A stretch of 64,000 nt of DNA from Minisyncoccota bacterium (GTDB lineage: Bacteria > Patescibacteriota > Minisyncoccia > JAHIHE01 > JAGLIN01). The stretch is from positions 392 through 64,391 of the forward strand of contig JAQVBZ010000006.1 in assembly GCA_028690055.1 (NCBI GenBank). Direction: 5' to 3'. This document shows, in pieces, positions 1 through 64,000 of this stretch; within the stretch, counting starts at the first letter, position 1; every line of letters starts with the position of its first letter. Below the pieces are notes generated by a model. It was not told the origin of the DNA and ran no database searches. It saw only the letters and a list, made by a program, of their open reading frames with translations. The position numbers and the translations under genes were made by a program.

Positions 1-86
1 AGAATGCTTGGCAAAAAATTAAAATAAATAAATAAAGACTCGATAAGTAATTGTCGAGTCTGAATTCTTTTTAGACAGATATCGGT

Positions 87-299
87 TTATCTAGAAAACC
101 ACCTATACCATGGCGTGCATGTATGTCCATAAAGCGTCTGATTCCTAAAATACCCAACAATAAATGACCTATCTTCACAGACAGAGCCACACTCCCCGAC
201 CGGCCGCGTAGTGCAAAAATATTCCCATATATAAAGTATCACCAAGATAGCGCCGATTATCATCAATAGTTTCTGTACTTTTTCCGGGGTAATTTTCAT
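87..299 (-). CDS. Small hydrophobic hypothetical protein (70 aa) with one predicted TM segment
   Basis: The ORF lies 18 bp downstream of the LMW-PTP gene on the same strand and has a hydrophobic core (LLMIIGAILVILYIW). No clear RBS is visible. Confidence 0.25.
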   Translation of the reverse strand: MKITPEKVQKLLMIIGAILVILYIWEYFCTTRPVGECGSVCEDRSFIVGYFRNQTLYGHTCTPWYRWFSR

Positions 300-316
300 G
301 AATAGTTTAATTAGTT

Positions 317-814
317 TTATAAAATATTTTTGTTATTTTGATCGGACCCTTTTACCATCTCATCGATTTTCTCCGCCAGCACCGGTATCGACTGCGCAAT
401 ATAATCCACCATCTTCAAAAGCCTTTCGGATATCGTTTCCGTCATCCCCGGCACAGTTATCAAAACCGGAGTCTTTTCGTTTTTATATATCTCATTATAA
501 AGAGGAATCTCAACATTAAACTTCTCTCTCACCCATAACTGCTCTTCTGTATCCATCACGATTGCCAGATTATGCTCTTTCAATACTTCATACGTCAGCT
601 GCGTTCTCGTATACCCGACGACATCGACCCCCATCTCCTTGAGCTTCCCGATATGATCCATAGTAAAAGAGCTGACGTCACTAGTTGCGTTTATCCCGGC
701 CGAAGAAACCGCGATATCGTCTCGGTTATTTTTTCTCAGCCAATCCTCGAAAAGATATTTAGCTGTGAGGCTCCGCCCCACATTGTCGGTGCAGATGAAT
801 AGGATTTTGTACAT
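317..814 (-). CDS. Low-molecular-weight protein tyrosine phosphatase / ArsC-family phosphatase
   Basis: An N-terminal CX5R P-loop (ICTDNVGRS) is present. The length, 165 aa, is typical of the LMW-PTP fold. Confidence 0.75.
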   Translation of the reverse strand: MYKILFICTDNVGRSLTAKYLFEDWLRKNNRDDIAVSSAGINATSDVSSFTMDHIGKLKEMGVDVVGYTRTQLTYEVLKEHNLAIVMDTEEQLWVREKFNVEIPLYNEIYKNEKTPVLITVPGMTETISERLLKMVDYIAQSIPVLAEKIDEMVKGSDQNNKNIL

Positions 815-846
815 ATTGGATATCTTACTTTTACGCTTACCCTACC

Positions 847-1059
847 TTAATTGTCATTCCGAAATGAGGTACTCCGATTGAGGAATCTGGGACTAAACCA
901 ATTCAGTCTATATTTTGCAGTAAACTTAGACCCGAATCCATTCTTATGCTCAATTATCCTCCTAACGATATTATTAGTAAACCCCACATATAAAACATCT
1001 TTAGAATAATTAGTTAAAATATAAACATAAAATTTATATTCTTTTTGCATAAGATTCAA
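847..1059 (-). pseudogene. GIY-YIG nuclease family (UPF0213-like) gene with its 3' end replaced by an R1 repeat copy
   Basis: The N-terminus has the GIY-YIG signature (YVYILTNYSKDVLYVGFTNNIVRRIIEHKNG). The last ~15 codons (PRFLNRSTSFRNDN) are the translation of the R1 repeat at 849-888. The same peptide appears in other repeat-derived ORFs. Confidence 0.55.
849..888 (+). repeat. R1 dispersed repeat copy (GTCATTCCGAAATGAGGTACTCCGATTGAGGAATCTGGGA)
   Basis: Near-identical copies occur at 7229-7268, 26693-26732 and 62198-62240, with related copies elsewhere. Confidence 0.85.
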
Positions 1060-1088
1060 TCAATATTTTAAATACCCTCTCCCGCTAT

Positions 1089-1603
1089 GTCATCCCGAAC
1101 GCCGTACCCAGTGGAGGGATCTGGGAAATGCGGAAGGTTCTTAGGACGTTATTTTTCATAAACATAACCGTTGATTTGTCATTTCGAACCGACAGCAGGG
1201 AGTGTGCGAAATCTGGGAAATGCACGATACCTATATAAGCTATATTCTTATAAACATACCTTCACACCCGCATCGTACTTTTCCCAGATTCCTCAATCGC
1301 AGTAGCTCATTTCGGAATGACAAGTAGAGAATGCATCGCCTTTTATAGCATAAGTCATGTTTCTGCCAGACCTAACGATATGTCATCCCGAACGCCGTAC
1401 TCGGTGGAGGGATCTGGGAAATGCGGAAGGTTCTTAGAACGTTATTTTTCATAAACATAACCGTTGATTTATCATTCCGAACGGATGTGAGGGATCTGGG
1501 AAATGCACGATACCTATATAAGCTATATTCTTATAAACATACCTTCACGATTGCATCGTATCTTTCCCAGATTCCGGGGTCGCAGTAGCTCATTTCGGAA
1601 TGA
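1089..1603. repeat. Tandem duplication (period 293 bp) of a ~230-bp composite R1 MITE-like element
   Basis: Copy 1 spans 1089-1323 and copy 2 spans 1382-1603, separated by a unique 58-bp spacer. Each copy contains two direct R1 left arms (GTCATCCCGAACGCC...GGGATCTGGGAAATGC) and one inverted right arm (TTTCCCAGATTCC...CATTTCGGAATGAC). Overlapping ORFs such as 1503..1829 are repeat read-through artefacts. Confidence 0.85.
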
Positions 1604-1627
1604 CAAGAAAAAGCTATCCTCATGCGA

Positions 1628-2551
1628 TTACGACAAAATCCCCTTAATAATCAAATCCTCTGCCTCTATTTTCGACAGTCCTCTTGCCATCAATGTTTCC
1701 AGTTGGCGGTTATCAACGCCTCCCAAGTTCGCTTCGTGCGTTACGCGCGCTAGAGGATGTAGTACTTCCACTTCCGGATATGCTTTTACTTTTCCATTTC
1801 CCTGTAAAATCTCCGTGCAATCGACGTGACCGAAAGAGCCGGCGGCTTTGGCCGTGATCTTGTTGTAGACTTCCGCCTTGGTCTCATCTCGCGCCGCGAT
1901 GCGAGACCGCAGGACCGCTTTAGCATTTTCACCTATAAGAGTAGCTCTTTCGCGGATATTGATTATATCCTTTCCACTACCACTTATTTTGGTGATAAAA
2001 TCACTACTGCTGTCCGCGTCACAGGAAAGATTGTAGTCGATATCGATAAGCCCCACCCTTCCACCGATAAGCTCGAGGTCAGTACGAAATCTCGCGCCTT
2101 TGCCGATCTTCACGGTCGCGTGCGGATAAACCTTACTCGTTCCTTGCGCGCTATGGATATGCTTTTCGAAATAACGGAAAGTCGAGCCTTCTTCCAACTT
2201 TATTTTCCCTTCCATCATATGTTTGCTCGGATCATTCTTTGGAAAAATACAATAGCTGAAAACATTCATCGATGCGCCCTTACCGATTACGATATTCATA
2301 TTGATCTTCTGTACTTTGCTTTTATGCAAAATTCCGAAACAGAAATGCACCGGCTTCTTGATAATGACACCCGGCAAGACTTTTACGTTGATATCCACGC
2401 CATCTTTTTGTTCTCGAAGTTTCACAACAAGTCCTTCTACGGCATTCAAAGACAAAACTTTGTTATTATCGATAAAAAGACTGGCGGTTTCCGGATCATC
2501 CAGAACGCCCTCTATTTTTGCAAAATTCAAAAGTTCGTTTATCTCTTTCAT
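1628..2551 (-). CDS. Fe-S cluster assembly protein of the SufB/SufD family (compact form)
   Basis: It sits immediately downstream of sufC with a 4-bp overlap. The C-terminal half resembles the SufBD beta-helix (GSGKDIINIRERATLIGENA...). Confidence 0.7.
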   Translation of the reverse strand: MKEINELLNFAKIEGVLDDPETASLFIDNNKVLSLNAVEGLVVKLREQKDGVDINVKVLPGVIIKKPVHFCFGILHKSKVQKINMNIVIGKGASMNVFSYCIFPKNDPSKHMMEGKIKLEEGSTFRYFEKHIHSAQGTSKVYPHATVKIGKGARFRTDLELIGGRVGLIDIDYNLSCDADSSSDFITKISGSGKDIINIRERATLIGENAKAVLRSRIAARDETKAEVYNKITAKAAGSFGHVDCTEILQGNGKVKAYPEVEVLHPLARVTHEANLGGVDNRQLETLMARGLSKIEAEDLIIKGILS

Positions 2552-3285
2552 ATTTTTTTGATTTTATCCTCCGTCGGCTTATTTTTGTGCGGGCAAGTCA
2601 GGCACCTATTCTTGAAATATTCCACCACGTCTTCACCCTTGCTCTCGTCGATGAGCTTGCCATCGCAGACAAGAAAAGCATGGTCCGCTTTTTTCAGGAC
2701 CTGCATATTGTGTGTGATAACAATGACCGTCGTGCCGATGCTCTTGAGATATTCCATCACGGTAAAAACTTTTTTGAGCGCTTCTACGTCCACACCTGAA
2801 TCCGGCTCGTCTAAAATAACCAATCTCGGTTTCATACAGATGATAGCTGCGAGCTCGATACGTTTTCTCTCTCCGCCACTGAGGTTCTTATCAACGGCGC
2901 GAGATAAATACTTATTCGAAGCAAGCCCGACCCTTTCCAGCGCGTCTGTGACGCTCTCTTCATTCTTCCCTTTTGCAGCCGAAAGAAAATCTTCCACTTT
3001 GAGCCCTTGAAAACGCGCCGGCTCCTGCCAAGCGAGCGTAATTCCCAGCTTCGCCCGCTGCGGCACGGATAATTTTTTTATCGATTTGCCATCAAAGACA
3101 ATATCACCGGAGATTTCCCGGTAGCCTTCCAGACCCATCAAAATATAGGCTAGGGTAGATTTTCCCGCCCCGTTCGGACCGACCAAGGCATAAGTCTTTC
3201 CCGCCTCTATTTCCAGAGAAACGTTGTCTACGAGCTTCTTGCTGCTCTTCTCCAGCGTAAGGTTTTTTATTGAAAGTATATTCAT
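2548..3285 (-). CDS. sufC: Fe-S cluster assembly ATPase SufC (ABC ATPase)
   Basis: Walker A (GPNGAGKST), ABC signature (LSGGERKR) and Walker B (LVILDEPDSG) are all present. It is operonic with the SufBD gene. Confidence 0.9.
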   Translation of the reverse strand: MNILSIKNLTLEKSSKKLVDNVSLEIEAGKTYALVGPNGAGKSTLAYILMGLEGYREISGDIVFDGKSIKKLSVPQRAKLGITLAWQEPARFQGLKVEDFLSAAKGKNEESVTDALERVGLASNKYLSRAVDKNLSGGERKRIELAAIICMKPRLVILDEPDSGVDVEALKKVFTVMEYLKSIGTTVIVITHNMQVLKKADHAFLVCDGKLIDESKGEDVVEYFKNRCLTCPHKNKPTEDKIKKI

Positions 3286-3364
3286 TTATTATGTTTATAG
3301 GTTTAACTGATATGGCTTTATCTTAGCCTTGAATAACGAAATAGTCAAAAGAGCCGACAATAAG

Positions 3365-3472
3365 ATGGAGTAGCAAACTTTAGTCTGCGCTGCTATCCCA
3401 TGCGGATAAATCACAATTATATATCGCATTTGAGCACGTAAAGCAACAGCGCGGGTTCAAACCCGCTACTCC
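3365..3472. repeat. R2 element copy A (107-bp imperfect palindrome with GGAGTAGC...GCTACTCC termini)
   Basis: It has 8-bp terminal inverted repeats, subterminal hairpins (GCGGGTTCAAACCCGC) and a central GCGGATAAAT motif. It is homologous to the copies at 40218, 41123 and 55094. Confidence 0.8.
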
Positions 3473-3490
3473 ACAAATACACCGCTCGTC

Positions 3491-3952
3491 TCAAAGTCCA
3501 CTCCCCACGCCTTCCGCGAACATCCGTGCCAGATCCAGCTCTTCCGCATCCGGATGATTCTTATTGATACCTCCCAACCATTTGAGTGGACCAAAAGTTG
3601 CCGATCCTAGACAGGAAAAATTACCGATCACGTCGTAATCCTTGGCCCGAAGCTTGTCCTTCAAAGCTTTATGATTCTTGTCCATCTGCACCAAGCCTTT
3701 CAAGCTGCTCGAGAAAAGAAAAACTTTTTTGCCGCTTCCGAAAGGCAGCTTGTCCACCAAAGATAACAAGTTTTGGTCGTGCTTTCCCATATAGATTCCC
3801 GACCCGAATCCGACTAGGTCATATTGACCCAAATCGCCCGCCTGGACCTTGTCCGACCCTACGATAGTCGCGCCCAGCGCCTCCGCCATCACATCGGCAA
3901 TCTTTCTGGTATTGCCTCGATGTTTTGAATCACAGATGATAAGCGTTTTCAT
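3491..3952 (-). CDS. Flavodoxin-like fold protein
   Basis: The N-terminus reads MKTLIICDSKHRGNTRKIA, with an alternating beta/alpha pattern over ~150 aa typical of flavodoxin or NADPH-dependent FMN reductase. Confidence 0.55.
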   Translation of the reverse strand: MKTLIICDSKHRGNTRKIADVMAEALGATIVGSDKVQAGDLGQYDLVGFGSGIYMGKHDQNLLSLVDKLPFGSGKKVFLFSSSLKGLVQMDKNHKALKDKLRAKDYDVIGNFSCLGSATFGPLKWLGGINKNHPDAEELDLARMFAEGVGSGL

Positions 3953-3955
3953 AGA

Positions 3956-4816
3956 TTATAGAATAGTTATGAATAAGACTCCGATTACCATTATAACACC
4001 TCCCATCAATTTCTGCTTGATTTCTTTTTCCCCGAAGATAACGCCACCGAGGATTATTGAAATCAATATTCCCAACCGCTTTATCGCGACTACATAAACC
4101 ACGAGAGTATCTTGGATAGCCAGCATCTGAAAAACCACCATCAATGTCCCCAAAATTCCAACCATAGCCAGATGGGTTTTTTCTTTCCGGATTTCTTTTT
4201 GCTGTTTTCTCATCCTTGTATAAGCGAAAGGAAAAATGAAAGTCGCTATAAGAATGTTTTCCGCCATAGCAAAAAATATCGGCGAAGAGTTCTGCAGCGC
4301 TATCTTATCCAAATTCGCAGTGATGCTCCAAATCAGAGCCGCCGCCAACATCAAACGAGGTCCTTCTTCTTTTGTAAGAACCTTGAAAGGCTTTGTCCAT
4401 CCGTCCTTCCTCTTCTTGATATTCAAAAAGTAGGAACCGAATACTATAAAGATAACCCCTATAAATCCACTTCCGCTAGGAATCTCACCGAGCATCAGAT
4501 AGCTGGTAAGCAACATAAAAAGTGGCGTAAAGGCCATCATGGGCACTGAAACTGACATATCCGAAAGAAGTGACTTGGTGGACAAAACTGCAGCTGTCGC
4601 GCTCAAAAGACAATCTAAGAATAAGACCGACCAAAAGTTTTCGCCCAAAACGGGAAAATCTATAAACAAAAAAGAAATCAATATATATACTCCCGAAAAA
4701 AAGAAAGCGAACCAAGAGACCACGTACTCATCCAGACTGCGCAAGCTTTTCTTGCTTGATACGCCTCTGAGCGCCGAAAAAAGCGCCACCAAAAGCGCAT
4801 AGACGATCCACGTCAT
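3956..4816 (-). CDS. EamA/DMT-family transporter (~10 TM)
   Basis: Hydrophobic segments recur throughout the 286-aa protein, consistent with the duplicated EamA architecture. Confidence 0.65.
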   Translation of the reverse strand: MTWIVYALLVALFSALRGVSSKKSLRSLDEYVVSWFAFFFSGVYILISFLFIDFPVLGENFWSVLFLDCLLSATAAVLSTKSLLSDMSVSVPMMAFTPLFMLLTSYLMLGEIPSGSGFIGVIFIVFGSYFLNIKKRKDGWTKPFKVLTKEEGPRLMLAAALIWSITANLDKIALQNSSPIFFAMAENILIATFIFPFAYTRMRKQQKEIRKEKTHLAMVGILGTLMVVFQMLAIQDTLVVYVVAIKRLGILISIILGGVIFGEKEIKQKLMGGVIMVIGVLFITIL

Positions 4817-5310
4817 ATTCTTCCGTCTTCATATTTTACCAAGTCCGCAAACACGAAATCTTTCACATATCCTTTGTATTTTTTCAAATCTTCCCTGATC
4901 CACCCCGCCGAGATCGGCACTTTCGTCCGGTCTTTATCTACCACAACATTTTCCGCTCCCAACGCCTCCGCCAAAAACTTCCCGTAATTTTCCGAGGAGA
5001 AAACAAAATCTATTTTCACACCCTGAGGCAATTTGCTCTGCGCATAATCGATATGGAGCTTATTGATTTCCGGCGCATGCCCTGTTTTCCGCGGACCTAT
5101 GCCCGCATTCACGACTTCCATCCGCGGATATTCTTTCTTAATCCACGCCATCCGCACTTCGACCGGCACCTTGGTCACAAACGGTACGTCATAAACCAGT
5201 ACAATCAGATAATCGACTTGCGAGAGCGCCTTCTCTAGCAAGAACTGATGTCCCTCGTGCAGTGGCGCAAATTTTCCGATTACCAATCCGGTTGTTCTTT
5301 TGTCTGTCAT
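4813..5310 (-). CDS. Cytidylyltransferase-fold nucleotidyltransferase, NadM-like (possible NMN adenylyltransferase)
   Basis: It carries the (H/T)xGH-type motif GKFAPLHEGH and is 165 aa long. The start overlaps the upstream gene by 4 bp. Confidence 0.6.
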   Translation of the reverse strand: MTDKRTTGLVIGKFAPLHEGHQFLLEKALSQVDYLIVLVYDVPFVTKVPVEVRMAWIKKEYPRMEVVNAGIGPRKTGHAPEINKLHIDYAQSKLPQGVKIDFVFSSENYGKFLAEALGAENVVVDKDRTKVPISAGWIREDLKKYKGYVKDFVFADLVKYEDGRI

Positions 5311-5318
5311 TGTATTTT

Positions 5319-5627
5319 TTATACCTTTTTAATTCCCCTCGTCCCTAAAATAAATAAAATCAAAATCATTATTTTCAAAAAATAATAACCGTCAGGGTCA
5401 ACAAAATCGCGAGTCATTGCCGTCATCCTCCCTACGGCGAGGTGAGCGAAAACACTGATCGGCAAAGTCAAAAATATCCAATTCTTTTCAGGCACTACGA
5501 GACCAAGTTTCTTGAAACCCTTAGAAAGAAACGGGGCAAGCAGACACATCCCCAGAAAAGCTAGAGCTAAATCAAAAACCGCATAATTGCCTATATGGTA
5601 TTGCCTCAAAAAATCTATTATTCCCAT
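5319..5627 (-). CDS. Small membrane protein, hypothetical
   Basis: Three hydrophobic segments are visible. It lies 9 bp upstream of the nucleotidyltransferase gene on the same strand. Confidence 0.4.
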   Translation of the reverse strand: MGIIDFLRQYHIGNYAVFDLALAFLGMCLLAPFLSKGFKKLGLVVPEKNWIFLTLPISVFAHLAVGRMTAMTRDFVDPDGYYFLKIMILILFILGTRGIKKV

Positions 5628-6000
5628 ATTTTATCATTATAACCATATGAAATAGATGGATTCCCTCCCGACGCACAAAATTCATTTCATTCCAGATAAC
5701 TTCAGTATAAATTAAAAACCGGTAAAATACAACAGAAACAGCTATCACAATAGTATGGAAAAAGCATTTACCCTATAAATTGAAATCAAGAAACTGCTTT
5801 ATCGCCGATTAGAACACTGCTCAAAAACATCTTTTTCGACCTCACCCACGGCGATTGATTTTCAAATCCTTGCAAAAAGGCACGATTTTGCCTATCACCA
5901 GCCTCATTGTCGGAAGTTTTTCCACTCTGGCAATCTTTATTTTCCATTTTAGATAAAGCAATCTCAGCAAATATCAAAAGTCATATAGATCCGATAATGA

Positions 6001-6029
6001 TTGACATACGGGATGATTCCTCTTAATAT
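6001..6029 (+). promoter_or_regulatory. Sigma-70-like promoter: TTGACA, 17-nt spacer, TAATAT
   Basis: TTGACA sits at 6001-6006 and TAATAT at 6024-6029 with an exact 17-nt spacer. A GGAGG RBS at 6037-6041 and an ATG at 6049 follow. Confidence 0.55.
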
Positions 6030-6048
6030 TCCTAGTGGAGGAAACAAA

Positions 6049-6348
6049 ATGATATTTATTTACCTGAGCGGTAAGGATATTTCTGTACAGAAAGTAGAAA
6101 AACTAAACAAAATCATCGAGGCTGAAAAATTCGCCCCCGATAGATGCAAACTATCCTTTGAAGACAAAATATTCATAATTCCAAACGCATCCAGTATAAC
6201 AGGAAGCAGCGGTAGAGACGTAGTATGTATGGAAACAAGAGCAAGCCTAGATGAACCCACGAGCAAGGTATCGGCTATTATCGAGATAATAGAAAATAAT
6301 ATAAAATTGAGCAAGGGAACCGAATTGATAAAAATGAGCCCCCTTTAA
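6049..6348 (+). CDS. Hypothetical protein (99 aa)
   Basis: A GGAGG RBS lies 7 nt upstream of the ATG at 6049, with a consensus promoter immediately upstream. The longer tracked ORF from 6001 is unlikely to be the real start. Confidence 0.5.
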   Translation: MIFIYLSGKDISVQKVEKLNKIIEAEKFAPDRCKLSFEDKIFIIPNASSITGSSGRDVVCMETRASLDEPTSKVSAIIEIIENNIKLSKGTELIKMSPL

Positions 6349-6426
6349 AACAATTACGATCTCGAAACAAAATAAAAGGAGCTATCAGATATAGCTTCTT
6401 CTTTTTTCCCTCAAATCCAGACAAAG

Positions 6427-7077
6427 TCAACCTGAAAATTCGTTCAAAGAGATATCAAATCCGAGCATATTCATATCGTTCTCAAACTGTATCTTATCTG
6501 TAAAAAGAAAACTTTGGATGCCGAACTTGGAAGCCGCCTCGACATTTCCTCTCGCATCATCGAAATAAATAATATCCCAGGTCGATATGCCGGAATTATT
6601 ACCACTAATATTTTCCAAAGCATATTCCCAGAAGCCGTCGTCGTCTTTCTTATAACCGATTTCACAAGAGAAGAAATGACCATCAAAAGACTGCTGCAAA
6701 TTCAAATCCTCCCAAAGAAACTGCGCCCGATATTTATCCTGATTGCTCGCCAGATAACATCCGATTCCTTGTTTCTTCAGCTCACCCGCCAAGGAAACCA
6801 GATCTCCATCAAGATAGCGCCTGCTAAAATCCATCTGCTCTTTAAAAAAATCATCCACTGTCCCCTGCCAGCCAAACCGCTTAAGATAAGGAACAATCAT
6901 CTCCTTCATATCCCCTTTGCCTTCGTTATAGATACGATTATTGGTGATATCATAAAATTCTCCCAGAACCTTCTTCGCTTCCGGATACCCTCGGCGTTTC
7001 ATCTCCTCCGAAAAATTATGAGGATAGCGGATCAACACGCCATCGACATCGAATAATATTATTTTAGGCTTGGACAT
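6427..7077 (-). CDS. HAD-superfamily hydrolase
   Basis: The N-terminal motif I reads DVDGVL (IILFDVDGVLI), and the YFDDARGNVEAA segment is motif-IV-like. Confidence 0.8.
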   Translation of the reverse strand: MSKPKIILFDVDGVLIRYPHNFSEEMKRRGYPEAKKVLGEFYDITNNRIYNEGKGDMKEMIVPYLKRFGWQGTVDDFFKEQMDFSRRYLDGDLVSLAGELKKQGIGCYLASNQDKYRAQFLWEDLNLQQSFDGHFFSCEIGYKKDDDGFWEYALENISGNNSGISTWDIIYFDDARGNVEAASKFGIQSFLFTDKIQFENDMNMLGFDISLNEFSG

Positions 7078-7138
7078 AGACCTTTAGCTTAGATTATTAT
7101 TATAGTTTTTACATAATTATACTCCTTAAAGATTCGTC

Positions 7139-7268
7139 ATGTCGAACGGATGTGAGGAATCTGGGAAATGCACGATATTAACATAGATGTTATTTTAGAA
7201 ACACACATTACCTCGGTATCGCATTTTCCCAGATTCCTCAATCGGAGTACCTCATTTCGGAATGACAA
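7139..7268. repeat. R1 MITE-like unit (inverted arm pair flanking ~40 bp)
   Basis: The left arm is GTCATGTCGAACGGATGTGAGGAATCTGGGAAATGCACGATA. The right arm is TTTCCCAGATTCCTCAATCGGAGTACCTCATTTCGGAATGAC. Confidence 0.85.
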
Positions 7269-7303
7269 AAAGAAGGTTGGCTATAGTAGCACATATATCC
7301 TTC

Positions 7304-7813
7304 CTATAGATAGATTGCAATCAACTGCCGCACGATCAGCTCTTCCGGCTTGATGTACTCGCCCTCGAAATCAAACCACACACGCAAAAAATCTTCGCGT
7401 GCAATCTTTCTTACCTTCCCGATTTCAGGATCCTGCAGATGAATATATTTTTCATCCAGTCCCGCCACGACCGAATAGTGCCCGTCTGCAACTTCGCTCT
7501 CAGAATAATCATTACGACCGCGCGAGAACCAATCTACGATAACTGGCACCTTTTTTTCAAGCCATTTATCAATATCTTCAAAAGTACTCTCGTTTTCTAT
7601 TTCAACTCTCAGACCGAAACTTTCCGCGATTCTTTTTATGTTTGCGCTGTCCGCCCCCATCTCACTGTCGATATCCAATATCCGCGCCAATTCCTGCTCG
7701 CTCTTTTTGATATCATAATAATCCAGTACAATCAAAAGACTGGCCGCTCCGCACATTCCGCGATGAAGAGTCTCCTGGAAAGGTCTCAGATTCAATATTT
7801 CTCTTCCCACCAT
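7304..7813 (-). CDS. Peptidase C39-like (papain-fold) domain protein, stand-alone
   Basis: A Cys motif (GMCGAASLLIVLDYY) and a downstream His (ADGHYSVVAGLD) are spaced as in C39 bacteriocin-processing peptidase domains. Confidence 0.55.
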   Translation of the reverse strand: MVGREILNLRPFQETLHRGMCGAASLLIVLDYYDIKKSEQELARILDIDSEMGADSANIKRIAESFGLRVEIENESTFEDIDKWLEKKVPVIVDWFSRGRNDYSESEVADGHYSVVAGLDEKYIHLQDPEIGKVRKIAREDFLRVWFDFEGEYIKPEELIVRQLIAIYL

Positions 7814-7819
7814 AATATT

Positions 7820-8428
7820 TTATTTTATCAAATCGAATCGCCCGCCTGTTTCACCGACAAACGCCATCCCATCCGCAAGCCTCACCACTTCCACGCCACT
7901 TGCTTTTTCGTACGCCGAAACTGCATTCTCGCTTTCGTTAGTATAATGAGGTTCGATCGCCTTATTTACAAGGTTCATAGCGGAAAAATCCGTAAGCCCG
8001 ATTTCATTCGGGTCACCTTTCGTGTGATTCAAAACCTCGATAGAATTCCCCGCGATGATACTACCCGCGCTCACACCGATGTAAAGCCCGCCTTTTTGTA
8101 AGAAATCTCTCACCACGATATCAAAACCGCTCTTTTTTGTCCAATACAAAAGATAGTAGGTGTTGCCACCATTCACGTAAACGACATCATAATCCAACAA
8201 TTCTTGCGGGTCCTGTTTTTCGATATCAAAAAATATCACGTCGCCAAAGCCCATCTCTCGGAGCTGAGAAAGTGCCAACACCGCAAACTCATTCTTTTCT
8301 TTATCCTCAGAAGCAGTGGTAATTATAGCCACCTTCCTATCGCGTAGATCCCCACTGAAAAAGTCATCAATCTTTTTCGCGATACCGGGATTACTAAAAC
8401 CGGAAGATGTGAGAATTATATTGTTCAT
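7820..8428 (-). CDS. Peptidase S51 (dipeptidase E / cyanophycinase-like) family
   Basis: A nucleophile-elbow GVSAGS is embedded in a class-I glutamine amidotransferase-like fold, and the length (202 aa) fits the family. Confidence 0.7.
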   Translation of the reverse strand: MNNIILTSSGFSNPGIAKKIDDFFSGDLRDRKVAIITTASEDKEKNEFAVLALSQLREMGFGDVIFFDIEKQDPQELLDYDVVYVNGGNTYYLLYWTKKSGFDIVVRDFLQKGGLYIGVSAGSIIAGNSIEVLNHTKGDPNEIGLTDFSAMNLVNKAIEPHYTNESENAVSAYEKASGVEVVRLADGMAFVGETGGRFDLIK

Positions 8429-8499
8429 AATTTTATTTTTAATCTCATTATCCTAAAAACATGTTTAAATAATTCCATCTACCCGACAACCGTACCTGT

Positions 8500-8668
8500 C
8501 ACCGTGTCATCCTGAACTTGTTTCAGGATCTTTGATATATTTCACTTTAGCTTTATTTAATTCACTGTTACCAAATAATACGTTTTTATGGAATGCTGTG
8601 AAATCTTAATCTGATATTCAAGTTATAATCTTTCTACGTTGCACTTTGAGGATCCTGAAACAAGTTCA
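8500..8668. repeat. R1-variant MITE-like unit with perfect hairpin arms (ATCCTGAACTTGTTTCAGGAT)
   Basis: The arms at 8500-8530 and 8640-8668 are inverted relative to each other. The same arm type occurs at 22862, 22985 and 52019. Confidence 0.8.
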
Positions 8669-8725
8669 GGAGGACAAATATAAAACAACGGACCAAAAAC
8701 AACAGGCGCAAAAGCAAACGAACAA

Positions 8726-9319
8726 CTACGCCACCCTCTTTTTAAACTCCTCAATAATATTCTCCGCGCCTTTTTCCATTACCATCTCCCACGCCCGTTT
8801 ATATGCTGGATACTCTTTTGCATAGCCTATCTCCCTGCGCAATCTGTTCTCATCGAACAATTTCATGAATACCTGGTAATGGATAGCATGGACCGGGATG
8901 TGAATGATCGTGTTCTCCTCCTCAGCTTTATATTTCCTATAAAAGTATGCCCACGCATTGTATAGTTCGCCCTGTTTACTATTCTGTATATAAATCTGAT
9001 GAATCAGCTCATGTGTCAAAACATCGACGACATAATCAATCGGATAATCGTCATATACCATAATGGTCAAAGGATAAGAAAAGGCGATGGACCTCCCCAC
9101 GACAAAACACTGAATCTTCTTTTCTTGCCATTTAAGCCCGGAGGACTTTTCTATTTCTCTCAATATTTTCTCTCCGTCCTCTTTCCAAACCCTTTCAATC
9201 TTTTTTATCTTTCCCGCCAATGTTTTATACGGAGGGTATTCTTTTTTAAGGGCCGTAAAATATTCTCTCCATTTTTCATCATAAATCCTGGAATTGCAAA
9301 ATTCTATTTTTGGTATCAT
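8726..9319 (-). CDS. Hypothetical protein with HExxH (THELIHQ) motif, putative metallopeptidase-like
   Basis: The only signal is the HELIH motif in a 197-aa soluble protein. No further family assignment is possible from sequence alone. Confidence 0.45.
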   Translation of the reverse strand: MIPKIEFCNSRIYDEKWREYFTALKKEYPPYKTLAGKIKKIERVWKEDGEKILREIEKSSGLKWQEKKIQCFVVGRSIAFSYPLTIMVYDDYPIDYVVDVLTHELIHQIYIQNSKQGELYNAWAYFYRKYKAEEENTIIHIPVHAIHYQVFMKLFDENRLRREIGYAKEYPAYKRAWEMVMEKGAENIIEEFKKRVA

Positions 9320-9394
9320 ACCTATAAAATTAACGGCTTACTCCCTAGAAACATTATAACACCGGCAAAATAAAAAGGCGAAAAGGTTGAGCCT

Positions 9395-9820
9395 TTAAGC
9401 CTTTGCCGCACCGGTTTTTTGTTTGGTAACCAGGCGGATGAAAAATGTTAGGACCAGGAGACACCAAAGGGCATATACCTTCGGAACAAGGAGTAGGTAT
9501 TTACCCTCTCCCAATTCAACAAAATCCCATTCATCAGGATTTCTGTGCCAGGGCAGAAGGAATATTAAAAACCTAAAAATTCCTTCTGGCAAAACTTCTG
9601 CAATCATCTCTTCGGAAATATTAAATATCAGTCCGAAGTGAGGCATATATTTTGCCTTGAATTTGCGTTTTCCTATGTCTTCATTCCTCGGAAATCTCAG
9701 CACTGCAACGTCTATGATACGATACGCTGTGCTATCCTCTTTTTGACGCCTGTATATCAACAGTCCAAAAAGATGGAACAGAAATCTGAAAAGTGGATCC
9801 AAAAATGGAGCCTTTTCCAT
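9395..9820 (-). CDS. Hypothetical protein (141 aa), partly hydrophobic
   Basis: The call rests on ORF length and the C-terminal hydrophobic stretch only. Confidence 0.3.
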   Translation of the reverse strand: MEKAPFLDPLFRFLFHLFGLLIYRRQKEDSTAYRIIDVAVLRFPRNEDIGKRKFKAKYMPHFGLIFNISEEMIAEVLPEGIFRFLIFLLPWHRNPDEWDFVELGEGKYLLLVPKVYALWCLLVLTFFIRLVTKQKTGAAKA

Positions 9821-9982
9821 TACTACACCTTTTGCAATTTTACTTTTCGTCCGCTATCCCTCCTTTTATCTTTATTATAAGATGGACTGAGTATTGTAAA
9901 CTAAAAGACTGCGAAAGTCAACTTCTCAAATCAAATAAAAAAGAAGCTGTCTTGCTATACGGCTTCTCTCTAAAATTTCAGG

Positions 9983-10702
9983 CTATTTTCCTTTTTTACC
10001 TTCATCATAGATATCGAATTCATAACCGAAAATATTTTTCTCGTCCATTTTTCCGTGAGTGAGAAGATAAAGACCTAGCCCGACATCCTGCGCCAGGACT
10101 TTCAGATAGCCTTCTTTCTTGAGGCGTCGAGGCGAAACTTGGACCTTCGCGTTCGACATAAAACGGAATTTTCCCAATTTTACCCCGCGTTGCGCGTAGT
10201 CGGAATCTTCTCCCAGCATAAGCTTCTCGTCAAAGCCTCCCAATTGTTGATGCAAATTTCTCTTAACAAAAATACACCACCCTCCTGCCAGCGGTTTTAC
10301 AAATTGCGAAGAAGCAACGAAATAATTCCACCAGCGGAAGAAAAGATGATCTAAATAATTGCCTTTCGTGGTAGCGATTGGCACTCCCATAGCCAAGTCT
10401 TTTTTTTCGAATTCAGCCAATCCGTTTTTCAAAAAGTCAACATCCGGCAACTCGGTGTCCGCGTCCAGGAAAAGAATGATATCACCAGTGGCCGCCTCGG
10501 CACCATGATTCCTGCCCGCCGCCGGCAGTCCACCTTGTACTATTTTGCAATTAAAATTTGCTGCAATTTCTCTGGTCCTATCGTGGGAAGCATTGTCCGC
10601 CACGATGATTTCATAGTCGCAAAAAGTCTGTTTCCCGATACTCTTCAAAAGCTTGGGTAAATATTTTTCTTCGTTCTTGGTTGGAATAACTATCGATAAC
10701 AT
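9983..10702 (-). CDS. Glycosyltransferase family 2
   Basis: The N-terminus reads LSIVIPTKNEEKYLPKLL, followed by ADNASHDRT and the FLDADTELP DXD region. Confidence 0.8.
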   Translation of the reverse strand: MLSIVIPTKNEEKYLPKLLKSIGKQTFCDYEIIVADNASHDRTREIAANFNCKIVQGGLPAAGRNHGAEAATGDIILFLDADTELPDVDFLKNGLAEFEKKDLAMGVPIATTKGNYLDHLFFRWWNYFVASSQFVKPLAGGWCIFVKRNLHQQLGGFDEKLMLGEDSDYAQRGVKLGKFRFMSNAKVQVSPRRLKKEGYLKVLAQDVGLGLYLLTHGKMDEKNIFGYEFDIYDEGKKGK

Positions 10703-10711
10703 AGATTTTAT

Positions 10712-11875
10712 TTATTCGTTCTTTTTTTTCTGAATGATCTCATTATAAAGACCAACGACCTTATCCACCCAAGGCGCGATACAAAATTCTCGAGCATTGA
10801 CACGTGCGCTTGCAGACATTTTTTTTCGAAGTGCGCCATCCTCGATGAGCTTGATGGTGTTGGTGGCAAAATTATCTTCAACATTGTCCGTCAAAATCCC
10901 ATCTTGTCCGGACTTGATCATATCCTCGATACCGCTGGCTTTTACCGCTACTACCGGCAGTCCCGCCGCCATGGCTTCCACCGCCACCAGACCTTGTGTT
11001 TCTGTGAGGGATGCAAAGACAAATATGTCACTGGCTTGATAATGAGCAATCATTTCTTCTTTGTCCAAAAGCCCCGTAAAGATGACGCTGTCTTCCAGCT
11101 CAAGCTCCTTTACCAAAACATCAAGCTCATCACGGAAGCTACCTTCGCCGACAATCATTAACCTAACGTCCTTTCTTGTGTTGCGAATAATCGCAAAAGC
11201 CCGCACCAAAAAATCGATATTTTTTTCTGGAACCACCCGACTTGCCGTAATAAGAAACACTTCATTCTCTTTGATGTCATATTTATTGCGAATGCTATCC
11301 CGCGTTCCCGCGTCTTTGGCAAACTGATCTATATTTATACCACTCGGAATGATATGAACCGATTTTTTTATCCCTTGTTCAAAAAGCAACTTCTTAATTG
11401 CGCCGGAGGGAGCAATCAGCGCATCGCACTTCCTGCAATTATGATTTACGATCCATCGGATAATCTTCTGGGAAATCTTCTTGGGAATAAGAAATACGTA
11501 ATGAGAATAATCTTCGTATTTGATATGGTAAGTAAGCACAATTGGAATATCTAGTTTTCTGCTAAATTTGGTCGCCTCCCACCCTAAAGAAAACGGCTGG
11601 TGGCTGTGAATGACATCGAGATTCAAAGAGCGAACAGTGTCTTCCATTTTAGAAACCATCGGCACGGGGATAACGTAAAGATAATCGTCATAAGTGAAAG
11701 AAAATGATTTATATCGAAAAATATTTTCTTCTTTCTCCTCCCAGTCTGGATAGTCGGGAGCAAAAATAAAAACTTCGTGTCCGGCAGCTCTAAGCCCGTT
11801 ACTTAAATTTATAACCGATGTCTCCATTCCACCCTTGGAAGGGGTGAAATAGTTGATAAACATCCCAATTCGCAT
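10712..11875 (-). CDS. Glycosyltransferase family 4 (GT-B, GT1/GT4 superfamily)
   Basis: The C-terminal EX7E-type region reads FASLTETQGLVAVEAMAAGLPVVAV. Confidence 0.85.
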   Translation of the reverse strand: MRIGMFINYFTPSKGGMETSVINLSNGLRAAGHEVFIFAPDYPDWEEKEENIFRYKSFSFTYDDYLYVIPVPMVSKMEDTVRSLNLDVIHSHQPFSLGWEATKFSRKLDIPIVLTYHIKYEDYSHYVFLIPKKISQKIIRWIVNHNCRKCDALIAPSGAIKKLLFEQGIKKSVHIIPSGINIDQFAKDAGTRDSIRNKYDIKENEVFLITASRVVPEKNIDFLVRAFAIIRNTRKDVRLMIVGEGSFRDELDVLVKELELEDSVIFTGLLDKEEMIAHYQASDIFVFASLTETQGLVAVEAMAAGLPVVAVKASGIEDMIKSGQDGILTDNVEDNFATNTIKLIEDGALRKKMSASARVNAREFCIAPWVDKVVGLYNEIIQKKKNE

Positions 11876-11894
11876 AGCTGTAAATAATAGCTGA

Positions 11895-12356
11895 TTATCT
11901 TATTTTTAAAAACTTTTTTGTGTCTTTCTCAAAATTATTCCAAATATAATACCAAAAAGAGGGGAAATAAACGAGGCTTATAAAAAACAGCGAAATAAGA
12001 ACGACGGCGTCATAGCTGGCGCGCACCCAATAGTCATCATCCAACTTGAACCACATTCCGAATTCATCGAAGGTGAGCCCCAGGCCAAGTCCATAGAGAA
12101 CCCCGATCTTGAGGCGATTCTTTTCATTCTGGAAAACCAGCGCCAAAAAACCGGCGATGGCCATAATAACGATTCCATAATTGAGATGGTGAACGTGATA
12201 ACCTTTGATATATATATAGGGATCCTCCAAGATTCCGAAAGTAGCAGAAAGCACGTAGAGTCTGACAAACACAAACGTAAAAAGAAAAGTAACCAGCACA
12301 ACGAAGCTGACTCTTTTCTTATGTTTTTCTATCAGGTTGTCGTAGAATATTCCCAT
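11895..12356 (-). CDS. Membrane protein, hypothetical (4 TM)
   Basis: Hydrophobic helices are visible, and the gene lies upstream of the glycosyltransferase pair on the same strand. Confidence 0.45.
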   Translation of the reverse strand: MGIFYDNLIEKHKKRVSFVVLVTFLFTFVFVRLYVLSATFGILEDPYIYIKGYHVHHLNYGIVIMAIAGFLALVFQNEKNRLKIGVLYGLGLGLTFDEFGMWFKLDDDYWVRASYDAVVLISLFFISLVYFPSFWYYIWNNFEKDTKKFLKIR

Positions 12357-12437
12357 TCTAGAAGATTAAAGACAAATCTTATTCAGCGTCCTTCTGCGTT
12401 CGACTCCTACGGCAATCACCCGTATATAAATAACCGA

Positions 12438-12797
12438 TTATTCTAATGTTTCCATCGTGATTGCTTTCATCGGGCACTCATTGGCACATATACCGCAGCC
12501 TTTGCAATAATCAAGATCGATTTTGTCGATGATATTTTTTTTGCCCCCTTTTCCGTCTTTGACTTCTTTAATTTTGATTGCCATCTCCGGACAATAAGTG
12601 GCGCAACGGAGACATCCGACGCATTTGTCTTTTGCAAGAACTGGCTTCTGTGATTTCCAGCTACCAGTCTTCACTTCATTGGAGTTACCCGGCTCGATAA
12701 TTTTACCACCGATCGGGATTTCTTTTGCTCTTTTAAGTTTCATATATATGAGAATTAATAATTTATTTAAGAACCTACCGCTCCTCAATTTCATCAT
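12438..12797 (-). CDS. porD: Pyruvate/2-oxoacid:ferredoxin oxidoreductase delta subunit (2x[4Fe-4S] ferredoxin)
   Basis: Two CxxCxxCxxxCP motifs are present (CVGCLRCATYCP and CKGCGICANECP). The gene overlaps the porG stop. An alternative start is the internal Met at 12743. Confidence 0.8.
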   Translation of the reverse strand: MMKLRSGRFLNKLLILIYMKLKRAKEIPIGGKIIEPGNSNEVKTGSWKSQKPVLAKDKCVGCLRCATYCPEMAIKIKEVKDGKGGKKNIIDKIDLDYCKGCGICANECPMKAITMETLE

Positions 12798-13350
12798 AGC
12801 CCCTTTGCAAAGCCTCTAAATTTTTGTCTATCATCTCCTGCGTCAGTTTAACGCCAAATTTCTTCTGGAGCTGATTCATAACTTCCTTGTAGGAAATCTT
12901 TGAATGGATCTTGGCTATCGCACCGACCATTACGGTATTGGGAAGATTTTTTCCCAAAATTTCTTTAGAAATACCGCTGGCATCAATGGTATAGATTTTG
13001 CAATTCTTGCCAGAAATCAAGAAAGAGATTTCTTTTTCCGTTTTAGGAGTATTGACAAGCAAGGTTCCGCCCTTCTTGATTCCAGCCGCGACATCCACGC
13101 TAGACAAAAGGGTGGCATCCATTACCACTACCATATCCGGACCTTCTACATCGCCGTGCAAACGTATCTCCTTGTCGCTGAGCCGCACGAAGGTCTTCAT
13201 CGGCGCGCCCGAACGCTCCGGACCGTATTCAGCAAATGTCTGCGCAAATTTCCCCACTGCGATAAAAGCCTTGGCGGTTATGATGCCTGCCGTCTTCGCC
13301 CCCTGTCCGCCCCGGCTATGAATCCTGATTTGGTAAATGTTTTCTATCAT
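12775..13350 (-). CDS. porG: Pyruvate/2-oxoacid:ferredoxin oxidoreductase gamma subunit
   Basis: The N-terminal IRIHSRGGQGAKTAG motif is typical of POR/KOR gamma subunits. Confidence 0.85.
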   Translation of the reverse strand: MIENIYQIRIHSRGGQGAKTAGIITAKAFIAVGKFAQTFAEYGPERSGAPMKTFVRLSDKEIRLHGDVEGPDMVVVMDATLLSSVDVAAGIKKGGTLLVNTPKTEKEISFLISGKNCKIYTIDASGISKEILGKNLPNTVMVGAIAKIHSKISYKEVMNQLQKKFGVKLTQEMIDKNLEALQRGYDEIEER

Positions 13351-13374
13351 GGTTTTTTATTAATTGCTTATTTC

Positions 13375-14376
13375 CTAATATCTCACCACAGGGATCACTG
13401 TAATTTTGGAAACAACGGTTTGCCCCATTTTTTCCGAAAGAATCCTGTCTATATCTTCTATCTGAACGCTCCCGAGCTCTCCCGGATATTCGATTGTTAC
13501 ATTGACAGTCACAATCTGCTCTTTGCTTTCGATACCTACTTCCTTGATTGTAGCATCCGCCAGTTTTGCTGTCACGGTCTCCTCTACGATGGTCTGTCGA
13601 TTCTTTTCCGTAACCGCCCCGTCAGTCAGAAAAGCCAGGGGAATAGCTATCACTATCAAAAAAAGTATCGCCCAGGTCAGATTATTTTTCCGCTTTTCCT
13701 GTCCACTTTCACTCACGGGCCCCTTAAATCTGGCTATGATAAAAAGTAACGAGGCGGCAGAAGTAACAGCAATGAGATTGGAGAGGTATAAGAGAAAAGC
13801 TCCACCAACCAGAGCAAGGTCCTTATGTGCCATCGAAATACCCATCACTGCAAGAGGAGGGACCAAAGCGGCTGCAACTACAACGCCGGCGATAGCGGAC
13901 CCAAGTTTAGGATAAGCGACAATAAACGCCCCCACAAATCCAGCGGCAATGGCGATAAAAAGTTCAAAAATAGTCGGAGAAGTCCTGGCCAAAAACTCAC
14001 TGCCAGACAATGAGTAATCAGGAGAAATGAATCCCATAAAAAACGAAATCAAAAAAATAACCAACGCACTCTTTAGAAGAGTGTATGCTGAGGATTGGAT
14101 CAGCCTAGACTTGCCCTCAACCAAACCCAGCGAGAGCGCCAAAATCGGCCAGACAAGAGGTGCCAAAAGCATTCCCCCGATTATGACCGCCGACGAATCC
14201 ACGATCAACCCCAAAGTGATTATTATACCGGCAAAAATCGTAAGCACATAAAAATCAAAATCGTTTTCAGCATTAGACTTGATTTCGTCATAAACTTTTT
14301 TCTGCCTTTCCGAATCAATATGGAAGGGACCGATGTGCTTTCTTATCGCTTTCAATCCCTCTTTTTTCATTTCCAT
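13375..14376 (-). CDS. DUF389-like polytopic membrane protein
   Basis: The protein has ~8 TM helices and a Gly/Ala-rich membrane core, 333 aa in all. Confidence 0.5.
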   Translation of the reverse strand: MEMKKEGLKAIRKHIGPFHIDSERQKKVYDEIKSNAENDFDFYVLTIFAGIIITLGLIVDSSAVIIGGMLLAPLVWPILALSLGLVEGKSRLIQSSAYTLLKSALVIFLISFFMGFISPDYSLSGSEFLARTSPTIFELFIAIAAGFVGAFIVAYPKLGSAIAGVVVAAALVPPLAVMGISMAHKDLALVGGAFLLYLSNLIAVTSAASLLFIIARFKGPVSESGQEKRKNNLTWAILFLIVIAIPLAFLTDGAVTEKNRQTIVEETVTAKLADATIKEVGIESKEQIVTVNVTIEYPGELGSVQIEDIDRILSEKMGQTVVSKITVIPVVRY

Positions 14377-14387
14377 ATAATACTTTT

Positions 14388-16466
14388 TTATTTAATCATA
14401 ATTCTCACATCCACTGCCTTGCACCCCTGCCCTTCTTTCTGTACCATCAGCGGGTTGATGTCCAATTCCTTAATTTCCGGATGATTCACAACCAGATTAG
14501 AAAGTCCCACCAGGGTGTCGGCAAGCGCTTCGATGTCCATTTTGGGAAATTGGCGATAGCCTGTCAGTATCTTAAATGATTTGATTTCCTGCATCATTTC
14601 CATCGCCTCTTCCCGGTCGATAGGAGCGAAGCGAAAGGCTACATCTTTAACGACTTCCGTATAGATTCCACCCAGGCCGAACATCAAAAGATGCCCGAAA
14701 TTTTCATCGCCCTTGACGCCGAGAATAATTTCCCGGCCATCTACCATCGGCTGTATGATTATCCCTTCGAAATCACCGCCCAGCTTCCCTTTAATTCTAT
14801 CAAAATATTCGCTAACTTCCAAATCGCTACAGATATCAATCTTCACCCCCTCAACCTCCGTTTTGTGACTGATCTTGCGGGAAAATATCTTTATTGCCAC
14901 CGGATAGCCTATTTCTTTCGCAATCTGCACGGCCTCATCTTTATTTTTTGCAATTTCCGAACGGGCGCTATCGATACCATATTCCTCCAGAAGCTTCAGC
15001 GCTTCTATAAAGTCGGGGTTCTGTTTCAGAGCAACGACTTCTTTATTTGAATGGTTTTTTATCGCACTCACATGACAAGAGGTTAAATATTCTTTCGCTT
15101 CCGTCTTATTCTTTTCACATTCCCATATTTTTCCCAGAGCGCAGATTGCCGCGGAAAGATGGTCATAAGCCGCCACCGGACTTTTTTTGAGCTTCTCTGC
15201 CGTATCGTTTATCAATTCCCCGCCGATAAAGCTCGCCACAATCGGCTTATCCGTCCGTTTGGCAGCGTCCGTAAGTACCTTGGCGGTCTTTGCGATTTCA
15301 GTCCCTCTCTGTGGCGTCAAGATAAAGACGATACCGTCCACGTTCTTGTCGTCCAAAAGCACATCGAGAGCAATCCTGAATCTATCCGCCTTGGCATCTC
15401 CCAGTACATCCACCGGATTGTGTATATTCGCTTCCGCCGGCAAGTTAGCTTTGAGAAATTCCGAGGTCTTCTTGCTAAGTTTTGCCAGTTGGAGTCCATA
15501 AGATTCAATTTCATCGCTTGCGAGTACTCCCGGTCCACCGGCATTGGTAATGATAGCTATGCGGTTATTCTTGATACCTTCATAACGAGACAGAAAATTC
15601 GCCACGCCGAAAAGTTCCTGCATATCATTGACTCGTGTCGCACCTGTTTGCGAAAATACTACCCGTGTCGCTTCATCCGCTCCCGCAAGCGCCCCCGTAT
15701 GGGACTGCATCGCTTTCTGCGACGCCTTACTGGTACCGGGCTTGATAATAATCAGAGGTTTTGTTTTTGCCAATTCCGCTGCCGCCTTCATAAATTTCTC
15801 TCCGTCCTTGAAGCTTTCGAGATATGCCAATACCGCCGTAGTCTCTTTATCGTCTTTGAAATATTCCAAAAGTTCCGCTTCCCCCACGGATACTTTATTG
15901 CCAAAACTGATAAAGCGCGAAAAACCCACACCGCTGACATTGGCCCAGTCCAGCATAGCCGAACAGATAGCCCCTGATTGGGAAATGAAACCCAGCGTAC
16001 CCTTCCTTGTCATACCATTGGCAAAGGAGGCGTTGAGATTATTTATAGAATCCGCCAAGCCCAGACAGTTCGGACCGATAACCGCGATATCAAATTCCCG
16101 AGCGATTGCCTGCATCTCCGCCTCCAGCTTCGCCCCCTCTTTACCGACCTCCTTGAATCCCGCCGAAATGATAACGACATGTTTTATTTCCATTTCACCG
16201 CACTGCCTGAGCGCGACATTTACGAAAGGTGCCGGAATAACGATGATTGCCAAATCGACTTTCTCCTTAATATCCGAAACCGATGGATAAGACTTGAGCC
16301 CCAAGATTTTCTTGGCCTTCAAATTGACGGGATAAATTTTCCCCTTGTACTTTCCTTCAATAATATTTTTCAAAATCCCATAACCTATCTTATCCTTATC
16401 CGTCGAAGCGCCGATGACCGCTACCGATTTTGGAGAGAAAAATTTCTCAAGTTTATTTTGTGACAT
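14388..16466 (-). CDS. Acetate--CoA ligase (ADP-forming), fused alpha/beta domains
   Basis: It has the CoA-binding N-terminus (KSVAVIGAS), a succinyl-CoA-synthetase-like His-loop region and a C-terminal ATP-grasp, 692 aa in all. Confidence 0.9.
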   Translation of the reverse strand: MSQNKLEKFFSPKSVAVIGASTDKDKIGYGILKNIIEGKYKGKIYPVNLKAKKILGLKSYPSVSDIKEKVDLAIIVIPAPFVNVALRQCGEMEIKHVVIISAGFKEVGKEGAKLEAEMQAIAREFDIAVIGPNCLGLADSINNLNASFANGMTRKGTLGFISQSGAICSAMLDWANVSGVGFSRFISFGNKVSVGEAELLEYFKDDKETTAVLAYLESFKDGEKFMKAAAELAKTKPLIIIKPGTSKASQKAMQSHTGALAGADEATRVVFSQTGATRVNDMQELFGVANFLSRYEGIKNNRIAIITNAGGPGVLASDEIESYGLQLAKLSKKTSEFLKANLPAEANIHNPVDVLGDAKADRFRIALDVLLDDKNVDGIVFILTPQRGTEIAKTAKVLTDAAKRTDKPIVASFIGGELINDTAEKLKKSPVAAYDHLSAAICALGKIWECEKNKTEAKEYLTSCHVSAIKNHSNKEVVALKQNPDFIEALKLLEEYGIDSARSEIAKNKDEAVQIAKEIGYPVAIKIFSRKISHKTEVEGVKIDICSDLEVSEYFDRIKGKLGGDFEGIIIQPMVDGREIILGVKGDENFGHLLMFGLGGIYTEVVKDVAFRFAPIDREEAMEMMQEIKSFKILTGYRQFPKMDIEALADTLVGLSNLVVNHPEIKELDINPLMVQKEGQGCKAVDVRIMIK

Positions 16467-16561
16467 AACAATATCTTATCTTGCTTATTAAAAGCGAACA
16501 ATCATTTAGCTTTTTCGAGACATGATCTTTTCAGTAAAAATTTCTTGAATGCCGTGCCACA

Positions 16562-17578
16562 TTATTTTATTTTTTCAATCTCGACTCCCTGTAGCTTACT
16601 TTCAATCTCCTCTCTTGTCATTATTCCACTCTCAGCTCCGTACTCTGCTACCTCCCCGCCGCTATTGAGAATGCCGAATTTGAGTGCAATTTCAAAATCG
16701 CCGGAAATGATGTAACCTGCAACCAAACCGGAACCGAAAGCGTCACCCGCGCCGGTCGTATCCGTCTGGCGCATCACATGAGCGCCAGAATGTAACATCT
16801 CCTCCCCCGCCAAAAGGTATGCGCCTTTCTTGCCGTCGGTAATGACTATGTTGGACACGCCCCAAGACTTAATAACTCCGATGAGTTTGGCAATGTCATT
16901 GAAATCTTCGCCCTCTAGACCGGACACAGAATCGCTTTTTACAAGTTCAATCGCTTCATCTTTATTGATAATCAAAAGATAGGTGAATTTCATAAACTCC
17001 GCAAGCTTTTCTTTGCCGGATAAGATTTCCGTCTCGCCTGGATTCCACGCCAGCTTGCCACCACTCTCCCGGACAGCTTCGCCGATTTTCCGGAGTTTAT
17101 CTTCGAAATCGTCACCTAGGGCAGTAAGATAAATCCATTTTGTATCTTTTATTTCTTCCGGACGGATTTCCAAACCGTTAGCCGCGCCCTTGTGTGTAAA
17201 AATCACCCGCTCGCCCTCCTTGCCGGCACTGTCCACCACTATAAAAGAAAAGGCCGAGTTTTTACCCGCCTCAATTTGGATCAGGTCAGTGGAAATGTTA
17301 CGCTGCCGCAGATTTTCCGCGATAGACCTGCCGTTGCCGTCGTCACCAAGACGCGAAACTACAGCCGCATTCAGCCCCATCTTGGCAAAAGTCGCCGCCG
17401 CATTGCAAGCGCCGCCGCCAAAATTCATCCGTACATCTTCACTGCGGATTTTTGCGCCATATTCAAAAGCCAGCAAGCGCTGAGAGGTCAAGTCCTCCGG
17501 TGTCTCGATTACTTTTCCTCGGTCGGTCAAAAATGTCATGTCACGGGTCGCCCCGCCAATCGTAACGATATCAAACAT
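16562..17578 (-). CDS. PfkB-family carbohydrate kinase
   Basis: The C-terminal DTTGAGDAFGSGLVAGY signature and the N-terminal GGGACNAA motif support this. Confidence 0.85.
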   Translation of the reverse strand: MFDIVTIGGATRDMTFLTDRGKVIETPEDLTSQRLLAFEYGAKIRSEDVRMNFGGGACNAAATFAKMGLNAAVVSRLGDDGNGRSIAENLRQRNISTDLIQIEAGKNSAFSFIVVDSAGKEGERVIFTHKGAANGLEIRPEEIKDTKWIYLTALGDDFEDKLRKIGEAVRESGGKLAWNPGETEILSGKEKLAEFMKFTYLLIINKDEAIELVKSDSVSGLEGEDFNDIAKLIGVIKSWGVSNIVITDGKKGAYLLAGEEMLHSGAHVMRQTDTTGAGDAFGSGLVAGYIISGDFEIALKFGILNSGGEVAEYGAESGIMTREEIESKLQGVEIEKIK

Positions 17579-17674
17579 ATATATGCTTATTATTCTTGGG
17601 TTTATTATAGCAATTAAAAACGTTTTAATCTAATAATTATAAGGTAGCCGGAAACTACAAAAATTTATAAACCA

Positions 17675-18307
17675 TCAACAAATCGTAAACCATTCCCCTT
17701 CCAAAGGATCAATGTATCCGATGAACGTGAAAATACTATTCACAATTACCCACGCGGCGAGAACATAACCGAACCCCAGCAGTGCCGAACCCAGCACCGA
17801 TTTGATACTTACCATCATATCCGTCTGACCGACGGCAGTCAGGGCGATAAGTTGCCCCAACACGATAGCCAGAAGCGCCAACACACCGACCGCCTTTACC
17901 GCAAAATCCGCTATAAGCTGAAGAGAAAGAGCGAATGAACAAAAATCACACGGAGCACATTCGTCCCATTCCGTACTGGGATCATTGATATTTTTTCCGC
18001 AAGGAATCAACCCGCCGGAACCTTCCACGCTGCCACAATCCTCTGTAGCGGTGGCAGCGGCATCTCCTGCCTCGGGATATAGAGCATCGCGCTCCGTCTC
18101 TTCGGGAGCAGTAGCGGCCTCTTCCGTTCCCGTAGAAGAGGTTGGTGTCAGAGCGGGAGTGTTGCTCTCCGCCGCCCAAGCAACCGGGACCGGGGCGAGC
18201 AAGCCGCAATATACTTCACCGGAAGACCTGTCCGACAAAGTCGAGCTGAGTTGCGGACTCAGAAAATTGCACGCAAGAGCGATTGCCAGCACTAAAGTTC
18301 TTTTCAT
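17675..18307 (-). CDS. Secreted/membrane-anchored protein with Cys-rich middle region and two C-terminal hydrophobic helices (VirB2/TrbC pilin-like topology)
   Basis: It has a signal peptide (MKRTLVLAIALACNF), an Ala/Thr/Glu-rich low-complexity linker encoded by a local GC-rich stretch (about 17980-18200), and a C-terminal pair of hydrophobic helices. Confidence 0.45.
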   Translation of the reverse strand: MKRTLVLAIALACNFLSPQLSSTLSDRSSGEVYCGLLAPVPVAWAAESNTPALTPTSSTGTEEAATAPEETERDALYPEAGDAAATATEDCGSVEGSGGLIPCGKNINDPSTEWDECAPCDFCSFALSLQLIADFAVKAVGVLALLAIVLGQLIALTAVGQTDMMVSIKSVLGSALLGFGYVLAAWVIVNSIFTFIGYIDPLEGEWFTIC

Positions 18308-18378
18308 ACTTATAGCTTACTGAATTTAAAAATATTTTTCAGATAGTTCTATGCTCCGACCATCTCCGCCCAGCCGCC

Positions 18379-19938
18379 TCATTTTTCTATAAGACTTTCC
18401 AGGACCATCGCTCTCGGTTTCGGAATACCCAAGACTTCCAAAAGTGTCGGTGAGACATTTCCCAGAACACCGTTCTTATTCAAGGTACAATTTTTGTTAG
18501 TCATTCCCTTCTTCACGATAATAAAAGGCACCGGGTTCTTGCTGTGCATCGTAGAGACGTGTCCCGTTTCAGGATCCAGCATCTCGTCCGCGTTACCATG
18601 ATCGGCGGTGATGATTGCCGCGCCGCCGCTTTCCAGAACCTTACTCACTACTCTCTCGAGGCATTTATCCAAAAATTCCACCGCACAAATCGTCGCCTGC
18701 AGATTTCCCGTATGACCCACCATATCAGCATTGGCATAATTGACCGAGATGAAATCATACACACTATGTTCGATATTGGAAACTATAACATCTGTAATGT
18801 CCCCCGCGGACATTTCCGGTTTCTGATCATAGGAAAATACATCTCGAGAAATAATTTGTTCCCGACTCTCCGAAGCAACCGGCTCCCGATGTCCGCCATT
18901 CAAGAAATAAGTGACATGCGGATATTTTTCCGCCTCAGCGATGTAAAGCTGCTTGAATCGGCTCAATACTTTAGGTAAAGTATCCTTCACCGCCTGCGAA
19001 TTATAAGCGATCTGCACCGGCAAATCCTGTCCGAAATCGGAAAGTGTGCACATAAAAACATCATGCAAGATGTGCTTGCGATTCTTGTAATCTTTCATCT
19101 CCGGCATCGTCAACATCTTGGTTAGTTGCCTCGCACGATCACCGCGCAGATTGAAGAATATCACCGCATCGTTGTCCTTGATCCTAGCCTCCGGCTCTCC
19201 TTCCTTGTTCACGATTACAGTGGGAATAATGAATTCATCAGTGAGTCCGTGATTATATGAATCTTTGATTACTTGCTCGGCGGACTCGCTCTTGGCGCCT
19301 TCGCCCAAAACCATGGCGTCGTATGCCCTCTGCATTCGGTCCCAATGCTTGACCCTGTCCATCGCATAATATCTTCCGCCGATACTCGCAACCTTTCCTA
19401 TGCCGAGTTCCTTTATCTTCTCCTCGAGCCCGCGCAAAAACACTAGGGAACTTTTCTCAAAAGCGTCGCGGCCGTCGGTAAAAAGGTGAAGATAGATTTC
19501 CTTGACCCCGCTATCTTTGGCCATCTGCATCAAGGCATAAAGATGCCCGGGGTCGCTATGCGGACTGTCCGAATCGGACAGCAATCCCATGATATGGAAA
19601 TCGGTCTTTTGCGTGAGCGCGTGATTGAGAGTTCGGCGGATGCGTGGATTCCTGAAGAATTTTCCCGATTGGATGTCTTCGTTTATGATTTGCGAGTCCT
19701 GCCTAATGATTCTGCCCGCGCCGATATTAATGTGTCCGGCTTCGCTCCCACTCCGTTCGTTCTCGCTCAGCCCCACCGCAAGCCCGGTAGCATTGAGCTC
19801 GGTATATGGATATTTGGCAACCAAGCTGTCAAAAAAAGGCTTCTTAGCAAGTTCAATCGCATTCCCTTCCGACTTGGGCGCAATGCCCCAACCGTCCAGA
19901 ATGATCAGCATGTTCGTAGGTTTTTTCGGTTTGGACAT
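18379..19938 (-). CDS. gpmI: 2,3-bisphosphoglycerate-independent phosphoglycerate mutase
   Basis: A 519-aa protein beginning MLIILDGWG, with Mn-binding SDSDSPHSD and TADHGNADEM motifs. Confidence 0.9.
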   Translation of the reverse strand: MSKPKKPTNMLIILDGWGIAPKSEGNAIELAKKPFFDSLVAKYPYTELNATGLAVGLSENERSGSEAGHINIGAGRIIRQDSQIINEDIQSGKFFRNPRIRRTLNHALTQKTDFHIMGLLSDSDSPHSDPGHLYALMQMAKDSGVKEIYLHLFTDGRDAFEKSSLVFLRGLEEKIKELGIGKVASIGGRYYAMDRVKHWDRMQRAYDAMVLGEGAKSESAEQVIKDSYNHGLTDEFIIPTVIVNKEGEPEARIKDNDAVIFFNLRGDRARQLTKMLTMPEMKDYKNRKHILHDVFMCTLSDFGQDLPVQIAYNSQAVKDTLPKVLSRFKQLYIAEAEKYPHVTYFLNGGHREPVASESREQIISRDVFSYDQKPEMSAGDITDVIVSNIEHSVYDFISVNYANADMVGHTGNLQATICAVEFLDKCLERVVSKVLESGGAAIITADHGNADEMLDPETGHVSTMHSKNPVPFIIVKKGMTNKNCTLNKNGVLGNVSPTLLEVLGIPKPRAMVLESLIEK

Positions 19939-20234
19939 AATGTTATTGACAAATAAACAAATTTGGATTAAAGTCTAGGCAAAATAGGGGGGGTATCCTA
20001 AATGGAGATAGATTACACGGGTATCTTAATTGCTATCCTTATATATCTGATAGCAGTGGCACTCGTCGAAAGGCATTGTGACAAGAAAGTAAATGAAGAA
20101 TAAATAACTTCTTCCCAGGTAAACTACAGAAAAAAATTGATAAACGGCGTCGTTATGATGATAATAATGGTGCTATACGAAGCCTTTCATGATTACATCC
20201 CTCACCTCTTCTGGTGATTTTTTTATTTCAAAAG

Positions 20235-21500
20235 CTATAACTCGTTCTCAATTTCCATCAACCGATTATATTTTGCCAGTCTCTCTCCGCGCGAGAGCGA
20301 ACCGGTTTTTATGAACTCTGCTCCGGATGCCACCGCGAGGTCCGCAATAAAATCATCACAAGTTTCCCCGCTGCGATGAGAGACAATAATCTTCCACCCC
20401 AACTCCTGCGCTTTCTGTATGCACTCCACCGTCTCTGTCAGGCTTCCGATCTGGTTAAGTTTAATGATAATTCCGTTGGCACAATAATTTTTCGCAGCCG
20501 TTTCGACACGTTTCGGATTGGTAACAGTGAGATCATCGGCAATAACGACAAAATTCTTTTTTGCACCCAAGAATCTTTTCTTCATATCTTTCCACCCCTT
20601 CCAATCATTCTCATCCAATCCGTCTTCGATAGAAAGAAGCGGATATTTTTTCATCCATTCCAAATAAAGGGCTATCAGCTGATTCGTATCCAAACAAACA
20701 TTCCCGGGATTCACAACATATCGTTCATCTTTAGCAAAGTAGAAAGAATTCGCTGCCGCGTCAAGTGAAATAAAAACATCTTTGCCGGCGATATATCCGC
20801 TTTGCTCGATCGCTTTCAAAATAGAATCGATTCCCTCTTCAATACTGTTGAGTCGTGGCGCAAATCCGCCCTCATCGCCCACGCCGGTTCCGTACCCGCC
20901 TGAAGCTAAAATCTTTTTGAAATTATGAAAAATTTCACTACCGGCACGGATCCTTTCTTTTATGTTTTTAATTCCAACCGGCACAATCATAAATTCCTGG
21001 ATCGCTAGTCCGCTATCCGCGTGCTTACCGCCATTAAGAATATTGAACATCGGCACCGGCATCTGAAATTTACCTTCGAAACCGTAAGTCTTGGCAAGAT
21101 ATTTATAGAGAGGCTTATCTTGCGAGATTGCCGCGGCTCGAGCGCACGCCAAGGAGACGCCCAGAATCGCGTTCGCCCCCAGATTCGACTTATTTTCAGT
21201 CCCGTCCAACTTGAGCATCAACGCATCTATTTTTTTCTGCGCCGTTATATTCTGTCCGATTAAAACCGGAGCGATTTTCTTATTCACGTTCTCACAGGCT
21301 TGCAAGACTCCGTTTCCACCATAACGTTTCTCATCACCGTCACGCATCTCCAAAGCCTCAAATTCACCCGTAGAAGCGCCAGAAGCCACAGACGCCTTCG
21401 CTTTAATCTTATTATCGAGGATTACCTCTACCTCTACTGTCGGATTGCCTCGCGAGTCGAGGATTTCCCGAGCAATTATTTTTGCTATCTTCACAGGCAT
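20235..21500 (-). CDS. eno: Enolase
   Basis: The N-terminus reads IAREILDSRGNPTVEVEV, the SHRSGETED-type region is SHRSGETCDD, and the length is 421 aa. Confidence 0.95.
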   Translation of the reverse strand: MPVKIAKIIAREILDSRGNPTVEVEVILDNKIKAKASVASGASTGEFEALEMRDGDEKRYGGNGVLQACENVNKKIAPVLIGQNITAQKKIDALMLKLDGTENKSNLGANAILGVSLACARAAAISQDKPLYKYLAKTYGFEGKFQMPVPMFNILNGGKHADSGLAIQEFMIVPVGIKNIKERIRAGSEIFHNFKKILASGGYGTGVGDEGGFAPRLNSIEEGIDSILKAIEQSGYIAGKDVFISLDAAANSFYFAKDERYVVNPGNVCLDTNQLIALYLEWMKKYPLLSIEDGLDENDWKGWKDMKKRFLGAKKNFVVIADDLTVTNPKRVETAAKNYCANGIIIKLNQIGSLTETVECIQKAQELGWKIIVSHRSGETCDDFIADLAVASGAEFIKTGSLSRGERLAKYNRLMEIENEL

Positions 21501-21597
21501 ATTTGTAAATTTAAGATTATATTATATTAGTTCTCTATTCCGCAACACCCCCCTAACATCAAGACTATGTCGATTACATATTTTAATAGACTATAAA

Positions 21598-22755
21598 CTA
21601 TTTCAGTGCCTCGATCCCCGGCAACTTCTTTCCCGACAAAAATTCCAGCATCGCGCCACCGCCGGTGGAAACATGTTTCATATCATCGATATAGCCGAAA
21701 TTTACAAGCGCCAAAATCGTATCGCCACCGCCGATAATCGTCTCGGCCGAAGACTCCGCCATCGCTTTGGCAATTTCCCGAGTGCCGCGCGCATACTCCT
21801 CTTTCTCAAAGAGTCCGACGCTTCCATTCCAGACCACCGTACCGGATTTTCTGATGATTTCCTTATATTCCTCCAAACTTTTCTCACCTATGTCCAGTAT
21901 GCGGAAATTACCGACCGCTTCCGTTACCAGATTCACATCTTTCTTATCGGGATTATCCGTCACCACATCAACGGGAATGTGGATTTTGGGATTTTTGAGA
22001 TCAATCTTTTTTGCTTCATTGATATCCAGATCGTCCTTCACCGATTTGCCGATATCTATACCGTCTGCTTCAAGCAGAAAATTCGCTATCACGCCACCGA
22101 TCAAAATATTGTCGAATTTATCCAAAAGAAAATTGATGACTGGTAATTTAGTTTCCGCCTTAAGCCCGCCCATGATGATTGTGGCCGGACGCACGGGACT
22201 ATCAATGACTTTACTCAGAGCGCTGATTTCTTTTTCCAGCCCCAGTCCGGCGTAAGACGGTAAGAGGTGAGTAATGGACTCAACGGAAGCATGTGCACGA
22301 TGTGAGGCGGAAAAGGCCTCGTTGACATAAATATCGCCGAGAGCTGCCAATTTCTTGGCAAATTCCATATCATTCGCTTCTTCTTCACTATAGAAACGCA
22401 GATTTTCCAAAAGTATAATCTCCCCTTCTTGCATATTATCGACAGCTTTTTGCGCTATATCTCCCACACAATCGGGTGTCTTGGTCACGCTTAAATTTAA
22501 CATCTCAGACAAACGATCCTGCACCGGACCCAAACGCATATCCTCAACTACTTGCCCCTCCGGTCTTCCTAGATGTGACATCAAAATTATTTTAGCATCA
22601 TTTTCCAAGAGATATTTGATAGTCGGCAACGCGGCTGTAATACGCCAGGCCTCGTTCTCATCCACCACGCCGTCATCTCCAAGCGGCACATTAAAATCTA
22701 CCCGAACCAGAACTCTTTTACCTTTTAGGTCTCCAACTTCTTTTATACTTTTCAT
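21598..22755 (-). CDS. pgk: Phosphoglycerate kinase
   Basis: The N-terminal VRVDFNVP motif and the hinge GGGAMLEFLSGKKLPGIEAL are present. Confidence 0.95.
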   Translation of the reverse strand: MKSIKEVGDLKGKRVLVRVDFNVPLGDDGVVDENEAWRITAALPTIKYLLENDAKIILMSHLGRPEGQVVEDMRLGPVQDRLSEMLNLSVTKTPDCVGDIAQKAVDNMQEGEIILLENLRFYSEEEANDMEFAKKLAALGDIYVNEAFSASHRAHASVESITHLLPSYAGLGLEKEISALSKVIDSPVRPATIIMGGLKAETKLPVINFLLDKFDNILIGGVIANFLLEADGIDIGKSVKDDLDINEAKKIDLKNPKIHIPVDVVTDNPDKKDVNLVTEAVGNFRILDIGEKSLEEYKEIIRKSGTVVWNGSVGLFEKEEYARGTREIAKAMAESSAETIIGGGDTILALVNFGYIDDMKHVSTGGGAMLEFLSGKKLPGIEALK

Positions 22756-22861
22756 AGGCTATGATTATTTGTGTAAATTATTGAGAGATACCGTCTGCCA
22801 TTCTGAGGTACCCTGAAGAATCCCGTCATATTTAAAATATTTATTACGTGCGCCGTATCAT

Positions 22862-23017
22862 CCTGAACTTATTTCAGGACCCTCTTCTTATAAAAAATAA
22901 ATTTATCATATCTCACAAAACCGAATATTGAGCTTTTGTAAATGCTTATAAATATTTCTTTATCAAAAAATATAAAGTTAATGCGTTATATACCGCGGAC
23001 CCTGAACAAGTTTAGGG
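22862..23017. repeat. R1-variant MITE-like unit (hairpin arms CATCCTGAACTTATTTCAGGA / CCCTGAACAAGTTTAGGGTGAC)
   Basis: Inverted arms flank ~95 bp of AT-rich sequence downstream of pgk. Confidence 0.75.
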
Positions 23018-23077
23018 TGACACGATAAGAAGTCTCTCTCCCCGTGATACACGATTTATCCGCATAGCGTTCCATGC

Positions 23078-23488
23078 TTAATAAAATCTATCTTTTGAAA
23101 AGTTCTCTAGGAATTTGGCGGACGGAATAAAAAGCGGCTCCGGCAAATCATTCAAATCATACCAATCCCAGCTTTCAAATTTATCCGTCTCCATCACCTG
23201 CGCCGTTCCTGAAAATTTTCCGACAACCGCACCGATAGTAACGAAGTGTTTGTCATAAGCTATGTCATTCGTCATTGAGACAATTTCAAAATCCCAACCG
23301 TCCAAACCGGTTTCTTCTTTGAGCTCTCTGCGCGCGCATTCTTCGAGCATTTCTCCGAATTCAAGATGTCCACCCGGCAGAGAGAAAGTGCCTTCTCCGA
23401 GCTTACCTTTTCTCTTGCCCAATAGAACTTTTCCATCGGGCTCCAGAACCAAAACCCCTACTCCGACACGCACGATTTTGTCTGACAT
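23078..23488 (-). CDS. NUDIX hydrolase
   Basis: The Nudix box is present (GGHLEFGEMLEECARRELKEETGL). Confidence 0.85.
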   Translation of the reverse strand: MSDKIVRVGVGVLVLEPDGKVLLGKRKGKLGEGTFSLPGGHLEFGEMLEECARRELKEETGLDGWDFEIVSMTNDIAYDKHFVTIGAVVGKFSGTAQVMETDKFESWDWYDLNDLPEPLFIPSAKFLENFSKDRFY

Positions 23489-23755
23489 AATTTTATTAGC
23501 TATATTATATTATACTTCCCTTTATCACTTTTATCGCGATTCATAGGGGCACAATATCTTGTGCCTTTTTTGCGTGTCATCGCGAGGAGATACTCCGAGT
23601 TTATCCCCGCAGAGACAGGAACGGCAATCCCGTGACTATATTTCACCAAACACTACACAAAGATTATCCGGTTGAGTGTCGGAATTGTTGTACTATATTC
23701 GCAATGACAGCAACCTTGGTCAAAAAACCAAGGCGTCCATATTAAAAAACAGAGT

Positions 23756-24187
23756 CTACCCTTCCACGATTTCGAAATTAATCTTATCCCCAAGCTCGTC
23801 CTGCAAATCACCCCAAGCCAGAAGAACTTCTACGTTCGGATATTTTTCTTTCAAGATATCACGCGACTTTTTCATATCATTGAGCTGTTTAACCAGCTCA
23901 TCTTCCTTGGAGGCAAAAGTATTTTCCTTGGCGTAAGCCCCACAATCACTGTGATGAAAAATAACCACTCTGCTGGCGTGGTGAAGGTCGGTTGAGACAC
24001 TCACCTGTTGCAGAAAGAAATCCTTGATTTCCCCGCTGCCATCCGCCAGGCTTTTGCTGGCACCGGCAAGCGAGATGACGTCGAATCCACCCTCGAATAG
24101 TTTGCTTTCTTCGATCCAACACATAAGTTCATCGCGCAAGCGAAAATCCATACAACGGATCAAAAGATTTTTACAATTGTGTGACAT
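23756..24187 (-). CDS. Hypothetical protein with beta-carbonic-anhydrase-like Cys/His motifs (CxDxR ... HxxCG)
   Basis: The motifs are IRCMDFR and HHSDCGAY. At 143 aa it is shorter than canonical beta-carbonic anhydrases. Confidence 0.4.
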   Translation of the reverse strand: MSHNCKNLLIRCMDFRLRDELMCWIEESKLFEGGFDVISLAGASKSLADGSGEIKDFFLQQVSVSTDLHHASRVVIFHHSDCGAYAKENTFASKEDELVKQLNDMKKSRDILKEKYPNVEVLLAWGDLQDELGDKINFEIVEG

Positions 24188-24228
24188 ATTTTTGACTTAT
24201 CAATTTATAAGGAGTTGTCCTTGAGAAT

Positions 24229-25236
24229 CTATTCTATCGAATCCGCCACCATTTTAGCCATATCAATCAGACGGCTGGAATATCCGAATTCATTGTCGTA
24301 CCAAGAACAAACTTTCACCAAGTTGCCGTTTACCCGAGTGAGCGGCAAGTCAACAATCGAAGAAAGCGGGTTGGCTTTGAAATCTACAGAGACCAATTCT
24401 TCCTGAGTCGCCCCCAAAACACCTTTCATCTCGCCGTCAGCAGCTTCGGCAAAAAAGCTATTGATTTCTTCCACTGAAGTTTCTCTCTTCATAACCGCTA
24501 CGAAATCAACGATAGAGACCACTGAGGTCGGCACGCGCATCGCGATACCGTCGATATTGCCCTTGAGTTCAGGAATGGCTTTGGCAACCGCCTTGGCCGC
24601 TCCGGTCGTAGTCGGGATTATAGAAACCGCCGCCGCACGCGCTCTGCGAAAATCGTCATGCGGAAGATCCAGAATCCTCTGGTCATTGGTATAGCTATGT
24701 ACCGTGGTCATAAAACTTTTCTCGATGCCGATTTTATCGTTCAAAATTTTCGCAACCGGCGCCAGACAGTTGGTAGTGCAAGAACCGTTGGAAACGATAT
24801 CATGCTCTGCCGGGTTATAATCGCCTTCATTTACTCCCATAATCAAAATCGGCACGCCCTCGCCCTTGGCCGCCGCGCTGATAACGACTTTTTTGGCACC
24901 TGCCGCCAAATGCTTGCCCGCGGAATCTTTGTCCACAAAAAATCCGGTGCATTCCAGCACCACGTCCACACCCAGATCTTCCCAAGGAAGATTGGCGGGG
25001 TCTTTCTGAGCAAAAACACGGATTGCCTTGCCGTCCACGATAATATTTTCTTCATCAAAACTGATTTCCTTGGCATAGACCCCATAATTGGAATCATATT
25101 TCAAAAGATGCGCCAATGTCTTGGTGTCGGTGAGATCATTGACCGCCACTACCTCGAACTCGGGGTTATCGAAAGCGATACGGAAAGAAATTCTACCGAT
25201 ACGCCCGAAACCATTGATTGCGATTTTTTTTGCCAT
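24229..25236 (-). CDS. gap: Glyceraldehyde-3-phosphate dehydrogenase, type I
   Basis: INGFGRIGR is present, and the catalytic Cys lies in the SNGSCTTNCLAP-type segment. Confidence 0.95.
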   Translation of the reverse strand: MAKKIAINGFGRIGRISFRIAFDNPEFEVVAVNDLTDTKTLAHLLKYDSNYGVYAKEISFDEENIIVDGKAIRVFAQKDPANLPWEDLGVDVVLECTGFFVDKDSAGKHLAAGAKKVVISAAAKGEGVPILIMGVNEGDYNPAEHDIVSNGSCTTNCLAPVAKILNDKIGIEKSFMTTVHSYTNDQRILDLPHDDFRRARAAAVSIIPTTTGAAKAVAKAIPELKGNIDGIAMRVPTSVVSIVDFVAVMKRETSVEEINSFFAEAADGEMKGVLGATQEELVSVDFKANPLSSIVDLPLTRVNGNLVKVCSWYDNEFGYSSRLIDMAKMVADSIE

Positions 25237-25334
25237 ACAAGATAATTTATGATTAAAAGTTATATCCGCCTTTATTCTAGACTTAATTATACTATATTTT
25301 ATTTAAAAATACCAATACGAGGTCTGATTTCAAA

Positions 25335-25440
25335 CATTTTGTAACGTGTAATTCTGAGATATCCCGAAGAATCTCGATTCATCCCGCATAGCAGCGAGAC
25401 CCTTCGTTTCACTTCGCTGCAGAATTCAGATATCGGGCAG
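25335..25440. repeat. R1-related repeat unit
   Basis: GTGTAATTCTGAGATATCCCGAAGAATCTCG at one end and an inverted CTGCAGAATTCAGATATCGGG-type arm at the other. Confidence 0.5.
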
Positions 25441-25538
25441 TTCGTCATAAAAAAGTAATATCCGACGCGCACAAAACAAAAAACCGATTGCGGACATAAT
25501 CACGCAATCGATTTTCTTTTACTCTCTCCCGCCATCAA

Positions 25539-26468
25539 CTAGTAAAAACGGATACTTTCAAACATATCCTGATCATAAACTTCACCTCCATCAGAAAAAA
25601 GCATGCCTCCTTTGGGAAGATAAGCGTAAACCAATTTATTTTTGGAAGGATTATACAGGATATCAGTAACCTGGTCTGTGGCGCAGGCCAACTCCCTTCC
25701 CAGGTAATCTTTATCTCCTGTCTTTTTGATTGTCAGCCGATAGGTATTTTCCTGACCTGACCATTCCTCCTTACTTACTATAGCGCACCCCGCGCCATAA
25801 ACGTTCCTTATGAATTCATTAAGCATATCCGTATCGACAATCTTTGTTATGTGTAGAGAAATCCCCTCGGCGGGATTGCCCACAATCGGTATCGATGAGA
25901 TGTTAAATCTATCTCCTACTATTTCTTTCTTAATCAGAGGAAGGGTATAAAACTTCTTCCTGCAATCGAACACTCCGTCGTTGTCGTTGTCGGAGAGATT
26001 AGGATCGCCGGTATTGATGGGGTCATCCTCTTCGAAAGTAATTCTGTCCGGATCCTCGACTGTCGTTGTCGTAGGAGTATAATTGTCAAAATAATATTCC
26101 GGTACGATAAATATGCCTCCCGTGCCATAATCATCGTACACTAAAATCTTGGCCTCAAATTTCGTTTGCTTGCAATTGTCTACACCCAGAACCCTCTGCG
26201 GCACATTCAAAGAAAAGCCCAATCTACCGTTCTGATAAATCCTCCAATCCGCCGGGTCTTCGATATTTTCCAGATTACCGTTAAGCACTTCCGTCGACGG
26301 GACAAAGGTGTTGTCGGCCGGATCTATATCTTCCCAATCGGTAGGAGGGGGTGTTTTACTGCTGGAATGATTACCTTGAGACACCTTCCACTGCCACGCC
26401 AGATAAATCGCCCCACCGAAAAACACGAGAGCAATAATAATCATCAATAACCTTTTTATTTTACCCAT
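25539..26468 (-). CDS. Secreted/membrane-anchored hypothetical protein (309 aa)
   Basis: The only signal is an N-terminal signal-anchor (LLMIIIALVFFGGAIYLAW). No recognisable domain is present. Confidence 0.5.
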   Translation of the reverse strand: MGKIKRLLMIIIALVFFGGAIYLAWQWKVSQGNHSSSKTPPPTDWEDIDPADNTFVPSTEVLNGNLENIEDPADWRIYQNGRLGFSLNVPQRVLGVDNCKQTKFEAKILVYDDYGTGGIFIVPEYYFDNYTPTTTTVEDPDRITFEEDDPINTGDPNLSDNDNDGVFDCRKKFYTLPLIKKEIVGDRFNISSIPIVGNPAEGISLHITKIVDTDMLNEFIRNVYGAGCAIVSKEEWSGQENTYRLTIKKTGDKDYLGRELACATDQVTDILYNPSKNKLVYAYLPKGGMLFSDGGEVYDQDMFESIRFY

Positions 26469-26574
26469 ATTTTGTTTTACAGATTAAAATATGACGTATA
26501 CTTTTTATATATGTTTTATTATACTATAAAACTGCAAAAAAATAAAATAACGATTACAAAAAAACGACTTGCAA

Positions 26575-26905
26575 CGCGTCATCCTGAGGTACTCCGAAGG
26601 ATCCCGTTTATATCCCGCACGAAGTGTCATTCTGAGATATTTGGGAAAAATATCAGACTCAAGAACAGAGCAATAAAATAAAAAAATTTTGTCATTCCGG
26701 AATGAGGTACTCCAACTGAGGAATCTGAGAAAAATACCATGCAATCCCAGAGTTTTGTCCATAAAGATAATATCAGGCGATTTTTACTCAAACCCCAGAT
26801 TTCTCATTCGCAAAAGGGCACAAGATATTTTGCCCCTACAATACAAAATGACAAGATACGCGCTGTGTCATCCTGAGGTATACCGAAGGATCCCGTTATG
26901 TCCTG
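26575..26905. repeat. Cluster of R1 repeat arms (at least four copies at 26578, 26623, 26693 and 26869)
   Basis: The copies read GTCATCCTGAGGTACTCCGAAGGATCCCG, GTCATTCTGAGATATTTGGGAAA, GTCATTCCGGAATGAGGTACTCCAACTGAGGAATCTGAG and GTCATCCTGAGGTATACCGAAGGATCCCG. ORFs here (26505..26762, 26689..26913) are repeat translations. Confidence 0.8.
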
Positions 26906-27245
26906 CGAAATAACGAAATCCTTCATTCCCCTCCGCTGCGCAATAACAAACGCAGATTATATAACGAGTAAGATTTCTCACCTATCGATCTTTCTCAAAT
27001 ACTTTCCGACCGCAAGCATCGTCAATCCCCAAAAAACCAACCCCAAATACATACCTAACTGAAAAGGTCCACTACCAAAACTACTGAAAGGTGCCGGACC
27101 GTTAATAATCCAGAGATACCCTTCGTAATCGCCATGAATCCACCAGCTTAAGAAAAACGGACTCAATATAAACCAGGACCCGCGACTAGAAGAACTGAAA
27201 TTAGACGGCCGTGATTCTCTTTTTTATTCATAAAAAGCCATCAAT

Positions 27246-27911
27246 TTAGTTAGTCATTATGGCTTTCACACATTTTTCATGTTTTTGAGACCACTCATAA
27301 AATAACTCAACTGCCTTCTTGGAAAAAATAAATAACGACTGGATATCACCATTCATTTCTTCGCCCTTCTTAAAAAAATATGACTTACCGTACACCACGC
27401 ACACTAAATCTTTGTCCGGGATGGCATTGGAATGCACCAACGCATTTCGAATATCTAGAAGAAATTTCCATTCTTCATTATTTTCAACGGTAATTAACTT
27501 TAGTTCTTCTGAAGCTGAAGCAGACATAATATCTTTCAGATATTTTCTCTTTTCTCTTTCTTTAGGTTTCTCATTGTCTAAAAAAGTTTTAACAGGAAAA
27601 CCCTCTTTCAAACTTATATCCTTAGCAGTAGACTCCAAGATGCTAATTATGGCAACAAATGTGAATCTGGACTGGTCAATTATTATACAACCTATTTGCC
27701 GGACAGGATCAACTGCGACAGAATCTCCCTGAATGTTAAACTTTAGAGATTCCGATTGATCCTTTAATAATCGAAACAATACATCAGTAGAGTCAAAAAT
27801 AGGACTCACGTGATATAGTGCTCCACTATTGTCGGTTGCTTTCCTTTTAACACAAAAAGCTCCTATTCCTTCCATGAGGATCAAGCTGTCTTCGAGATGT
27901 TTTGTGAGCAT
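27246..27911 (-). CDS. Hypothetical protein with C-terminal Rx4H motif (RNALVHS) reminiscent of Abi_2/AbiD-type HEPN domains
   Basis: The 221-aa ORF lies in a locally AT-rich segment bounded by R1 repeat clusters. The FLLDIRNALVHSNAI motif is present, but no SD sequence is visible upstream of either candidate Met. Confidence 0.4.
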   Translation of the reverse strand: MLTKHLEDSLILMEGIGAFCVKRKATDNSGALYHVSPIFDSTDVLFRLLKDQSESLKFNIQGDSVAVDPVRQIGCIIIDQSRFTFVAIISILESTAKDISLKEGFPVKTFLDNEKPKEREKRKYLKDIMSASASEELKLITVENNEEWKFLLDIRNALVHSNAIPDKDLVCVVYGKSYFFKKGEEMNGDIQSLFIFSKKAVELFYEWSQKHEKCVKAIMTN

Positions 27912-28093
27912 GTTTACAAATTATTTTACTGTTTCGCTGGACATAATATCTTCTGTCCGAACACAAAACTATATTTCATCGATTCCACAAGCCTTCTCCC
28001 ACGCGGCAACACCTTCTTTTTGTCATCCAGTAGGGATCCCTTGAATGGTATCATGATAGCAATGATTTGCTATTTAAGACTAATAAAATTTAG

Positions 28094-28128
28094 GGGATTC
28101 CTCCGCTTACGCTGCGGAATGACAAAAA
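28094..28128 (-). repeat. R1 repeat arm (GTCATTCCGCAGCGTAAGCGGAGGAATCCCC on minus strand)
   Basis: It contains the GCGGAGG/CCGCAGCG internal hairpin. A further degenerate arm lies at ~28027. Confidence 0.6.
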
Positions 28129-28176
28129 GAATGGCTTTATTGCGGGAGATAGAGATTGTCCGAATTAACGATGTTG

Positions 28177-28983
28177 TTATTTCACAAACTCCTTCACAAT
28201 CCCCACAAATTCTCTCGCTTCCAAAGATGCTCCGCCGATCAGGAGGCCTCGTAAGCCAGTCTTATCCACTAGGTCGAAACAGTTCTGACTCGTCACGCTG
28301 CCGCCGTAGAGGATAGGCGTACTATCTACGATTTCGCGACTGTATAATTTACTGATGATTTTCTTGATCAGGAGGCCGACTCCCATAATGTCATCCGTCG
28401 AGGGGGTCGTACCGGAACCGATAGCCCAGATGGGTTCATAAGCGATCAGTAATTTTCCGTATATGTCTTTCTCTGTGATGTCCTGTAGCGCTTGCTCGAG
28501 CTGGCGGATAATGACTTCGCCCGCTTCTCCCCTTTTTCTTTCTTCCAAGGTCTCCCCCACGCACAGTATCGGCCGCATCCCGCCATCAAGGCACGCTTTT
28601 ATCTTGAGGTTCACCATCTCATCCGTCTCACCGAGATATTTTCTTCTCTCCGAATGACCGATGATAACATATTTGACACCAACCTTGCGGAGCATCTCAC
28701 TCGAGATTTCCCCGGTATAAGCCCCGCGGCTTTCCCAGAAAAGATTCTGCGCGCCCAGCTTTATCTCACCCTTAGCGTCAAAATCAGAAAGAAAAAGATA
28801 GGGCATACAGATGACCGCCTCTATCTTGTCGCTGCGCATACGATAAGCGTCGTTTTCCATCTCGTCAAAAATCGTTTCCGCATCATCCAAAGACGGAGGG
28901 TTCATTTTCCAGTTGCCCACGATATAGATCTTTTCTTTTTCCTGAGTCATTTTATTGATTTTAATGCTTACACTACTGAACAT
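28177..28983 (-). CDS. tpiA: Triosephosphate isomerase
   Basis: The N-terminal YIVGNWKMN, the catalytic AYEPIWAIGSG and the GGSV motif are present. An alternative start is the Met at 28950. Confidence 0.9.
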   Translation of the reverse strand: MFSSVSIKINKMTQEKEKIYIVGNWKMNPPSLDDAETIFDEMENDAYRMRSDKIEAVICMPYLFLSDFDAKGEIKLGAQNLFWESRGAYTGEISSEMLRKVGVKYVIIGHSERRKYLGETDEMVNLKIKACLDGGMRPILCVGETLEERKRGEAGEVIIRQLEQALQDITEKDIYGKLLIAYEPIWAIGSGTTPSTDDIMGVGLLIKKIISKLYSREIVDSTPILYGGSVTSQNCFDLVDKTGLRGLLIGGASLEAREFVGIVKEFVK

Positions 28984-29149
28984 ATTTAAAAGGTATTTTT
29001 CTTTCCCTCTCTCCTACCGGGAGAGGGTCGAGGTGAGGGGGGATGATCACTTTACCCTATATTACGTTTTTCACACACCCCACAAAACGACATGGCTGAA
29101 GCTCTGTCGGCGCCACCCCTCTCTAGAGGGAAATTAAGGTCGCACAAAT

Positions 29150-30406
29150 TTACAGATTCCTTCTAAGTTTCTCCGCCGTGGCGACTCTCTCCACCGCAAT
29201 CGCATAAGCCGCCAGTCGCAAAGAGCAATTTTCCGTACAGCATTTTTTGCCCCACACCTCGTCGAATGCGTCTTCGATGATCGTTCTCAAGCGAGAAATA
29301 TTTTCATTCTCACTCCAATAGAAATTTTGCAGATTCTGCACCCATTCGAAATAGCTCACGATCACCCCGCCGGCATTGGCAAGAATATCCGGCACCACCG
29401 TCACGCCTTTTTTCTCAAGAAGAATATCAGCCTCGGGTGTTAACGGACCGTTGGCCATTTCCACGATGAGTTTTGCTTTGATCTTATCCGCGTTCTTATC
29501 TGTAATGACATTTTCCAGTGCGGAAGGCATAAGGACATCCACGTCCAGCTCCAAAAGTTCTTCATTGGTGATAGTACGTGTTCCCGGATAGCCCACCACG
29601 CTGCCGGTGGCTTCTTTATGTTTCAAAACTTCTTTGGCATTCAAGGTCTTTTCTTTACCGTCTTCCAGAACGATACCTCCTTTGGAATCGGAGACTGCCA
29701 CCACGTTATATCCGAGAGCGAACAAAATGTCCGCGGCAAAATACCCCACGTTTCCAAAACCTTGGATTGCAATTTTGATTTTCTTGGCATCAAGCTCCAA
29801 CTTTTCTACGATTTTTTCGAAGACATAAACTCCGCCCTGTGAAGTGGAAAATTTCCGCCCCCTGGTTCCTCCGACCTCGATCGGCTTACCTGTCACCACA
29901 CCCGGCACGTTGTAGCCTTGCATGCGGCTGAATTCGTCCATCATCCACGCCATAATCTGCGGATCAGTATTGACATCCGGAGCGGGAATGTCTTTTTCCG
30001 GACCGATAAAATCCCGAAGCGCTTGGACATATCCGCGCGACAATCGCTCCAATTCCCCTTTTGATAGTTTCCTGACATCCACAATCACACCGCCCTTACC
30101 GCCGCCGTAAGGAAGCCCGACTACCGAACATTTCCAAGTCATCCACGCCGAAAGCGCTTTCACTTCAGAAAGATTTACATCGGGATGAAAACGAATTCCG
30201 CCCTTGAAAGGACCGAGAGCGTCGTTGTATTGCGAGCGATAACCCTTGAAGACCTCGATTTTGCCCGAATCCATCTTGACCGGAATATTGACTATCATAA
30301 TCTTTTTCGGATGTTTCAGAATCTCCAAAGTGGATTCATCGACATCTATAATTTTGGAAACATTTTCCAATTGTCGAAGCGCATTCTTAAAGGCATCGCT
30401 TTTCAT
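29150..30406 (-). CDS. gdhA: Glutamate dehydrogenase
   Basis: The Lys motif GPFKGGIRFHP and the Rossmann motif GFGNVG are present, 418 aa in all. Confidence 0.9.
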   Translation of the reverse strand: MKSDAFKNALRQLENVSKIIDVDESTLEILKHPKKIMIVNIPVKMDSGKIEVFKGYRSQYNDALGPFKGGIRFHPDVNLSEVKALSAWMTWKCSVVGLPYGGGKGGVIVDVRKLSKGELERLSRGYVQALRDFIGPEKDIPAPDVNTDPQIMAWMMDEFSRMQGYNVPGVVTGKPIEVGGTRGRKFSTSQGGVYVFEKIVEKLELDAKKIKIAIQGFGNVGYFAADILFALGYNVVAVSDSKGGIVLEDGKEKTLNAKEVLKHKEATGSVVGYPGTRTITNEELLELDVDVLMPSALENVITDKNADKIKAKLIVEMANGPLTPEADILLEKKGVTVVPDILANAGGVIVSYFEWVQNLQNFYWSENENISRLRTIIEDAFDEVWGKKCCTENCSLRLAAYAIAVERVATAEKLRRNL

Positions 30407-30419
30407 ATTTTTATTATTC

Positions 30420-31334
30420 TTATTTGATTTTTAGAAAGTTATAAACACTGCTTGTGCCGATCATCCCTTCCGAGCTAGCTGAAAGAACTTGCCGGATACC
30501 ATTAGAGCCGCTGCTCACATCTCCCGCAGCATAAAGGCCCGCAACATCCGTAGCGCCTGCGGCATCCACCACAATGTGCCCCAGAGCGTCGATATCCACC
30601 CCCAAATCCTTCAGAAGCACTCCATTCGGAATCATGCCGATTTCCACAAAGAGTCCGTCGAGCGGAAGTTCTTTACTGCCTTCATATTCTTTATCCAGGA
30701 GAATCTTTTCAACTCTCTTGTCGCCTTTGACCTCCTCAATATTAAATCCCGCGATTATGGTTATCTTCGAATTAGCCTTCGCTCTTTCCAACATCACCGG
30801 TTCCGCCCTGAAATTATCATTGCGATGAATAAGATACACTTTATCAGCATGCTCGGAAAGCATCAATGCCGCCATTACCGCCGAATTGCCGCCGCCGGCT
30901 ACCGCCACTGTTTTATTCTTGAAAAAAGCGGCATCGCAAATGGCACAATAGCTCACACCGCGACCCAAAAATTCTTCCTCGCCCGGAATACCCAGCCTCC
31001 GTTCCTTGGTACCGGAACAAATGATTACGGCACGGGACTCCAGTGTCTTATCTTGCGAGGTTTTTATCTTGAAAATATCCCCTTCTTTTTCGATAGCCAC
31101 CATATTCTCCGCAAGGATCTCCCCACCCAAACCTTTGGCTTGCTCGGAAAATTTATTAAGCAAATCAAAACCGCCGATAGATTTTTCCCCCGGCCAATTC
31201 TCAATCAAGTGTGCCTTACCCAAGGCACTGCCACACATATCTCCCAAAACCAGATGATTTATCTTGTATCGTGAAGCGTAGATGGAGGCGGTAAGACCGG
31301 CCGGCCCCGCACCCACTATTATTAAATCGTACAT
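30420..31334 (-). CDS. trxB: Thioredoxin-disulfide reductase
   Basis: The FAD motif DLIIVGAGPAG, the redox CAICD and a second Rossmann AVAGGGNSA are present. Confidence 0.9.
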   Translation of the reverse strand: MYDLIIVGAGPAGLTASIYASRYKINHLVLGDMCGSALGKAHLIENWPGEKSIGGFDLLNKFSEQAKGLGGEILAENMVAIEKEGDIFKIKTSQDKTLESRAVIICSGTKERRLGIPGEEEFLGRGVSYCAICDAAFFKNKTVAVAGGGNSAVMAALMLSEHADKVYLIHRNDNFRAEPVMLERAKANSKITIIAGFNIEEVKGDKRVEKILLDKEYEGSKELPLDGLFVEIGMIPNGVLLKDLGVDIDALGHIVVDAAGATDVAGLYAAGDVSSGSNGIRQVLSASSEGMIGTSSVYNFLKIK

Positions 31335-31571
31335 AATTTTCTTATTTACTTTTTATAGCAAAAGGAGGAACATCTTCGGACAAGCAAGGGTCACAAAAGA
31401 TGATTCCTCCAAAAAACACTTTTAGCTTGTCATAGCTGAAGACAGATATTTTATCGTGTCATCTCCCGATCAGGTCGAGGGCAGGCTCTGATAAGGTACC
31501 TAAAAACCCAGACTGTCCCACGTAGTAACATGATCCCTCTCTTGGCGTATGATTGATTGAAAGGTTTCTCT

Positions 31572-31772
<201 letters not shown>

Positions 31773-31821
31773 TTATCTATTAATTAAACACAACAGGCTC
31801 GCCACCCGCACCAATATCCGC

Positions 31822-32145
31822 CTACTCCGCAATCAGGCTCTTGATTTTCTCCGCCAGTATCTCTCTGGGCTGCAACCCTACCATTTCATCGACAATCTTC
31901 CCTTGCTTGAAAAACTTTAGCGCGGGAATACTCAGAATCTCATATTCAGCGGAAATATTCGGATTATCGTCAACGTTAACTTTACGCACTGAGATCTTTC
32001 CTTCAAATTCCTTTGCCATATCTTCCAATATGGGACCCATCATCTTGCACGGCCCGCACCAAGGAGCCCAAAAATCCACCAGTACCACGCCTTCATTTTG
32101 TAAGACCTCCCGATCGAAGCTCTCTTCGTTTATGTCCATTGCCAT
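31822..32145 (-). CDS. trxA: Thioredoxin
   Basis: The WAPWCGPCK active site is present, with an AAGGAAGG RBS upstream. Confidence 0.9.
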   Translation of the reverse strand: MAMDINEESFDREVLQNEGVVLVDFWAPWCGPCKMMGPILEDMAKEFEGKISVRKVNVDDNPNISAEYEILSIPALKFFKQGKIVDEMVGLQPREILAEKIKSLIAE

Positions 32146-32306
32146 ATTTTTTATCCTTCCTTAGATTTCAGCTTTCAATGATTCACTCGCGCCATTCTCT
32201 CTGTATCATTAAGACGCAAATACTTTGTAAAACTGAAACCCATATTAAAATTGATTAAACTATGATATAATTCATATAAACTAATAATATAATATTTGAG
32301 AAAAAG

Positions 32307-33371
32307 ATGCAAACGAAAAAAAAAGTCGTGATAGTGGGTGCGGGACCGGCAGGACTTGGTGCGGCTTCAGAACTTGCGCGAAATGAAAGTTTTGAGGTCA
32401 TAGTTCTGGAAAGAAATTCCGAACCGAGCTACAAAGTCTGCGGTGGCGGCATCCATCCCGATTTTATCAAAGATTTCGTTTCACAGGATGTACTGGACCG
32501 AGAATTTGAAAAAATCTTGATCAAAACCCCACGCAGCACCTATACCATGAAATATGACAAAAACATTTTTATGGGAACTTTGAATCGCAAGAAGCTTAAT
32601 GAGGAATTGACGAAAAAGGCGGAAAAGGCGGGAGCTCAAGTTCTTTTCGGTAAAGCCGTGAAAGAGATCCAAAAGGATAAGGTTCTGACCACGAACGGCG
32701 AAGAATTTTCCTTCGACTATCTCATCGGCGCGGATGGAGCCACTTCCGTAGTACGCAAAAGTCTGAATATTCCCACCGAAAACTTTATAATCACTTACCA
32801 GTATATAATTCCGGGTGATTATGAAAACGTCGAAATCCATGTCGACTTCAAAAAATTCGGCATCACTTACAGCTGGATATTCCCGCAAAAAGGCGTTATC
32901 TCCGTCGGTACCGGCTACAGCTCGGCAGAAGAAAAGTCGCCGGGAGATGTAAAAAAACTACGCGAGAATTTCGATGCCTGGTGCAAAGAACGTTTCTCTC
33001 TGGAGGGTGCTCGTTTTGAAGGCTTCACTATCAATTATGATTATCGCGGATTCGAGTTCGGCAATGTGTACCTCTGCGGAGACGCAGGCGGTTTCGCTTC
33101 CGGTTTTACCGGTGAAGGGATGAAACCGGCCATCCTTACTGGCATCGATGTAGCACGCAAGATTCAGGACCCGAATTATAAATGTATAAATGTAGAAGCT
33201 TACCTGGCTATAAAGAAAAGGGAAGAAGGTATCTTAAAATTGCTTATCAGCCGCCCTTGGGGAAGACTCTTTACCCCCATCGCCGCTCATCTCGCTAATT
33301 CAAACTGGATTAAAAAGATGCTATTCAAGTTCATCGATATGTCTTCAAAAATGAAAAATACCGGCCCATAA
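32307..33371 (+). CDS. FAD-dependent oxidoreductase, geranylgeranyl-reductase-like family
   Basis: VVIVGAGPAGLGAA and KVCGGGI are present, with a GDAGGF-type C-terminal motif (GDAGGFASGFTGEG). Confidence 0.65.
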   Translation: MQTKKKVVIVGAGPAGLGAASELARNESFEVIVLERNSEPSYKVCGGGIHPDFIKDFVSQDVLDREFEKILIKTPRSTYTMKYDKNIFMGTLNRKKLNEELTKKAEKAGAQVLFGKAVKEIQKDKVLTTNGEEFSFDYLIGADGATSVVRKSLNIPTENFIITYQYIIPGDYENVEIHVDFKKFGITYSWIFPQKGVISVGTGYSSAEEKSPGDVKKLRENFDAWCKERFSLEGARFEGFTINYDYRGFEFGNVYLCGDAGGFASGFTGEGMKPAILTGIDVARKIQDPNYKCINVEAYLAIKKREEGILKLLISRPWGRLFTPIAAHLANSNWIKKMLFKFIDMSSKMKNTGP

Positions 33372-33440
33372 AGCCGGTTTTTTAATACCATAACAGAAAA
33401 GATTTGGGGAAGGTGTCGTCGCGAGGAACTACTTGCAGCT

Positions 33441-34349
33441 TTATCCCCCAAACAGCTCCGTACTCAGATATCTTTCTCCCGAATCAGCCAAGAGAGTTAC
33501 AATCCTCTTGCCTTTACCCAGTTCCTTGGCCTTGCAGACTGCCACATACATCGCCGCGCCAGCGCTCATTCCCGCGAGAATTCCCTCTTCACGCGCCAAC
33601 CTTCGAGAGAATTCGTAAGTGAGAGGAATCTCATCGGAGGAAAGTTCAATCATTTCGTCAAAATATTTTTCGTCGAACAATTTAGAGCCGTTAGCTTCGC
33701 GCGGATTTCTAAGCCCTTGGATGGAAGCGCCGAGCCGTGGAGTCACACCGATAATCTTGATTTCGGGATTATACGCTTTGAGCTTGCGTGAAATGCCGAT
33801 TCCAGTCCCCGCCGTTCCCACCGCGATAACCACCATATCAATTCTACCTTCCGTGTCCTGCCAGATTTCTTCGGCTGTAGTTTCGAAATGCGCCGCAATA
33901 TTGGCAGGATTTTCATGCTGATCCACGGCAATATATTTTTCAGGATTTTTTGCAATCATTTCTTTCTTGAGCGCGATTGATCCCCCAGTACCCTGATCGG
34001 CAGGCGACAAGATAAGTTCCGCACCATAAGCTTTGATAATTTTTCTCCGTTCCTCGCTCACCCCCGCCGGCATCACGATTGTGATTTTATATCCTTTCAT
34101 TGCCCCAATCATAGAGAGGGCGATTCCGGTACTGCCTGAAGTGGCCTCAATGATGGTCCTGTCTTTGATGTCGGGATATTTTTTTTCCGCGTCCATAATA
34201 AGGTAAAGCCCCAGCCGATCCTTCACAGACCCGCCGACATTCAGCTTCTCCAGTTTGACCAAGATTTCCGCATCCTCGGACTCTGTTATTTTGTTGATTC
34301 GAACCAGCGGCGTATGACCGATCAGATCCAAAATGCTGTTATAAATCAT
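33441..34349 (-). CDS. cysK: Cysteine synthase / O-acetylserine sulfhydrylase family PLP enzyme
   Basis: A PLP-lysine motif (NVGGSVKDR), SGSTG and GTGGS loops are present, 302 aa in all. Confidence 0.85.
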   Translation of the reverse strand: MIYNSILDLIGHTPLVRINKITESEDAEILVKLEKLNVGGSVKDRLGLYLIMDAEKKYPDIKDRTIIEATSGSTGIALSMIGAMKGYKITIVMPAGVSEERRKIIKAYGAELILSPADQGTGGSIALKKEMIAKNPEKYIAVDQHENPANIAAHFETTAEEIWQDTEGRIDMVVIAVGTAGTGIGISRKLKAYNPEIKIIGVTPRLGASIQGLRNPREANGSKLFDEKYFDEMIELSSDEIPLTYEFSRRLAREEGILAGMSAGAAMYVAVCKAKELGKGKRIVTLLADSGERYLSTELFGG

Positions 34350-35233
34350 AATAAATAATTGAAAGAAATTAGAATTAGTACAAAAAATCGCCCTTGAACA
34401 GGTCGACTTTGATATACAGGCAAAAGCAAAGCAACCTATCTTAAAACGGTAACCCTAAGGCAACAGACGGATTGACTTTGTGTAGATTTCATTATTATTT
34501 GTAATCATTGGAATAAATGGTAGCATTTCTGACCAATTTGTCAATAAAATAGGACGATACGAACACGAATCTCACAAACTCCATTTTAAATGCCCATCCA
34601 TATTTCTGCCATACCGCCCCCCATTTTGTCTAAATAAACACCTCTTATATATATCACACTATTTTTGAATACAGTGAAGAGATAAACTATCGCCACGCAG
34701 AAGCTTCTTGCGATTGTAACGGAGGTGACCTTACTATAATCTACCATAAATGACATTATAAGTAGATATCATTGCGAAGGTGGCAATAGTTGAGTAGCGA
34801 AAAAAGCAAATAAAAAAAAGACGCGATGGGCCGACGTCTTCACGAAACTCGCAAAATCCAGAAAAAAGATATAAGTTTTTACAAGATTGCTTTTTGGTAA
34901 TTATCTTATATATCTCAGATTTTTTACATCATACAAAAGCTGCTATGGCAGTTATTGCCCCCAAAACACAAGCAAGCATATTAGGGACCAGCAAAAAATA
35001 ATCCTTCTTTCCATATGTATACAGACTCCAAACGGAGCCGTTTAAAGCTGTCGCAAGCGGCTGAATATATATTACTACGCCCTTGAAAGTTTGAAATCAA
35101 AATCTCAATTAAGGAAAAGAACATAATTATTGCGAGAACGGAGGCAATGCTGCCAATTTTCTTTTCGTTTTTCTACAAAAAAATCTGCAAGCGATAAGCG
35201 CGACGGCATGTCAAGATTCTTGAGTTTCGCGAT

Positions 35234-37471
35234 CTAACTGTCAAACCTGATTACCTCTCCGGGCTTGATTTCTCTCGTTTCTTTCTTGACACCACCTGCT
35301 GGAATACTCTCTGTATTGCCGGCTGATTTTTCCACTTTGGGCACGAAAACAGGCTTCGCGGCTTGCGATTTTACAACTGGAGACTTCGGTAAAATAACTT
35401 CTTGCTTTTTACCCATCCTAGGCAAAACTTCCGCTGCCTTTTTTGCTTCCTGTGTTTTCGGCTTAGTCGGTGCGGCAACAACAGTCCTCACTTCTTCCTT
35501 CCTTGTCTCCTTCGGCGCGATATCGGACGGCTCACGATAGACGATTTGTTTTTTCTGCCCCTCTGCCGCAAGTCTTTTCCTCTCGTAGAATTCAATCATC
35601 TTTTGCGGATCATAAGTGATTTTTTTCGGTTCGACTTTAGGCACAACCGTTTCCCTGACCTCTTTTTTTATAGTAGTCGCAGTCTGCACTTTCTTTTCCA
35701 CAATTACCTCCCTATCTACCACCTGAGGGGCCTCTCTTACCGGTAACGCCTCCGACTTGGGCGAGGAAGAAAGAGTGGGGGTCGGAATAGATGGAGTTGG
35801 TGGAATTGAAGCGGGTGCAACGGGTACTGGAGCGACCGGCACCGGTGCGACCACCGGCGATTGCACCGGCGACACCGATGCCGTTTCCGCTTTTATGGCA
35901 GGAGCCGCCATTTCAACCGGTGCGACAACCGGACGATCTGCTTGAGGTTGAGACGGTTTTATTCCGTCCGCGGTTTGTTGACGAACCTTCAACAGACAAT
36001 CCTTACAATAAGTCGCACGCGCTGGATCCGGCTGAAAAGGAACTTTTATGCCAGTGCCACAAGTAGAGCAAACAGCATCCCACATCTCACGATTATCCAC
36101 CCTTTCTTTTTTCTCCCCCTGAGAATTATGGTTAACTTTGATATTCTCCGGCAGAGAAGGATCAGTCCGCAGTTCACCACTCTCTTCATCTTTGACATAA
36201 CCCGACCAGCGAGCAACCTTGTCTTCCACTTCTTCTCTTTTCTTGGTATAGCGCTCGCGCGAGACTCTGACAATCTTCTCCGGATCGCTCTTAACGGTAA
36301 CTTGGATCGGCGGCAGCGAAGTGGCGCTGAAAGCATCACCCGACACCCCGTCAATCATCAATTTCAAGTACATATCATATTTCGCCAAATTAACCAAATC
36401 GTTCATCATAAAAATCGGCTCGAATTCCTTTTCCAGAAATTCCGCATCGGTAGCACCCACTCGGAAGCTGATAATAGTACCGACATTACCAAAAATAGCA
36501 TCGCTCACTGTCTCTTCCAGCTGACCGATATATTGGTGCGCCACAATCAAATCCAGACGATATTTTCTCGCCTCAGACAAAATTCCCGCAAAGGAATCCG
36601 TGGCAAAATTTTGGAACTCATCAACATAGAGATAAAAGTCTTTACGTTCTTCCTCCGGCGTGTCTACGCGCCCCATAGCCGCCAACTGGATTTTTGTAAT
36701 AAGCATCGCACCCAGCAAAGCACTGTAATCTTCTCCGATTCTTCCCTTGGAAAGATTAACGATGAGAATCTTTTTATTGTCCATGATATCCCGCATATCG
36801 ATGGAAGAGTGCGGCTGCGAAACAATGTTACGCACCAAAGAGCTCGACAAAAACTGCCCGACCTTGTTCTGAATCGGAGAAATCGCCTCAACCGTAAACT
36901 GTTTGGAATATTTCGTAAATTCATCCGTCCAAAAAGTCTTCACTACAGGGTCGGAAATCTTGCTCACCACTTTCTTACGATAATCCTCATCGATGAGCAA
37001 ACGCGGCACACCCAAAAGCGTGCTGTCCGGATATTCCAAAAGCGCCAAAATCGTATTTCTAAGGAGATACTCCAACCTAGGACCCCAAGAATCCGCCCAA
37101 ATTTTCTTGAAGACTCCGATAAGTCCGGAAGCGATCAGGTGGCGATACTTGGGATCAACGTGCTCCATCACGTTAAAAGCGATCGGATAATCTATGTCCG
37201 CCGGATTAAAATATATGACATCGTTTACTCGGTTGGCGGGAATGAAATTCAAAATCTCCTCCGCCAGATCCCCGTGCGGATCGACCACAGCCAAACCTTG
37301 ACCGCTAATGATGTCGGAGATGATCATATTTTCCAAGAGAGTTGTCTTACCCATACCGGTCTTTCCAATCACGTACATATGCCGACGGCGATCCTCACGC
37401 TTGATACCGAAGGTATGCTCCTTTCCGCGAAAATTGGTCTTACCAAAATAGGTGATATCGTTATTTTCCAT
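35234..37471 (-). CDS. FtsK/HerA/VirD4-superfamily P-loop ATPase (T4SS coupling-protein-like) with C-terminal CxxC...CxxC zinc ribbon and ~270-aa Pro/Val/Ala/Lys-rich disordered tail
   Basis: Walker A (VIGKTGMGKTTL) is followed by VVDPHGDL, as in T4CP and HerA families. Walker B is YLYVDEFQNF and a sensor is AHQYIGQ. The ribbon is CSTCGTGIKVPFQPDPARATYCKDCL. The tail is encoded by GC-rich imperfect tandem DNA repeats at ~35800-35900. Confidence 0.6.
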   Translation of the reverse strand: MENNDITYFGKTNFRGKEHTFGIKREDRRRHMYVIGKTGMGKTTLLENMIISDIISGQGLAVVDPHGDLAEEILNFIPANRVNDVIYFNPADIDYPIAFNVMEHVDPKYRHLIASGLIGVFKKIWADSWGPRLEYLLRNTILALLEYPDSTLLGVPRLLIDEDYRKKVVSKISDPVVKTFWTDEFTKYSKQFTVEAISPIQNKVGQFLSSSLVRNIVSQPHSSIDMRDIMDNKKILIVNLSKGRIGEDYSALLGAMLITKIQLAAMGRVDTPEEERKDFYLYVDEFQNFATDSFAGILSEARKYRLDLIVAHQYIGQLEETVSDAIFGNVGTIISFRVGATDAEFLEKEFEPIFMMNDLVNLAKYDMYLKLMIDGVSGDAFSATSLPPIQVTVKSDPEKIVRVSRERYTKKREEVEDKVARWSGYVKDEESGELRTDPSLPENIKVNHNSQGEKKERVDNREMWDAVCSTCGTGIKVPFQPDPARATYCKDCLLKVRQQTADGIKPSQPQADRPVVAPVEMAAPAIKAETASVSPVQSPVVAPVPVAPVPVAPASIPPTPSIPTPTLSSSPKSEALPVREAPQVVDREVIVEKKVQTATTIKKEVRETVVPKVEPKKITYDPQKMIEFYERKRLAAEGQKKQIVYREPSDIAPKETRKEEVRTVVAAPTKPKTQEAKKAAEVLPRMGKKQEVILPKSPVVKSQAAKPVFVPKVEKSAGNTESIPAGGVKKETREIKPGEVIRFDS

Positions 37472-37659
37472 AATTTTGTTTATTTAAATATTCCCCCTCC
37501 TTTTATTTTACCCTTATTTTCATCAATCGGAAATATTACCGACCCATCCGCTTCTTTATCATGGCTTATTTTATTACCTTTGATATTTTACAGCCCCCCA
37601 CCTAAAGAGAGAAATAAACACGAAACCGTATCAGATTTCGCCAATAAGCCGTAAGCCAA

Positions 37660-38925
37660 CTAAATGGGCAAAGTGGAAGGAGGTTTGCCTTTTTTAGCTT
37701 CCACTTTCGGCACCACCGAACCTCTGACTTCCTTGGTTGGGAAATGAAAAAGGGTCGCCAGTTCATCGGAAGTCAGTATGAAACTCTGAACATCCAAAAT
37801 CCGAGCTTTATATCTTCTGAGCACGGATTTTTTCTTTATCGCTTTTCTATAATCCGGAAAGAAATAGTAAGCGCTGGTTTTGGTCCGCCCGTCCGGCCTA
37901 AAACTGTTTATCATATCGTTGCCGAATTGCGTGAAGTATGAGAAGAAAATAGAATTAGCTCTTCCCTTATTGAAAACTTTGCGCTGTGCGGCATAAACGT
38001 AACGGATATCGGTTTCAAATCCCGGCCTCATCAATTTCTCATCAATAGCATCAATGACCGCCTTTTCCCCGGAAGACAGACGCATCATCATACCGAGAGG
38101 ATCGCTCTTCTTCTCTTCCGCCGCTGAAGTACTGGCGCTGAACATACCGGAAAGAACTTTACCTATTTCACTGAGCATATCTTTCAAAAATCCCGGTGCA
38201 GGTTCTTTTACTTCCCTTCCCGCCAATTTTAGGACTATATTCTTGCCTGCTTCTTTCCACTTATCACTAGTCGGACGCACCAAAATCTGAATCCAGATCT
38301 GTTCGTCTGGTCCGATCTTATTGACACCTTCCACAATATTTCCCAACGGATCGATGTACTCTCCCGAACCCTGATCCTCAAACTCTTTCCAAGTCCGGAT
38401 AGGATATGCGCTATCTCTGGCCAGTTTCATATCCGTCCCCCATATGTCATATTCGTCGTTAGGAACATCATCCGGCACACTGGTAACGTATTCACTCACC
38501 TCATTTATTTCCGCATCCGGGTATTGGGCATATATCTGCGACTCTACTATATCCCTATGCATATCTATCGTTCGGATATAAAAATGCACGTCACCCTCGA
38601 AGCTGACGATTTCAAAACTGAACCAAGAATCAACGACACCACTCAGATAGATATCGTAAAGGGTATCGATGGCCACGTCATACACACTCGCCAAGCCGGA
38701 AAAAAATTCCTCCATCGCTTTCGGACGGATTTCTATGCCGGCGGGAACTTTGACCTCCAGAATATTCCACTTCAGATTCCTGATATATTTTTCCTGCACA
38801 TAAATTACCCAAAATCCCTGGAATATCGGCCACAAAAAATAAAACGTAAAAAACCACCAGTACTCGATGTAAACACTGATTGCCCCCTTGATGGATTCAT
38901 CAAGAATAACAGAAAAACTTACCAT
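37660..38925 (-). CDS. Single-pass membrane protein, hypothetical (421 aa), partner of the downstream ATPase
   Basis: An N-terminal TM segment (YIEYWWFFTFYFLWPIFQGFWVIY) precedes a large soluble domain. Its stop is 188 bp before the ATPase start on the same strand. Confidence 0.5.
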   Translation of the reverse strand: MVSFSVILDESIKGAISVYIEYWWFFTFYFLWPIFQGFWVIYVQEKYIRNLKWNILEVKVPAGIEIRPKAMEEFFSGLASVYDVAIDTLYDIYLSGVVDSWFSFEIVSFEGDVHFYIRTIDMHRDIVESQIYAQYPDAEINEVSEYVTSVPDDVPNDEYDIWGTDMKLARDSAYPIRTWKEFEDQGSGEYIDPLGNIVEGVNKIGPDEQIWIQILVRPTSDKWKEAGKNIVLKLAGREVKEPAPGFLKDMLSEIGKVLSGMFSASTSAAEEKKSDPLGMMMRLSSGEKAVIDAIDEKLMRPGFETDIRYVYAAQRKVFNKGRANSIFFSYFTQFGNDMINSFRPDGRTKTSAYYFFPDYRKAIKKKSVLRRYKARILDVQSFILTSDELATLFHFPTKEVRGSVVPKVEAKKGKPPSTLPI

Positions 38926-38943
38926 ATTTGTTTTATGCCTAAA

Positions 38944-40011
38944 TTATTTCAGGCGATAGACTTTGTTCGGGAGTTTCTCAAAATTTTTCTTGTTCTGCAG
39001 ATTGAGGACGACAGTATTTCTCTTGACTTGTCTTCGTCCCATAACCTCTTTGATAATTTCCTCCTGATCCATTGTCCCACCTTTTTCTTTCATTATTTCC
39101 ATTATAACATCAAGTACCACTCCAGGTCTATAACCCCATTCCTTCAGAGCGTAAATTCCGCGTCCGATCAGCACAAAACGGACATCCTTGATAAGCTCAT
39201 TGTGGACAGTTTGATTGTTGGTCGGTTTCTTGCTCGTCCAAAAACCGTTGATTTTGCCGGTAATTTCCGTAAAGTGCAGTGGCTTATCTTCTCGCTTGAG
39301 CGCGAGATAAGCCTTGTCTTTGACACTCTTAGGGTTGATATGCGGCCATTTGTGATGTCCCCACTGCCCGAGAATATTTTCCAACACGAGCTTGTTCACG
39401 TCCAGATAGGAACGGATCGACTCGTGCGAAAATTCATTCATACCTTCTTTCTTCACGCTCTTGCGCGCCAGCTCCACCAATTCATTGAAGCTTAGGCTCT
39501 TTTTGGTTGTCCGAAAATAATCTTCCAAAATCTCCAAGGTCTTTTCAAAAATCTCCACACCACTCGTTTCATAAAAATAAAATTTCTTATGACTCAGGCC
39601 CTCCTTGGATTTCTGGATAGACGGATCCAGGTCCAAAAGTAAAACAACAATCTGCTTGTTCAGATTTTTATCTCCTCCATCAAAAAGACATTTGACCAAC
39701 CGATCTTCTCCGACCAATCCGCCACTTTCCTCGATGACATTCTTTACATAATCGAACACCCTCTCCAAATCATACTTCACGACATTCGCCTTGAGTTTGG
39801 CGATAGATTCCGTTTCAATCTGCCTGACCCGCTCGCGGGTAATATCATACTCCTTGCCGATCCGATCCAGCGTCTGTACACCTTTGCTATCAAGATTGTA
39901 TCTCTTGATAATAACATTGCGTTGTCTGTCGCTCAATACTTTGAGCATATCAAAAACCAACTTGTTAAGGTCGATTTTTAAATCGCCTTTTCCTTCTAAT
40001 CGCTTGTTCAT
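38944..40011 (-). CDS. Putative transcription factor: N-terminal sigma-70 region-4-like HTH plus C-terminal HARE-HTH (RNAP delta-like) domain
   Basis: The N-terminus (LSDRQRNVIIKRYNL...TLDRIGKEYDITRERVRQIETESIAKLK) matches sigma-70 region 4. The C-terminus (FTEITGKINGFW...RFVLIGRGIYALKEWGY) matches the HARE-HTH pattern. It ends 18 bp upstream of the membrane-protein gene. Confidence 0.5.
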   Translation of the reverse strand: MNKRLEGKGDLKIDLNKLVFDMLKVLSDRQRNVIIKRYNLDSKGVQTLDRIGKEYDITRERVRQIETESIAKLKANVVKYDLERVFDYVKNVIEESGGLVGEDRLVKCLFDGGDKNLNKQIVVLLLDLDPSIQKSKEGLSHKKFYFYETSGVEIFEKTLEILEDYFRTTKKSLSFNELVELARKSVKKEGMNEFSHESIRSYLDVNKLVLENILGQWGHHKWPHINPKSVKDKAYLALKREDKPLHFTEITGKINGFWTSKKPTNNQTVHNELIKDVRFVLIGRGIYALKEWGYRPGVVLDVIMEIMKEKGGTMDQEEIIKEVMGRRQVKRNTVVLNLQNKKNFEKLPNKVYRLK

Positions 40012-40217
40012 ATGTTTTATAATTTATCCTTTAATATCAAAAATAGTACTGCCATAATATATCACGATTAAAAAGAGGTGTCAAGCTTTTGCAATTTAAG
40101 AAACGCATTATACCATTTTTGCAAAATATTATTTTAATCAAAAATACCATTCCGTCTTGTTCGAAATGCGTACTAGCCCGAAGGATTCGGAGAGTAAATA
40201 AGATATTACATCTACAT

Positions 40218-40324
40218 GGAGTAGCGGGATTTATCCCGCGCGGCTATCACAAGCCGATAAATGCGCTATATACATTCCTTTTTTCCTGCGTGGAACAACT
40301 GCGCAGACTGAAGTCTGCTACTCC
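40218..40324 (+). repeat. R2 element copy B
   Basis: It has GGAGTAGC...GCTACTCC termini and internal hairpins (GCGGGATTTATCCCGC and GCAGACTGAAGTCTGC). It is the reverse complement of copy C. Confidence 0.85.
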
Positions 40325-41122
40325 ATTTTATATATCAACCAGTGAGGAGAAGAAATAAAGAATATTTAAATCTTATGTGGACCGGGTCTGGAGACCACGC
40401 TCCGGCAAACGCAAAAAAACAGCGAACCCGAAGATCTGCTGTTTTTATGCGGGAGCAGATTTGAATCTACTCCATCTCTGCGCGGGAACAGGCTTAAACC
40501 TGTTCTTTCTCTTAAACGCCTACAAACTTTCGATTGAAGACTTTTCCAAAACCGCAAAGGTTTGTGGGTTTGGAAAAAGATTTAGGGAGGGCAGTTATTA
40601 TACCCCAAACCTCCCCAATTGCGTTTTTTTAATTGCTACATTTTTGAAAGCTTTCATCGGAATACTATATACTTTTGGGTCCTCGCAAGTTAGTATCAAG
40701 CTCCGAAGCTCCTTATTGTTGTATGCAAGAGATAAATAATATCCGTTTGCACACACTATGATTACAGTTCCTATGGGAATGGGAAGTTCGTTGACCCATT
40801 GAACATTTTTCTCTTCTATCTCCACTCCTTCTTCCAAAAAAACCCTTTACATCTTCTACAGTAAAAAAATTCATAATTCTCCTCCTTTTAGGTGTTTTTT
40901 TGTTTCTATTATTTTATTCTTTTTGACTTAAGAGCTTAACCGTAATATTTTACAATTAAATCCTTAATCAAAGATTTTTTTAAAAAGCTCTCCTTACTAA
41001 ACCAGGGAGGATAACGAAGGCGATTTTGTTTTTTCTTTCGGCGATGGGAAACTATAATATAATTTATGTCCCGAACGATTAAACTCTCTCCTTCGTAATT
41101 CTCGCTGGTTTATATATAAGGT

Positions 41123-41229
41123 GGAGTAGCAGACTTCAGTCTGCGCGGTTGTCCCACGCGAGAAAGAAGAAATATATACCTCGCATTTTTCGGCTTGTGA
41201 TAGCCGCGCGGGATAAATCCCGCTACTCC
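41123..41229 (-). repeat. R2 element copy C (inverted relative to copy B)
   Basis: It matches the reverse complement of 40218-40324 at nearly every position. Together the two copies bracket 770 bp of non-coding DNA. Confidence 0.85.
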
Positions 41230-41359
41230 ATGTAAACGGAATTTCCTATGTAACTCCAGATTCCTTAGTGATAAATAACGAATGTGGCACTATTTTTCAT
41301 TCATAACTTGCCATCATAGCACAGCATTACATATTTGTCAAGTATTTTCTTTACAACCC

Positions 41360-41388
41360 TTGACTTCTTCCTAAAAATCATCTAGAAT
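41360..41388 (+). promoter_or_regulatory. Sigma-70-like promoter of the atp operon: TTGACT, 17-nt spacer, TAGAAT
   Basis: TTGACT is at 41360-41365 and TAGAAT at 41383-41388. This is ~37 bp upstream of the atpB start. Confidence 0.6.
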
Positions 41389-41424
41389 GCCTCTGTTATT
41401 AAGTAAGAAAGTAAATCAGAAGAA

Positions 41425-42168
41425 ATGGAAATTTCTATCGCAGCAGAGACAGTTACTCATATTCTAGGAATACCGATTACAAATTCCCTGCTAGCCTCAT
41501 TACTCACTACAGTGGTTCTGGTAACCATAAGCTATTTTGCTACCAAAAATCTGAAAGAAGTCCCGCGCGGGATACAGAGTTTCATAGAATATGCTGTTGA
41601 GAGCCTATATAATATGATTCAGGACGTGACGGACGACAAGGAAAAGACTTATAAGTTCTTCCCTTTCGTTGCCACGATTTTTTTGTTTATAATCACCTCC
41701 AACTGGATGGGACTTCTTCCCGGATACGGCACGCTGGGAATTTACGAAGAAACAGCAGAGGGCGAGCAGATTCTGGTGTCATTCTTCAGGTCTGCCAACA
41801 GTGACCTCAATTCCACGATCGCTTTGGCCGTCGTCGGCGTATTATCTATACAGTTGATGGGAATCGCAGTTTTGGGTTTTGCGAAATATAGCAAGAAATT
41901 CCTCAACTTCAGCTCTCCTATCGCTTTTTTCATCGGTCTACTGGAAATCATCAGTGAGATCGCCAAGATGATTTCGTTTTCATTCAGACTTTTCGGGAAT
42001 ATATTCGCGGGAGAAGTCCTACTAACCGTCATAATGACCCTCGCGCCATTTGTGGCGCCACTGCCTTTCTTTGGATTGGAGCTCTTCGTGGGATTCATTC
42101 AGGCGTTAGTGTTCGCGATGCTTCTACTTGTCTTTATGAATATAGCGACTATGGAACACGAGGAATAA
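41425..42168 (+). CDS. atpB: F0F1 ATP synthase subunit a
   Basis: The conserved Arg-containing helix (FSFRLFGNIFAGEV) and five TM helices are present. It is the first gene of the atp cluster. Confidence 0.9.
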   Translation: MEISIAAETVTHILGIPITNSLLASLLTTVVLVTISYFATKNLKEVPRGIQSFIEYAVESLYNMIQDVTDDKEKTYKFFPFVATIFLFIITSNWMGLLPGYGTLGIYEETAEGEQILVSFFRSANSDLNSTIALAVVGVLSIQLMGIAVLGFAKYSKKFLNFSSPIAFFIGLLEIISEIAKMISFSFRLFGNIFAGEVLLTVIMTLAPFVAPLPFFGLELFVGFIQALVFAMLLLVFMNIATMEHEE

Positions 42169-42228
42169 TAAATTTGAATACTGATAAGTTTATATATATT
42201 TAGTTAATTAATTCACTAAAAGAAGAAT

Positions 42229-42462
42229 ATGGAACTAACGACAGAAAACCTTCAGATCATTTTCGCGTCAGCGACAATCGTTCTCGGAGCTATCACACCT
42301 TCATTGGCTATCGGAAAGATTGCGAGTACAGGATTGGAAGCAATCGGACGAAACCCGGAAGCAGCTGCGGATGTGAAATCGACCATGATCTTGGGTGTGG
42401 CTTTTGCGGAAGCAATCGCTATCTACTCTTTGGTAGTAGCCCTTATCATCAAGTTTGTATAA
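42229..42462 (+). CDS. atpE: F0F1 ATP synthase subunit c
   Basis: The protein is a 77-aa hairpin with the GLEAIGRNPEAA loop and the carboxylate Glu in AFAEAIAIY. Confidence 0.9.
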   Translation: MELTTENLQIIFASATIVLGAITPSLAIGKIASTGLEAIGRNPEAAADVKSTMILGVAFAEAIAIYSLVVALIIKFV

Positions 42463-42536
42463 TAAATCGGGGCTTGCCCCCCTTTTATGTTAGAACATAA
42501 TGCTTATGTTCTAAATAACGAAACAAAAGACAGACG

Positions 42537-42570
42537 TCATCCAGAGGTATCCTGAAGGATCCCATTACTA
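42537..42570 (+). repeat. R1 repeat arm inside the atpE-atpF spacer
   Basis: GTCATCCAGAGGTATCCTGAAGGATCCCATTAC. Confidence 0.7.
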
Positions 42571-42729
42571 AATCGTAAAACGTTGTATAACGTCTTATCG
42601 GTATGGTTTCGGGTTTTTCACCTCGCTTGCGAAATTCACCCTCGACCGCAATCAAAGGTTCGCAGTAACAATCATAATTTTGTTTCATTATTCGGAATAT
42701 AAAATTAAATAATTTAAAAGATAAAGTCT

Positions 42730-43224
42730 ATGGAGTTATTTACCAAGCTGGGAATAAATGGAGCGCTTTTGATTTCACAAATCGTCAATTTCACTCTTCT
42801 TATAATCCTTCTCAAGAAATACGCCTACTCGCCGGTCCTGAAGGTGCTGAGCGACCGCTCGGATAAGATCGAGAAAAGTCTGGAACAGGCCAAAAAGATA
42901 GAAGAGGAACTCAGGAACACTGAAGAAACCAAAGTGACGGAAATAAAGAAGGCCAAAGAAGAAGCGGCGGAAATCGTCAAAAAGTCCTACGACGTTGCGC
43001 AGGCGAATTCTGAAAAAGCCATTGACGAGACCCGTAAAAAGACGCAGGAAATCGTCGCCAAGGCCAAGGAAGAGATTCAGGACGAAAAAGTCAGATCAGT
43101 AAAAGAAGCGGAAAAAGAAATCGCCGATCTGGCCATATCGATAGCAGAGAAGATCATCCATAAGAACTTGGATAGCGCTGTCGAGAAGAAATTGGCAGAA
43201 GAGACTTTGTCTAAAATAAAATAG
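42730..43224 (+). CDS. atpF: F0F1 ATP synthase subunit b
   Basis: An N-terminal TM helix is followed by a long charged coiled coil. The position in the operon supports the call. Confidence 0.8.
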   Translation: MELFTKLGINGALLISQIVNFTLLIILLKKYAYSPVLKVLSDRSDKIEKSLEQAKKIEEELRNTEETKVTEIKKAKEEAAEIVKKSYDVAQANSEKAIDETRKKTQEIVAKAKEEIQDEKVRSVKEAEKEIADLAISIAEKIIHKNLDSAVEKKLAEETLSKIK

Positions 43225-43228
43225 CACT

Positions 43229-43615
43229 ATGAAGATAACACCCAAACAATATGCCATCAGTCTCTACGAGATTACCAGAGACGCGAAGAAGGAAGAATCA
43301 AGCGAGATGATAAAAAGTTTCGTAGACCTCCTGCGCTTCAATAACAATCTCTCGATGGAGAAAAGGATCGTCGAAGAATACCAGAAATACTGCCGCAAAC
43401 AGAAAGGTATTTCCAAGGTCAGGATAAAGAGCGGCGAGAAACTGAGTCCGGAAATCGTGAGCAGCATCGTCAAACACTTCGCTGGACAAGTCGAGCTTGA
43501 AGAAGAAGTGGAGCCGAACCTCATCGGCGGTATCTCGATAGAAATCGACGATGACACGCTGATTGACGGCAGTGTCAGGAAAAAGCTGGAAAATTTAAGA
43601 CAGGCCATAGGTTGA
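43229..43615 (+). CDS. atpH: F0F1 ATP synthase subunit delta (short OSCP-like form)
   Basis: Position between atpF and atpA. C-terminal GGISIEIDDDTLIDGSVRKKLENL matches the delta C-terminus. Confidence 0.75.
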   Translation: MKITPKQYAISLYEITRDAKKEESSEMIKSFVDLLRFNNNLSMEKRIVEEYQKYCRKQKGISKVRIKSGEKLSPEIVSSIVKHFAGQVELEEEVEPNLIGGISIEIDDDTLIDGSVRKKLENLRQAIG

Positions 43616-43647
43616 ATTTAAATATTTTATAAATAAAAGTAATAAGT

Positions 43648-45180
43648 ATGAATAGCTATATCATAGAGAATCTCAAGAAGCAGATTGCCGGAGCCAAAAC
43701 GGAAGCTCAGGTGGAAAAAGTCGGAAAGGTCATCAAGATCGGAGACGGCGTGGCCACTTTGAACGGTATCAGCGAAGTTATGAGCGGTGAGCTTTTGGAA
43801 TTCCAAAACGGCATCTTCGGCGTGGCCCTCAACCTAGAGGAAGACGGCGTGGGTGTGATGATTATGGGAGATTATAAGAAAATCAAGGAAGGTGACGTCG
43901 CTAAGAGCACCGGTAGGATTTTGGAAGTGCCGGTAGGAGAAGCGATGGTAGGTAGAGTGGTAAATGCCTTGGGAGAACCTTTGGACGGAATGGGTGAAAT
44001 CAAGACCGATAAATTCTTCCCGGTGGAAAAAGTCGCGCCGCGTGTTATAACCCGTAAATCAGTAGATACCCCTCTCCAAACCGGAATCAAAGCCATAGAC
44101 TCGATGATACCGATTGGAAAAGGACAGCGTGAACTCATCATCGGCGACCGCCAGATCGGAAAGACTGCGATTGCTATCGATACCATTATCAACCAGAAAG
44201 GCAAAGACGTAACCTGTATCTACGTCGCTATCGGACAGAAAGAGTCCAAAATCGCCAAAATCGTCGCCAGACTCAAAGAAACGGGCGCAATGGAACACAC
44301 CATTATCGTGTTAGCTGGTGCTTCCGATCCGGCAGCTATGTCATATATCGCTCCTTACGCCGGATGTGCGATGGGAGAATTCTTTATGGACCAAGGCAAG
44401 GATGCGCTCATCATTTACGATGATTTGACCAAACACGCGCAAGCTTACCGCCAGATATCACTGATTCTGCGCAGACCGCCAGGACGTGAAGCTTATCCGG
44501 GGGATGTCTTCTATCTCCACTCCAGACTTTTGGAGCGTGCCGCTAAATTGGACGAGAAATACGGAGGCGGATCATTAACTGCCCTGCCGATTATCGAAAC
44601 CCAGGCGGGGGACGTCAGTGCTTATATTCCAACCAACGTAATTTCCATCACCGACGGACAGATTTTCTTGGAAACCGACCTCTTCTATCAAGGTATAAGA
44701 CCAGCTATCAACCCGGGTATTTCAGTATCACGTGTAGGATCCGCCGCCCAGACCAAAGCTATGAAGAAAGTTGCCGGTAAATTGCGTTTGGAATTGGCCC
44801 AGTTCCGTGAAATGGCCGCTTTCGCACAGTTCTCATCCGACCTCGACAAAGAGACAAAGAACAAGATTGAAAGAGGAAAGAGACTTACGGAAGTGCTTAA
44901 ACAAGAACAGTATTCTCCCCTTTCCGTTTCCCAGCAGGTAACTATCATCTTCGCAACCATCAACGGCTTCTTGGATGAGATAAAGGTGGAAGACGTAAAG
45001 AAATTCGAAGCAGAACTCTTAGCCTACGTCGGCGAACAAAAAGCTGAAATTTTCGAAAACATCGAGAAAGAAAAAACCATTTCCGATGACACCGACAAGA
45101 TGTTGCGCGAAACCGTCGAAGATTTCAAGAATGCTTTTATAAAACAAGACGCTCCGGAAAAGACGGAAAAAAAGAAATAA
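43648..45180 (+). CDS. atpA: F0F1 ATP synthase subunit alpha
   Basis: The Walker A is [13 protein letters not shown], in a 510-aa protein. Confidence 0.95.
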
Positions 45181-45190
45181 AACCTTAATT

Positions 45191-45233
45191 GTTATCCCGA
45201 AGGGCGTACTCGCCTGAGGGATTTGGGAAATAT
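45191..45233 (+). repeat. R1 repeat arm in the atpA-atpG spacer
   Basis: GTTATCCCGAAGGGCGTACTCGCCTGAGGGATTTGGGAAATATG. Confidence 0.7.
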
Positions 45234-45315
45234 GTTAAGACTATGACAATATTATTTTTATCTTAAACTTATATTCGCATAGTATTATTCCCTGACTTCT
45301 CGCAAGCGCTTCGAA

Positions 45316-46242
45316 ATGACAGATATAATATTTATAAATATGGAATCGACCAGAACTATAAAAAGACAGATCCAGTCCACCAAGAACATCGCCAAGATTA
45401 CCAAGGCGATGGAGATGGTTTCGGCTGCCAAAATGAGGAGAAGCCAAGAAGCGGCGCTCATCGCCAGACCTTACGCGGAAGCGGCACTCAAACTTCTGGG
45501 CAATGTCAGTAACTCCTTGGAAGAAAAAAAGGACTATCCTCTCACCCATAAACGTGAAGTCGAAAAGCTTTGCCTTCTAGTCATCACTTCCGACAAGGGG
45601 CTCTGTGGCGCGCTCAACAGTTCGATCCTCAAAGAAGCGAGCCGGATTATCAATGAGAACCAAGACAAAGAAATCTGCTTGGTCACTATCGGCAAAAAAG
45701 GTGAAAAATTCTTCCGAGGTAAACAGAAAGTCATCGCCGTCTTCGACAGCATCGGAGACACCGTGGAATTAATGGAGACTCTACCCATTTCCCATCTACT
45801 GATGAAGGATTTTTTGGCGGAAGACTATGACAAAGTTATTGCTGTTTATACCGACTTTGTCTCTACTTTGAAGCAAAGCGTAAAAACAAGAACCCTTCTT
45901 CCTGTAAGCGAGGAGAGTATCAAGAAGACCATCGACGAATTGGGAATTAACGAGATAGGACGCACCAAAAAGATGAAAGATGCGACAGAATATATTTTCG
46001 AACCGTCGCCGGAAGAGGTCCTGGAAAAGCTCCTGCCTAACTTGGTAGAAACGCAAGTATTCCACGTAGTTTTGGAGTCCAACGCTTCCGAGCACAGCGC
46101 GCGTATGGTGGCGATGAAAAGCTCCACCGACAACGCTCAGGACATGTTGGAAGATCTCAAACTCTACTACAACAGCGCCAGACAAGGAAAGATTACACAG
46201 GAAATGACTGAGATTGCAGCAGGAGTTGCGGCACAGGAATAA
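45316..46242 (+). CDS. atpG: F0F1 ATP synthase subunit gamma
   Basis: The N-terminal ITKAMEMVSAAKMRRSQ helix is present. The true start is probably the Met at 45340 (MESTRTIKRQIQS...). Confidence 0.9.
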   Translation: MTDIIFINMESTRTIKRQIQSTKNIAKITKAMEMVSAAKMRRSQEAALIARPYAEAALKLLGNVSNSLEEKKDYPLTHKREVEKLCLLVITSDKGLCGALNSSILKEASRIINENQDKEICLVTIGKKGEKFFRGKQKVIAVFDSIGDTVELMETLPISHLLMKDFLAEDYDKVIAVYTDFVSTLKQSVKTRTLLPVSEESIKKTIDELGINEIGRTKKMKDATEYIFEPSPEEVLEKLLPNLVETQVFHVVLESNASEHSARMVAMKSSTDNAQDMLEDLKLYYNSARQGKITQEMTEIAAGVAAQE

Positions 46243-46625
46243 AGTTTGTCATCCTATAAGAATCTCTTCGATAGTTGAAGAGATTCTACGAAATAATAAA
46301 AGCACGTTTAAAATTTAGAGATTGATTTTTGGGAAAAATCTATCAGGAGGAATACAAATAGCAGCAATAGAACATCCATTAAAAATAGAAGTTATATATA
46401 AAAAAGAAAAAGAGGAAGAACTCAGAAAAAAAATTAGAGCCGCGTTAGAGGACCCCCTTACCAAAGAACCACAGATTAGAATCTTTCCTGCAAAATAAAG
46501 GAGAGGTAGTAGCAATGATCTTTCAAACAAACAGATCATACTGGTTAAGACAGGCATTACTCGGGAAAAAGTGTTTCCAAGATAGGATATACTGCCTACT
46601 TAGGTTCATAGAAACTTTTTCCTGA

Positions 46626-48074
<1,449 letters not shown>

Positions 48075-48097
48075 GAGATATTTCTTAAGTTTCCCAT

Positions 48098-48520
48098 ATG
48101 AAAATAGATTTACAAGTAGTCACGCCGGAAAAAATCGCCTTCAAGGGCGAGATTAATCAGATATCTCTCCCGACCAAAAACGGGCAGATTACTATTTTGC
48201 CTAACCATATTTCTCTGGTGAGTACCATCGAAGGCGGAGAGCTTATCATCAAAAATGATAAGGAGGAGACTTTGCTGGCAGTCTACGGTGGTTTTGTGGA
48301 AGTTCGGAAAAATCAGGTGCGGGTGATGACTGATGTCGCACAGCGCGTGGACGAAATCGACGAAGAAAAGGCACAGAAAGCTCGCGATGAGGCACAGAAA
48401 AGACTCACGCAAAAGGATCAGATGAGTGATGTCGATTTCGCCGATGCGTTAAGACAGTTGGAAAAATCTTTGGCTTTATTGAAAGTAGCCGGTAGTATAA
48501 AGAGGAGAGGGATTAAGTAA
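48098..48520 (+). CDS. atpC: F0F1 ATP synthase subunit epsilon
   Basis: An N-terminal beta-sandwich (LQVVTPEKIAFKGEI) is followed by a helical C-terminus, at the last position in the operon. Confidence 0.85.
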   Translation: MKIDLQVVTPEKIAFKGEINQISLPTKNGQITILPNHISLVSTIEGGELIIKNDKEETLLAVYGGFVEVRKNQVRVMTDVAQRVDEIDEEKAQKARDEAQKRLTQKDQMSDVDFADALRQLEKSLALLKVAGSIKRRGIK

Positions 48521-48525
48521 ACCGA

Positions 48526-48647
48526 CGTGTCATTCTGAGGTACACCAAAGAATCCCGAACTTTAACTCGCGAAACCTTATTCAGGGTTTATATTTCATGG
48601 TAACGGGATCCTTCGCTCCGCTATCGCTACACTTAGGATGACAGGTA
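48526..48647. repeat. R1 MITE-like unit immediately after atpC (inverted arms)
   Basis: GTCATTCTGAGGTACACCAAAGAATCCCGAAC at 48526 and the inverted CGGGATCCTTCGCTCCGC...CTTAGGATGACAG at 48605-48647. Confidence 0.8.
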
Positions 48648-48657
48648 ATTAATCGAA

Positions 48658-49557
48658 ATGAATTTAAAAGAAGCGATTACCTTCGCACAAATCAAACTCA
48701 AAGAAAAAGGCATAACTTCCGCACCACTAGATGCGGAAGTTTTGCTATTGGCGGCAATTGATGGAGAAAATAAAGATAAGAGCTGGATGTATCTCAACTT
48801 GGAAAAATATATTTTATCCCCGGAAGAAGAAAAAACTTTCAAGAGTTTCATCCGGCGCCGGGAAAAAAACGAACCTGCCGCCTACATCACAGGCAAAAAA
48901 GAATTTTATGGCATCGATTTTTTTGTAGACAAGAATGTTCTGATTCCGCGGGTTGAAACCGAAATCATCGTGGACGAAGTCCTTGCTATTGTTAAAAGCG
49001 CTAAAGACAATCTCACGCTGATCGACATCGGCACCGGATCGGGATGCATTCCGATCAGCATTCTTAAAACCATCGATGCGTCCGGATTGTCTCGCTGGAT
49101 AAAAAAGGTGTATGCCGATGACATCTCCGACAACGCCTTAAAAGTTGCCCGCACCAATGCCAAGCTGCATAAAGTCTCCCCCCTGATTACTTTTTTGGAT
49201 TGCGACCTGGAAATCGCTTTGGACAAAATCAAGAAGAGCAAGAATCTGATCCTGACCGCCAACTTGCCCTACATTTCTCCAGAAGGTTATGAAAAACTTG
49301 CGCCTAATATCAAGAGTTTTGAACCCAAAATCGCCCTGACAACTAAAAATAAAGGCCTATATCACATTACTCGCCTCATCGAAAAATTTGCCGCCCTGAG
49401 TCCGCATATGAGTTCATATCACATTTTCTTGGAGGCAGACCCCATGCAGATGAAGAGTATCGAGAGTCTTGCGAAAAAAAATCTGCAAAATACCAAGACA
49501 GAAATCATCAGAGACCTGCGCGGCAAGAAAAGAGTCGCAAAGATTTATAAAAAATGA
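48658..49557 (+). CDS. prmC: Release-factor glutamine N5-methyltransferase (PrmC/HemK family)
   Basis: A SAM-binding DIGTGSGCI and a catalytic NPPY-like tetrad (TANLPY) are present. Confidence 0.75.
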   Translation: MNLKEAITFAQIKLKEKGITSAPLDAEVLLLAAIDGENKDKSWMYLNLEKYILSPEEEKTFKSFIRRREKNEPAAYITGKKEFYGIDFFVDKNVLIPRVETEIIVDEVLAIVKSAKDNLTLIDIGTGSGCIPISILKTIDASGLSRWIKKVYADDISDNALKVARTNAKLHKVSPLITFLDCDLEIALDKIKKSKNLILTANLPYISPEGYEKLAPNIKSFEPKIALTTKNKGLYHITRLIEKFAALSPHMSSYHIFLEADPMQMKSIESLAKKNLQNTKTEIIRDLRGKKRVAKIYKK

Positions 49558-49762
49558 CAAGACGATAACACAATGCGGGAGCAAGTTTAAACCGGCTTCT
49601 TTCAGTTTTAAATCTCAATACGAGTTCTTGTTAGATTAATCTTCTCCAAACCGACATAAAGACCTTAAGATTAATTCCGTTTAAACTAAAAAACAAAAGG
49701 AGCAAGTGAATACCCTCTCCCGCATCAACATCCACCGACACCAGCCCATAAAGACAAACATA

Positions 49763-49793
49763 AAACCGACCGCCATAAAGGCGATCGGTTTTA
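49763..49793. terminator. Bidirectional rho-independent terminator hairpin (AAACCGACCGCC-ATAAA-GGCGATCGGTTTT)
   Basis: A 10-bp stem with one mismatch is flanked by A- and T-runs. It lies between prmC and the convergent histone-like gene. Confidence 0.6.
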
Positions 49794-49819
49794 TTTGTGA
49801 AAGTTTGTTTAGAAAAATA

Positions 49820-50041
49820 TTATTTCTTCTTCTTAGCAGCGACTTTCTTCTTAGCGGCCGGTTTCTTCTTAGCAGCGACTTTTTTAACAGTCTTCTTGGC
49901 AGCTACCTTCTTCTTCGGGGCAGCTTTCTTTACAGCCTTCTTAACAGTCTTCTTTACAACTTTTTTCACAGCCTTCTTGGCTACCTTCTTCTTCGGGGCA
50001 GCTTTTTTAGCAGTTGTCTTTTTTGTTACCATTTGAAACAC
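49820..50041 (-). CDS. Lysine/alanine-rich histone H1-like DNA-binding protein (KKAA/KKTV repeats)
   Basis: An AGGAGGTG RBS lies 7 nt upstream of the ATG at 50041. The 73-aa product is almost entirely K/A/V/T repeats and a terminator follows downstream. The DNA repeats themselves generate the antisense ORFs. Confidence 0.7.
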   Translation of the reverse strand: MFQMVTKKTTAKKAAPKKKVAKKAVKKVVKKTVKKAVKKAAPKKKVAAKKTVKKVAAKKKPAAKKKVAAKKKK

Positions 50042-51046
50042 CTCCTTTCTGTCTTTTTATTTCTTGAAGATAAAATTATCTTGAATATTTTTTTAAAAAT
50101 TCAAAGTAAAAAATCACTTACAATTTAATTATACATCAAAATAAATAATAAACAATATTTTGTCAAGCATTTCTATTATAAAATAAATATTTTTTATTTT
50201 TTTAAAAAATTTATCAAAAATATTTTTCTAGAAAATAGAATTTATCAAAAAACTATTCCACACACTCCGCGGCCGGATTAATTTACAGAAAAATATTCTC
50301 TCTGACATATGCTGTCCTCATCAGCCGCGACAAAAATCACTAAATAATTTATAGGCTAAAACGGCTCTAATAAGCCATTACCTGACTACGAATAACGCAT
50401 CGACTATTATCCATAAAAAAAATAAAGAACCATCATACGACAACTGCGCCGACATTTCAAGTTCCATCTCTAGTAAAATCTTTTATGATGCGTAACCGAG
50501 AAGATTGTCCCTACTTACCGATAAAAATTATCTTTGCCGTATGTTCATTCTGAAAAAAATATCCTTCCGAAAAAACACCGACAACATATTTTAACAATAA
50601 ACATGATTTTATATCTTTTTAATCTAAAAAATATTTTCATTAAATCTTCTGATTCATCATTCCGAATCGAGAAGAAAGATGAATCGCTCTCGTTGATTCG
50701 TTCGTTCCAACCGAATTTTTCGTTTCGATTTCAACTTAATAAACCATAAAACCGAGAAAAAACTCTCGTTCATTGTACGGGTTGCTCCAACGGGCCGATC
50801 TCTAAACCATATGAAAGAAAGATTACATAAAGTTCAGTGAAATATCGTGGCGAGATCGTCGCTTCGTCAGATCGGAACACATAAAATATTGTGCCCCTCA
50901 CGAATCACAATGACATTTTAAGATTTATGTTTCCACGGATATTTGCCTCGTAACTTTCCCAATAACATATCTTTTTTATTTTTTTATTTCATTTACTAGA
51001 CAAAAACACTCTAAAATGTCATTCACCCCCCATTTTTGGCTAAAAC

Positions 51047-51074
51047 TTGCCATTTATTGCCGTTATGGTAAAAT
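51047..51074 (+). promoter_or_regulatory. Candidate extended -10 promoter: TTGCCA, 16-nt spacer, TGgTAAAAT
   Basis: TTGCCA is at 51047-51052, TG at 51066-51067 and TAAAAT at 51069-51074. This is ~70 bp upstream of the GTG start at 51145. A second TTGACA lies at 51106-51111. Confidence 0.4.
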
Positions 51075-51144
51075 TTAAGTAAGAGAAATACGGTTTTTTA
51101 GATATTTGACATTAAAAAATTTAAAAAGAAAGGAGGTGTTTAAA

Positions 51145-51828
51145 GTGCCCGAAGAAGAAATCGAGTCATCAACCTCCGACGAAAAAGGATGGTTGGGAAA
51201 AATCAAGGATAGCATCTATCAGAATTGGCAAACCATACTCGTTGCCCTTATCGTTCTGATAGTAGGAATTAGCGCTTACAACTACAACGAGAATACCGGA
51301 ACAAACTCAACCGAGACGGCTAATCAAGAAGAAGCGGCGGATACTGAGGGAGAAGCGACGGAAGAAGCAAATGCCGAGGAAGAGACAGAGAACCCGGAGG
51401 AAAGTGTTGAAGCTGAAGATAAAGTGGTTGCGGAACAGGAGCAAACTCAGGAAACGACGACTCAAACGACCGAAGAGACTGCACGGCAGACTGAAGAAAC
51501 AAAAATTGAAGAAACAAACACAAATACAACTAATGCAGTGGAAAATATCGATGAAGGTTATAAAGTCGTGGCAGTAAAAGGAGAAGGCATCACGCATCTG
51601 ACGAGAAAAGCCCTCAACCAATATTTGTCAGAAAACAACGACAGCGAACTCACTGCTTCTCATAAAGTATACATCGAAGACTATCTACAGAACCGAATCG
51701 GAAGCCAAGGAATTGAAATAGGCCACGCAGAGGATATTTCCAAAGCATCCATCGAAGAAGCGATTGCCGCTTCAAAAGGACTTTCTCAGAGCTCACTGGA
51801 TAATCTGAAGAAATATACACTAGAATAA
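51145..51828 (+). CDS. Membrane-anchored, highly acidic Glu/Thr-rich hypothetical protein
   Basis: A GTG start has an AGGAGGTG RBS 6 nt upstream. One TM helix (ILVALIVLIVGISAY) is followed by an acidic low-complexity region and a C-terminal globular segment. Confidence 0.55.
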   Translation: MPEEEIESSTSDEKGWLGKIKDSIYQNWQTILVALIVLIVGISAYNYNENTGTNSTETANQEEAADTEGEATEEANAEEETENPEESVEAEDKVVAEQEQTQETTTQTTEETARQTEETKIEETNTNTTNAVENIDEGYKVVAVKGEGITHLTRKALNQYLSENNDSELTASHKVYIEDYLQNRIGSQGIEIGHAEDISKASIEEAIAASKGLSQSSLDNLKKYTLE

Positions 51829-51873
51829 AACACGGCTTAATAAAACGCATTCAAATATCAAAACGCATACGAC

Positions 51874-51940
51874 AAAACCCCGATGATCGGGGTTTTTGTT
51901 ACAAGCAAAAACCCACCGGCGTCAGCCGGTGAGTGCTTTT
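51874..51940 (+). terminator. Two tandem rho-independent terminators
   Basis: The first is AAAACCCCGATGATCGGGGTTTTTGTT at 51874-51900. The second is CCCACCGGCGTCAGCCGGTGAGTGCTTTT at 51913-51940. Confidence 0.65.
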
Positions 51941-52018
51941 AGAGTGATAGCTCTCGGATAAGGACAACGCTATGATCATCTGATCATCATTTCCTTACAT
52001 CAACATAGTCCCGAGACT

Positions 52019-52047
52019 GTGTCATCCTGAACTTGTTTCAGGATTAT
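52019..52047 (+). repeat. R1-variant hairpin arm (GTCATCCTGAACTTGTTTCAGGAT)
   Basis: It is identical in type to the arms at 8500 and 22862. Confidence 0.7.
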
Positions 52048-52386
52048 CTTTGTATTACGCATAAGCAGTATATCGTACAGCATTAACGATACATAACGAA
52101 GATTCCGGATCAAGTCCAGAATAACAGACAGAGAAAACAATATACCATGAACAACAAATACGAAGTTACAGCAAGTATTCAGACCCACAACGAGTAGATT
52201 CTAATCGGTAACCCTTGCTCAAGTGGCGGGCGTAGATTGCCTAACAGATACCCCCGGAGTTTTAGTAGGGGGTATGATCATTTTGATCGTACCATTTCTG
52301 CTATAGTCCAAAATCCAGAATCTGAGACAAAGAAAGAGATGCGATAAATCGCGTCTCTACAAAATACAAATAAAATATTCAAAATG

Positions 52387-53751
52387 TTATCCCCTCAATT
52401 CTTTCTCGTACAAAGAAGTATAATACATCACTTTATCCGGATAGAAGAGAAATCTCCGCCAATTGCCACCCGCCAGATACCTGCCTGCCGCCTCATATTC
52501 GGCGTTATAATCACCCGCCGTCACACCTTCTATTTGAGAAAGCTTGATAGCCATCGCAGCAATCGAGTCAGTCAGTGCCCAAGGATCAGCCGGAGAAGTC
52601 TTGGTGATGGCCGAGACCCGTTCACAATAACCTATCCAAGTAGTCGGCATCATCTGCGCCGGCCCCATAGCTCCTCCCCACCCGGAATAAGCCGAGGGTT
52701 TCCTGCTCACTGGCATAACATTGGGGTCATATCCCAATTCTTGCGTAATCGCTTCAAAAGTCGGCCGCTGGCTGGGATTCATATCCTCAGTATAGGTCCC
52801 TCCGCCCACGTTAGTTCCCAGCCCCGACTCCACCCTCAGCACACCAAGCAAGAAAGCGGGGCGTACCCCTGTCACCTCACCCACATACTGGGCAGCCGAA
52901 ATCGCATCGTCGAATTGGATATTACTGCCTAAACTCTGCAAATCACGCAATTCCGAACGCAATGACGGCAGCAGACTACGATTCTGAGCCACTAACGCTT
53001 GATATTTATCTTCCTCGCCACTCGTAATCTCCAACATCTCGTTCTTTTGCGCTTTCAAATTTTCCAATGAGGTATTCTGTTCATAGCGCATACTGATCAG
53101 ATTCTCATAAGTCTGCTGGTCTTCCTCCAGTGCCTGATTTCGATTATCCAAACTTTCCTTCTTTTGCTTTAATTCAATGACCGTCGCTAAAACCTTGTCC
53201 TGCACCGCTTTCACCGCACTGATTTCATTGAAGAAATCAGAGATGCTCTCCCTAGTTATCAATACTTCCAGTAAAGAATCGTCCTGATGAGAATAAAGAT
53301 TCTGCAAAAAACTCTTGAGAGCCGCCTTGTTTTCATCAATCCTTACCCGATCCTCCTCTATCTGGTTCTGCGCTCCTTCCATCTCCATCTCCGCACTTTC
53401 TATATTGAGTTTGGTCTCTCGGATTTCAAGCTGATTCTGCAAGATGTTGTTGTCAAAAATCGCGATTTCATTCTCCAGTGTATTGCCTTCCGTCCGCTTT
53501 GCCTTGCTGTCTGCCTGATACTTGGCAATATCGGCCTGAATCTTACTTATTTCCTCCTTTTTCTGATTAATCAGCTCCTGATTCGGAGCTGCTGCCGGAG
53601 TGGAGGCGAGAACAGAAGTGCCATTATCCTCAGCTTGGGACGTATTTCCACAAATTAGGAAGGATAAAAAACCAAAAAACAGAAAACCGCACAGCCACCC
53701 GGCCTTGCGGTTTTTGTTATATACGAACGATGTTTTATGGACAAAATTCAT
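52387..53751 (-). CDS. Secreted coiled-coil protein with C-terminal lytic transglycosylase (SLT) domain
   Basis: A signal peptide is followed by ~250 aa of heptad-rich coiled coil. The SLT catalytic region reads LRVESGLG...SGWGGAMGPAQMMPTTW. Confidence 0.65.
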   Translation of the reverse strand: MNFVHKTSFVYNKNRKAGWLCGFLFFGFLSFLICGNTSQAEDNGTSVLASTPAAAPNQELINQKKEEISKIQADIAKYQADSKAKRTEGNTLENEIAIFDNNILQNQLEIRETKLNIESAEMEMEGAQNQIEEDRVRIDENKAALKSFLQNLYSHQDDSLLEVLITRESISDFFNEISAVKAVQDKVLATVIELKQKKESLDNRNQALEEDQQTYENLISMRYEQNTSLENLKAQKNEMLEITSGEEDKYQALVAQNRSLLPSLRSELRDLQSLGSNIQFDDAISAAQYVGEVTGVRPAFLLGVLRVESGLGTNVGGGTYTEDMNPSQRPTFEAITQELGYDPNVMPVSRKPSAYSGWGGAMGPAQMMPTTWIGYCERVSAITKTSPADPWALTDSIAAMAIKLSQIEGVTAGDYNAEYEAAGRYLAGGNWRRFLFYPDKVMYYTSLYEKELRG

Positions 53752-53785
53752 ATTTGTTTTTTCTCCTAAGAATTATCTCTACTTT

Positions 53786-54460
53786 TTATTTTTTCTCTGC
53801 TTTCTTCTCTGTGGCTGGAACTTCCTCTTCTTCCTTTACGGCACCTTCCACCTTACTGACGTTCTCTTCCGGCTTCTCTTCCAAATCTTCCATCTCCTCG
53901 TCGCTACGTTGAGGAACGACGCTCACAATCACATTTTCTTCTTCATCGAGAATTTCAACCTTGTCCGACAGAACCAAATCTTTTACTCTGATCATATCGT
54001 CAAGATGTTCAAGTTTACCCAAGTCGATTTCAATTTCTTGGATAAGGTCCTTAGGAAGGCATTTGATTTCCAACATATCCATGCTCTTCACCAGAATTCC
54101 ACCTTCATTCTTCTCAGCAGATGACTCACCGATGAAAACCAAATCCACATTCACGATCAACTTCTCAGTCATCTTGATTTTGTGAAAATCGAAATGGGTA
54201 ATTGCTCCGGTAAGCGGATCCACTTGATAGTCTTTGATAACCACGTTTCCGATTTCCTTGTCACCGATTTTGAGATCGATCAAGGTACTTTCTCCGGCTT
54301 CGTTCAGTGTGTTCAAAAATTCCTTTCTGCCCACCTTTATTGAAATGTTCTCAAAACCATGTCCATAGACTACGCCTGGAATAGAACCTTCCTCCAATAT
54401 CTTTTTTGCACTTGTTTCTTCCGCATTCCTGTTCTCTGCAGTAATTACCAACTTTTCCAT
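53786..54460 (-). CDS. rplY: Ribosomal protein L25 / general stress protein Ctc, with acidic C-terminal extension
   Basis: The N-terminal L25 fold (VITAENRNAEETSAKKILEEGSIPGVVYG) and the C-terminal Ctc-type beta-barrel are present. Confidence 0.8.
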   Translation of the reverse strand: MEKLVITAENRNAEETSAKKILEEGSIPGVVYGHGFENISIKVGRKEFLNTLNEAGESTLIDLKIGDKEIGNVVIKDYQVDPLTGAITHFDFHKIKMTEKLIVNVDLVFIGESSAEKNEGGILVKSMDMLEIKCLPKDLIQEIEIDLGKLEHLDDMIRVKDLVLSDKVEILDEEENVIVSVVPQRSDEEMEDLEEKPEENVSKVEGAVKEEEEVPATEKKAEKK

Positions 54461-54476
54461 AATTATATATTATATT

Positions 54477-54788
54477 TTAATTATCCTTTAGAAATTTATA
54501 CATCTCCAGCACGTCGTCACAACTGACCGCATCGCTACTGTTTATCTTCTCAAAATCTTCCTCAGTGATATCCGTCGGAATACTGATAGAAGTCACCCCC
54601 ATCGGCCCGGCCATCAGGAGCATCACCACCGAGCTTTTGCAGTGGCTGCAGTTCAGATAGATAGACAAAGACCCGTCATTCTTGTTTATGACTTTTATAT
54701 CGTCTTTTTTGTAACTTGCGCTGCACATCGGACATTTGGTCATTATTTGCAAGTTAGGCACAGAATTGGACTTTGACATAGCTTTCAA
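54477..54788 (-). CDS. Zinc-ribbon hypothetical protein (103 aa)
   Basis: CPMC...CSHC pairs are present (CPMCSASYKKDDIKVINKNDGSLSIYLNCSHC). Confidence 0.4.
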   Translation of the reverse strand: MKAMSKSNSVPNLQIMTKCPMCSASYKKDDIKVINKNDGSLSIYLNCSHCKSSVVMLLMAGPMGVTSISIPTDITEEDFEKINSSDAVSCDDVLEMYKFLKDN

Positions 54789-55093
54789 ATTAGATAAATC
54801 AATGCTCTTTCTTCAATCTTGGGCTTAAGAAAGCCATTTATCGTTATCAGTGTGATACATAACATAATTCATATTATAGCATCCGAGACCCCCTGTCAAG
54901 AAAGAAGTCGGGGTGTATTGACCTTCCGAGCGGCTTATATTATAATTATTTTTTGTGCAAGAGGTGACGGAAACTCAATAATGTTTATCCGCCGCACAAA
55001 AAAAGAGAAAGATAAACAAAAATATAAAGGACAAAACCGGGAGGGAACGACCCGTGTTTTTGTTTACATTTTTTCGCAAAAATAAGCAAATGC

Positions 55094-55199
55094 AGGAGTT
55101 GCAGGTTTTAACTTGCGCGATTGTCACAAGCCGATAAATGCGACGTATAATTACCCCGCGCGCGCGTAGGATAGCAGCGCAGGTTAAAACCTGCTACTC
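55094..55199 (-). repeat. R2 element copy D
   Basis: Its reverse complement begins GGAGTAGCAGGTTTTAACCTGCGCTGCTATCC and ends ...GCAAGTTAAAACCTGCAACTCC. It has the same hairpin and GATAAATGCG architecture as the other R2 copies. Confidence 0.8.
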
Positions 55200-55221
55200 C
55201 GCTTAAGGTACGGTTTTCCTC

Positions 55222-56526
55222 CTAAGAATGAGGTTTATTACCTTTCAATAATTCCCTCGCCACTTCCCTGTCGTCCCAAGGGATTTTTTTATCGCCAAAA
55301 ATCATAAATTGCTCACACCCCTTACCGGTAATGATGACTAAATCACCCGGGCGCGCCAACTCAAAAGCTTTACGCATCGCTTCTTTGCGATCTGTTATAC
55401 GGAAAAGATTTTCATCAAGTTTCTTATTCCTGATACCCGACATCATCTGATCGATAATATCTTCCACTTCCTCACTATACGGATCTTCATTGGTCACAAT
55501 CACGATATCGGCAAATTTATCCGCCAGCTCTCCGCCACGCGCTCGATAAGTCTTATCCCTGTCACCGGTCCCGCCCAGCACCGCAATCATTTTGCCTTTG
55601 GCGCGAGGGCGAAGTACGCTATAAACATTCTGCAAAGACTCCGGAGAATGAGCATAATCCACAATCACCTCGAAATCCTGCCCCTCGTCTATTTTTTCCA
55701 TCCGGCCGGGGATACCCCCTATCACTGCCAAATTTTTCACGATATCTTCCACAGGCACTCCCTCGGCCTGACAAGCCAGAATGGCCCCCAGTGCGTTATA
55801 GACGTTGAATTCACCCAGAAGCGGCAGGGTGACTTGATATTTATTTTCATGCATCAAGAGATCAAAAGATGAACCCGCCTCCCCGAGTTTAACATTTTCA
55901 GCACGAACCAAATCCATACCATCAAGATGTGAAATATCTTTGAGAGTGAAAACGATCTTCCTCAGGTCCCCCTTAAGAACCAAAAGCTCATGCGTATTAG
56001 GCTCGTCATAATTTATGATAAGATTTTTTGTGCCTTCTCCTATCAAACCGTAATGCGAACTTTTATAATTCTCGAAAGTTTTATGATAGTCAAGATGGTC
56101 GCTGGTAAGGTTGGTAACAATTACCGTCTGGAAATTGATCCCCCAATAACGTGACTGAACCATACCATGCGAAGACGCTTCCAAAATCGCATACTCGCAA
56201 CCGGCTTCCACGGCTTTATCCAGAAAATCTTGCACATAAGCCGCCGAAGGTGTCGTCAGTTTCACATCATTGAGCCATTTCTTCTTATCGATTTGGAAAT
56301 TGGCAGTAGAAAGCATCGCAACCTTATGCCCGCTGCCCTCTAGGATGCGCGCAATCATATTGGTTGTAGTGGTTTTGCCCTTGGTGCCGGCAACCGCGAT
56401 AATCTTGAGCTTGCGTGACGGAAAACCATACTTGTAGCTCGCATAAATCGCTTTAGCCTTATGGACAGAAAGAATGAGAGAATAAGGCACGATTTTTTTT
56501 GCAGCGCTCTTGATTTTATACATCAT
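55222..56526 (-). CDS. Mur ligase family protein (MurE-like DYAH motif, unusually short N-terminus)
   Basis: The P-loop AVAGTKGKTTTTNMI sits at residue ~45 and the DYAHSPESL motif is present, 434 aa in all. The ~100-aa N-terminal domain of canonical MurE/MurF is missing. Confidence 0.65.
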   Translation of the reverse strand: MMYKIKSAAKKIVPYSLILSVHKAKAIYASYKYGFPSRKLKIIAVAGTKGKTTTTNMIARILEGSGHKVAMLSTANFQIDKKKWLNDVKLTTPSAAYVQDFLDKAVEAGCEYAILEASSHGMVQSRYWGINFQTVIVTNLTSDHLDYHKTFENYKSSHYGLIGEGTKNLIINYDEPNTHELLVLKGDLRKIVFTLKDISHLDGMDLVRAENVKLGEAGSSFDLLMHENKYQVTLPLLGEFNVYNALGAILACQAEGVPVEDIVKNLAVIGGIPGRMEKIDEGQDFEVIVDYAHSPESLQNVYSVLRPRAKGKMIAVLGGTGDRDKTYRARGGELADKFADIVIVTNEDPYSEEVEDIIDQMMSGIRNKKLDENLFRITDRKEAMRKAFELARPGDLVIITGKGCEQFMIFGDKKIPWDDREVARELLKGNKPHS

Positions 56527-56530
56527 AATC

Positions 56531-59212
56531 TTATTTATTATATTTACCCTCTTTAATGAATATATATTTAATAGCCTCTATCATCAATACCGTAAAGAAG
56601 CCCGCGGTCACGATCACTTCCCATTCGCCGAGTCCCAAAGCCTTAGTTTCCAAGATGTTCTGAAAGAAAGGGACATAGATTGCGACTAACTGCAAAGAGA
56701 AGGCTAGTGCCAACGCCACAATCAAGTATGGATTGGAGAAAGGATTCTGTTTGAAAATAGAACGGCGCAACGAACGTAGGCTGAATACATAAATCAGAGA
56801 ATCAACAGCCAAGAGGGAAAATACGACGGAGCTGGCCAGACGGAAATCGCCGGTAGAGGAGTTTATATATTCGAAGATGATTAGCGCGACAACGCCGGAT
56901 ATCATACTGATGACAATCACAAGTGTTTTCATCTCGGTATTAAGCAATGGCTCGTTCTTCTTGCGCGGTTTTTGTTGCATCACGCCTTCCTCCTCGGGTT
57001 CCTGTGTCAGAGCGACATTCGGCAAACCATCGGTAATCAGATTAATCCATAATATCTGCGCCGCCGTGAGTGGCATCGCCGTTCCTATCAAAAGACTGCC
57101 CCCCACGATAATGACTTCGCTGAAACTGTCCGAAATAAGATATAAAACTACTTTTCTGATATTATCAAAGATGGCCCTACCCTGTCGGATGGCGACAATG
57201 ATGGTTTTAAAATTATCATCCAGTAGCACAAGGTTGGCCGTCTCTTTGGCGACTTCCGTGCCGCTGCCAAGCGCGATACCGATATCAGCTTTCTTGAGAG
57301 CCGGTGCATCATTCACCCCGTCTCCCGTCATTGCCACCACTTCACCGCGCGTCTGCCAAGCCTCCACGATACGCAGCTTGTGTCGCGGTGAAACGCGGGC
57401 ATAGACTTTGATTCTTGATACGATGCTACTAAAATCCTTAGTACTCATACGATCCAGCTCCACCCCCTCAAGAATATTTTCTTTCTCTACCTTCATTCCC
57501 AGTTCATTGGCAATCGCCTTGGCGGTCAAGGGATTATCCCCCGTAATCATAATTGTCCGGATACCCGCCTCTTTAGCTGTATCCAATGTGGATTTGGCTT
57601 CTTCGCGAAGTGGATCCTTGAGTGCGATCAGACCTACCAAAACCAAATTATTCACGATATCTTCTTCATTGCTCTCTTTGCAGAGCGGAACCATTTTTTT
57701 GTCCGTTTTACGGAAGGCCACACCCAAGACCCGCAACCCCTCTCTACTCATATCCTCCTGTTTCTGTCGCATCCGTCGCAGATCGTCTTCGTTCATTTCT
57801 CTCGTTTTTCCCTTAACAAAAATGTGTCGCGAACGATTGATGATTTCTTCCGCCGCGCCTTTTACGTAGATATAATATTCTTCGCCCTCTTTATTGAGAG
57901 TCGCCATCAATTTCCGGTCCGAGCTGAAGGGAATTTCGTTGATCCTCACAGACTCTTTCTTAAGGGTTATCGGAGAGAAACCCGCACAAAGACCCGCCCA
58001 CAAGAACGCTTTCTCTGTATATTCTCCGTGAATAACCCAGTCTTCGAATCCCGCCGCAGGATTTTCTATTACCGCGTCGTTACAGAGCATCCCTATTCTA
58101 AGAGCAACCATATGCTCCCCCTCTTCTTCGATTTTCTTTTTCCTGACACCCTTGCTGTTATTATTTACAACAAAGAAGGAATCCAACATCACGATATGAT
58201 CGATTTGCATAGTACCTTTGGTCAGTGTCCCCGTCTTGTCGGTGCAGATAGTACTCACACTCCCCAGAGTCTCCGCCGCCACCAGCTTGCGGACCAATGA
58301 ACCGTTCTTTAAAATCCGCTGCATCCCGACTGCCAGAATAATAGTCACTGCCACTAGCATCCCTTCCGGAATGGCAGCTACTGCCATAGCTACGGCCGTC
58401 GTGAAAATCTCCAAGAAAGGAATGCCGCGAAACAGCCCTATTGCCATAACAACGATTAAAATCACAAGAGTAACCTTGCCGAAATATTTGCTGAACTTTG
58501 TAAGCTCTATTTGTAAGGGGGTATCAGCATCCTCAGTCTTATCCAGTAAATCGGCAATCTGTCCGAATTTGGTGTTGAGGGCTATATTAGTGATTACCGC
58601 CAGCCCGCGGCCTTTCACGACGGAAGAACCCATATATATCATATTTCTCTTACTTTCCCCTTCTTGATCCAACCCTTTGACAATCTTTTGGATAGGCGCT
58701 GATTCCCCTGTTAAAACCGCCTCGTCTATTTCCATCTCATAAGTTTCCAATACTCTTCCGTCTGCCGGTACCCGTCCGCCGGATTTGAGTACGACGATAT
58801 CTCCTACGGTAACGTCCGTCGTATCAATCTCTTTCTCGATACCGTCACGGATGACATAGGTCTTGTGCGCCACGACACTGCTGAGCGCCGCGAGCGCCGT
58901 CTCGGCCTTAACTTCCTGGACAAAACCCACGATGGTATTGAGAAAAACTGCGAATAGAATTACCCAAACATCAATATATTCCCTAAGTAAAAATGAAATC
59001 ATCGCAGCAATGAGTAGGATGTAAACCATCGGGCTCTTGAATTGCGACAGCGCTACCCCCAGATAGGTAAAACTTTTCTTTTCCGGCAATTTGTTTTTTC
59101 CGAATTTAGCGATTCTTTTTTGCGCTTCCTTTTCCGAAAGCCCTGTTTTGGAAGTTTTTAGCTCCTTGACCACTTCCTGCATACTTAAACTATGCCAATC
59201 TTTGTTTTGCAT
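56531..59212 (-). CDS. P-type cation-transporting ATPase, P2-type (Ca2+/Mg2+-like)
   Basis: The phosphorylation site ICTDKTGTLT, the MITGDNPLTA loop, the GDGVNDAPALKKADIGIA hinge and ~10 TM helices are present. A promoter-like TTCACA, 17-nt spacer, TATAAT lies just upstream on the minus strand. Confidence 0.9.
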   Translation of the reverse strand: MQNKDWHSLSMQEVVKELKTSKTGLSEKEAQKRIAKFGKNKLPEKKSFTYLGVALSQFKSPMVYILLIAAMISFLLREYIDVWVILFAVFLNTIVGFVQEVKAETALAALSSVVAHKTYVIRDGIEKEIDTTDVTVGDIVVLKSGGRVPADGRVLETYEMEIDEAVLTGESAPIQKIVKGLDQEGESKRNMIYMGSSVVKGRGLAVITNIALNTKFGQIADLLDKTEDADTPLQIELTKFSKYFGKVTLVILIVVMAIGLFRGIPFLEIFTTAVAMAVAAIPEGMLVAVTIILAVGMQRILKNGSLVRKLVAAETLGSVSTICTDKTGTLTKGTMQIDHIVMLDSFFVVNNNSKGVRKKKIEEEGEHMVALRIGMLCNDAVIENPAAGFEDWVIHGEYTEKAFLWAGLCAGFSPITLKKESVRINEIPFSSDRKLMATLNKEGEEYYIYVKGAAEEIINRSRHIFVKGKTREMNEDDLRRMRQKQEDMSREGLRVLGVAFRKTDKKMVPLCKESNEEDIVNNLVLVGLIALKDPLREEAKSTLDTAKEAGIRTIMITGDNPLTAKAIANELGMKVEKENILEGVELDRMSTKDFSSIVSRIKVYARVSPRHKLRIVEAWQTRGEVVAMTGDGVNDAPALKKADIGIALGSGTEVAKETANLVLLDDNFKTIIVAIRQGRAIFDNIRKVVLYLISDSFSEVIIVGGSLLIGTAMPLTAAQILWINLITDGLPNVALTQEPEEEGVMQQKPRKKNEPLLNTEMKTLVIVISMISGVVALIIFEYINSSTGDFRLASSVVFSLLAVDSLIYVFSLRSLRRSIFKQNPFSNPYLIVALALAFSLQLVAIYVPFFQNILETKALGLGEWEVIVTAGFFTVLMIEAIKYIFIKEGKYNK

Positions 59213-59713
59213 TTTTTATTCTTATAGTTAGCCTGTTTTCATATTAATTATAAGGGATAATGCGATAATTGTGAAATTTAGAAAACACAAACCCTCCGAA
59301 TTGAGAGAAAAAGACACAAAATATTGTGCCCTTACCCAGCCCTCTCTTTCTTTGTCTGTCATAAGGACAGTCCTTACAGTACCAAAAGGACCGTCCTTCC
59401 TGTATCTTATTAGTCTATCTCTCTGTATTATGCAAAGATAAGAATCGAAAGCATCGCTTCCCGTAGAGACGCAATATTTTGCGTCTTTGATTTTACAGCA
59501 ATGCAATATCTTACTTCTCCGATTTACACCAAAAAAAGGTTTACTCGCATTCAAAAGACACATAATTATGCGTCCCTACAAATCTAAAACGTCATGGAAA
59601 CGATCCAAAGACCGATTTTGTTAACATTAAAAGGATAGTGCTAAATTCAAAACCCAAAGCCCCTTTCCCCGTGGAAAGGCAGTCATTCTCCGGAAGTACT
59701 AAAAATATATTTA

Positions 59714-60472
59714 TTATGTTTTTCTTCTCCTTATTTCCCATCCTCTCCAAGTATATAAAATTAAAGATATGAGGACGCACCAGGAAAGTACCCACTGTGT
59801 CGCAGTCATACCGTAAAATCGCACATCGCAAACACTCAAATCATCGCACCGCAAGAAATCGACGCCCAGACGGAAAACCGCGTATGCTATAAAAAAGGTC
59901 ATAAAAATATATCCATCGCGCTTCGGTTTCGCTTTCAATTTATATACCGCACCTAGCATAAATATCAGAAATATTATCTCATAGAGCGTGACCGGATGGC
60001 GGAAACTGCCATCCGCAAACTCCATTCCCCAGGGCAGCGTAGTAATCCGACCGATGTGATCACTGATCAGAAAACATCCGACGCGCGTAGAGATAAGCGC
60101 AACGATAAAGCCGGGGGCCAGAAGGTCAAAAACTTTTCTAAAATCTTGTTTCTTGCTTTTCAAATAAAACAAGCTCAAAGTTCCAGCCAGAATTGCGCCG
60201 CCTGTGAAAGAAAAACCACCATGGACATCGATCAAGACCGCAAGATTTTTTCCCGGATTCGAAAGAATATAAAAAATCCGCCCGCCCACAATCATCCCCA
60301 AAAAAGCCAGGATAATCACGTCCCAGATTACTTCATCGGAAATATCAGCTTTGTGCGCCTCCTTCAGAGAGACTGTCAGAGCTGCGAAAACACCGACAGC
60401 GACAAAAAAACCCCAGACTTGTATAGTGATAGCGCCTATGACAATAGAGCTTAGCGAAAGATAGGGAAACAT
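59714..60472 (-). CDS. lgt: Prolipoprotein diacylglyceryl transferase
   Basis: The Lgt signature (GGRIFY) is present in a 252-aa polytopic membrane protein. Confidence 0.85.
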   Translation of the reverse strand: MFPYLSLSSIVIGAITIQVWGFFVAVGVFAALTVSLKEAHKADISDEVIWDVIILAFLGMIVGGRIFYILSNPGKNLAVLIDVHGGFSFTGGAILAGTLSLFYLKSKKQDFRKVFDLLAPGFIVALISTRVGCFLISDHIGRITTLPWGMEFADGSFRHPVTLYEIIFLIFMLGAVYKLKAKPKRDGYIFMTFFIAYAVFRLGVDFLRCDDLSVCDVRFYGMTATQWVLSWCVLISLILYTWRGWEIRRRKT

Positions 60473-60797
60473 AAATATTTGACAAATTATAAAATTATGT
60501 TAAAGTCATACTCAAGTCAAGGGAGATGGCATTATGGTAAAAAGTAATAATATCAAAATAGACATAAAAAGAGCAGCGGCTCTCATAAGATACTTTGGGG
60601 TAACTACCTCAAGAGTACTGGTTCAGATTGCAGAAGAGGGATATCCCGCCAAGCTAACCGTCGTAATAGGAATCAGATCGTTTCGTATCCGTCTGGTAGC
60701 ATCTCCAGCCGGAGAAAAAATATACTCAATAAAAAGAGAGGGTACAGGCAGAAGCATAAGCGTAGGTATCTTAACCTCTTCTCCACTAAAAAACAAT

Positions 60798-62027
60798 TCA
60801 ATTTGTTTTTTTTATTTTGTCTCTTCGCAATTTCCGATGATAGCCGATGGCGAACCGATGAGACTCGTCGCGGACTTTTTTGATAAGTTCGACATCGGGA
60901 AATATAAAGCTCTTGGGACCTGAGAAAAAAAGCTTCTCACCTTTTCGGTCCGGACCTTTGGCAATACCCACGATAGGAATTTCCAAACCATGTTTTTTCA
61001 AGACGGTCTTAGCGGCATTGGTCTGTGTGATGCCACCGTCCATCACGATAACATCTGGCAGCTGCCAGTCGTGACCGTTGCCGAATCTCCTCTCCAAAAC
61101 CTCGCGCATCATCGCCGGGTCATCGGATCCCTCGACGGTCTTGATCTTGAATTTACGATATTCATCCTTATCGGACCTGCCGCGGCGAAACACCACCATC
61201 GAACCCACCGCATCCTCGCCGCTGATGTGAGAGATATCATACCCTTCGATACGCTCGAAAGTGCCCGCGTTGTCATCCAGGAGCAAATCCTCTTTACGAA
61301 TAAAAGCTGTGTCGCGGATATGCCTGAGTGCGAAAATCTGGTCGCGCATTGTCGCCGCTTTCTCGTATTCATTTTCCCGAGCCGCAGATTGCATCTCTTT
61401 TTCCAGCTTTTTGATAATTCCTGATTTTTTGCCCTCCAAAAAAGACTTGATATATGAAATGATTTTGGCGTAATCCTTCTGCGAAATATCCCCCGTTTTC
61501 CCCGAGTTGTAACCCTTGATATAATATTGACGATACAAACCGGAAGTTGCGCCGAAATCGCCGCGCCGAGAGAATACTTTTACCAGGAAATCAATAACTT
61601 TCCCTGCATCATATTTGCTAACATAAGGACCGAAGATATATTTGGCCTTTTCTTTTTTCTCGTCCGTCGCACGCACGATAAGCACACGCGGATATTTCTC
61701 ATCAGTAATGATAATATTAACAAAATATTTATCATCTTTGAGCTTGATGTTGTAATAAGGCTTATGAAGATTGATAAGGTTAGCCTCCAGAATAAGCGCC
61801 TCCATCGCACTGTCGGTATCTTTATAATCAATACTCTTTATATCGCCGACTAATTTCTCCGTCTTGGCACTTAAGGCACGATTAAAATACGACCCGACTC
61901 TTTTTCGGAGTGATGTCGCTTTGCCGATGTAGATAATTTCCTCCTCCTCGTTCTTCATGATATACACCCCGGGAGAATCGGGAAATCTCTTGACCACCTC
62001 TTTTATTTTTGCATCATACAGAGTCAT
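60798..62027 (-). CDS. uvrC: Excinuclease ABC subunit C, short form lacking the C-terminal (HhH)2 domain
   Basis: An N-terminal GIY-YIG (PGVYIMKN...IIYIGKATSLRKRVGSYF) is present. A UvrC-type RNase-H-like domain follows (GYDISHISGED ... RDESHRFAIGYHR). The protein ends at 409 aa. Confidence 0.75.
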   Translation of the reverse strand: MTLYDAKIKEVVKRFPDSPGVYIMKNEEEEIIYIGKATSLRKRVGSYFNRALSAKTEKLVGDIKSIDYKDTDSAMEALILEANLINLHKPYYNIKLKDDKYFVNIIITDEKYPRVLIVRATDEKKEKAKYIFGPYVSKYDAGKVIDFLVKVFSRRGDFGATSGLYRQYYIKGYNSGKTGDISQKDYAKIISYIKSFLEGKKSGIIKKLEKEMQSAARENEYEKAATMRDQIFALRHIRDTAFIRKEDLLLDDNAGTFERIEGYDISHISGEDAVGSMVVFRRGRSDKDEYRKFKIKTVEGSDDPAMMREVLERRFGNGHDWQLPDVIVMDGGITQTNAAKTVLKKHGLEIPIVGIAKGPDRKGEKLFFSGPKSFIFPDVELIKKVRDESHRFAIGYHRKLRRDKIKKTN

Positions 62028-62197
62028 ATAAATAAAATCTACGAGATTATACTATTAAACTGAAAAATATGTTTTTCATCTTTCCAACGTTTTGTGCCAT
62101 TCCCTCCTGCGCCGGAATTGTTCAGTTTGAATAATTAAATGACAATTTTAATTAGATAAATGCTTTAGCGGTTAAGAACCGAATATATTATGTCATT

Positions 62198-62334
62198 TCA
62201 AAATGAGGTACTCCGATTGAGAAATCTAGGCAAGATATCGCAACGATAATAAAGTTATCTTTATAAATAACATTCACATCCCTGGTACATTTCCCAGATC
62301 CCTCAGGCGGGTACACCATTCGGGATGACAAATT
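62198..62334. repeat. R1 MITE-like unit (inverted arms)
   Basis: GTCATTTCAAAATGAGGTACTCCGATTGAGAAATCTAGG at 62198 and the inverted TTTCCCAGATCCCTCAGGCGGGTACACCATTCGGGATGAC at 62287-62334. Confidence 0.8.
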
Positions 62335-62646
62335 ATGGGGAGTGTCTGCTTCAATTAATGCTTTGTTGTCAATGAATTATCCAGCCTGTATGGGAATGAC
62401 AGCTATAAAGAGTCAAAAAGTCCATCGCTGGACTTTTTATAAAATTTCAAAACTGAATATTTCCCAAGAAGCAAAACGGGTATTTTACATTTACTGACCC
62501 TCTCCCGATGGGAGAGGGGACGTGCTAAGAATTTCTGTGAATTAACTCTGTGACCGAATACGTATAATACGGGGAATTCTTATCGCAGATTCCTTAAACA
62601 TTGCTTCCGACTTCAAATACTCACTGAGAACCGATTTGTTCCGACA

Positions 62647-62862
62647 TTATAAATCGATTTTCAACTTGGAGTATTTATCTACTTTAATTGCCAAGACCAA
62701 AGAGGTTATACCGGCGATTACAGTCAGCGTGCCGACTAGAATCCCCAAAAGGTCGGGATAAATAATCACTAAAACGCCGACAACGATAGCCAATATTCCT
62801 TCCATGGCGAGTACCCAGACGATGTTCTTCATAAACCGGGAAACGATTTCGATTTGTTGCAT
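62647..62862 (-). CDS. Small 2-TM membrane protein (HdeD/DUF308-like)
   Basis: Two hydrophobic helices are predicted in a 71-aa product. Confidence 0.35.
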   Translation of the reverse strand: MQQIEIVSRFMKNIVWVLAMEGILAIVVGVLVIIYPDLLGILVGTLTVIAGITSLVLAIKVDKYSKLKIDL

Positions 62863-62913
62863 AAGCGAAAATTATCTTATTATTTTTCTATTATAGCACC
62901 TTTCGAAGAAAAA

Positions 62914-63714
62914 TTAAAATTCTATCGAATCCCCCACTTGCAGCCCCAATTCCTGCGCCGCATCCCCCCCCTGGCGGATAATTTCCAAAAATCTTTTATT
63001 GCCGAAACCGGAACTCCCTTCCACGACACCGATTTCTTTATCCGGAAGATCCTTGAGCCTTTCTGAAAATACAAAAGAACGTTTTTCTCCCCTGATAGAA
63101 ACCTGCACCTCTTCGCCATTTTTGAAATCAAAATTCTCTCCCAAAAAAGTAGTTTTCACATTGCCGAAATTGTCGATGAACCATACTCCCTCCGGAACGT
63201 CCTTAATTTCCGACAGGCCAAGTTTTTCCTTAGGCAAGTCATATTTCCGCCAAACCCAATCCGCGGCGCGGGGCAGGAAATTGAAACTGCGGAATTGAGT
63301 GTTAATGATGCGACGCTTATTCTCACCGTCCAGTTCCGTATCGCTGATAAAATTCATCACCTCCTCTATATCTAACACAAAAAATTCCGAGATTAGGTCA
63401 AGCTTATTACAAAGAGACAACACCAATCCGTCAACAGAAGAAACTACTAAAGTTTCACCGTGGCGGAAATAACCGAACGGAGTACCGTTTTTCCATTTTT
63501 TGGCTTCACCGTTACGAGGTGCGACATTCACCAAAACCACCCCTTCGCGGCCATCAAAGGCATCCAGCGCATCAATCAGGAATCCCGCCGCTTCAAGCTC
63601 GGATTTCACCGCGAAACAATTTACTCCCGCATTCGGAAAAAGCGATCCGGCGCGTGAAATCTGCCGCAATTGTGCATTCTCGTCAAAACAATCGTTTATG
63701 ATTGAAATTTGCAT
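62914..63714 (-). CDS. SAM hydroxide adenosyltransferase-like (DUF62, fluorinase/chlorinase fold) protein
   Basis: The 266-aa length and two-domain organisation fit the family, and the N-terminus (ISIINDCFDENAQ...) resembles the DUF62 LTDFG region. The match is weak. Confidence 0.4.
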   Translation of the reverse strand: MQISIINDCFDENAQLRQISRAGSLFPNAGVNCFAVKSELEAAGFLIDALDAFDGREGVVLVNVAPRNGEAKKWKNGTPFGYFRHGETLVVSSVDGLVLSLCNKLDLISEFFVLDIEEVMNFISDTELDGENKRRIINTQFRSFNFLPRAADWVWRKYDLPKEKLGLSEIKDVPEGVWFIDNFGNVKTTFLGENFDFKNGEEVQVSIRGEKRSFVFSERLKDLPDKEIGVVEGSSGFGNKRFLEIIRQGGDAAQELGLQVGDSIEF

Positions 63715-64000
63715 TTTATTATTATAAATTATTTTAACTATAAAAAAACCGGCCGTAAGGACCGTTATATTTCAAAAATAAAACTCCGATCCTTCTTAGA
63801 CGGTAAACATCATCATATCCATCATCATTTTTTCGTAATTTTTTTCCATACAAAATTGGCTTGATAAGCTTTATATCTCCATAATATAAAATATGGGGGA
63901 TGGTGTCAAGAGAAAGTGGCTCTATACTAACAAGTGTGGTGGATAAATCAAAAATAGTGGTAAGCTTAGCTTAAAACAAGAGTTACCCAACTCAAAGCTA

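Follow-up and report, generated by a model that had tools for sequence, protein, structure and literature searches.

A vertically conserved gene triad of Patescibacteria encoding a coupling-protein-type ATPase, a DUF8128 protein, and a predicted DNA-binding protein

Our data make it fairly probable that three genes in the 64-kb window (the whole stretch of DNA that was analyzed) make up an operon that belongs to the core genome of Parcubacteria-type Patescibacteria (CPR), is passed on vertically, and encodes an exapted, two-polypeptide translocation ATPase of the coupling-protein type together with a dedicated DNA-binding partner; we regard this as the best joint explanation of the locus. All three open reading frames lie on the minus strand: gene 1 (38944..40011) encodes 355 aa with a sigma-70 region 4 and a HARE-HTH domain, gene 2 (37660..38925) a DUF8128 protein of 421 aa, and gene 3 (35234..37471) an ATPase of 745 aa. 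The ORF list and Pfam thus bear out the original prediction of three codirectional genes between ORF-poor flanks, down to the coordinates and the domains of genes 1 and 3. As had also been predicted, housekeeping functions account for the remaining genes of the window that were examined (glycolysis, ATP synthase, Suf, a Mur ligase, UvrC, ribosomal protein L25, and others), and searches of the 10 kb to the left and right and of the remaining large ORFs in the window revealed no relaxase, VirB4, or nuclease partner. The 64-kb window as a whole holds no T4SS components, no relaxase, and no origin-of-transfer-like feature.

The operon is conserved far beyond the genome at hand. In a sample of 80 species-representative Patescibacteria genomes, picked by a DUF8128 match, the order sigma-r4/HARE-HTH gene, DUF8128 gene, T4CP-like ATPase gene recurs in ~95% of the species-level genomes, and in many of them the housekeeping genes around it are the same too. 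The HTH gene is upstream of DUF8128 in 68 of 72 loci and the ATPase gene downstream of it in 70 of 73, with median intergenic gaps of 65 to 67 nt; in the reverse direction, three distant homologs picked by HTH similarity had the same neighbors (3/3). The check proposed at the outset, whether the three genes occur together in relatives, thus had a positive outcome. Linkage is broken in a few cases, with DUF8128 alone in L031, L032, and L013 and a 69%-identical ATPase alone in L002. Order and strand are unchanged in L001 and L003, and the arrangement ATP synthase, triad, PALP (cysteine-synthase-like) gene is common to the window, L003, and L008 to L011; among L001, L091, L093, and L094 the flanking genes vary and the triad is intact in each. 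Median identities are 66% for the ATPase and 37% for both the HTH protein and the DUF8128 protein. ATPases from 77 loci in different species share 58 to 95% identity, which points to strong purifying selection.

Gene 3 encodes an ATPase of the FtsK/HerA/VirD4 superfamily, as predicted, and is more precisely similar to type IV coupling proteins (T4CPs) of the VirD4/TrwB type, an assignment on which Pfam, NCBIfam, PDB sequence, and Foldseek searches were brought to bear and in which sequence and fold both point first to TrwB, DotL, and Cag-beta. Its motor domain (nt 36107-37471, minus strand) contains a Walker A motif GKTGMGKT (residues 36-43; nt 37343-37366) and a Walker B motif YLYVDEF (residues 280-286; nt 36614-36634), both on the minus strand and both invariant among homologs, as well as the motif VVDPHGD at residues 62-68. 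Pfam matches were TrwB_AAD_bind (residues 26-338; 40.3 bits, cutoff 20.5), T4SS-DNA_transf (27.2 bits, cutoff 20.1), TraG-D_C (26.3 bits, cutoff 22), DUF87 (marginal, with 24.7 bits at a threshold of 23.2), and a treble-clef zinc finger; the NCBIfam T4CP equivalogs all scored far below their cutoffs (e.g., TraD with 46.9 bits versus 366). Among PDB sequences, TrwB (E = 2.6e-7) and DotL were matched. Foldseek, run on the AlphaFold2 (AF2) model, placed TrwB, DotL, and Cag-beta first (E ~1e-10, TM ~0.41-0.49), with HerA (~1e-7) and VirB4 (~1e-4) at lower ranks. Residues 107-231 form a helical block in the model, and taken together Pfam, AF2, and Foldseek reveal an all-alpha insertion in the nucleotide-binding domain and a TrwB-like fold; the AF2 models of the DUF8128 protein and of the ATPase are both of moderate confidence (pLDDT 72.6 and 68.7). 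More than 8,000 homologs exist, with 66 to 94% identity among the best 120 listed. Two other assignments of the motor were rejected. A VirB4-type motor does not fit, since TIGR00929 scored 13.5 bits at a cutoff of 643 and VirB4 structures rank behind T4CPs and HerA; FtsK/SpoIIIE does not fit either, since Pfam FtsK_SpoIIIE remained below threshold (17.4 bits, cutoff 24) and covered only the P-loop (residues 16-52), no gamma domain was found with Pfam, and no transmembrane segment was detected (highest 19-residue hydropathy, 1.37).

The C-terminal part of the ATPase carries a treble-clef zinc ribbon, CxxC-x17-CxxC (residues 461-495; 35987..36091, minus strand; Pfam zf_Tbcl_2, E = 4e-11; TIGR04272, E = 1.7e-12), followed by a tail of 250 aa (35237..35986, minus strand) that is predicted from composition and charge to be disordered (V 14%, P 14%, K 12%, A 11%; net charge, +13). 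Both features had been anticipated, the ribbon with a spacing of x18 and the tail, correct in its Pro/Val/Ala/Lys-rich composition, with a length of ~270 aa. The zinc ribbon is a lineage-variable accessory, since it is present in 45 of 74 orthologs. The tail ends in a conserved peptide, EIKPGEVIRFDS (nt 35237-35272, minus strand), and the terminal motif (E)IKxGE[VI][IV][KR]F is common to the orthologs with a zinc ribbon, in which tail length varies. Compared with the VirD4/TrwB T4CPs (TrwB of R388, DotL of Legionella, Cag-beta of H. pylori), the window ATPase shares the motor fold and a family-level sequence signal but differs in several respects: the known proteins have an N-terminal transmembrane domain in the same chain, whereas only 35 residues precede Walker A here and a separate DUF8128 protein is encoded upstream; the zinc ribbon and the disordered tail are additions; and the gene is chromosomal, vertically inherited, and does not adjoin relaxase or T4SS genes.

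What takes the place of the missing N-terminal domain may be read from gene 2. Its DUF8128 family (PF26449) is a precomputed assignment, made as PF26449.1 for the identical protein P0121 and for 118 of the 119 other homologs among the matches listed. Judged by sequence comparison, gene 2 is the N-terminal half of a fused form of the ATPase family, here present as a separate gene. Indeed, a plasmid protein of Niallia sp. XMNu-256 (WP_338473401.1; 867 aa) carries both halves: residues 48-313 align with the DUF8128 profile (hhalign 97.8%, E = 8.8e-13) and residues 328-721 with the ATPase profile (hhalign 99.85%, E = 1.3e-30). Likewise, phrog_5156 matches DUF8128 at positions 78-359 (E = 1.6e-16) and the ATPase at 402-805 (E = 3.7e-61), and a DUF8128-like domain followed by the ATPase is found in single proteins of the haloarchaeal plasmid pHAR01 of Halorubrum (WP_173230956.1) and of Priestia pFDU301A. 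The Niallia protein is encoded next to Replic_Relax, TcpC, TcpE, and a second, VirB4-like ATPase, and thus occupies the coupling-protein position in a Tcp/ICEBs1-type conjugation cluster of a Firmicute (Bacillaceae). In the plasmid and virus proteins (Niallia, Halorubrum pHAR01, PHROG 5156) the halves follow each other as genes 2 and 3 do in the window. However, they are single chains borne by plasmids or viruses and not split genes, they have no sigma-r4/HARE-HTH neighbor, their identity to the window ATPase is ~30%, and the Niallia fusion lacks an obvious N-terminal hydrophobic helix.

The aromatic-rich hydrophobic helix near the N terminus of gene 2 (residues 23-45; nt 38791-38859, minus strand) has a Kyte-Doolittle mean of 1.44, which is below the classical transmembrane threshold, and its insertion into the membrane is therefore only probable. 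The view of gene 2 as a single-pass membrane protein holds to that extent, and has to be extended by its kinship to the N-terminal half of the fusions. For the remainder of the protein, the AF2 model predicts an alpha/beta domain in the cytoplasm whose fold is VirB4/TrwK-like; TrwK is the best structural match, with the aligned TrwK segment not reported by the fold tools, and a sequence-profile comparison of DUF8128 with TrwK or with TrsD of pGO1 gave no signal. VirB4 proteins such as TrwK of R388 have a non-ATPase N-terminal domain followed by an FtsK/HerA-superfamily motor, as do DUF8128 and the ATPase taken together, and pGO1 sets a precedent for a split, in that the N-terminal part has a gene of its own, trsD, immediately before the ATPase gene trsE. 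TrsD is homologous to the VirB4 N-terminal domain (PMC12102498). The motor of the window, in contrast, is much nearer to T4CPs than to VirB4 (Foldseek E of 1e-10 versus 1e-4). EccE-EccC of the mycobacterial ESX (type VII) systems offers only an analogy, the likeness being much weaker than that to TrwK, and other ESX components are not present.

Gene 1 encodes a predicted DNA-binding protein, according to Pfam, NCBIfam, and PDB sequence matches. A sigma-70 region-4 HTH (Pfam Sigma70_r4, residues 23-74, E = 3.8e-13; nt 39790-39945) and a HARE-HTH/RNAP-delta-like winged helix (Pfam HARE-HTH, residues 229-292, E = 9.6e-9; nt 39136-39327) are both encoded on the minus strand. The RNA polymerase delta subunit (RpoE) has its HARE-HTH domain at the N terminus, followed by an acidic tail. 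The architecture of gene 1 is different, since TIGR04567 (46.4 bits, cutoff 42) matches at residues 229-292 of 355 and a sigma region 4 is present in addition. NCBI names the product "sigma factor-like helix-turn-helix DNA-binding protein." A sigma-70 family sigma factor was considered and rejected: sigma region 2 was not detected with Pfam, NCBIfam, or PDB sequences, Sigma70_r4 being the only sigma domain found, all NCBIfam sigma scores were far below their cutoffs, and PDB sequence matches were confined to region 4. It is possible, if doubtful, that gene 1 encodes an RNAP-associated sigma-4/delta-like factor that is functionally unrelated to the ATPase pair and merely shares its promoter or operon, which would fit both readings of genes 2 and 3. 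RNAP subunits contain counterparts of both recognizable domains, namely sigma region 4 and the N-terminal domain of RpoE/delta, and some homologs are labeled RNAP delta subunit by JGI. However, the adjacency of gene 1 is kept from 86% down to 31% identity, with a median gap of 65 nt, and this would be unusual for unrelated genes amid otherwise shuffled neighborhoods.

In our model of an exapted coupling-protein-type ATPase with a dedicated partner, the DUF8128 protein would bind the ATPase, as the fusions and the synteny suggest. The contact would probably be made by the C-terminal ELATLFHFP...PPxxLP region, since this region adjoins the ATPase N terminus in the fused form; gene 2 has there the conserved motif DELATLFHFPT (nt 37735-37767, minus strand) and, at its extreme C terminus, the peptide KPPSTLPI (nt 37663-37686, minus strand). 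DUF8128 would tether a hexameric motor at the cytoplasmic membrane, comparable to the VirB4 N-terminal domain or the transmembrane domain of a classical T4CP. The sigma-r4/HARE-HTH protein may bind double-stranded DNA and hand the substrate, DNA or nucleoprotein, over to the motor in the manner of relaxosome accessory proteins or the gamma domain of FtsK; alternatively, it might autoregulate the operon. The zinc ribbon and the basic tail could provide additional, lineage-specific binding of nucleic acids or partners. Most likely, the complex would act at the membrane as an ATP-driven receptor that also pumps its substrate, DNA or nucleoprotein, and would probably deliver it to an MPF-FATA-like chromosomal T4SS that is encoded elsewhere in most Patescibacteria; for the substrate as well as for any link to the T4SS, this is what we infer. 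The T4SS of Patescibacteria belongs to the monoderm MPF-FATA type, and 2,918 of 3,035 genomes of the group carry homologs of VirD4-type T4CPs, 5,713 in all, of which only 148 lie near virB4; their "exapted" function was left open (PMC12102498).

A role independent of the T4SS is quite possible, since T4CP genes rarely lie near virB4, occur in ~500 more genomes than VirB4, and since in "Ca. Southlakia epibionticum" the T4CP is not essential while the T4SS is (PMC12102498). The specific case of a T4SS-independent, membrane-tethered DNA pump, i.e., a self-contained FtsK/SpoIIIE- or TraB-like machine for chromosome or plasmid handling at division or for DNA import or export, in which the HTH protein would act as an FtsK-gamma-like sequence reader, appears rather unlikely to us. 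It is consistent with the core-genome position and the very strong conservation of the motor, with the predicted dsDNA-binding partner, with the basic tail and zinc ribbon, and with membership in the FtsK/HerA superfamily; FtsK/SpoIIIE even shares the general logic of membrane anchor, Pro-rich linker or tail, hexameric motor, and winged-helix DNA reader. However, the gamma and polytopic N domains are absent from the window ATPase and its DNA-binding module is a separate protein, the FtsK_SpoIIIE match does not go beyond the P-loop, and the single hydrophobic helix of DUF8128 offers no obvious channel. Furthermore, at least one Patescibacterium has an ftsK-annotated gene (TM7x_00370), and FtsK loss is therefore not general in the group (PMC10768705). 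Finally, the closest fused relative lies in a conjugation locus next to a second, VirB4-like ATPase.

The locus had also been described as an island, possibly a degraded conjugative or DNA-uptake module, and its flanks bear on that. Between 34350 and 35233 (884 bp) there is indeed no ORF of at least 60 aa, but the stretch is not gene free in the strict sense, since it contains a decayed SemiSWEET gene (34932-35190, minus strand) disrupted by nonsense and frameshift mutations. The ORF-poor 1.4-kb stretch on the other side contains, besides a probable small gene, blocks whose sequence is shared with related species, and conserved structured noncoding elements were observed in the flanks of the triad. 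A promoter-like site, TTGACA-17-TATATT with an extended TG (40056..40084, minus strand; 11 of 12 matches in a consensus scan), is located 45 nt upstream of gene 1 within a conserved block (40016-40093; 79 to 90% identity in L003 and L008 to L011) and may serve as the promoter of gene 1. The R2 elements do form an inverted pair (arms 40174-40346 and 41101-41273; 173 nt, 83% complementary). R2 is, however, a family dispersed in the window (3366, 40217, 41121, and 55094), and related species have homologous spacer blocks; the copies are therefore not insertion borders. Both the R2 pair and the bounding noncoding DNA are specific to the lineage and do not mark the ends of a mobile element. They belong to the atpB-HTH spacer, which measures 285 bp in L003 and 1.3 to 1.6 kb in the closest relatives.

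A horizontally acquired island is thus very improbable, even though the ATPase is homologous to conjugative coupling proteins, repeats and ORF-poor DNA lie on both sides, and relaxase and VirB4 are absent nearby: GC is ordinary (0.43-0.48 in the triad versus 0.30-0.50 across the window), a tRNA scan found none, no integrase is among the neighboring genes examined, and gene order and housekeeping synteny are shared with relatives. Nor is the module degraded, as the intact Walker motifs and the identity of its ATPase across species attest. An anti-phage defense system on a HerA- or mad8-like ATPase, to which PADLOC's mad8 (MADS) match (E = 5.7e-16, ATPase residues 9-370), the weak HerA matches with HerA folds in the second tier, the match of gene 1 region 4 to MzaA of the MZA system, and the HARE-HTH domains known in restriction enzymes (Pfam description) might point, is just as remote, and a defense role for the triad is unlikely because defense genes occur patchily and turn over fast, quite the contrary of its fixed position and its nearly universal, vertical conservation; moreover, the MzaA match is to a generic sigma region 4 (55 bits, cutoff 800), DUF8128 had no PADLOC match, and the 10 kb flanking the triad on each side contain no other MADS or MZA gene and no gene for a Sir2, a nuclease, or a methyltransferase. 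Gene 3 as a HerA-type helicase or defense ATPase was likewise rejected, given the marginal DUF87 match and the lack of a NurA-, Sir2-, or DUF4297-like or other effector partner and of the other MADS components.

In sum, we propose a coupling-protein-type ATPase in two polypeptides, probably accompanied by its own DNA-binding protein, as a core component of these genomes. The triad offers a concrete starting point for explaining the coupling-protein genes that nearly all Patescibacteria carry.

Taken together, our data identify the three minus-strand genes as a chromosomally fixed module built around a split ATPase of the coupling-protein type, together with a VirB4-like partner and a sigma-4/HARE-HTH protein. 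The window belongs to a MAG of Candidatus Pacebacteria/Paceibacterota (Patescibacteria, CPR). ORF calling recovered all three at exactly the positions first proposed. Gene 1 (38944..40011) matches the Pfam families Sigma70_r4 and HARE-HTH; gene 2 (37660..38925) has the precomputed assignment PF26449 (DUF8128), and its product is identical to the NCBI MAG entry PHX30_02370; gene 3 (35234..37471) matches TrwB_AAD_bind, T4SS-DNA_transf, TraG-D_C, DUF87, and a treble-clef zinc finger. The contig was also found in several metagenomes. The observation on which the original prediction was built is confirmed, and its interpretation, an island with either a degraded conjugative or DNA-uptake module or an ATPase-based translocation or defense system, is supported in part. 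All sequence motifs quoted there are present; the zinc ribbon reads CxxC-x17-CxxC, not x18 as claimed, and the tail of the ATPase is Val/Pro/Lys/Ala rich as described, with a length of 250 aa instead of ~270 and a net charge of +13.

The three genes co-occur in relatives as well. A DUF8128 profile scan of one genome per GTDB species gave 407 confirmed loci, 80 of which were retrieved; by record title, these include Paceibacterota, Moraniibacteriota, and Harrison-, Portnoy-, Wolfe-, Jorgensen-, and Buchananbacteria, among others. Where the flanking sequence was long enough to judge, the HTH gene directly precedes DUF8128, in the same orientation, in 68 of 72 loci, and the T4CP-like ATPase gene directly follows it in 70 of 73, with median intergenic gaps of 65 to 67 nt. 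Conversely, three distant homologues of the HTH protein (38 to 42% identity), picked by HTH similarity alone, were all followed by DUF8128 and the ATPase, with different outer neighbors. Median identity is 66% for the ATPase (range, 58 to 95%) compared to 37% each for DUF8128 and the HTH protein. The linkage is not absolute: among the homologous loci from other Patescibacteria (L001 to L094), DUF8128 occurs without the triad partners in L013, L031, and L032, adjoining unrelated genes in L013 and L031, where no alternative partner was found, and L002 has a 69%-identical ATPase with no partner nearby.

Three further features of the gene order should be mentioned. SecD/SecF genes are found directly upstream of the triad in L001 (1-935), L065 (3927-4841), and L091 to L093 (~3300-5825), lineages that are otherwise arranged differently, and this adjacency may be an ancestral synteny. 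In some genomes, another T4CP-like paralogue, 45% identical and with neither a zinc ribbon nor a TM segment, is encoded just downstream of the triad (L065, 9196-12635; L068, 6927-8243); in L065, the gene for a Cys-rich protein of 581 aa, which matches a treble-clef zinc finger, lies in between. This second paralogue may correspond to the approximately two T4CP homologues per genome described in the literature. In the window, the DUF8128-ATPase spacer (37472-37659) is 188 nt long compared to a median of 67 nt in relatives and contains a terminator-like hairpin on the minus strand (37620-37641); the ATPase might, as an addition, be transcribed separately in this lineage.

Four independent observations support the idea that DUF8128 and the ATPase are the halves of one unit. 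An 867-aa "DUF87" protein on a plasmid of Niallia (Bacillaceae) matches DUF8128 with residues 48 to 313 (hhalign, 97.8%, E = 8.8e-13) and the ATPase profile with residues 328 to 721 (99.85%, E = 1.3e-30), and its join falls exactly at the end of gene 2 and the start of gene 3. The fused gene adjoins Replic_Relax, TcpC, TcpE, and a further ATPase and thus occupies, within a conjugation cluster of the Tcp/ICEBs1 type, the place of the coupling protein. In PHROG family 5156 (824 positions), DUF8128 matches positions 78 to 359 and the ATPase 402 to 805; a protein of a giant Halorubrum plasmid has a DUF8128-like part followed by the ATPase, as in Niallia; and on a Priestia megaplasmid, a DUF8128-like region is located directly upstream of the ATPase region, apparently fused to it. 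A precedent for such a split exists in VirB4: trsD of pGO1 is located directly upstream of trsE, and TrsD is homologous to the N-terminal domain of VirB4 (PMC12102498).

The gene 2 product itself had no match in the local copy of Pfam, all 22 members of its alignment, compared with this copy at E ≤ 10, revealed no related family, and the DUF8128 profile matched no PDB sequence. Comparison of DUF8128 with TrsD of pGO1 and TrwK of R388 by hhalign gave no signal, and therefore, the likeness to VirB4 is one of predicted structure only. A literature search for DUF8128 or PF26449 found no paper. The family comprises 2,956 representatives at 50% clustering; the best 150 listed are all stand-alone proteins of ~340 to 690 aa (mostly 400 to 550), with no fusions among them and only Pro-rich extensions in the long ones. 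An aromatic hydrophobic helix near the N terminus (residues 23 to 45) is followed by a Lys/Arg-rich stretch, which suggests, by the positive-inside rule, a cytoplasmic C-terminal domain. At the extreme C terminus, 80 of 85 homologues have the motif K(G)xPPxxLP[IVF] (nt 37663-37686 in the window), which long-tailed homologues carry again at their very end; judged from this pattern, it may act as a docking peptide.

Among proteins of solved structure, TrwB (E = 2.6e-7) and DotL, both coupling proteins, are closest to the ATPase in sequence, and a Foldseek search with the AF2 model of residues 1 to 500 (pLDDT 68.7) returned TrwB, DotL, and Cag-beta at the top (E ~1e-10), followed by HerA (~1e-7) and VirB4 (~1e-4). 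Walker A and Walker B are invariant among homologues. Hydropathy analysis revealed no hydrophobic segment, and therefore, the ATPase, in contrast to classical coupling proteins, is devoid of an N-terminal transmembrane domain. Of 74 orthologues, 45 carry the zinc ribbon, and the tails of these end in (E)IKxGE[VI][IV][KR]F (nt 35237-35272 in the window); orthologues without it end differently, in amphipathic LRxALxESLxKK-like helices. The conserved end peptides of DUF8128 and the ATPase look like docking motifs for a further partner. Alignment of the ATPase with TrsE (VirB4) and TrsK (VirD4) of pGO1 by hhalign gave only P-loop or Walker-B fragments. The closest plasmid homologue, a Sulfitobacter gene (41% identity), is solitary among transposases and uninformative.

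All PDB matches of gene 1 are to sigma-70 region 4, and its HARE-HTH passes the model of the N-terminal domain of RNAP delta (46.4 bits; cutoff, 42). A sigma factor is ruled out by the lack of region 2, and the architecture differs from that of an RNAP delta subunit; NCBI names the product "sigma factor-like HTH DNA-binding protein." A strong promoter-like site (40056-40084) is located 45 nt upstream of gene 1 within a conserved block. Literature searches for HARE-HTH together with sigma, and for mad8, found nothing useful.

In our model, which starts from the observed domain identities, fusions, and conserved operon, DUF8128 would tether a hexameric T4CP-type motor to the membrane, and both proteins together would reconstitute a VirB4-like two-domain ATPase. 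The HTH protein may provide DNA recognition or autoregulation, and the zinc ribbon and the basic tail may contribute to the binding of nucleic acids or partners. The motor may feed the chromosomal MPF-FATA-like T4SS or act alone. It is imaginable, although we consider it unlikely, that the triad is a minimal, T4SS-independent DNA-translocation machine of Parcubacteria core cell biology, in which a VirB4-like N-terminal domain and a coupling-protein-like ATPase, possibly near the common ancestor of VirB4 and T4CP, have their own sigma-4/HARE-HTH DNA-recognition subunit. If so, it could be used for chromosome handling at the membrane or for DNA exchange with, or uptake from, the host cell. A replacement of FtsK by the triad is weakened by the presence of a gene annotated as ftsK in TM7x (PMC10768705).

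The proposed origin of the triad as a mobile island is contradicted by its distribution, with relatives keeping the triad order between identical neighbors. In L003, the triad is located between ATP synthase genes and genes for PALP (cysteine synthase-like), an FAD oxidoreductase, and thioredoxin; both flanks are common to the window and L008 to L011, and the PALP-side flank is shared by L001, L015, L016, L018, L022 to L025, and L030. The GC content at 35 to 40 kb (0.43 to 0.48) is within the range of the window, and a tRNA scan found no tRNA in the window. The noted lack of a relaxase and of VirB4 is borne out: neither these nor an integrase was found in the 10 kb to each side of the triad or in the remaining large ORFs of the window. 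Functions encoded by these ORFs include glycolysis, ATP synthase, Suf, Mur ligase, UvrC, ribosomal protein L25, and a P-type ATPase. The inverted pair of the R2 repeat, taken as a border, does exist (40174-40346 and 41101-41273, 83% complementary). However, the atpB-HTH spacer in which it is located is 1.3 to 1.6 kb long in L008, L009, and L011, 520 bp in L010, and 285 bp in L003; since this spacer is partly conserved and its long form is a trait of the closest clade, the R2 pair does not mark insertion borders. Hence, flanking repeats do not justify calling a T4CP match in a CPR genome a mobile element. A role of the triad in defense, to which a PADLOC match of the ATPase to mad8 would point, is likewise contradicted by the distribution.

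The 884 bp downstream of gene 3 (34350-35233), described as gene-free, contain a decayed SemiSWEET (MtN3_slv) gene on the minus strand (34932-35190), disrupted by one frameshift and, close to its start, by an in-frame stop codon; the frameshift-repaired product (81 aa) matches PF03083 (E = 1.5e-8; 35 bits; cutoff, 23.7). In L011, the orthologue (9442-9716) is disrupted at another site, which points to decay on separate occasions or to assembly errors in homopolymers. R2 is present in four copies of ~110 nt (3366-3474, 40217-40326, 41121-41231 [inverted], and 55094-55202). It is a structured palindromic repeat that is closed by GGAGTAGC...GCTACTCC and forms a small hairpin at both ends. R2 folds much better than shuffled sequence (z = −3.3 to −6.7), and its hairpin stems vary among copies yet remain paired. 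R2 has no Rfam or tRNA match and looks like a MITE, a REP-like element, or a small RNA; the superficial likeness of its ends to a tRNA acceptor stem was dismissed, as ARAGORN found nothing and each hairpin consists of a tetraloop on a 6-bp stem. Rfam searches of the whole window at the gathering threshold and of both flanks at E ≤ 1 gave nothing credible.

The atpB-HTH spacer contains three further elements. A single-copy structured element of ~115 nt (~40996-41112, minus strand), conserved in L011 (83%) and L009 (71%), has a closing stem of ~22 bp whose pairing is kept through four double (compensatory) changes in three species. It has no Rfam match, and a metagenome scan found close relatives from one sampling site alone, too few for a covariation test; its role may be that of a cis-regulatory leader or of a small RNA. 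A probable small gene, as judged from the sequence, is located at 40598-40874 (minus strand). Its ATG (40874) comes after a strong ribosome-binding site (AAAGGAGGAGAATT), and a seven-T run separates it from a 79-aa ORF (40598..40837) in a different frame; if the run were one T shorter, the product would be a protein of 91 aa, for which there was no Pfam match and no homologue in related loci. Finally, a 36-nt perfect-stem palindrome (40542-40577; TTTTCCAAAACC...GGGTTTGGAAAA) is 83 to 95% conserved in L008, L009, and L011, occurs twice in L011, and has no T-run after it on either strand. Two more dispersed short repeat families are found in intergenic DNA throughout the window: TTGTCATTCCGAAATGAGGTACTCCGATTGAGGAATCTGGGA and variants (848-892, 1279-1328, 1562-1611, 7224-7273, 26687-26746, 62188-62247, and others) and GTCATCCTGAGGTACTCCGAAGGATC (22797, 25348, 26578, 26867, 42536, and 48529).

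One or two "orphan" coupling-protein genes are located far from type IV secretion genes in nearly every Patescibacteria genome. A 2025 survey found VirD4-type homologues in 2,918 of 3,035 genomes, only 148 of them near virB4, reported the T4CP of "Ca. Southlakia epibionticum" to be dispensable, and left an exapted function open (PMC12102498). The coupling-protein-type module described here fits this picture and adds two conserved partners: one orphan paralogue is part of a fixed three-gene unit, together with a protein of VirB4-like predicted fold, the other half of a protein fused in conjugative plasmids, and a sigma-4/HARE-HTH DNA-binding protein. With these partners, hypotheses on complex formation, membrane tethering, and DNA binding can be tested where there was only an annotation puzzle before; in addition, the locus gives the Pfam family DUF8128 a structural and functional context and provides an evolutionary connection between coupling proteins and the VirB4 N-terminal domain.

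Follow-up and report, generated by a model that had tools for sequence, protein, structure and literature searches.

R2 repeats in a Patescibacteria genome as probable REPINs, with candidate RAYT partners in related genomes

The intergenic repeat R2, found in four copies in the 64-kb stretch of Patescibacteria DNA analysed here (the window), is a non-autonomous element built of two REPs placed head-to-head, with their tags at the outer ends and a spacer of about 60 nt between them. Its anatomy, the distribution of its family, its linkage to RAYT genes in other genomes, and its insertion behaviour together argue that R2 is a head-to-head heterodimer of GTAG REPs, i.e., a REPIN. The reading preferred here, with a probability of roughly 85%, is that R2 is a REPIN with a cognate RAYT in its family, that the copies in the window are passengers, and that one of them (copy C) is an inverted copy of the block containing another (copy B). 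The features of R2 match both the definitions of the GTAG REP, the head-to-head (HH) heterodimer, and the REPtron given by Di Nocera et al. 2013 (PMC3733652) and the definition of the REPIN (PMC3337134). The original prediction, made from the sequence of the window, was right in seeing a small, non-autonomous, palindromic repeat family of the mobile type for which a transposase is relevant. R2 is a known kind of element in a little-studied phylum, and it is neither a tRNA-derived RNA nor a decayed insertion sequence.

A profile search of the window returned exactly four full copies of R2 (E = 1e-27 to 1e-33), designated A to D (Table 1), and no further copy above noise. All four copies that had been predicted are real and can be aligned end to end with a mean column identity of 80%, but the coordinates first given for A and D needed a correction of 1-2 nt. 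Common 8-bp termini had also been claimed, and GGAGTAGC/GCTACTCC indeed characterize all four copies, except that the left end of D reads GGAGTTGC. The description of R2 as an imperfect palindrome holds, the elements being about 65% self-complementary, and the half-site pattern was observed 16 times against 3.4 expected. A conserved central core, which had been proposed as well, is common only to the copies of this genome, while the centre is variable across the family. As to the gene context, copy A follows the stop codon of a flavodoxin-like gene (3491, minus strand) at a distance of 18 nt and is situated 81 nt upstream of a sufC-like gene, and copy D follows the stop codon of a Mur-ligase-like gene (55222, minus strand) at a distance of 21 nt. 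Thus placed just 3′ of genes, A and D are joined in the window by B and C, each about 130 nt distal to a promoter. Copy A is kept at the orthologous site in two relatives (97% identity in L037 and 76% in L046), and a decaying ortholog of copy B is found in a third one (L089).

Table 1. Features of the window that are discussed in the text (positions on the 64-kb stretch).
Feature	Position	Strand	Remarks
R2 copy A (probable REPIN)	3367..3472	.	nhmmer E = 8e-27
R2 copy B (probable REPIN)	40218..40324	+	nhmmer E = 3e-32
R2 copy C (probable REPIN)	41123..41229	-	inverted relative to B, 96/107 positions matching
R2 copy D (probable REPIN)	55095..55200	.	nhmmer E = 2e-29
REP module (example)	40218..40241	+	8-nt tag GGAGTAGC, 12-nt hairpin, GCGC clamp
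Extended inverted-repeat arm, B side	40174..40346	+	R2-B with 44-nt outer flank and 22-nt inner flank
Extended inverted-repeat arm, C side	41101..41273	-	from repeat search and alignment
Block absent at the orthologous site of L090 and L091	41112..41286	.	about 172-175 nt
Degenerate member of the second hairpin-repeat superfamily of the window (GTCATYCYGA...GGRATCTGG)	40147..40194	+	adjoins R2-B
B-C spacer, 798 nt	40325..41122	-	parts align to relatives without C
Frameshifted orphan ORF	40598..40874	-	strong ribosome-binding site AAAGGAGGAG
39-nt hairpin	40541..40579	.	sequence conserved in 4/4 relatives; no Rfam family
Promoter-like site of sigma-like gene (TTGACA-17-TATATT)	40056..40084	-	conserved in relatives
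Promoter-like site of atpB (TTGACT-17-TAGAAT)	41360..41388	+	conserved in relatives
Promoter-like site (TTGACA-17-TATGAT)	41313..41341	-	conserved; points into R2-C and spacer

Each R2 carries one module at either end, the two being inverted relative to each other around a middle part of about 60 nt; a module reads YGGAGTAGC, 12-nt hairpin, GCGC. Copy B has GGAGTAGC-GGGATTTATCCC-GCGC as its outer REP and GCGC-AGACTGAAGTCT-GCTACTCC as its inner one. The sequence GGAGTAGC is invariant or nearly so both in 15 aligned copies and in 86 unique elements. It is followed by a 7-bp stem with a 2-4-nt loop, which tag positions G7 and C8 (the last G of GTAG and the next C) can join; in classical REP descriptions, the tag is unpaired. 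The subterminal hairpins seen in the original prediction are real and have the support of covariation: in the 15 aligned copies, 97.7% of the cells are paired, with compensatory changes at 7 pairs and 30 cells altered on both sides, and none of 500 shuffles was as good, while slid controls of the hairpin model gave only 27-50% pairing. The two hairpins of one element are of different types in 82 of the 86 unique elements, and these types are drawn from a small set (AGGTT, GGGAT, AGACT, and GGGTT). The inverted two-REP form is present in all four window copies and in 113 full copies elsewhere, and the spacer between the REPs ranges from about 8 nt (L009, L015) to about 60 nt. Finally, the 24-nt REP (tag and hairpin) also exists as a singlet and in 56-nt mini-doublets, and these shorter forms adjoin RAYT genes.

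Pairing of the left outer arm with the right one did not show covariation (397 of 500 shuffles), nor did pairing of the inner arms (497-500 of 500 shuffles), and models of R2 structure based on a long hairpin (TIR-TIR) or on an inner stem were rejected for lack of covariation. These results bear directly on an origin of R2 as a structured RNA, be it a tRNA-like SINE, an sRNA, or a cis-regulatory element. R2 does fold more stably than shuffled sequences (z = -2.4 to -4.7), its hairpins covary, and many copies lie within transcribed 3′ regions; however, covariation is confined to the two terminal hairpins, which rules out a cloverleaf, and since the inner arms do not covary, there is no four-way junction either. 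The hairpin sequences behave as interchangeable modules, and the T-loop-like hairpin that had drawn attention in copy A belongs to a series of stem variants that can stand in for one another and have variable loops. Moreover, a T-run terminator after the hairpins is absent, the orientation of R2 relative to the adjacent gene is random (26:24), ARAGORN returned 0 tRNA genes, and Rfam gave nothing relevant for the whole window at the gathering threshold or for positions 40100-41350 at E <= 1. Folding and covariance analysis, which had been recommended as a check, upheld the terminal hairpins but gave neither an Rfam match nor support for a multi-helix structure. An RNA origin, tRNA-derived or other, is therefore very improbable.

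The R2 family was delineated by its DNA pattern, which yielded 10 true loci in Patescibacteria MAGs and 69 metagenome loci, with 142 copies in these loci, 113 of them full length; a scan of viral contigs with the same pattern gave 0 matches. One GC-rich locus ascribed to 'Planctomycetales' (L010) was left out, because what satisfies the pattern there is a long inverted repeat unrelated to R2. The number of copies per length of DNA is four in 64 kb here and reaches six in 5 kb in locus L004. Most copies are extragenic (101 of 113, or 89%, against an ORF coverage of 76% of the DNA), and several are situated at contig ends. A search for target-site duplications, also recommended in the original prediction, found none at 1-8 nt among 94 unique copies, with counts within the permutation range, and the palindrome-extension test was negative. 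Indirect signs of mobility may be seen in the presence or absence of copy C among relatives and in copies 93% identical to C that reside at unrelated loci, between flanks without similarity.

The linkage of R2 to RAYT genes was assessed at loci picked by the DNA pattern alone. At five such loci, a RAYT gene of 170-175 aa is bracketed on both sides by modules of tag and hairpin, which take the form of singlets, 56-nt doublets, or 107-nt doublets and stand about 640-900 nt apart from flank to flank. All five genes pass the NCBIfam model NF047646, 'REP-associated tyrosine transposase' (87-115 bits; equivalog cutoff 80), and all five fail the IS200 model (24-33 bits versus a cutoff of 55). The one RAYT that was compared with Pfam and PDB (L005) matches Pfam Y1_Tnp, and its top PDB match is E. 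coli TnpA-REP (4ER8, E = 5.6e-8), with the HUH motif (HxH) and the catalytic Tyr aligned. In the reverse test, where RAYT homologs were chosen by protein similarity, two of the four are flanked by the same tags or their one-base variants and the other two by different hairpin repeats, which indicates that the RAYT clade is not uniformly tied to the YGGAGTAGC tag. RAYTs with no more than 40-61% identity to one another share the tag, and the R2 copies of the RAYT-linked genomes are 65-93% identical to those of the window.

This adjacency in other genomes suggests that R2 is mobilized by a RAYT, and a mechanism operating on single-stranded DNA may be proposed by analogy with E. coli TnpA-REP and IS200/IS605, the established systems on which the model is based. 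Each REP would be a single-stranded-DNA hairpin preceded by the GTAG-containing tag, (T/C)GGAGTAGC, and the cognate enzyme would be a small HUH/Y1 RAYT (about 175 aa) with its own gene flanked by REPs. The RAYT would recognize the tag and hairpin on single-stranded DNA, e.g., on the lagging-strand template, and would cleave and rejoin the strand there, allowing doublets to be copied or excised without target-site duplications. Because the 64-kb window contains no RAYT, as judged by tblastn and by a profile from 120 RAYT homologs in six frames, its four R2 copies would be passengers dependent on an enzyme supplied in trans.

The same body of data can be set against a classical TIR-type MITE mobilized by a DDE transposase, with B and C delimiting a composite element or, as had also been suggested, a decayed insertion sequence. 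A length of about 107 bp, an imperfect terminal inverted repeat of about 40 nt, a multi-copy nature, and an extragenic location are all properties that R2 shares with such elements. However, apart from inserting without target-site duplications, R2 shows covariation within each terminal hairpin but none that would unite its left and right arms, its modules exist singly (24 nt) and as 56-nt doublets, and the gene found adjacent to them encodes a Y1 RAYT and not a DDE transposase. Together with the ancestral nature of the sequence between B and C (see below), these observations largely refute a MITE or composite element, which has very little probability left.

Copies B and C had been described as exact inverse copies; they are inverted but not exact (Table 1), and 798 nt separate the two elements and 754 nt their extended arms, instead of the 770 bp initially reported. 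The inverted-repeat arms, 173 nt long and 83% identical, are longer than R2 itself, and this similarity of the flanks, common to no other family member, points to a local duplication. The block that is absent from two relatives (Table 1) comprises 11 nt followed by R2-C and then by about 55 nt, in which a degenerate 'GTCAT...GGAATCTGG' hairpin element is contained (41251-41286). L090 and L091 have an empty C site, and L092 has a 24-nt degenerate REP singlet there. Taken together, B appears to be an old insertion, and C with its flanks (about 172 nt) appears to be an inverted copy of the B block; the direction of this duplication, for which there are few relatives to compare, and its mechanism are what we infer from the alignments. 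The REP remnant in L092 would also be compatible with a C that is ancestral and underwent precise loss in L090 and L091. R2-B is adjoined by a degenerate copy of the other hairpin-repeat superfamily of the window (Table 1), assigned by reading the sequence and comparing it with the family list, and the minus strand has a terminator-like hairpin there (40168-40148).

The spacer between B and C is probably an ancestral, variable minus-strand gene slot that has decayed here. In relatives, this slot is occupied by small minus-strand ORFs that are mutually unrelated, have no Pfam match, and include no RAYT, and no homologs of these ORFs were found in the gap of the window. According to the proposed scenario, C would sit at the other end of the ancestral slot whose small gene decayed. 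The original prediction saw no convincing gene in the spacer, and the ORF present there is indeed a frameshifted orphan: 53 aa can be read from the ATG at 40874 up to a 7-T run, after which a 79-aa ORF follows (40598-40837). It has no Pfam match, and in a search of 1.84 billion representative proteins the only matches were weak ones, to a single repeat unit in two giant proteins. Nevertheless, the spacer is not featureless, as it possesses this ORF, a conserved hairpin, and promoter-like input (Table 1). Degenerate partial copies of R2, supposed to lie near 40470-40500, are not significant (nhmmer E = 1.5). On the outer sides, R2-B starts 134 nt distal to the promoter-like site of the sigma-like gene, whose protein product had nothing on record in an exact look-up, and R2-C ends 131 nt distal to the promoter-like site of atpB.

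It might be supposed that the pair is a former REPtron, that is, that a RAYT once lay between B and C and was lost or decayed past recognition. The RAYT genes of relatives are flanked on both sides at distances comparable to the 798 nt between B and C, and the only ORF left in the spacer is a decayed orphan. At the same time, the RAYT family profile gave nothing but negative scores in the six frames of the spacer, and parts of it show synteny with four relatives, in which unrelated Pfam-less genes and no RAYT occupy the place. Copy C, moreover, is absent from L090 and L091, and the similarity of the B and C flanks points to a local duplication, which makes a former REPtron unlikely. The synteny with relatives lacking C, along with the absence of any transposase remnant detectable by the family profile, also speaks against a composite MITE or decayed insertion sequence. 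Yet another possibility is an invertible, phase-variable segment between B and C carrying a promoter or a small gene, given that the 173-nt inverted repeats and the roughly 750 nt enclosed by them lie between two divergent promoters and that promoter-like sites occur inside and beside the segment. However, all five independent assemblies of the same population (5/5) display one orientation, the arms are only 83% identical, and an adjacent recombinase is absent, so that invertibility is extremely improbable.

With R2 read as a REPIN, the repeats of the window are explained, and neither a novel RNA nor a decayed insertion sequence is needed any longer. REPIN-RAYT systems have been characterized almost entirely in Proteobacteria, where they are discussed as long-lived, vertically inherited intragenomic 'replicator' populations. 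Their host range would now extend to a phylum with tiny reduced genomes, in which the purging of repeats would be expected. In practical terms, an intergenic repeat that keeps recurring and breaks up CPR assemblies can now be readily annotated, and a tag that stays constant across very divergent RAYTs should be useful for predicting enzyme-DNA recognition. Tentatively, one may go further and suppose that the REPIN-RAYT partnership is widespread and long-lived in Patescibacteria with their ultra-small, streamlined genomes, its possible hallmarks being a 9-nt tag, YGGAGTAGC, constant across RAYTs of about 40% identity, near-obligatory heterodimers built from a small hairpin alphabet, and composite blocks (R2 with a hairpin of the second family) mobilized or duplicated near promoters. 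If this is true, the model of a 'domesticated transposase plus sequence population' reaches far beyond Proteobacteria, and genomes of about 1 Mb become a tractable setting in which to compare how such populations persist.

Among the known systems, R2 resembles the IS200/IS605-derived PATEs and the TIR-type MITEs (Correia/CREE, RUP, and ERIC) as a small, palindromic, non-autonomous intergenic element of about 100-150 bp. PATEs likewise depend on a Y1 HUH transposase, with subterminal hairpins being recognized; R2 differs from IS200/IS605 in that it has no asymmetric left and right ends and its associated protein is a RAYT rather than IS200. R2 also lacks the target-site duplications and the DDE parents of Correia- and RUP-type MITEs.

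The REP/BIME elements of E. coli with TnpA-REP (RayT; PDB 4ER8; PMC3479197) share with R2 the use of a GTAG-tagged hairpin, and TnpA-REP is the best structural relative of the CPR RAYT, with the HUH motif and the catalytic Tyr aligned. BIMEs are also comparable in being dimers of different REP types (cf. the Y/Z combinations). The protein similarity, however, is low (E = 5.6e-8), and the R2 hairpins are much shorter and AT-richer. A broader frame is provided by the GTAG REP super-family, described as having stems of 5-13 bp, loops of 2-20 nt, and GTAG at one end, forming HH dimers with 20-100-bp spacers with complementary ends as well as clusters and tandem arrays, and including RAYT genes flanked by repeats (PMC3733652). 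The R2 family was compared with this general description of the super-family (24 families) and fits it. The hosts in that survey are Proteobacteria, Cyanobacteria, Chloroflexi, and PVC, and CPR are absent from it.

The REPIN-RAYT system of Pseudomonas fluorescens SBW25 (Bertels & Rainey 2011, PMC3116915, PMC3337134) belongs to a gammaproteobacterium, whereas R2 is hosted by Patescibacteria (CPR). R2 further differs from it in a tag of 8-9 nt (YGGAGTAGC) that goes beyond GTAG, in short stems (7 bp), in REPs that are almost always unlike (82 of 86 elements being heterodimers), and in having no RAYT in the window. The two systems are nevertheless alike in being extragenic, in occurring in multiple copies (for R2, four in the 64 kb), in flanking RAYT genes (for the R2 family, at loci of other Patescibacteria), in leaving no target-site duplication, and in keeping some copies at orthologous sites in diverged relatives.

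The 107-bp R2 repeat is a REPIN-type element, a head-to-head heterodimer of GTAG-tagged REPs (units of a tag and a hairpin), and its family is linked to genes of REP-associated tyrosine transposases (RAYTs) across Patescibacteria. As originally noted, exactly four full-length copies (A–D) are recovered in the window, at E = 1e-27 to 1e-33, by a profile search that revealed no fifth copy above noise; the proposed degenerate copy at about 40470-40500 falls short of significance (E = 1.5). The inverted pair, B and C, agrees at 96 of 107 positions, and identity in all other pairs is 65-75%. Self-complementarity is about 65% in every element, and the half-site pattern GGAGTAGC-N4-TT-N6-GC occurs 16 times in the window against 3.4 expected. 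Read inward, elements of the family consist of a tag, a 12-nt hairpin, GCGC, about 17 nt mirroring each other, and a variable centre.

Covariation was assessed on an alignment of 15 copies with 500 shuffles. A model that pairs the termini and forms two local hairpins has 97.7% of cells paired; in this local-hairpin model, 7 pairs and 30 cells are altered on both sides, which none of the 500 shuffles matches, and slid controls give 27-50% pairing. Among the same 15 copies, no covariation is seen between the left and right arms (397/500 shuffles are equally good) or in the inner arms. Thus, the two ends are "tag + hairpin" modules, each maintained independently of the other, and the confinement of covariation to the two terminal hairpins rules out a long hairpin or a cloverleaf. 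Two different hairpin types are combined in 82 of 86 unique elements; these types form a small set (AGGTT, GGGAT, AGACT, and GGGTT), and 145 of 172 hairpins have every one of their five variable stem positions paired. The suggested tRNA-derived SINE-like or structured-RNA origin is rejected, since only two hairpins covary, there is no tRNA and no Rfam match, and orientation relative to the adjacent gene is random (26:24).

The association with RAYTs is seen at locus L005, where two R2-type copies flank a 175-aa ORF scoring 40.8 bits against Pfam Y1_Tnp (cutoff 23). Its homologs were found by tblastn in four further DNA-selected loci (L079, L057, L049, and L015), and in 5/5 loci R2-type modules, be they singlets, 56-nt minimal doublets, or 107-nt doublets, stand on either side of the RAYT gene, no more than tens of nucleotides away. 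All five proteins pass the NCBIfam equivalog NF047646 "REP-associated tyrosine transposase" (87-115 bits, cutoff 80) and fail the IS200 model. Among solved structures, the L005 protein is best matched by 4ER8, E. coli TnpA-REP (E = 5.6e-8), and both the HxH and Tyr motifs align. In the reverse test, four RAYT homologs (L093-L096) were picked on protein similarity alone; those in L094 and L096 have GGAGTAGC, GGATTAGC, or GGACTAGC plus hairpin modules on their flanks, and those in L093 and L095 have different repeated hairpins there. Directly 3' of the L094 gene (L094:8535-8800) lies a tandem array of at least nine REP singlets (GGCGCAGACTAAAGTCTGCTAATCCTAA, 28-nt period) with the variant tag GGATTAGC in place of GGAGTAGC. 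The R2-linked RAYTs are only 40-61% identical, so conservation is far stronger in the tag than in the enzyme or the stems.

A family search with a pattern of 24 specified bases, in which the two tags and the two GCGC clamps were all required, matched 69 metagenomic loci, no viral contigs, and 11 stretches in a one-genome-per-species collection, ten of them in Patescibacteria, Paceibacterota, or "Saccharibacteria" MAGs. The remaining stretch, a long perfect inverted repeat beginning GGAGTAGCCGTACGG (L010:7306-7423) on a GC-rich contig labelled Planctomycetales, is GC-rich and unrelated to R2; it could be a GTAG-type repeat from a different phylum. On the pattern-selected loci, the R2 profile found 142 copies, 113 of full length. 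The outer tags GGAGTAGC/GCTACTCC are invariant across the family; T or C stands at -1 in 92/94 copies, and A or G at +1 in 94/94. Although ORFs of at least 100 aa make up 76% of the DNA, 101 of the 113 full copies lie outside them, and most face the 3' end of a gene; copies A and D each lie downstream of a minus-strand gene, 18 and 21 nt, respectively, past its stop codon. Copy A is kept at the orthologous site in L037 (97%) and L046 (76%), and 93%-identical copies of C occur on other contigs without flank similarity. No target-site duplication was found at 1-8 nt. This, the Y1 nature of the enzyme, the ancestral interior of the B/C pair, and the lack of a transposase remnant (all RAYT profile scores are negative in the window and the B/C spacer) dispose of a DDE-type MITE, a composite transposon, or a decayed IS, the pair having initially been likened to a composite MITE or a decayed IS.

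B and C lie within a 1,413-nt gap separating divergent genes. The exact sequence of the adjoining AtpB carries the NCBI annotation Candidatus Pacebacteria, which places the organism in CPR/Patescibacteria. Five independent assemblies of the same population (>99.6% identical) show the same gap in a single orientation at the consensus level, which speaks against an invertible B-C segment. Relatives L089-L092 (AtpB 86-77% identical) retain the synteny VirD4-like / DUF8128 / sigma-like, gap, atpB, and their gaps of 1.5-3 kb carry Pfam-less minus-strand ORFs that are mutually unrelated, except for two weakly similar ones within L091. What lies between B and C is ancestral intergenic DNA, a gene slot of variable content in which a frameshifted orphan ORF is now all that is held. 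Searched against 1.84 billion representative proteins, this ORF resembles only one unit of an IPxGxxxxxCxNGY repeat, which occurs 8-10 times in two giant uncharacterised proteins, P0242 (1,724 aa) and P0243 (1,617 aa). A 39-nt hairpin in the gap is conserved despite the differing surrounding genes and matches no Rfam family. The conserved minus-strand promoter-like site pointing into the variable gap implies that the latter would be a transcribed cassette slot. Around 40000-42000, gene orientation switches from minus-strand genes on the left to the plus-strand atp operon on the right, and GC skew changes sign locally; the cumulative skew still falls after 49 kb, so a replication origin is not evident here.

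The B/C inverted repeat extends beyond R2, with 173-nt arms (40174-40346 and 41101-41273, 83%). Other family members match B only across R2 ± a few nucleotides; hence, the shared flanks are specific to B and C. At the B site, L089 has a decaying R2 with an intact right REP, a degenerate left REP, and a shortened centre. At the C site, there is nothing in L090 and L091 and a 24-nt degenerate REP singlet in L092. The extra block of the window here (~172-175 nt, 41112-41286) is co-extensive with the extended arm, and its outer end coincides with the head of a degenerate member of the other hairpin-repeat family of the window. From these alignments, we conclude that the pair appears to have arisen by local inverted duplication of a composite block containing R2, B probably being the older copy. 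Alternatively, an ancestral C would have been lost precisely from some relatives, as expected for HUH-type excision.

Features of the window and orthologous gaps in related loci
Feature	Position	Strand	Remark
R2 copy A	3367-3472		full length; profile built from the four elements
R2 copy B	40218-40324		full length; same profile
R2 copy C	41123-41229	inverted	full length; same profile
R2 copy D	55095-55200		full length; same profile
Sigma70_r4/HARE-HTH protein gene	38944-40011	minus	one border of gap
atpB	starts 41425	plus	other border; first gene of ATP-synthase operon
Sigma-atpB gap	40012-41424		hypervariable slot
Orthologous gap	L089:5361-7000		different small minus-strand ORFs, no Pfam match
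Orthologous gap	L090:5451-7000		as for L089
Orthologous gap	L091:4004-7000		as for L089
Orthologous gap	L092:5528-7000		as for L089
Promoter-like site, sigma-like gene	40084-40056		conserved in relatives' alignments
Promoter-like site, atpB	41360-41388	plus	conserved in relatives' alignments
Back-to-back promoter-like site	41313-41341	minus	conserved in relatives; points through R2-C, orphan ORF, R2-B
39-nt near-perfect hairpin (CTTTTCCAAAACCGCAAA...TTTGGAAAAAG)	40541-40579		sequence kept in 4/4 relatives' gaps
Frameshifted orphan ORF	40598-40874	minus	run of 7 T; strong ribosome-binding site
Second-superfamily motif starts	853, 1089, 1178, 1321, 1382, 1604, 7266, 8506, 26578, 26626, 26691, 26867, 45320, 48529, 48642, 52021, 62192, 62329	either	
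Degenerate second-superfamily copy	40147-40194		abuts R2-B
Degenerate second-superfamily copy	41251-41286		abuts R2-C

This second hairpin-repeat superfamily is more abundant than R2 and reads TGTCAT[YC]C[YC]GA, a variable loop, then GRGGRATCTGGGAAA, with a covarying stem (ATTCC/GGAAT, ATCCC/GGGAT, ATCCT/AGGAT, and ATTTC/GAAAT). Several of its GTCAT... elements make up two tandem ~290-bp units, 89-91% identical, at 1083-1607. Since the RAYT homolog of L095 has a ~95-nt repeat ending GTGTCATTCCG on both sides, the superfamily may constitute another class of RAYT substrate. The window also bears 18-nt-period repeats (TTCTTCTTAGCAGCGACT and variants) at 49827-50020, probably coding, on the minus strand, for a Lys/Ala-rich stretch of low complexity.

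Among the papers searched, none joins RAYTs or REPINs with Patescibacteria; one mentions both a RAYT and CPR, and it concerns an archaeal locus. We found no prior description of RAYT-linked REPINs in this phylum, though the kind of element is already known. A survey of Proteobacteria, Cyanobacteria, Chloroflexi, and PVC (PMC3733652) described REPs tagged with GTAG, heterodimers joined head to head across spacers of 20-100 bp, clustered REPs, and "REPtrons", RAYT genes that lie between REPs. The R2 family shares with that description the GTAG tags, head-to-head heterodimers, clusters, and, at loci outside the window, REP-flanked RAYT genes, and its properties fit REPINs, which are defined as doublets of inverted REPs that RAYTs mobilise (PMC3337134, PMC3116915, PMC5581495).
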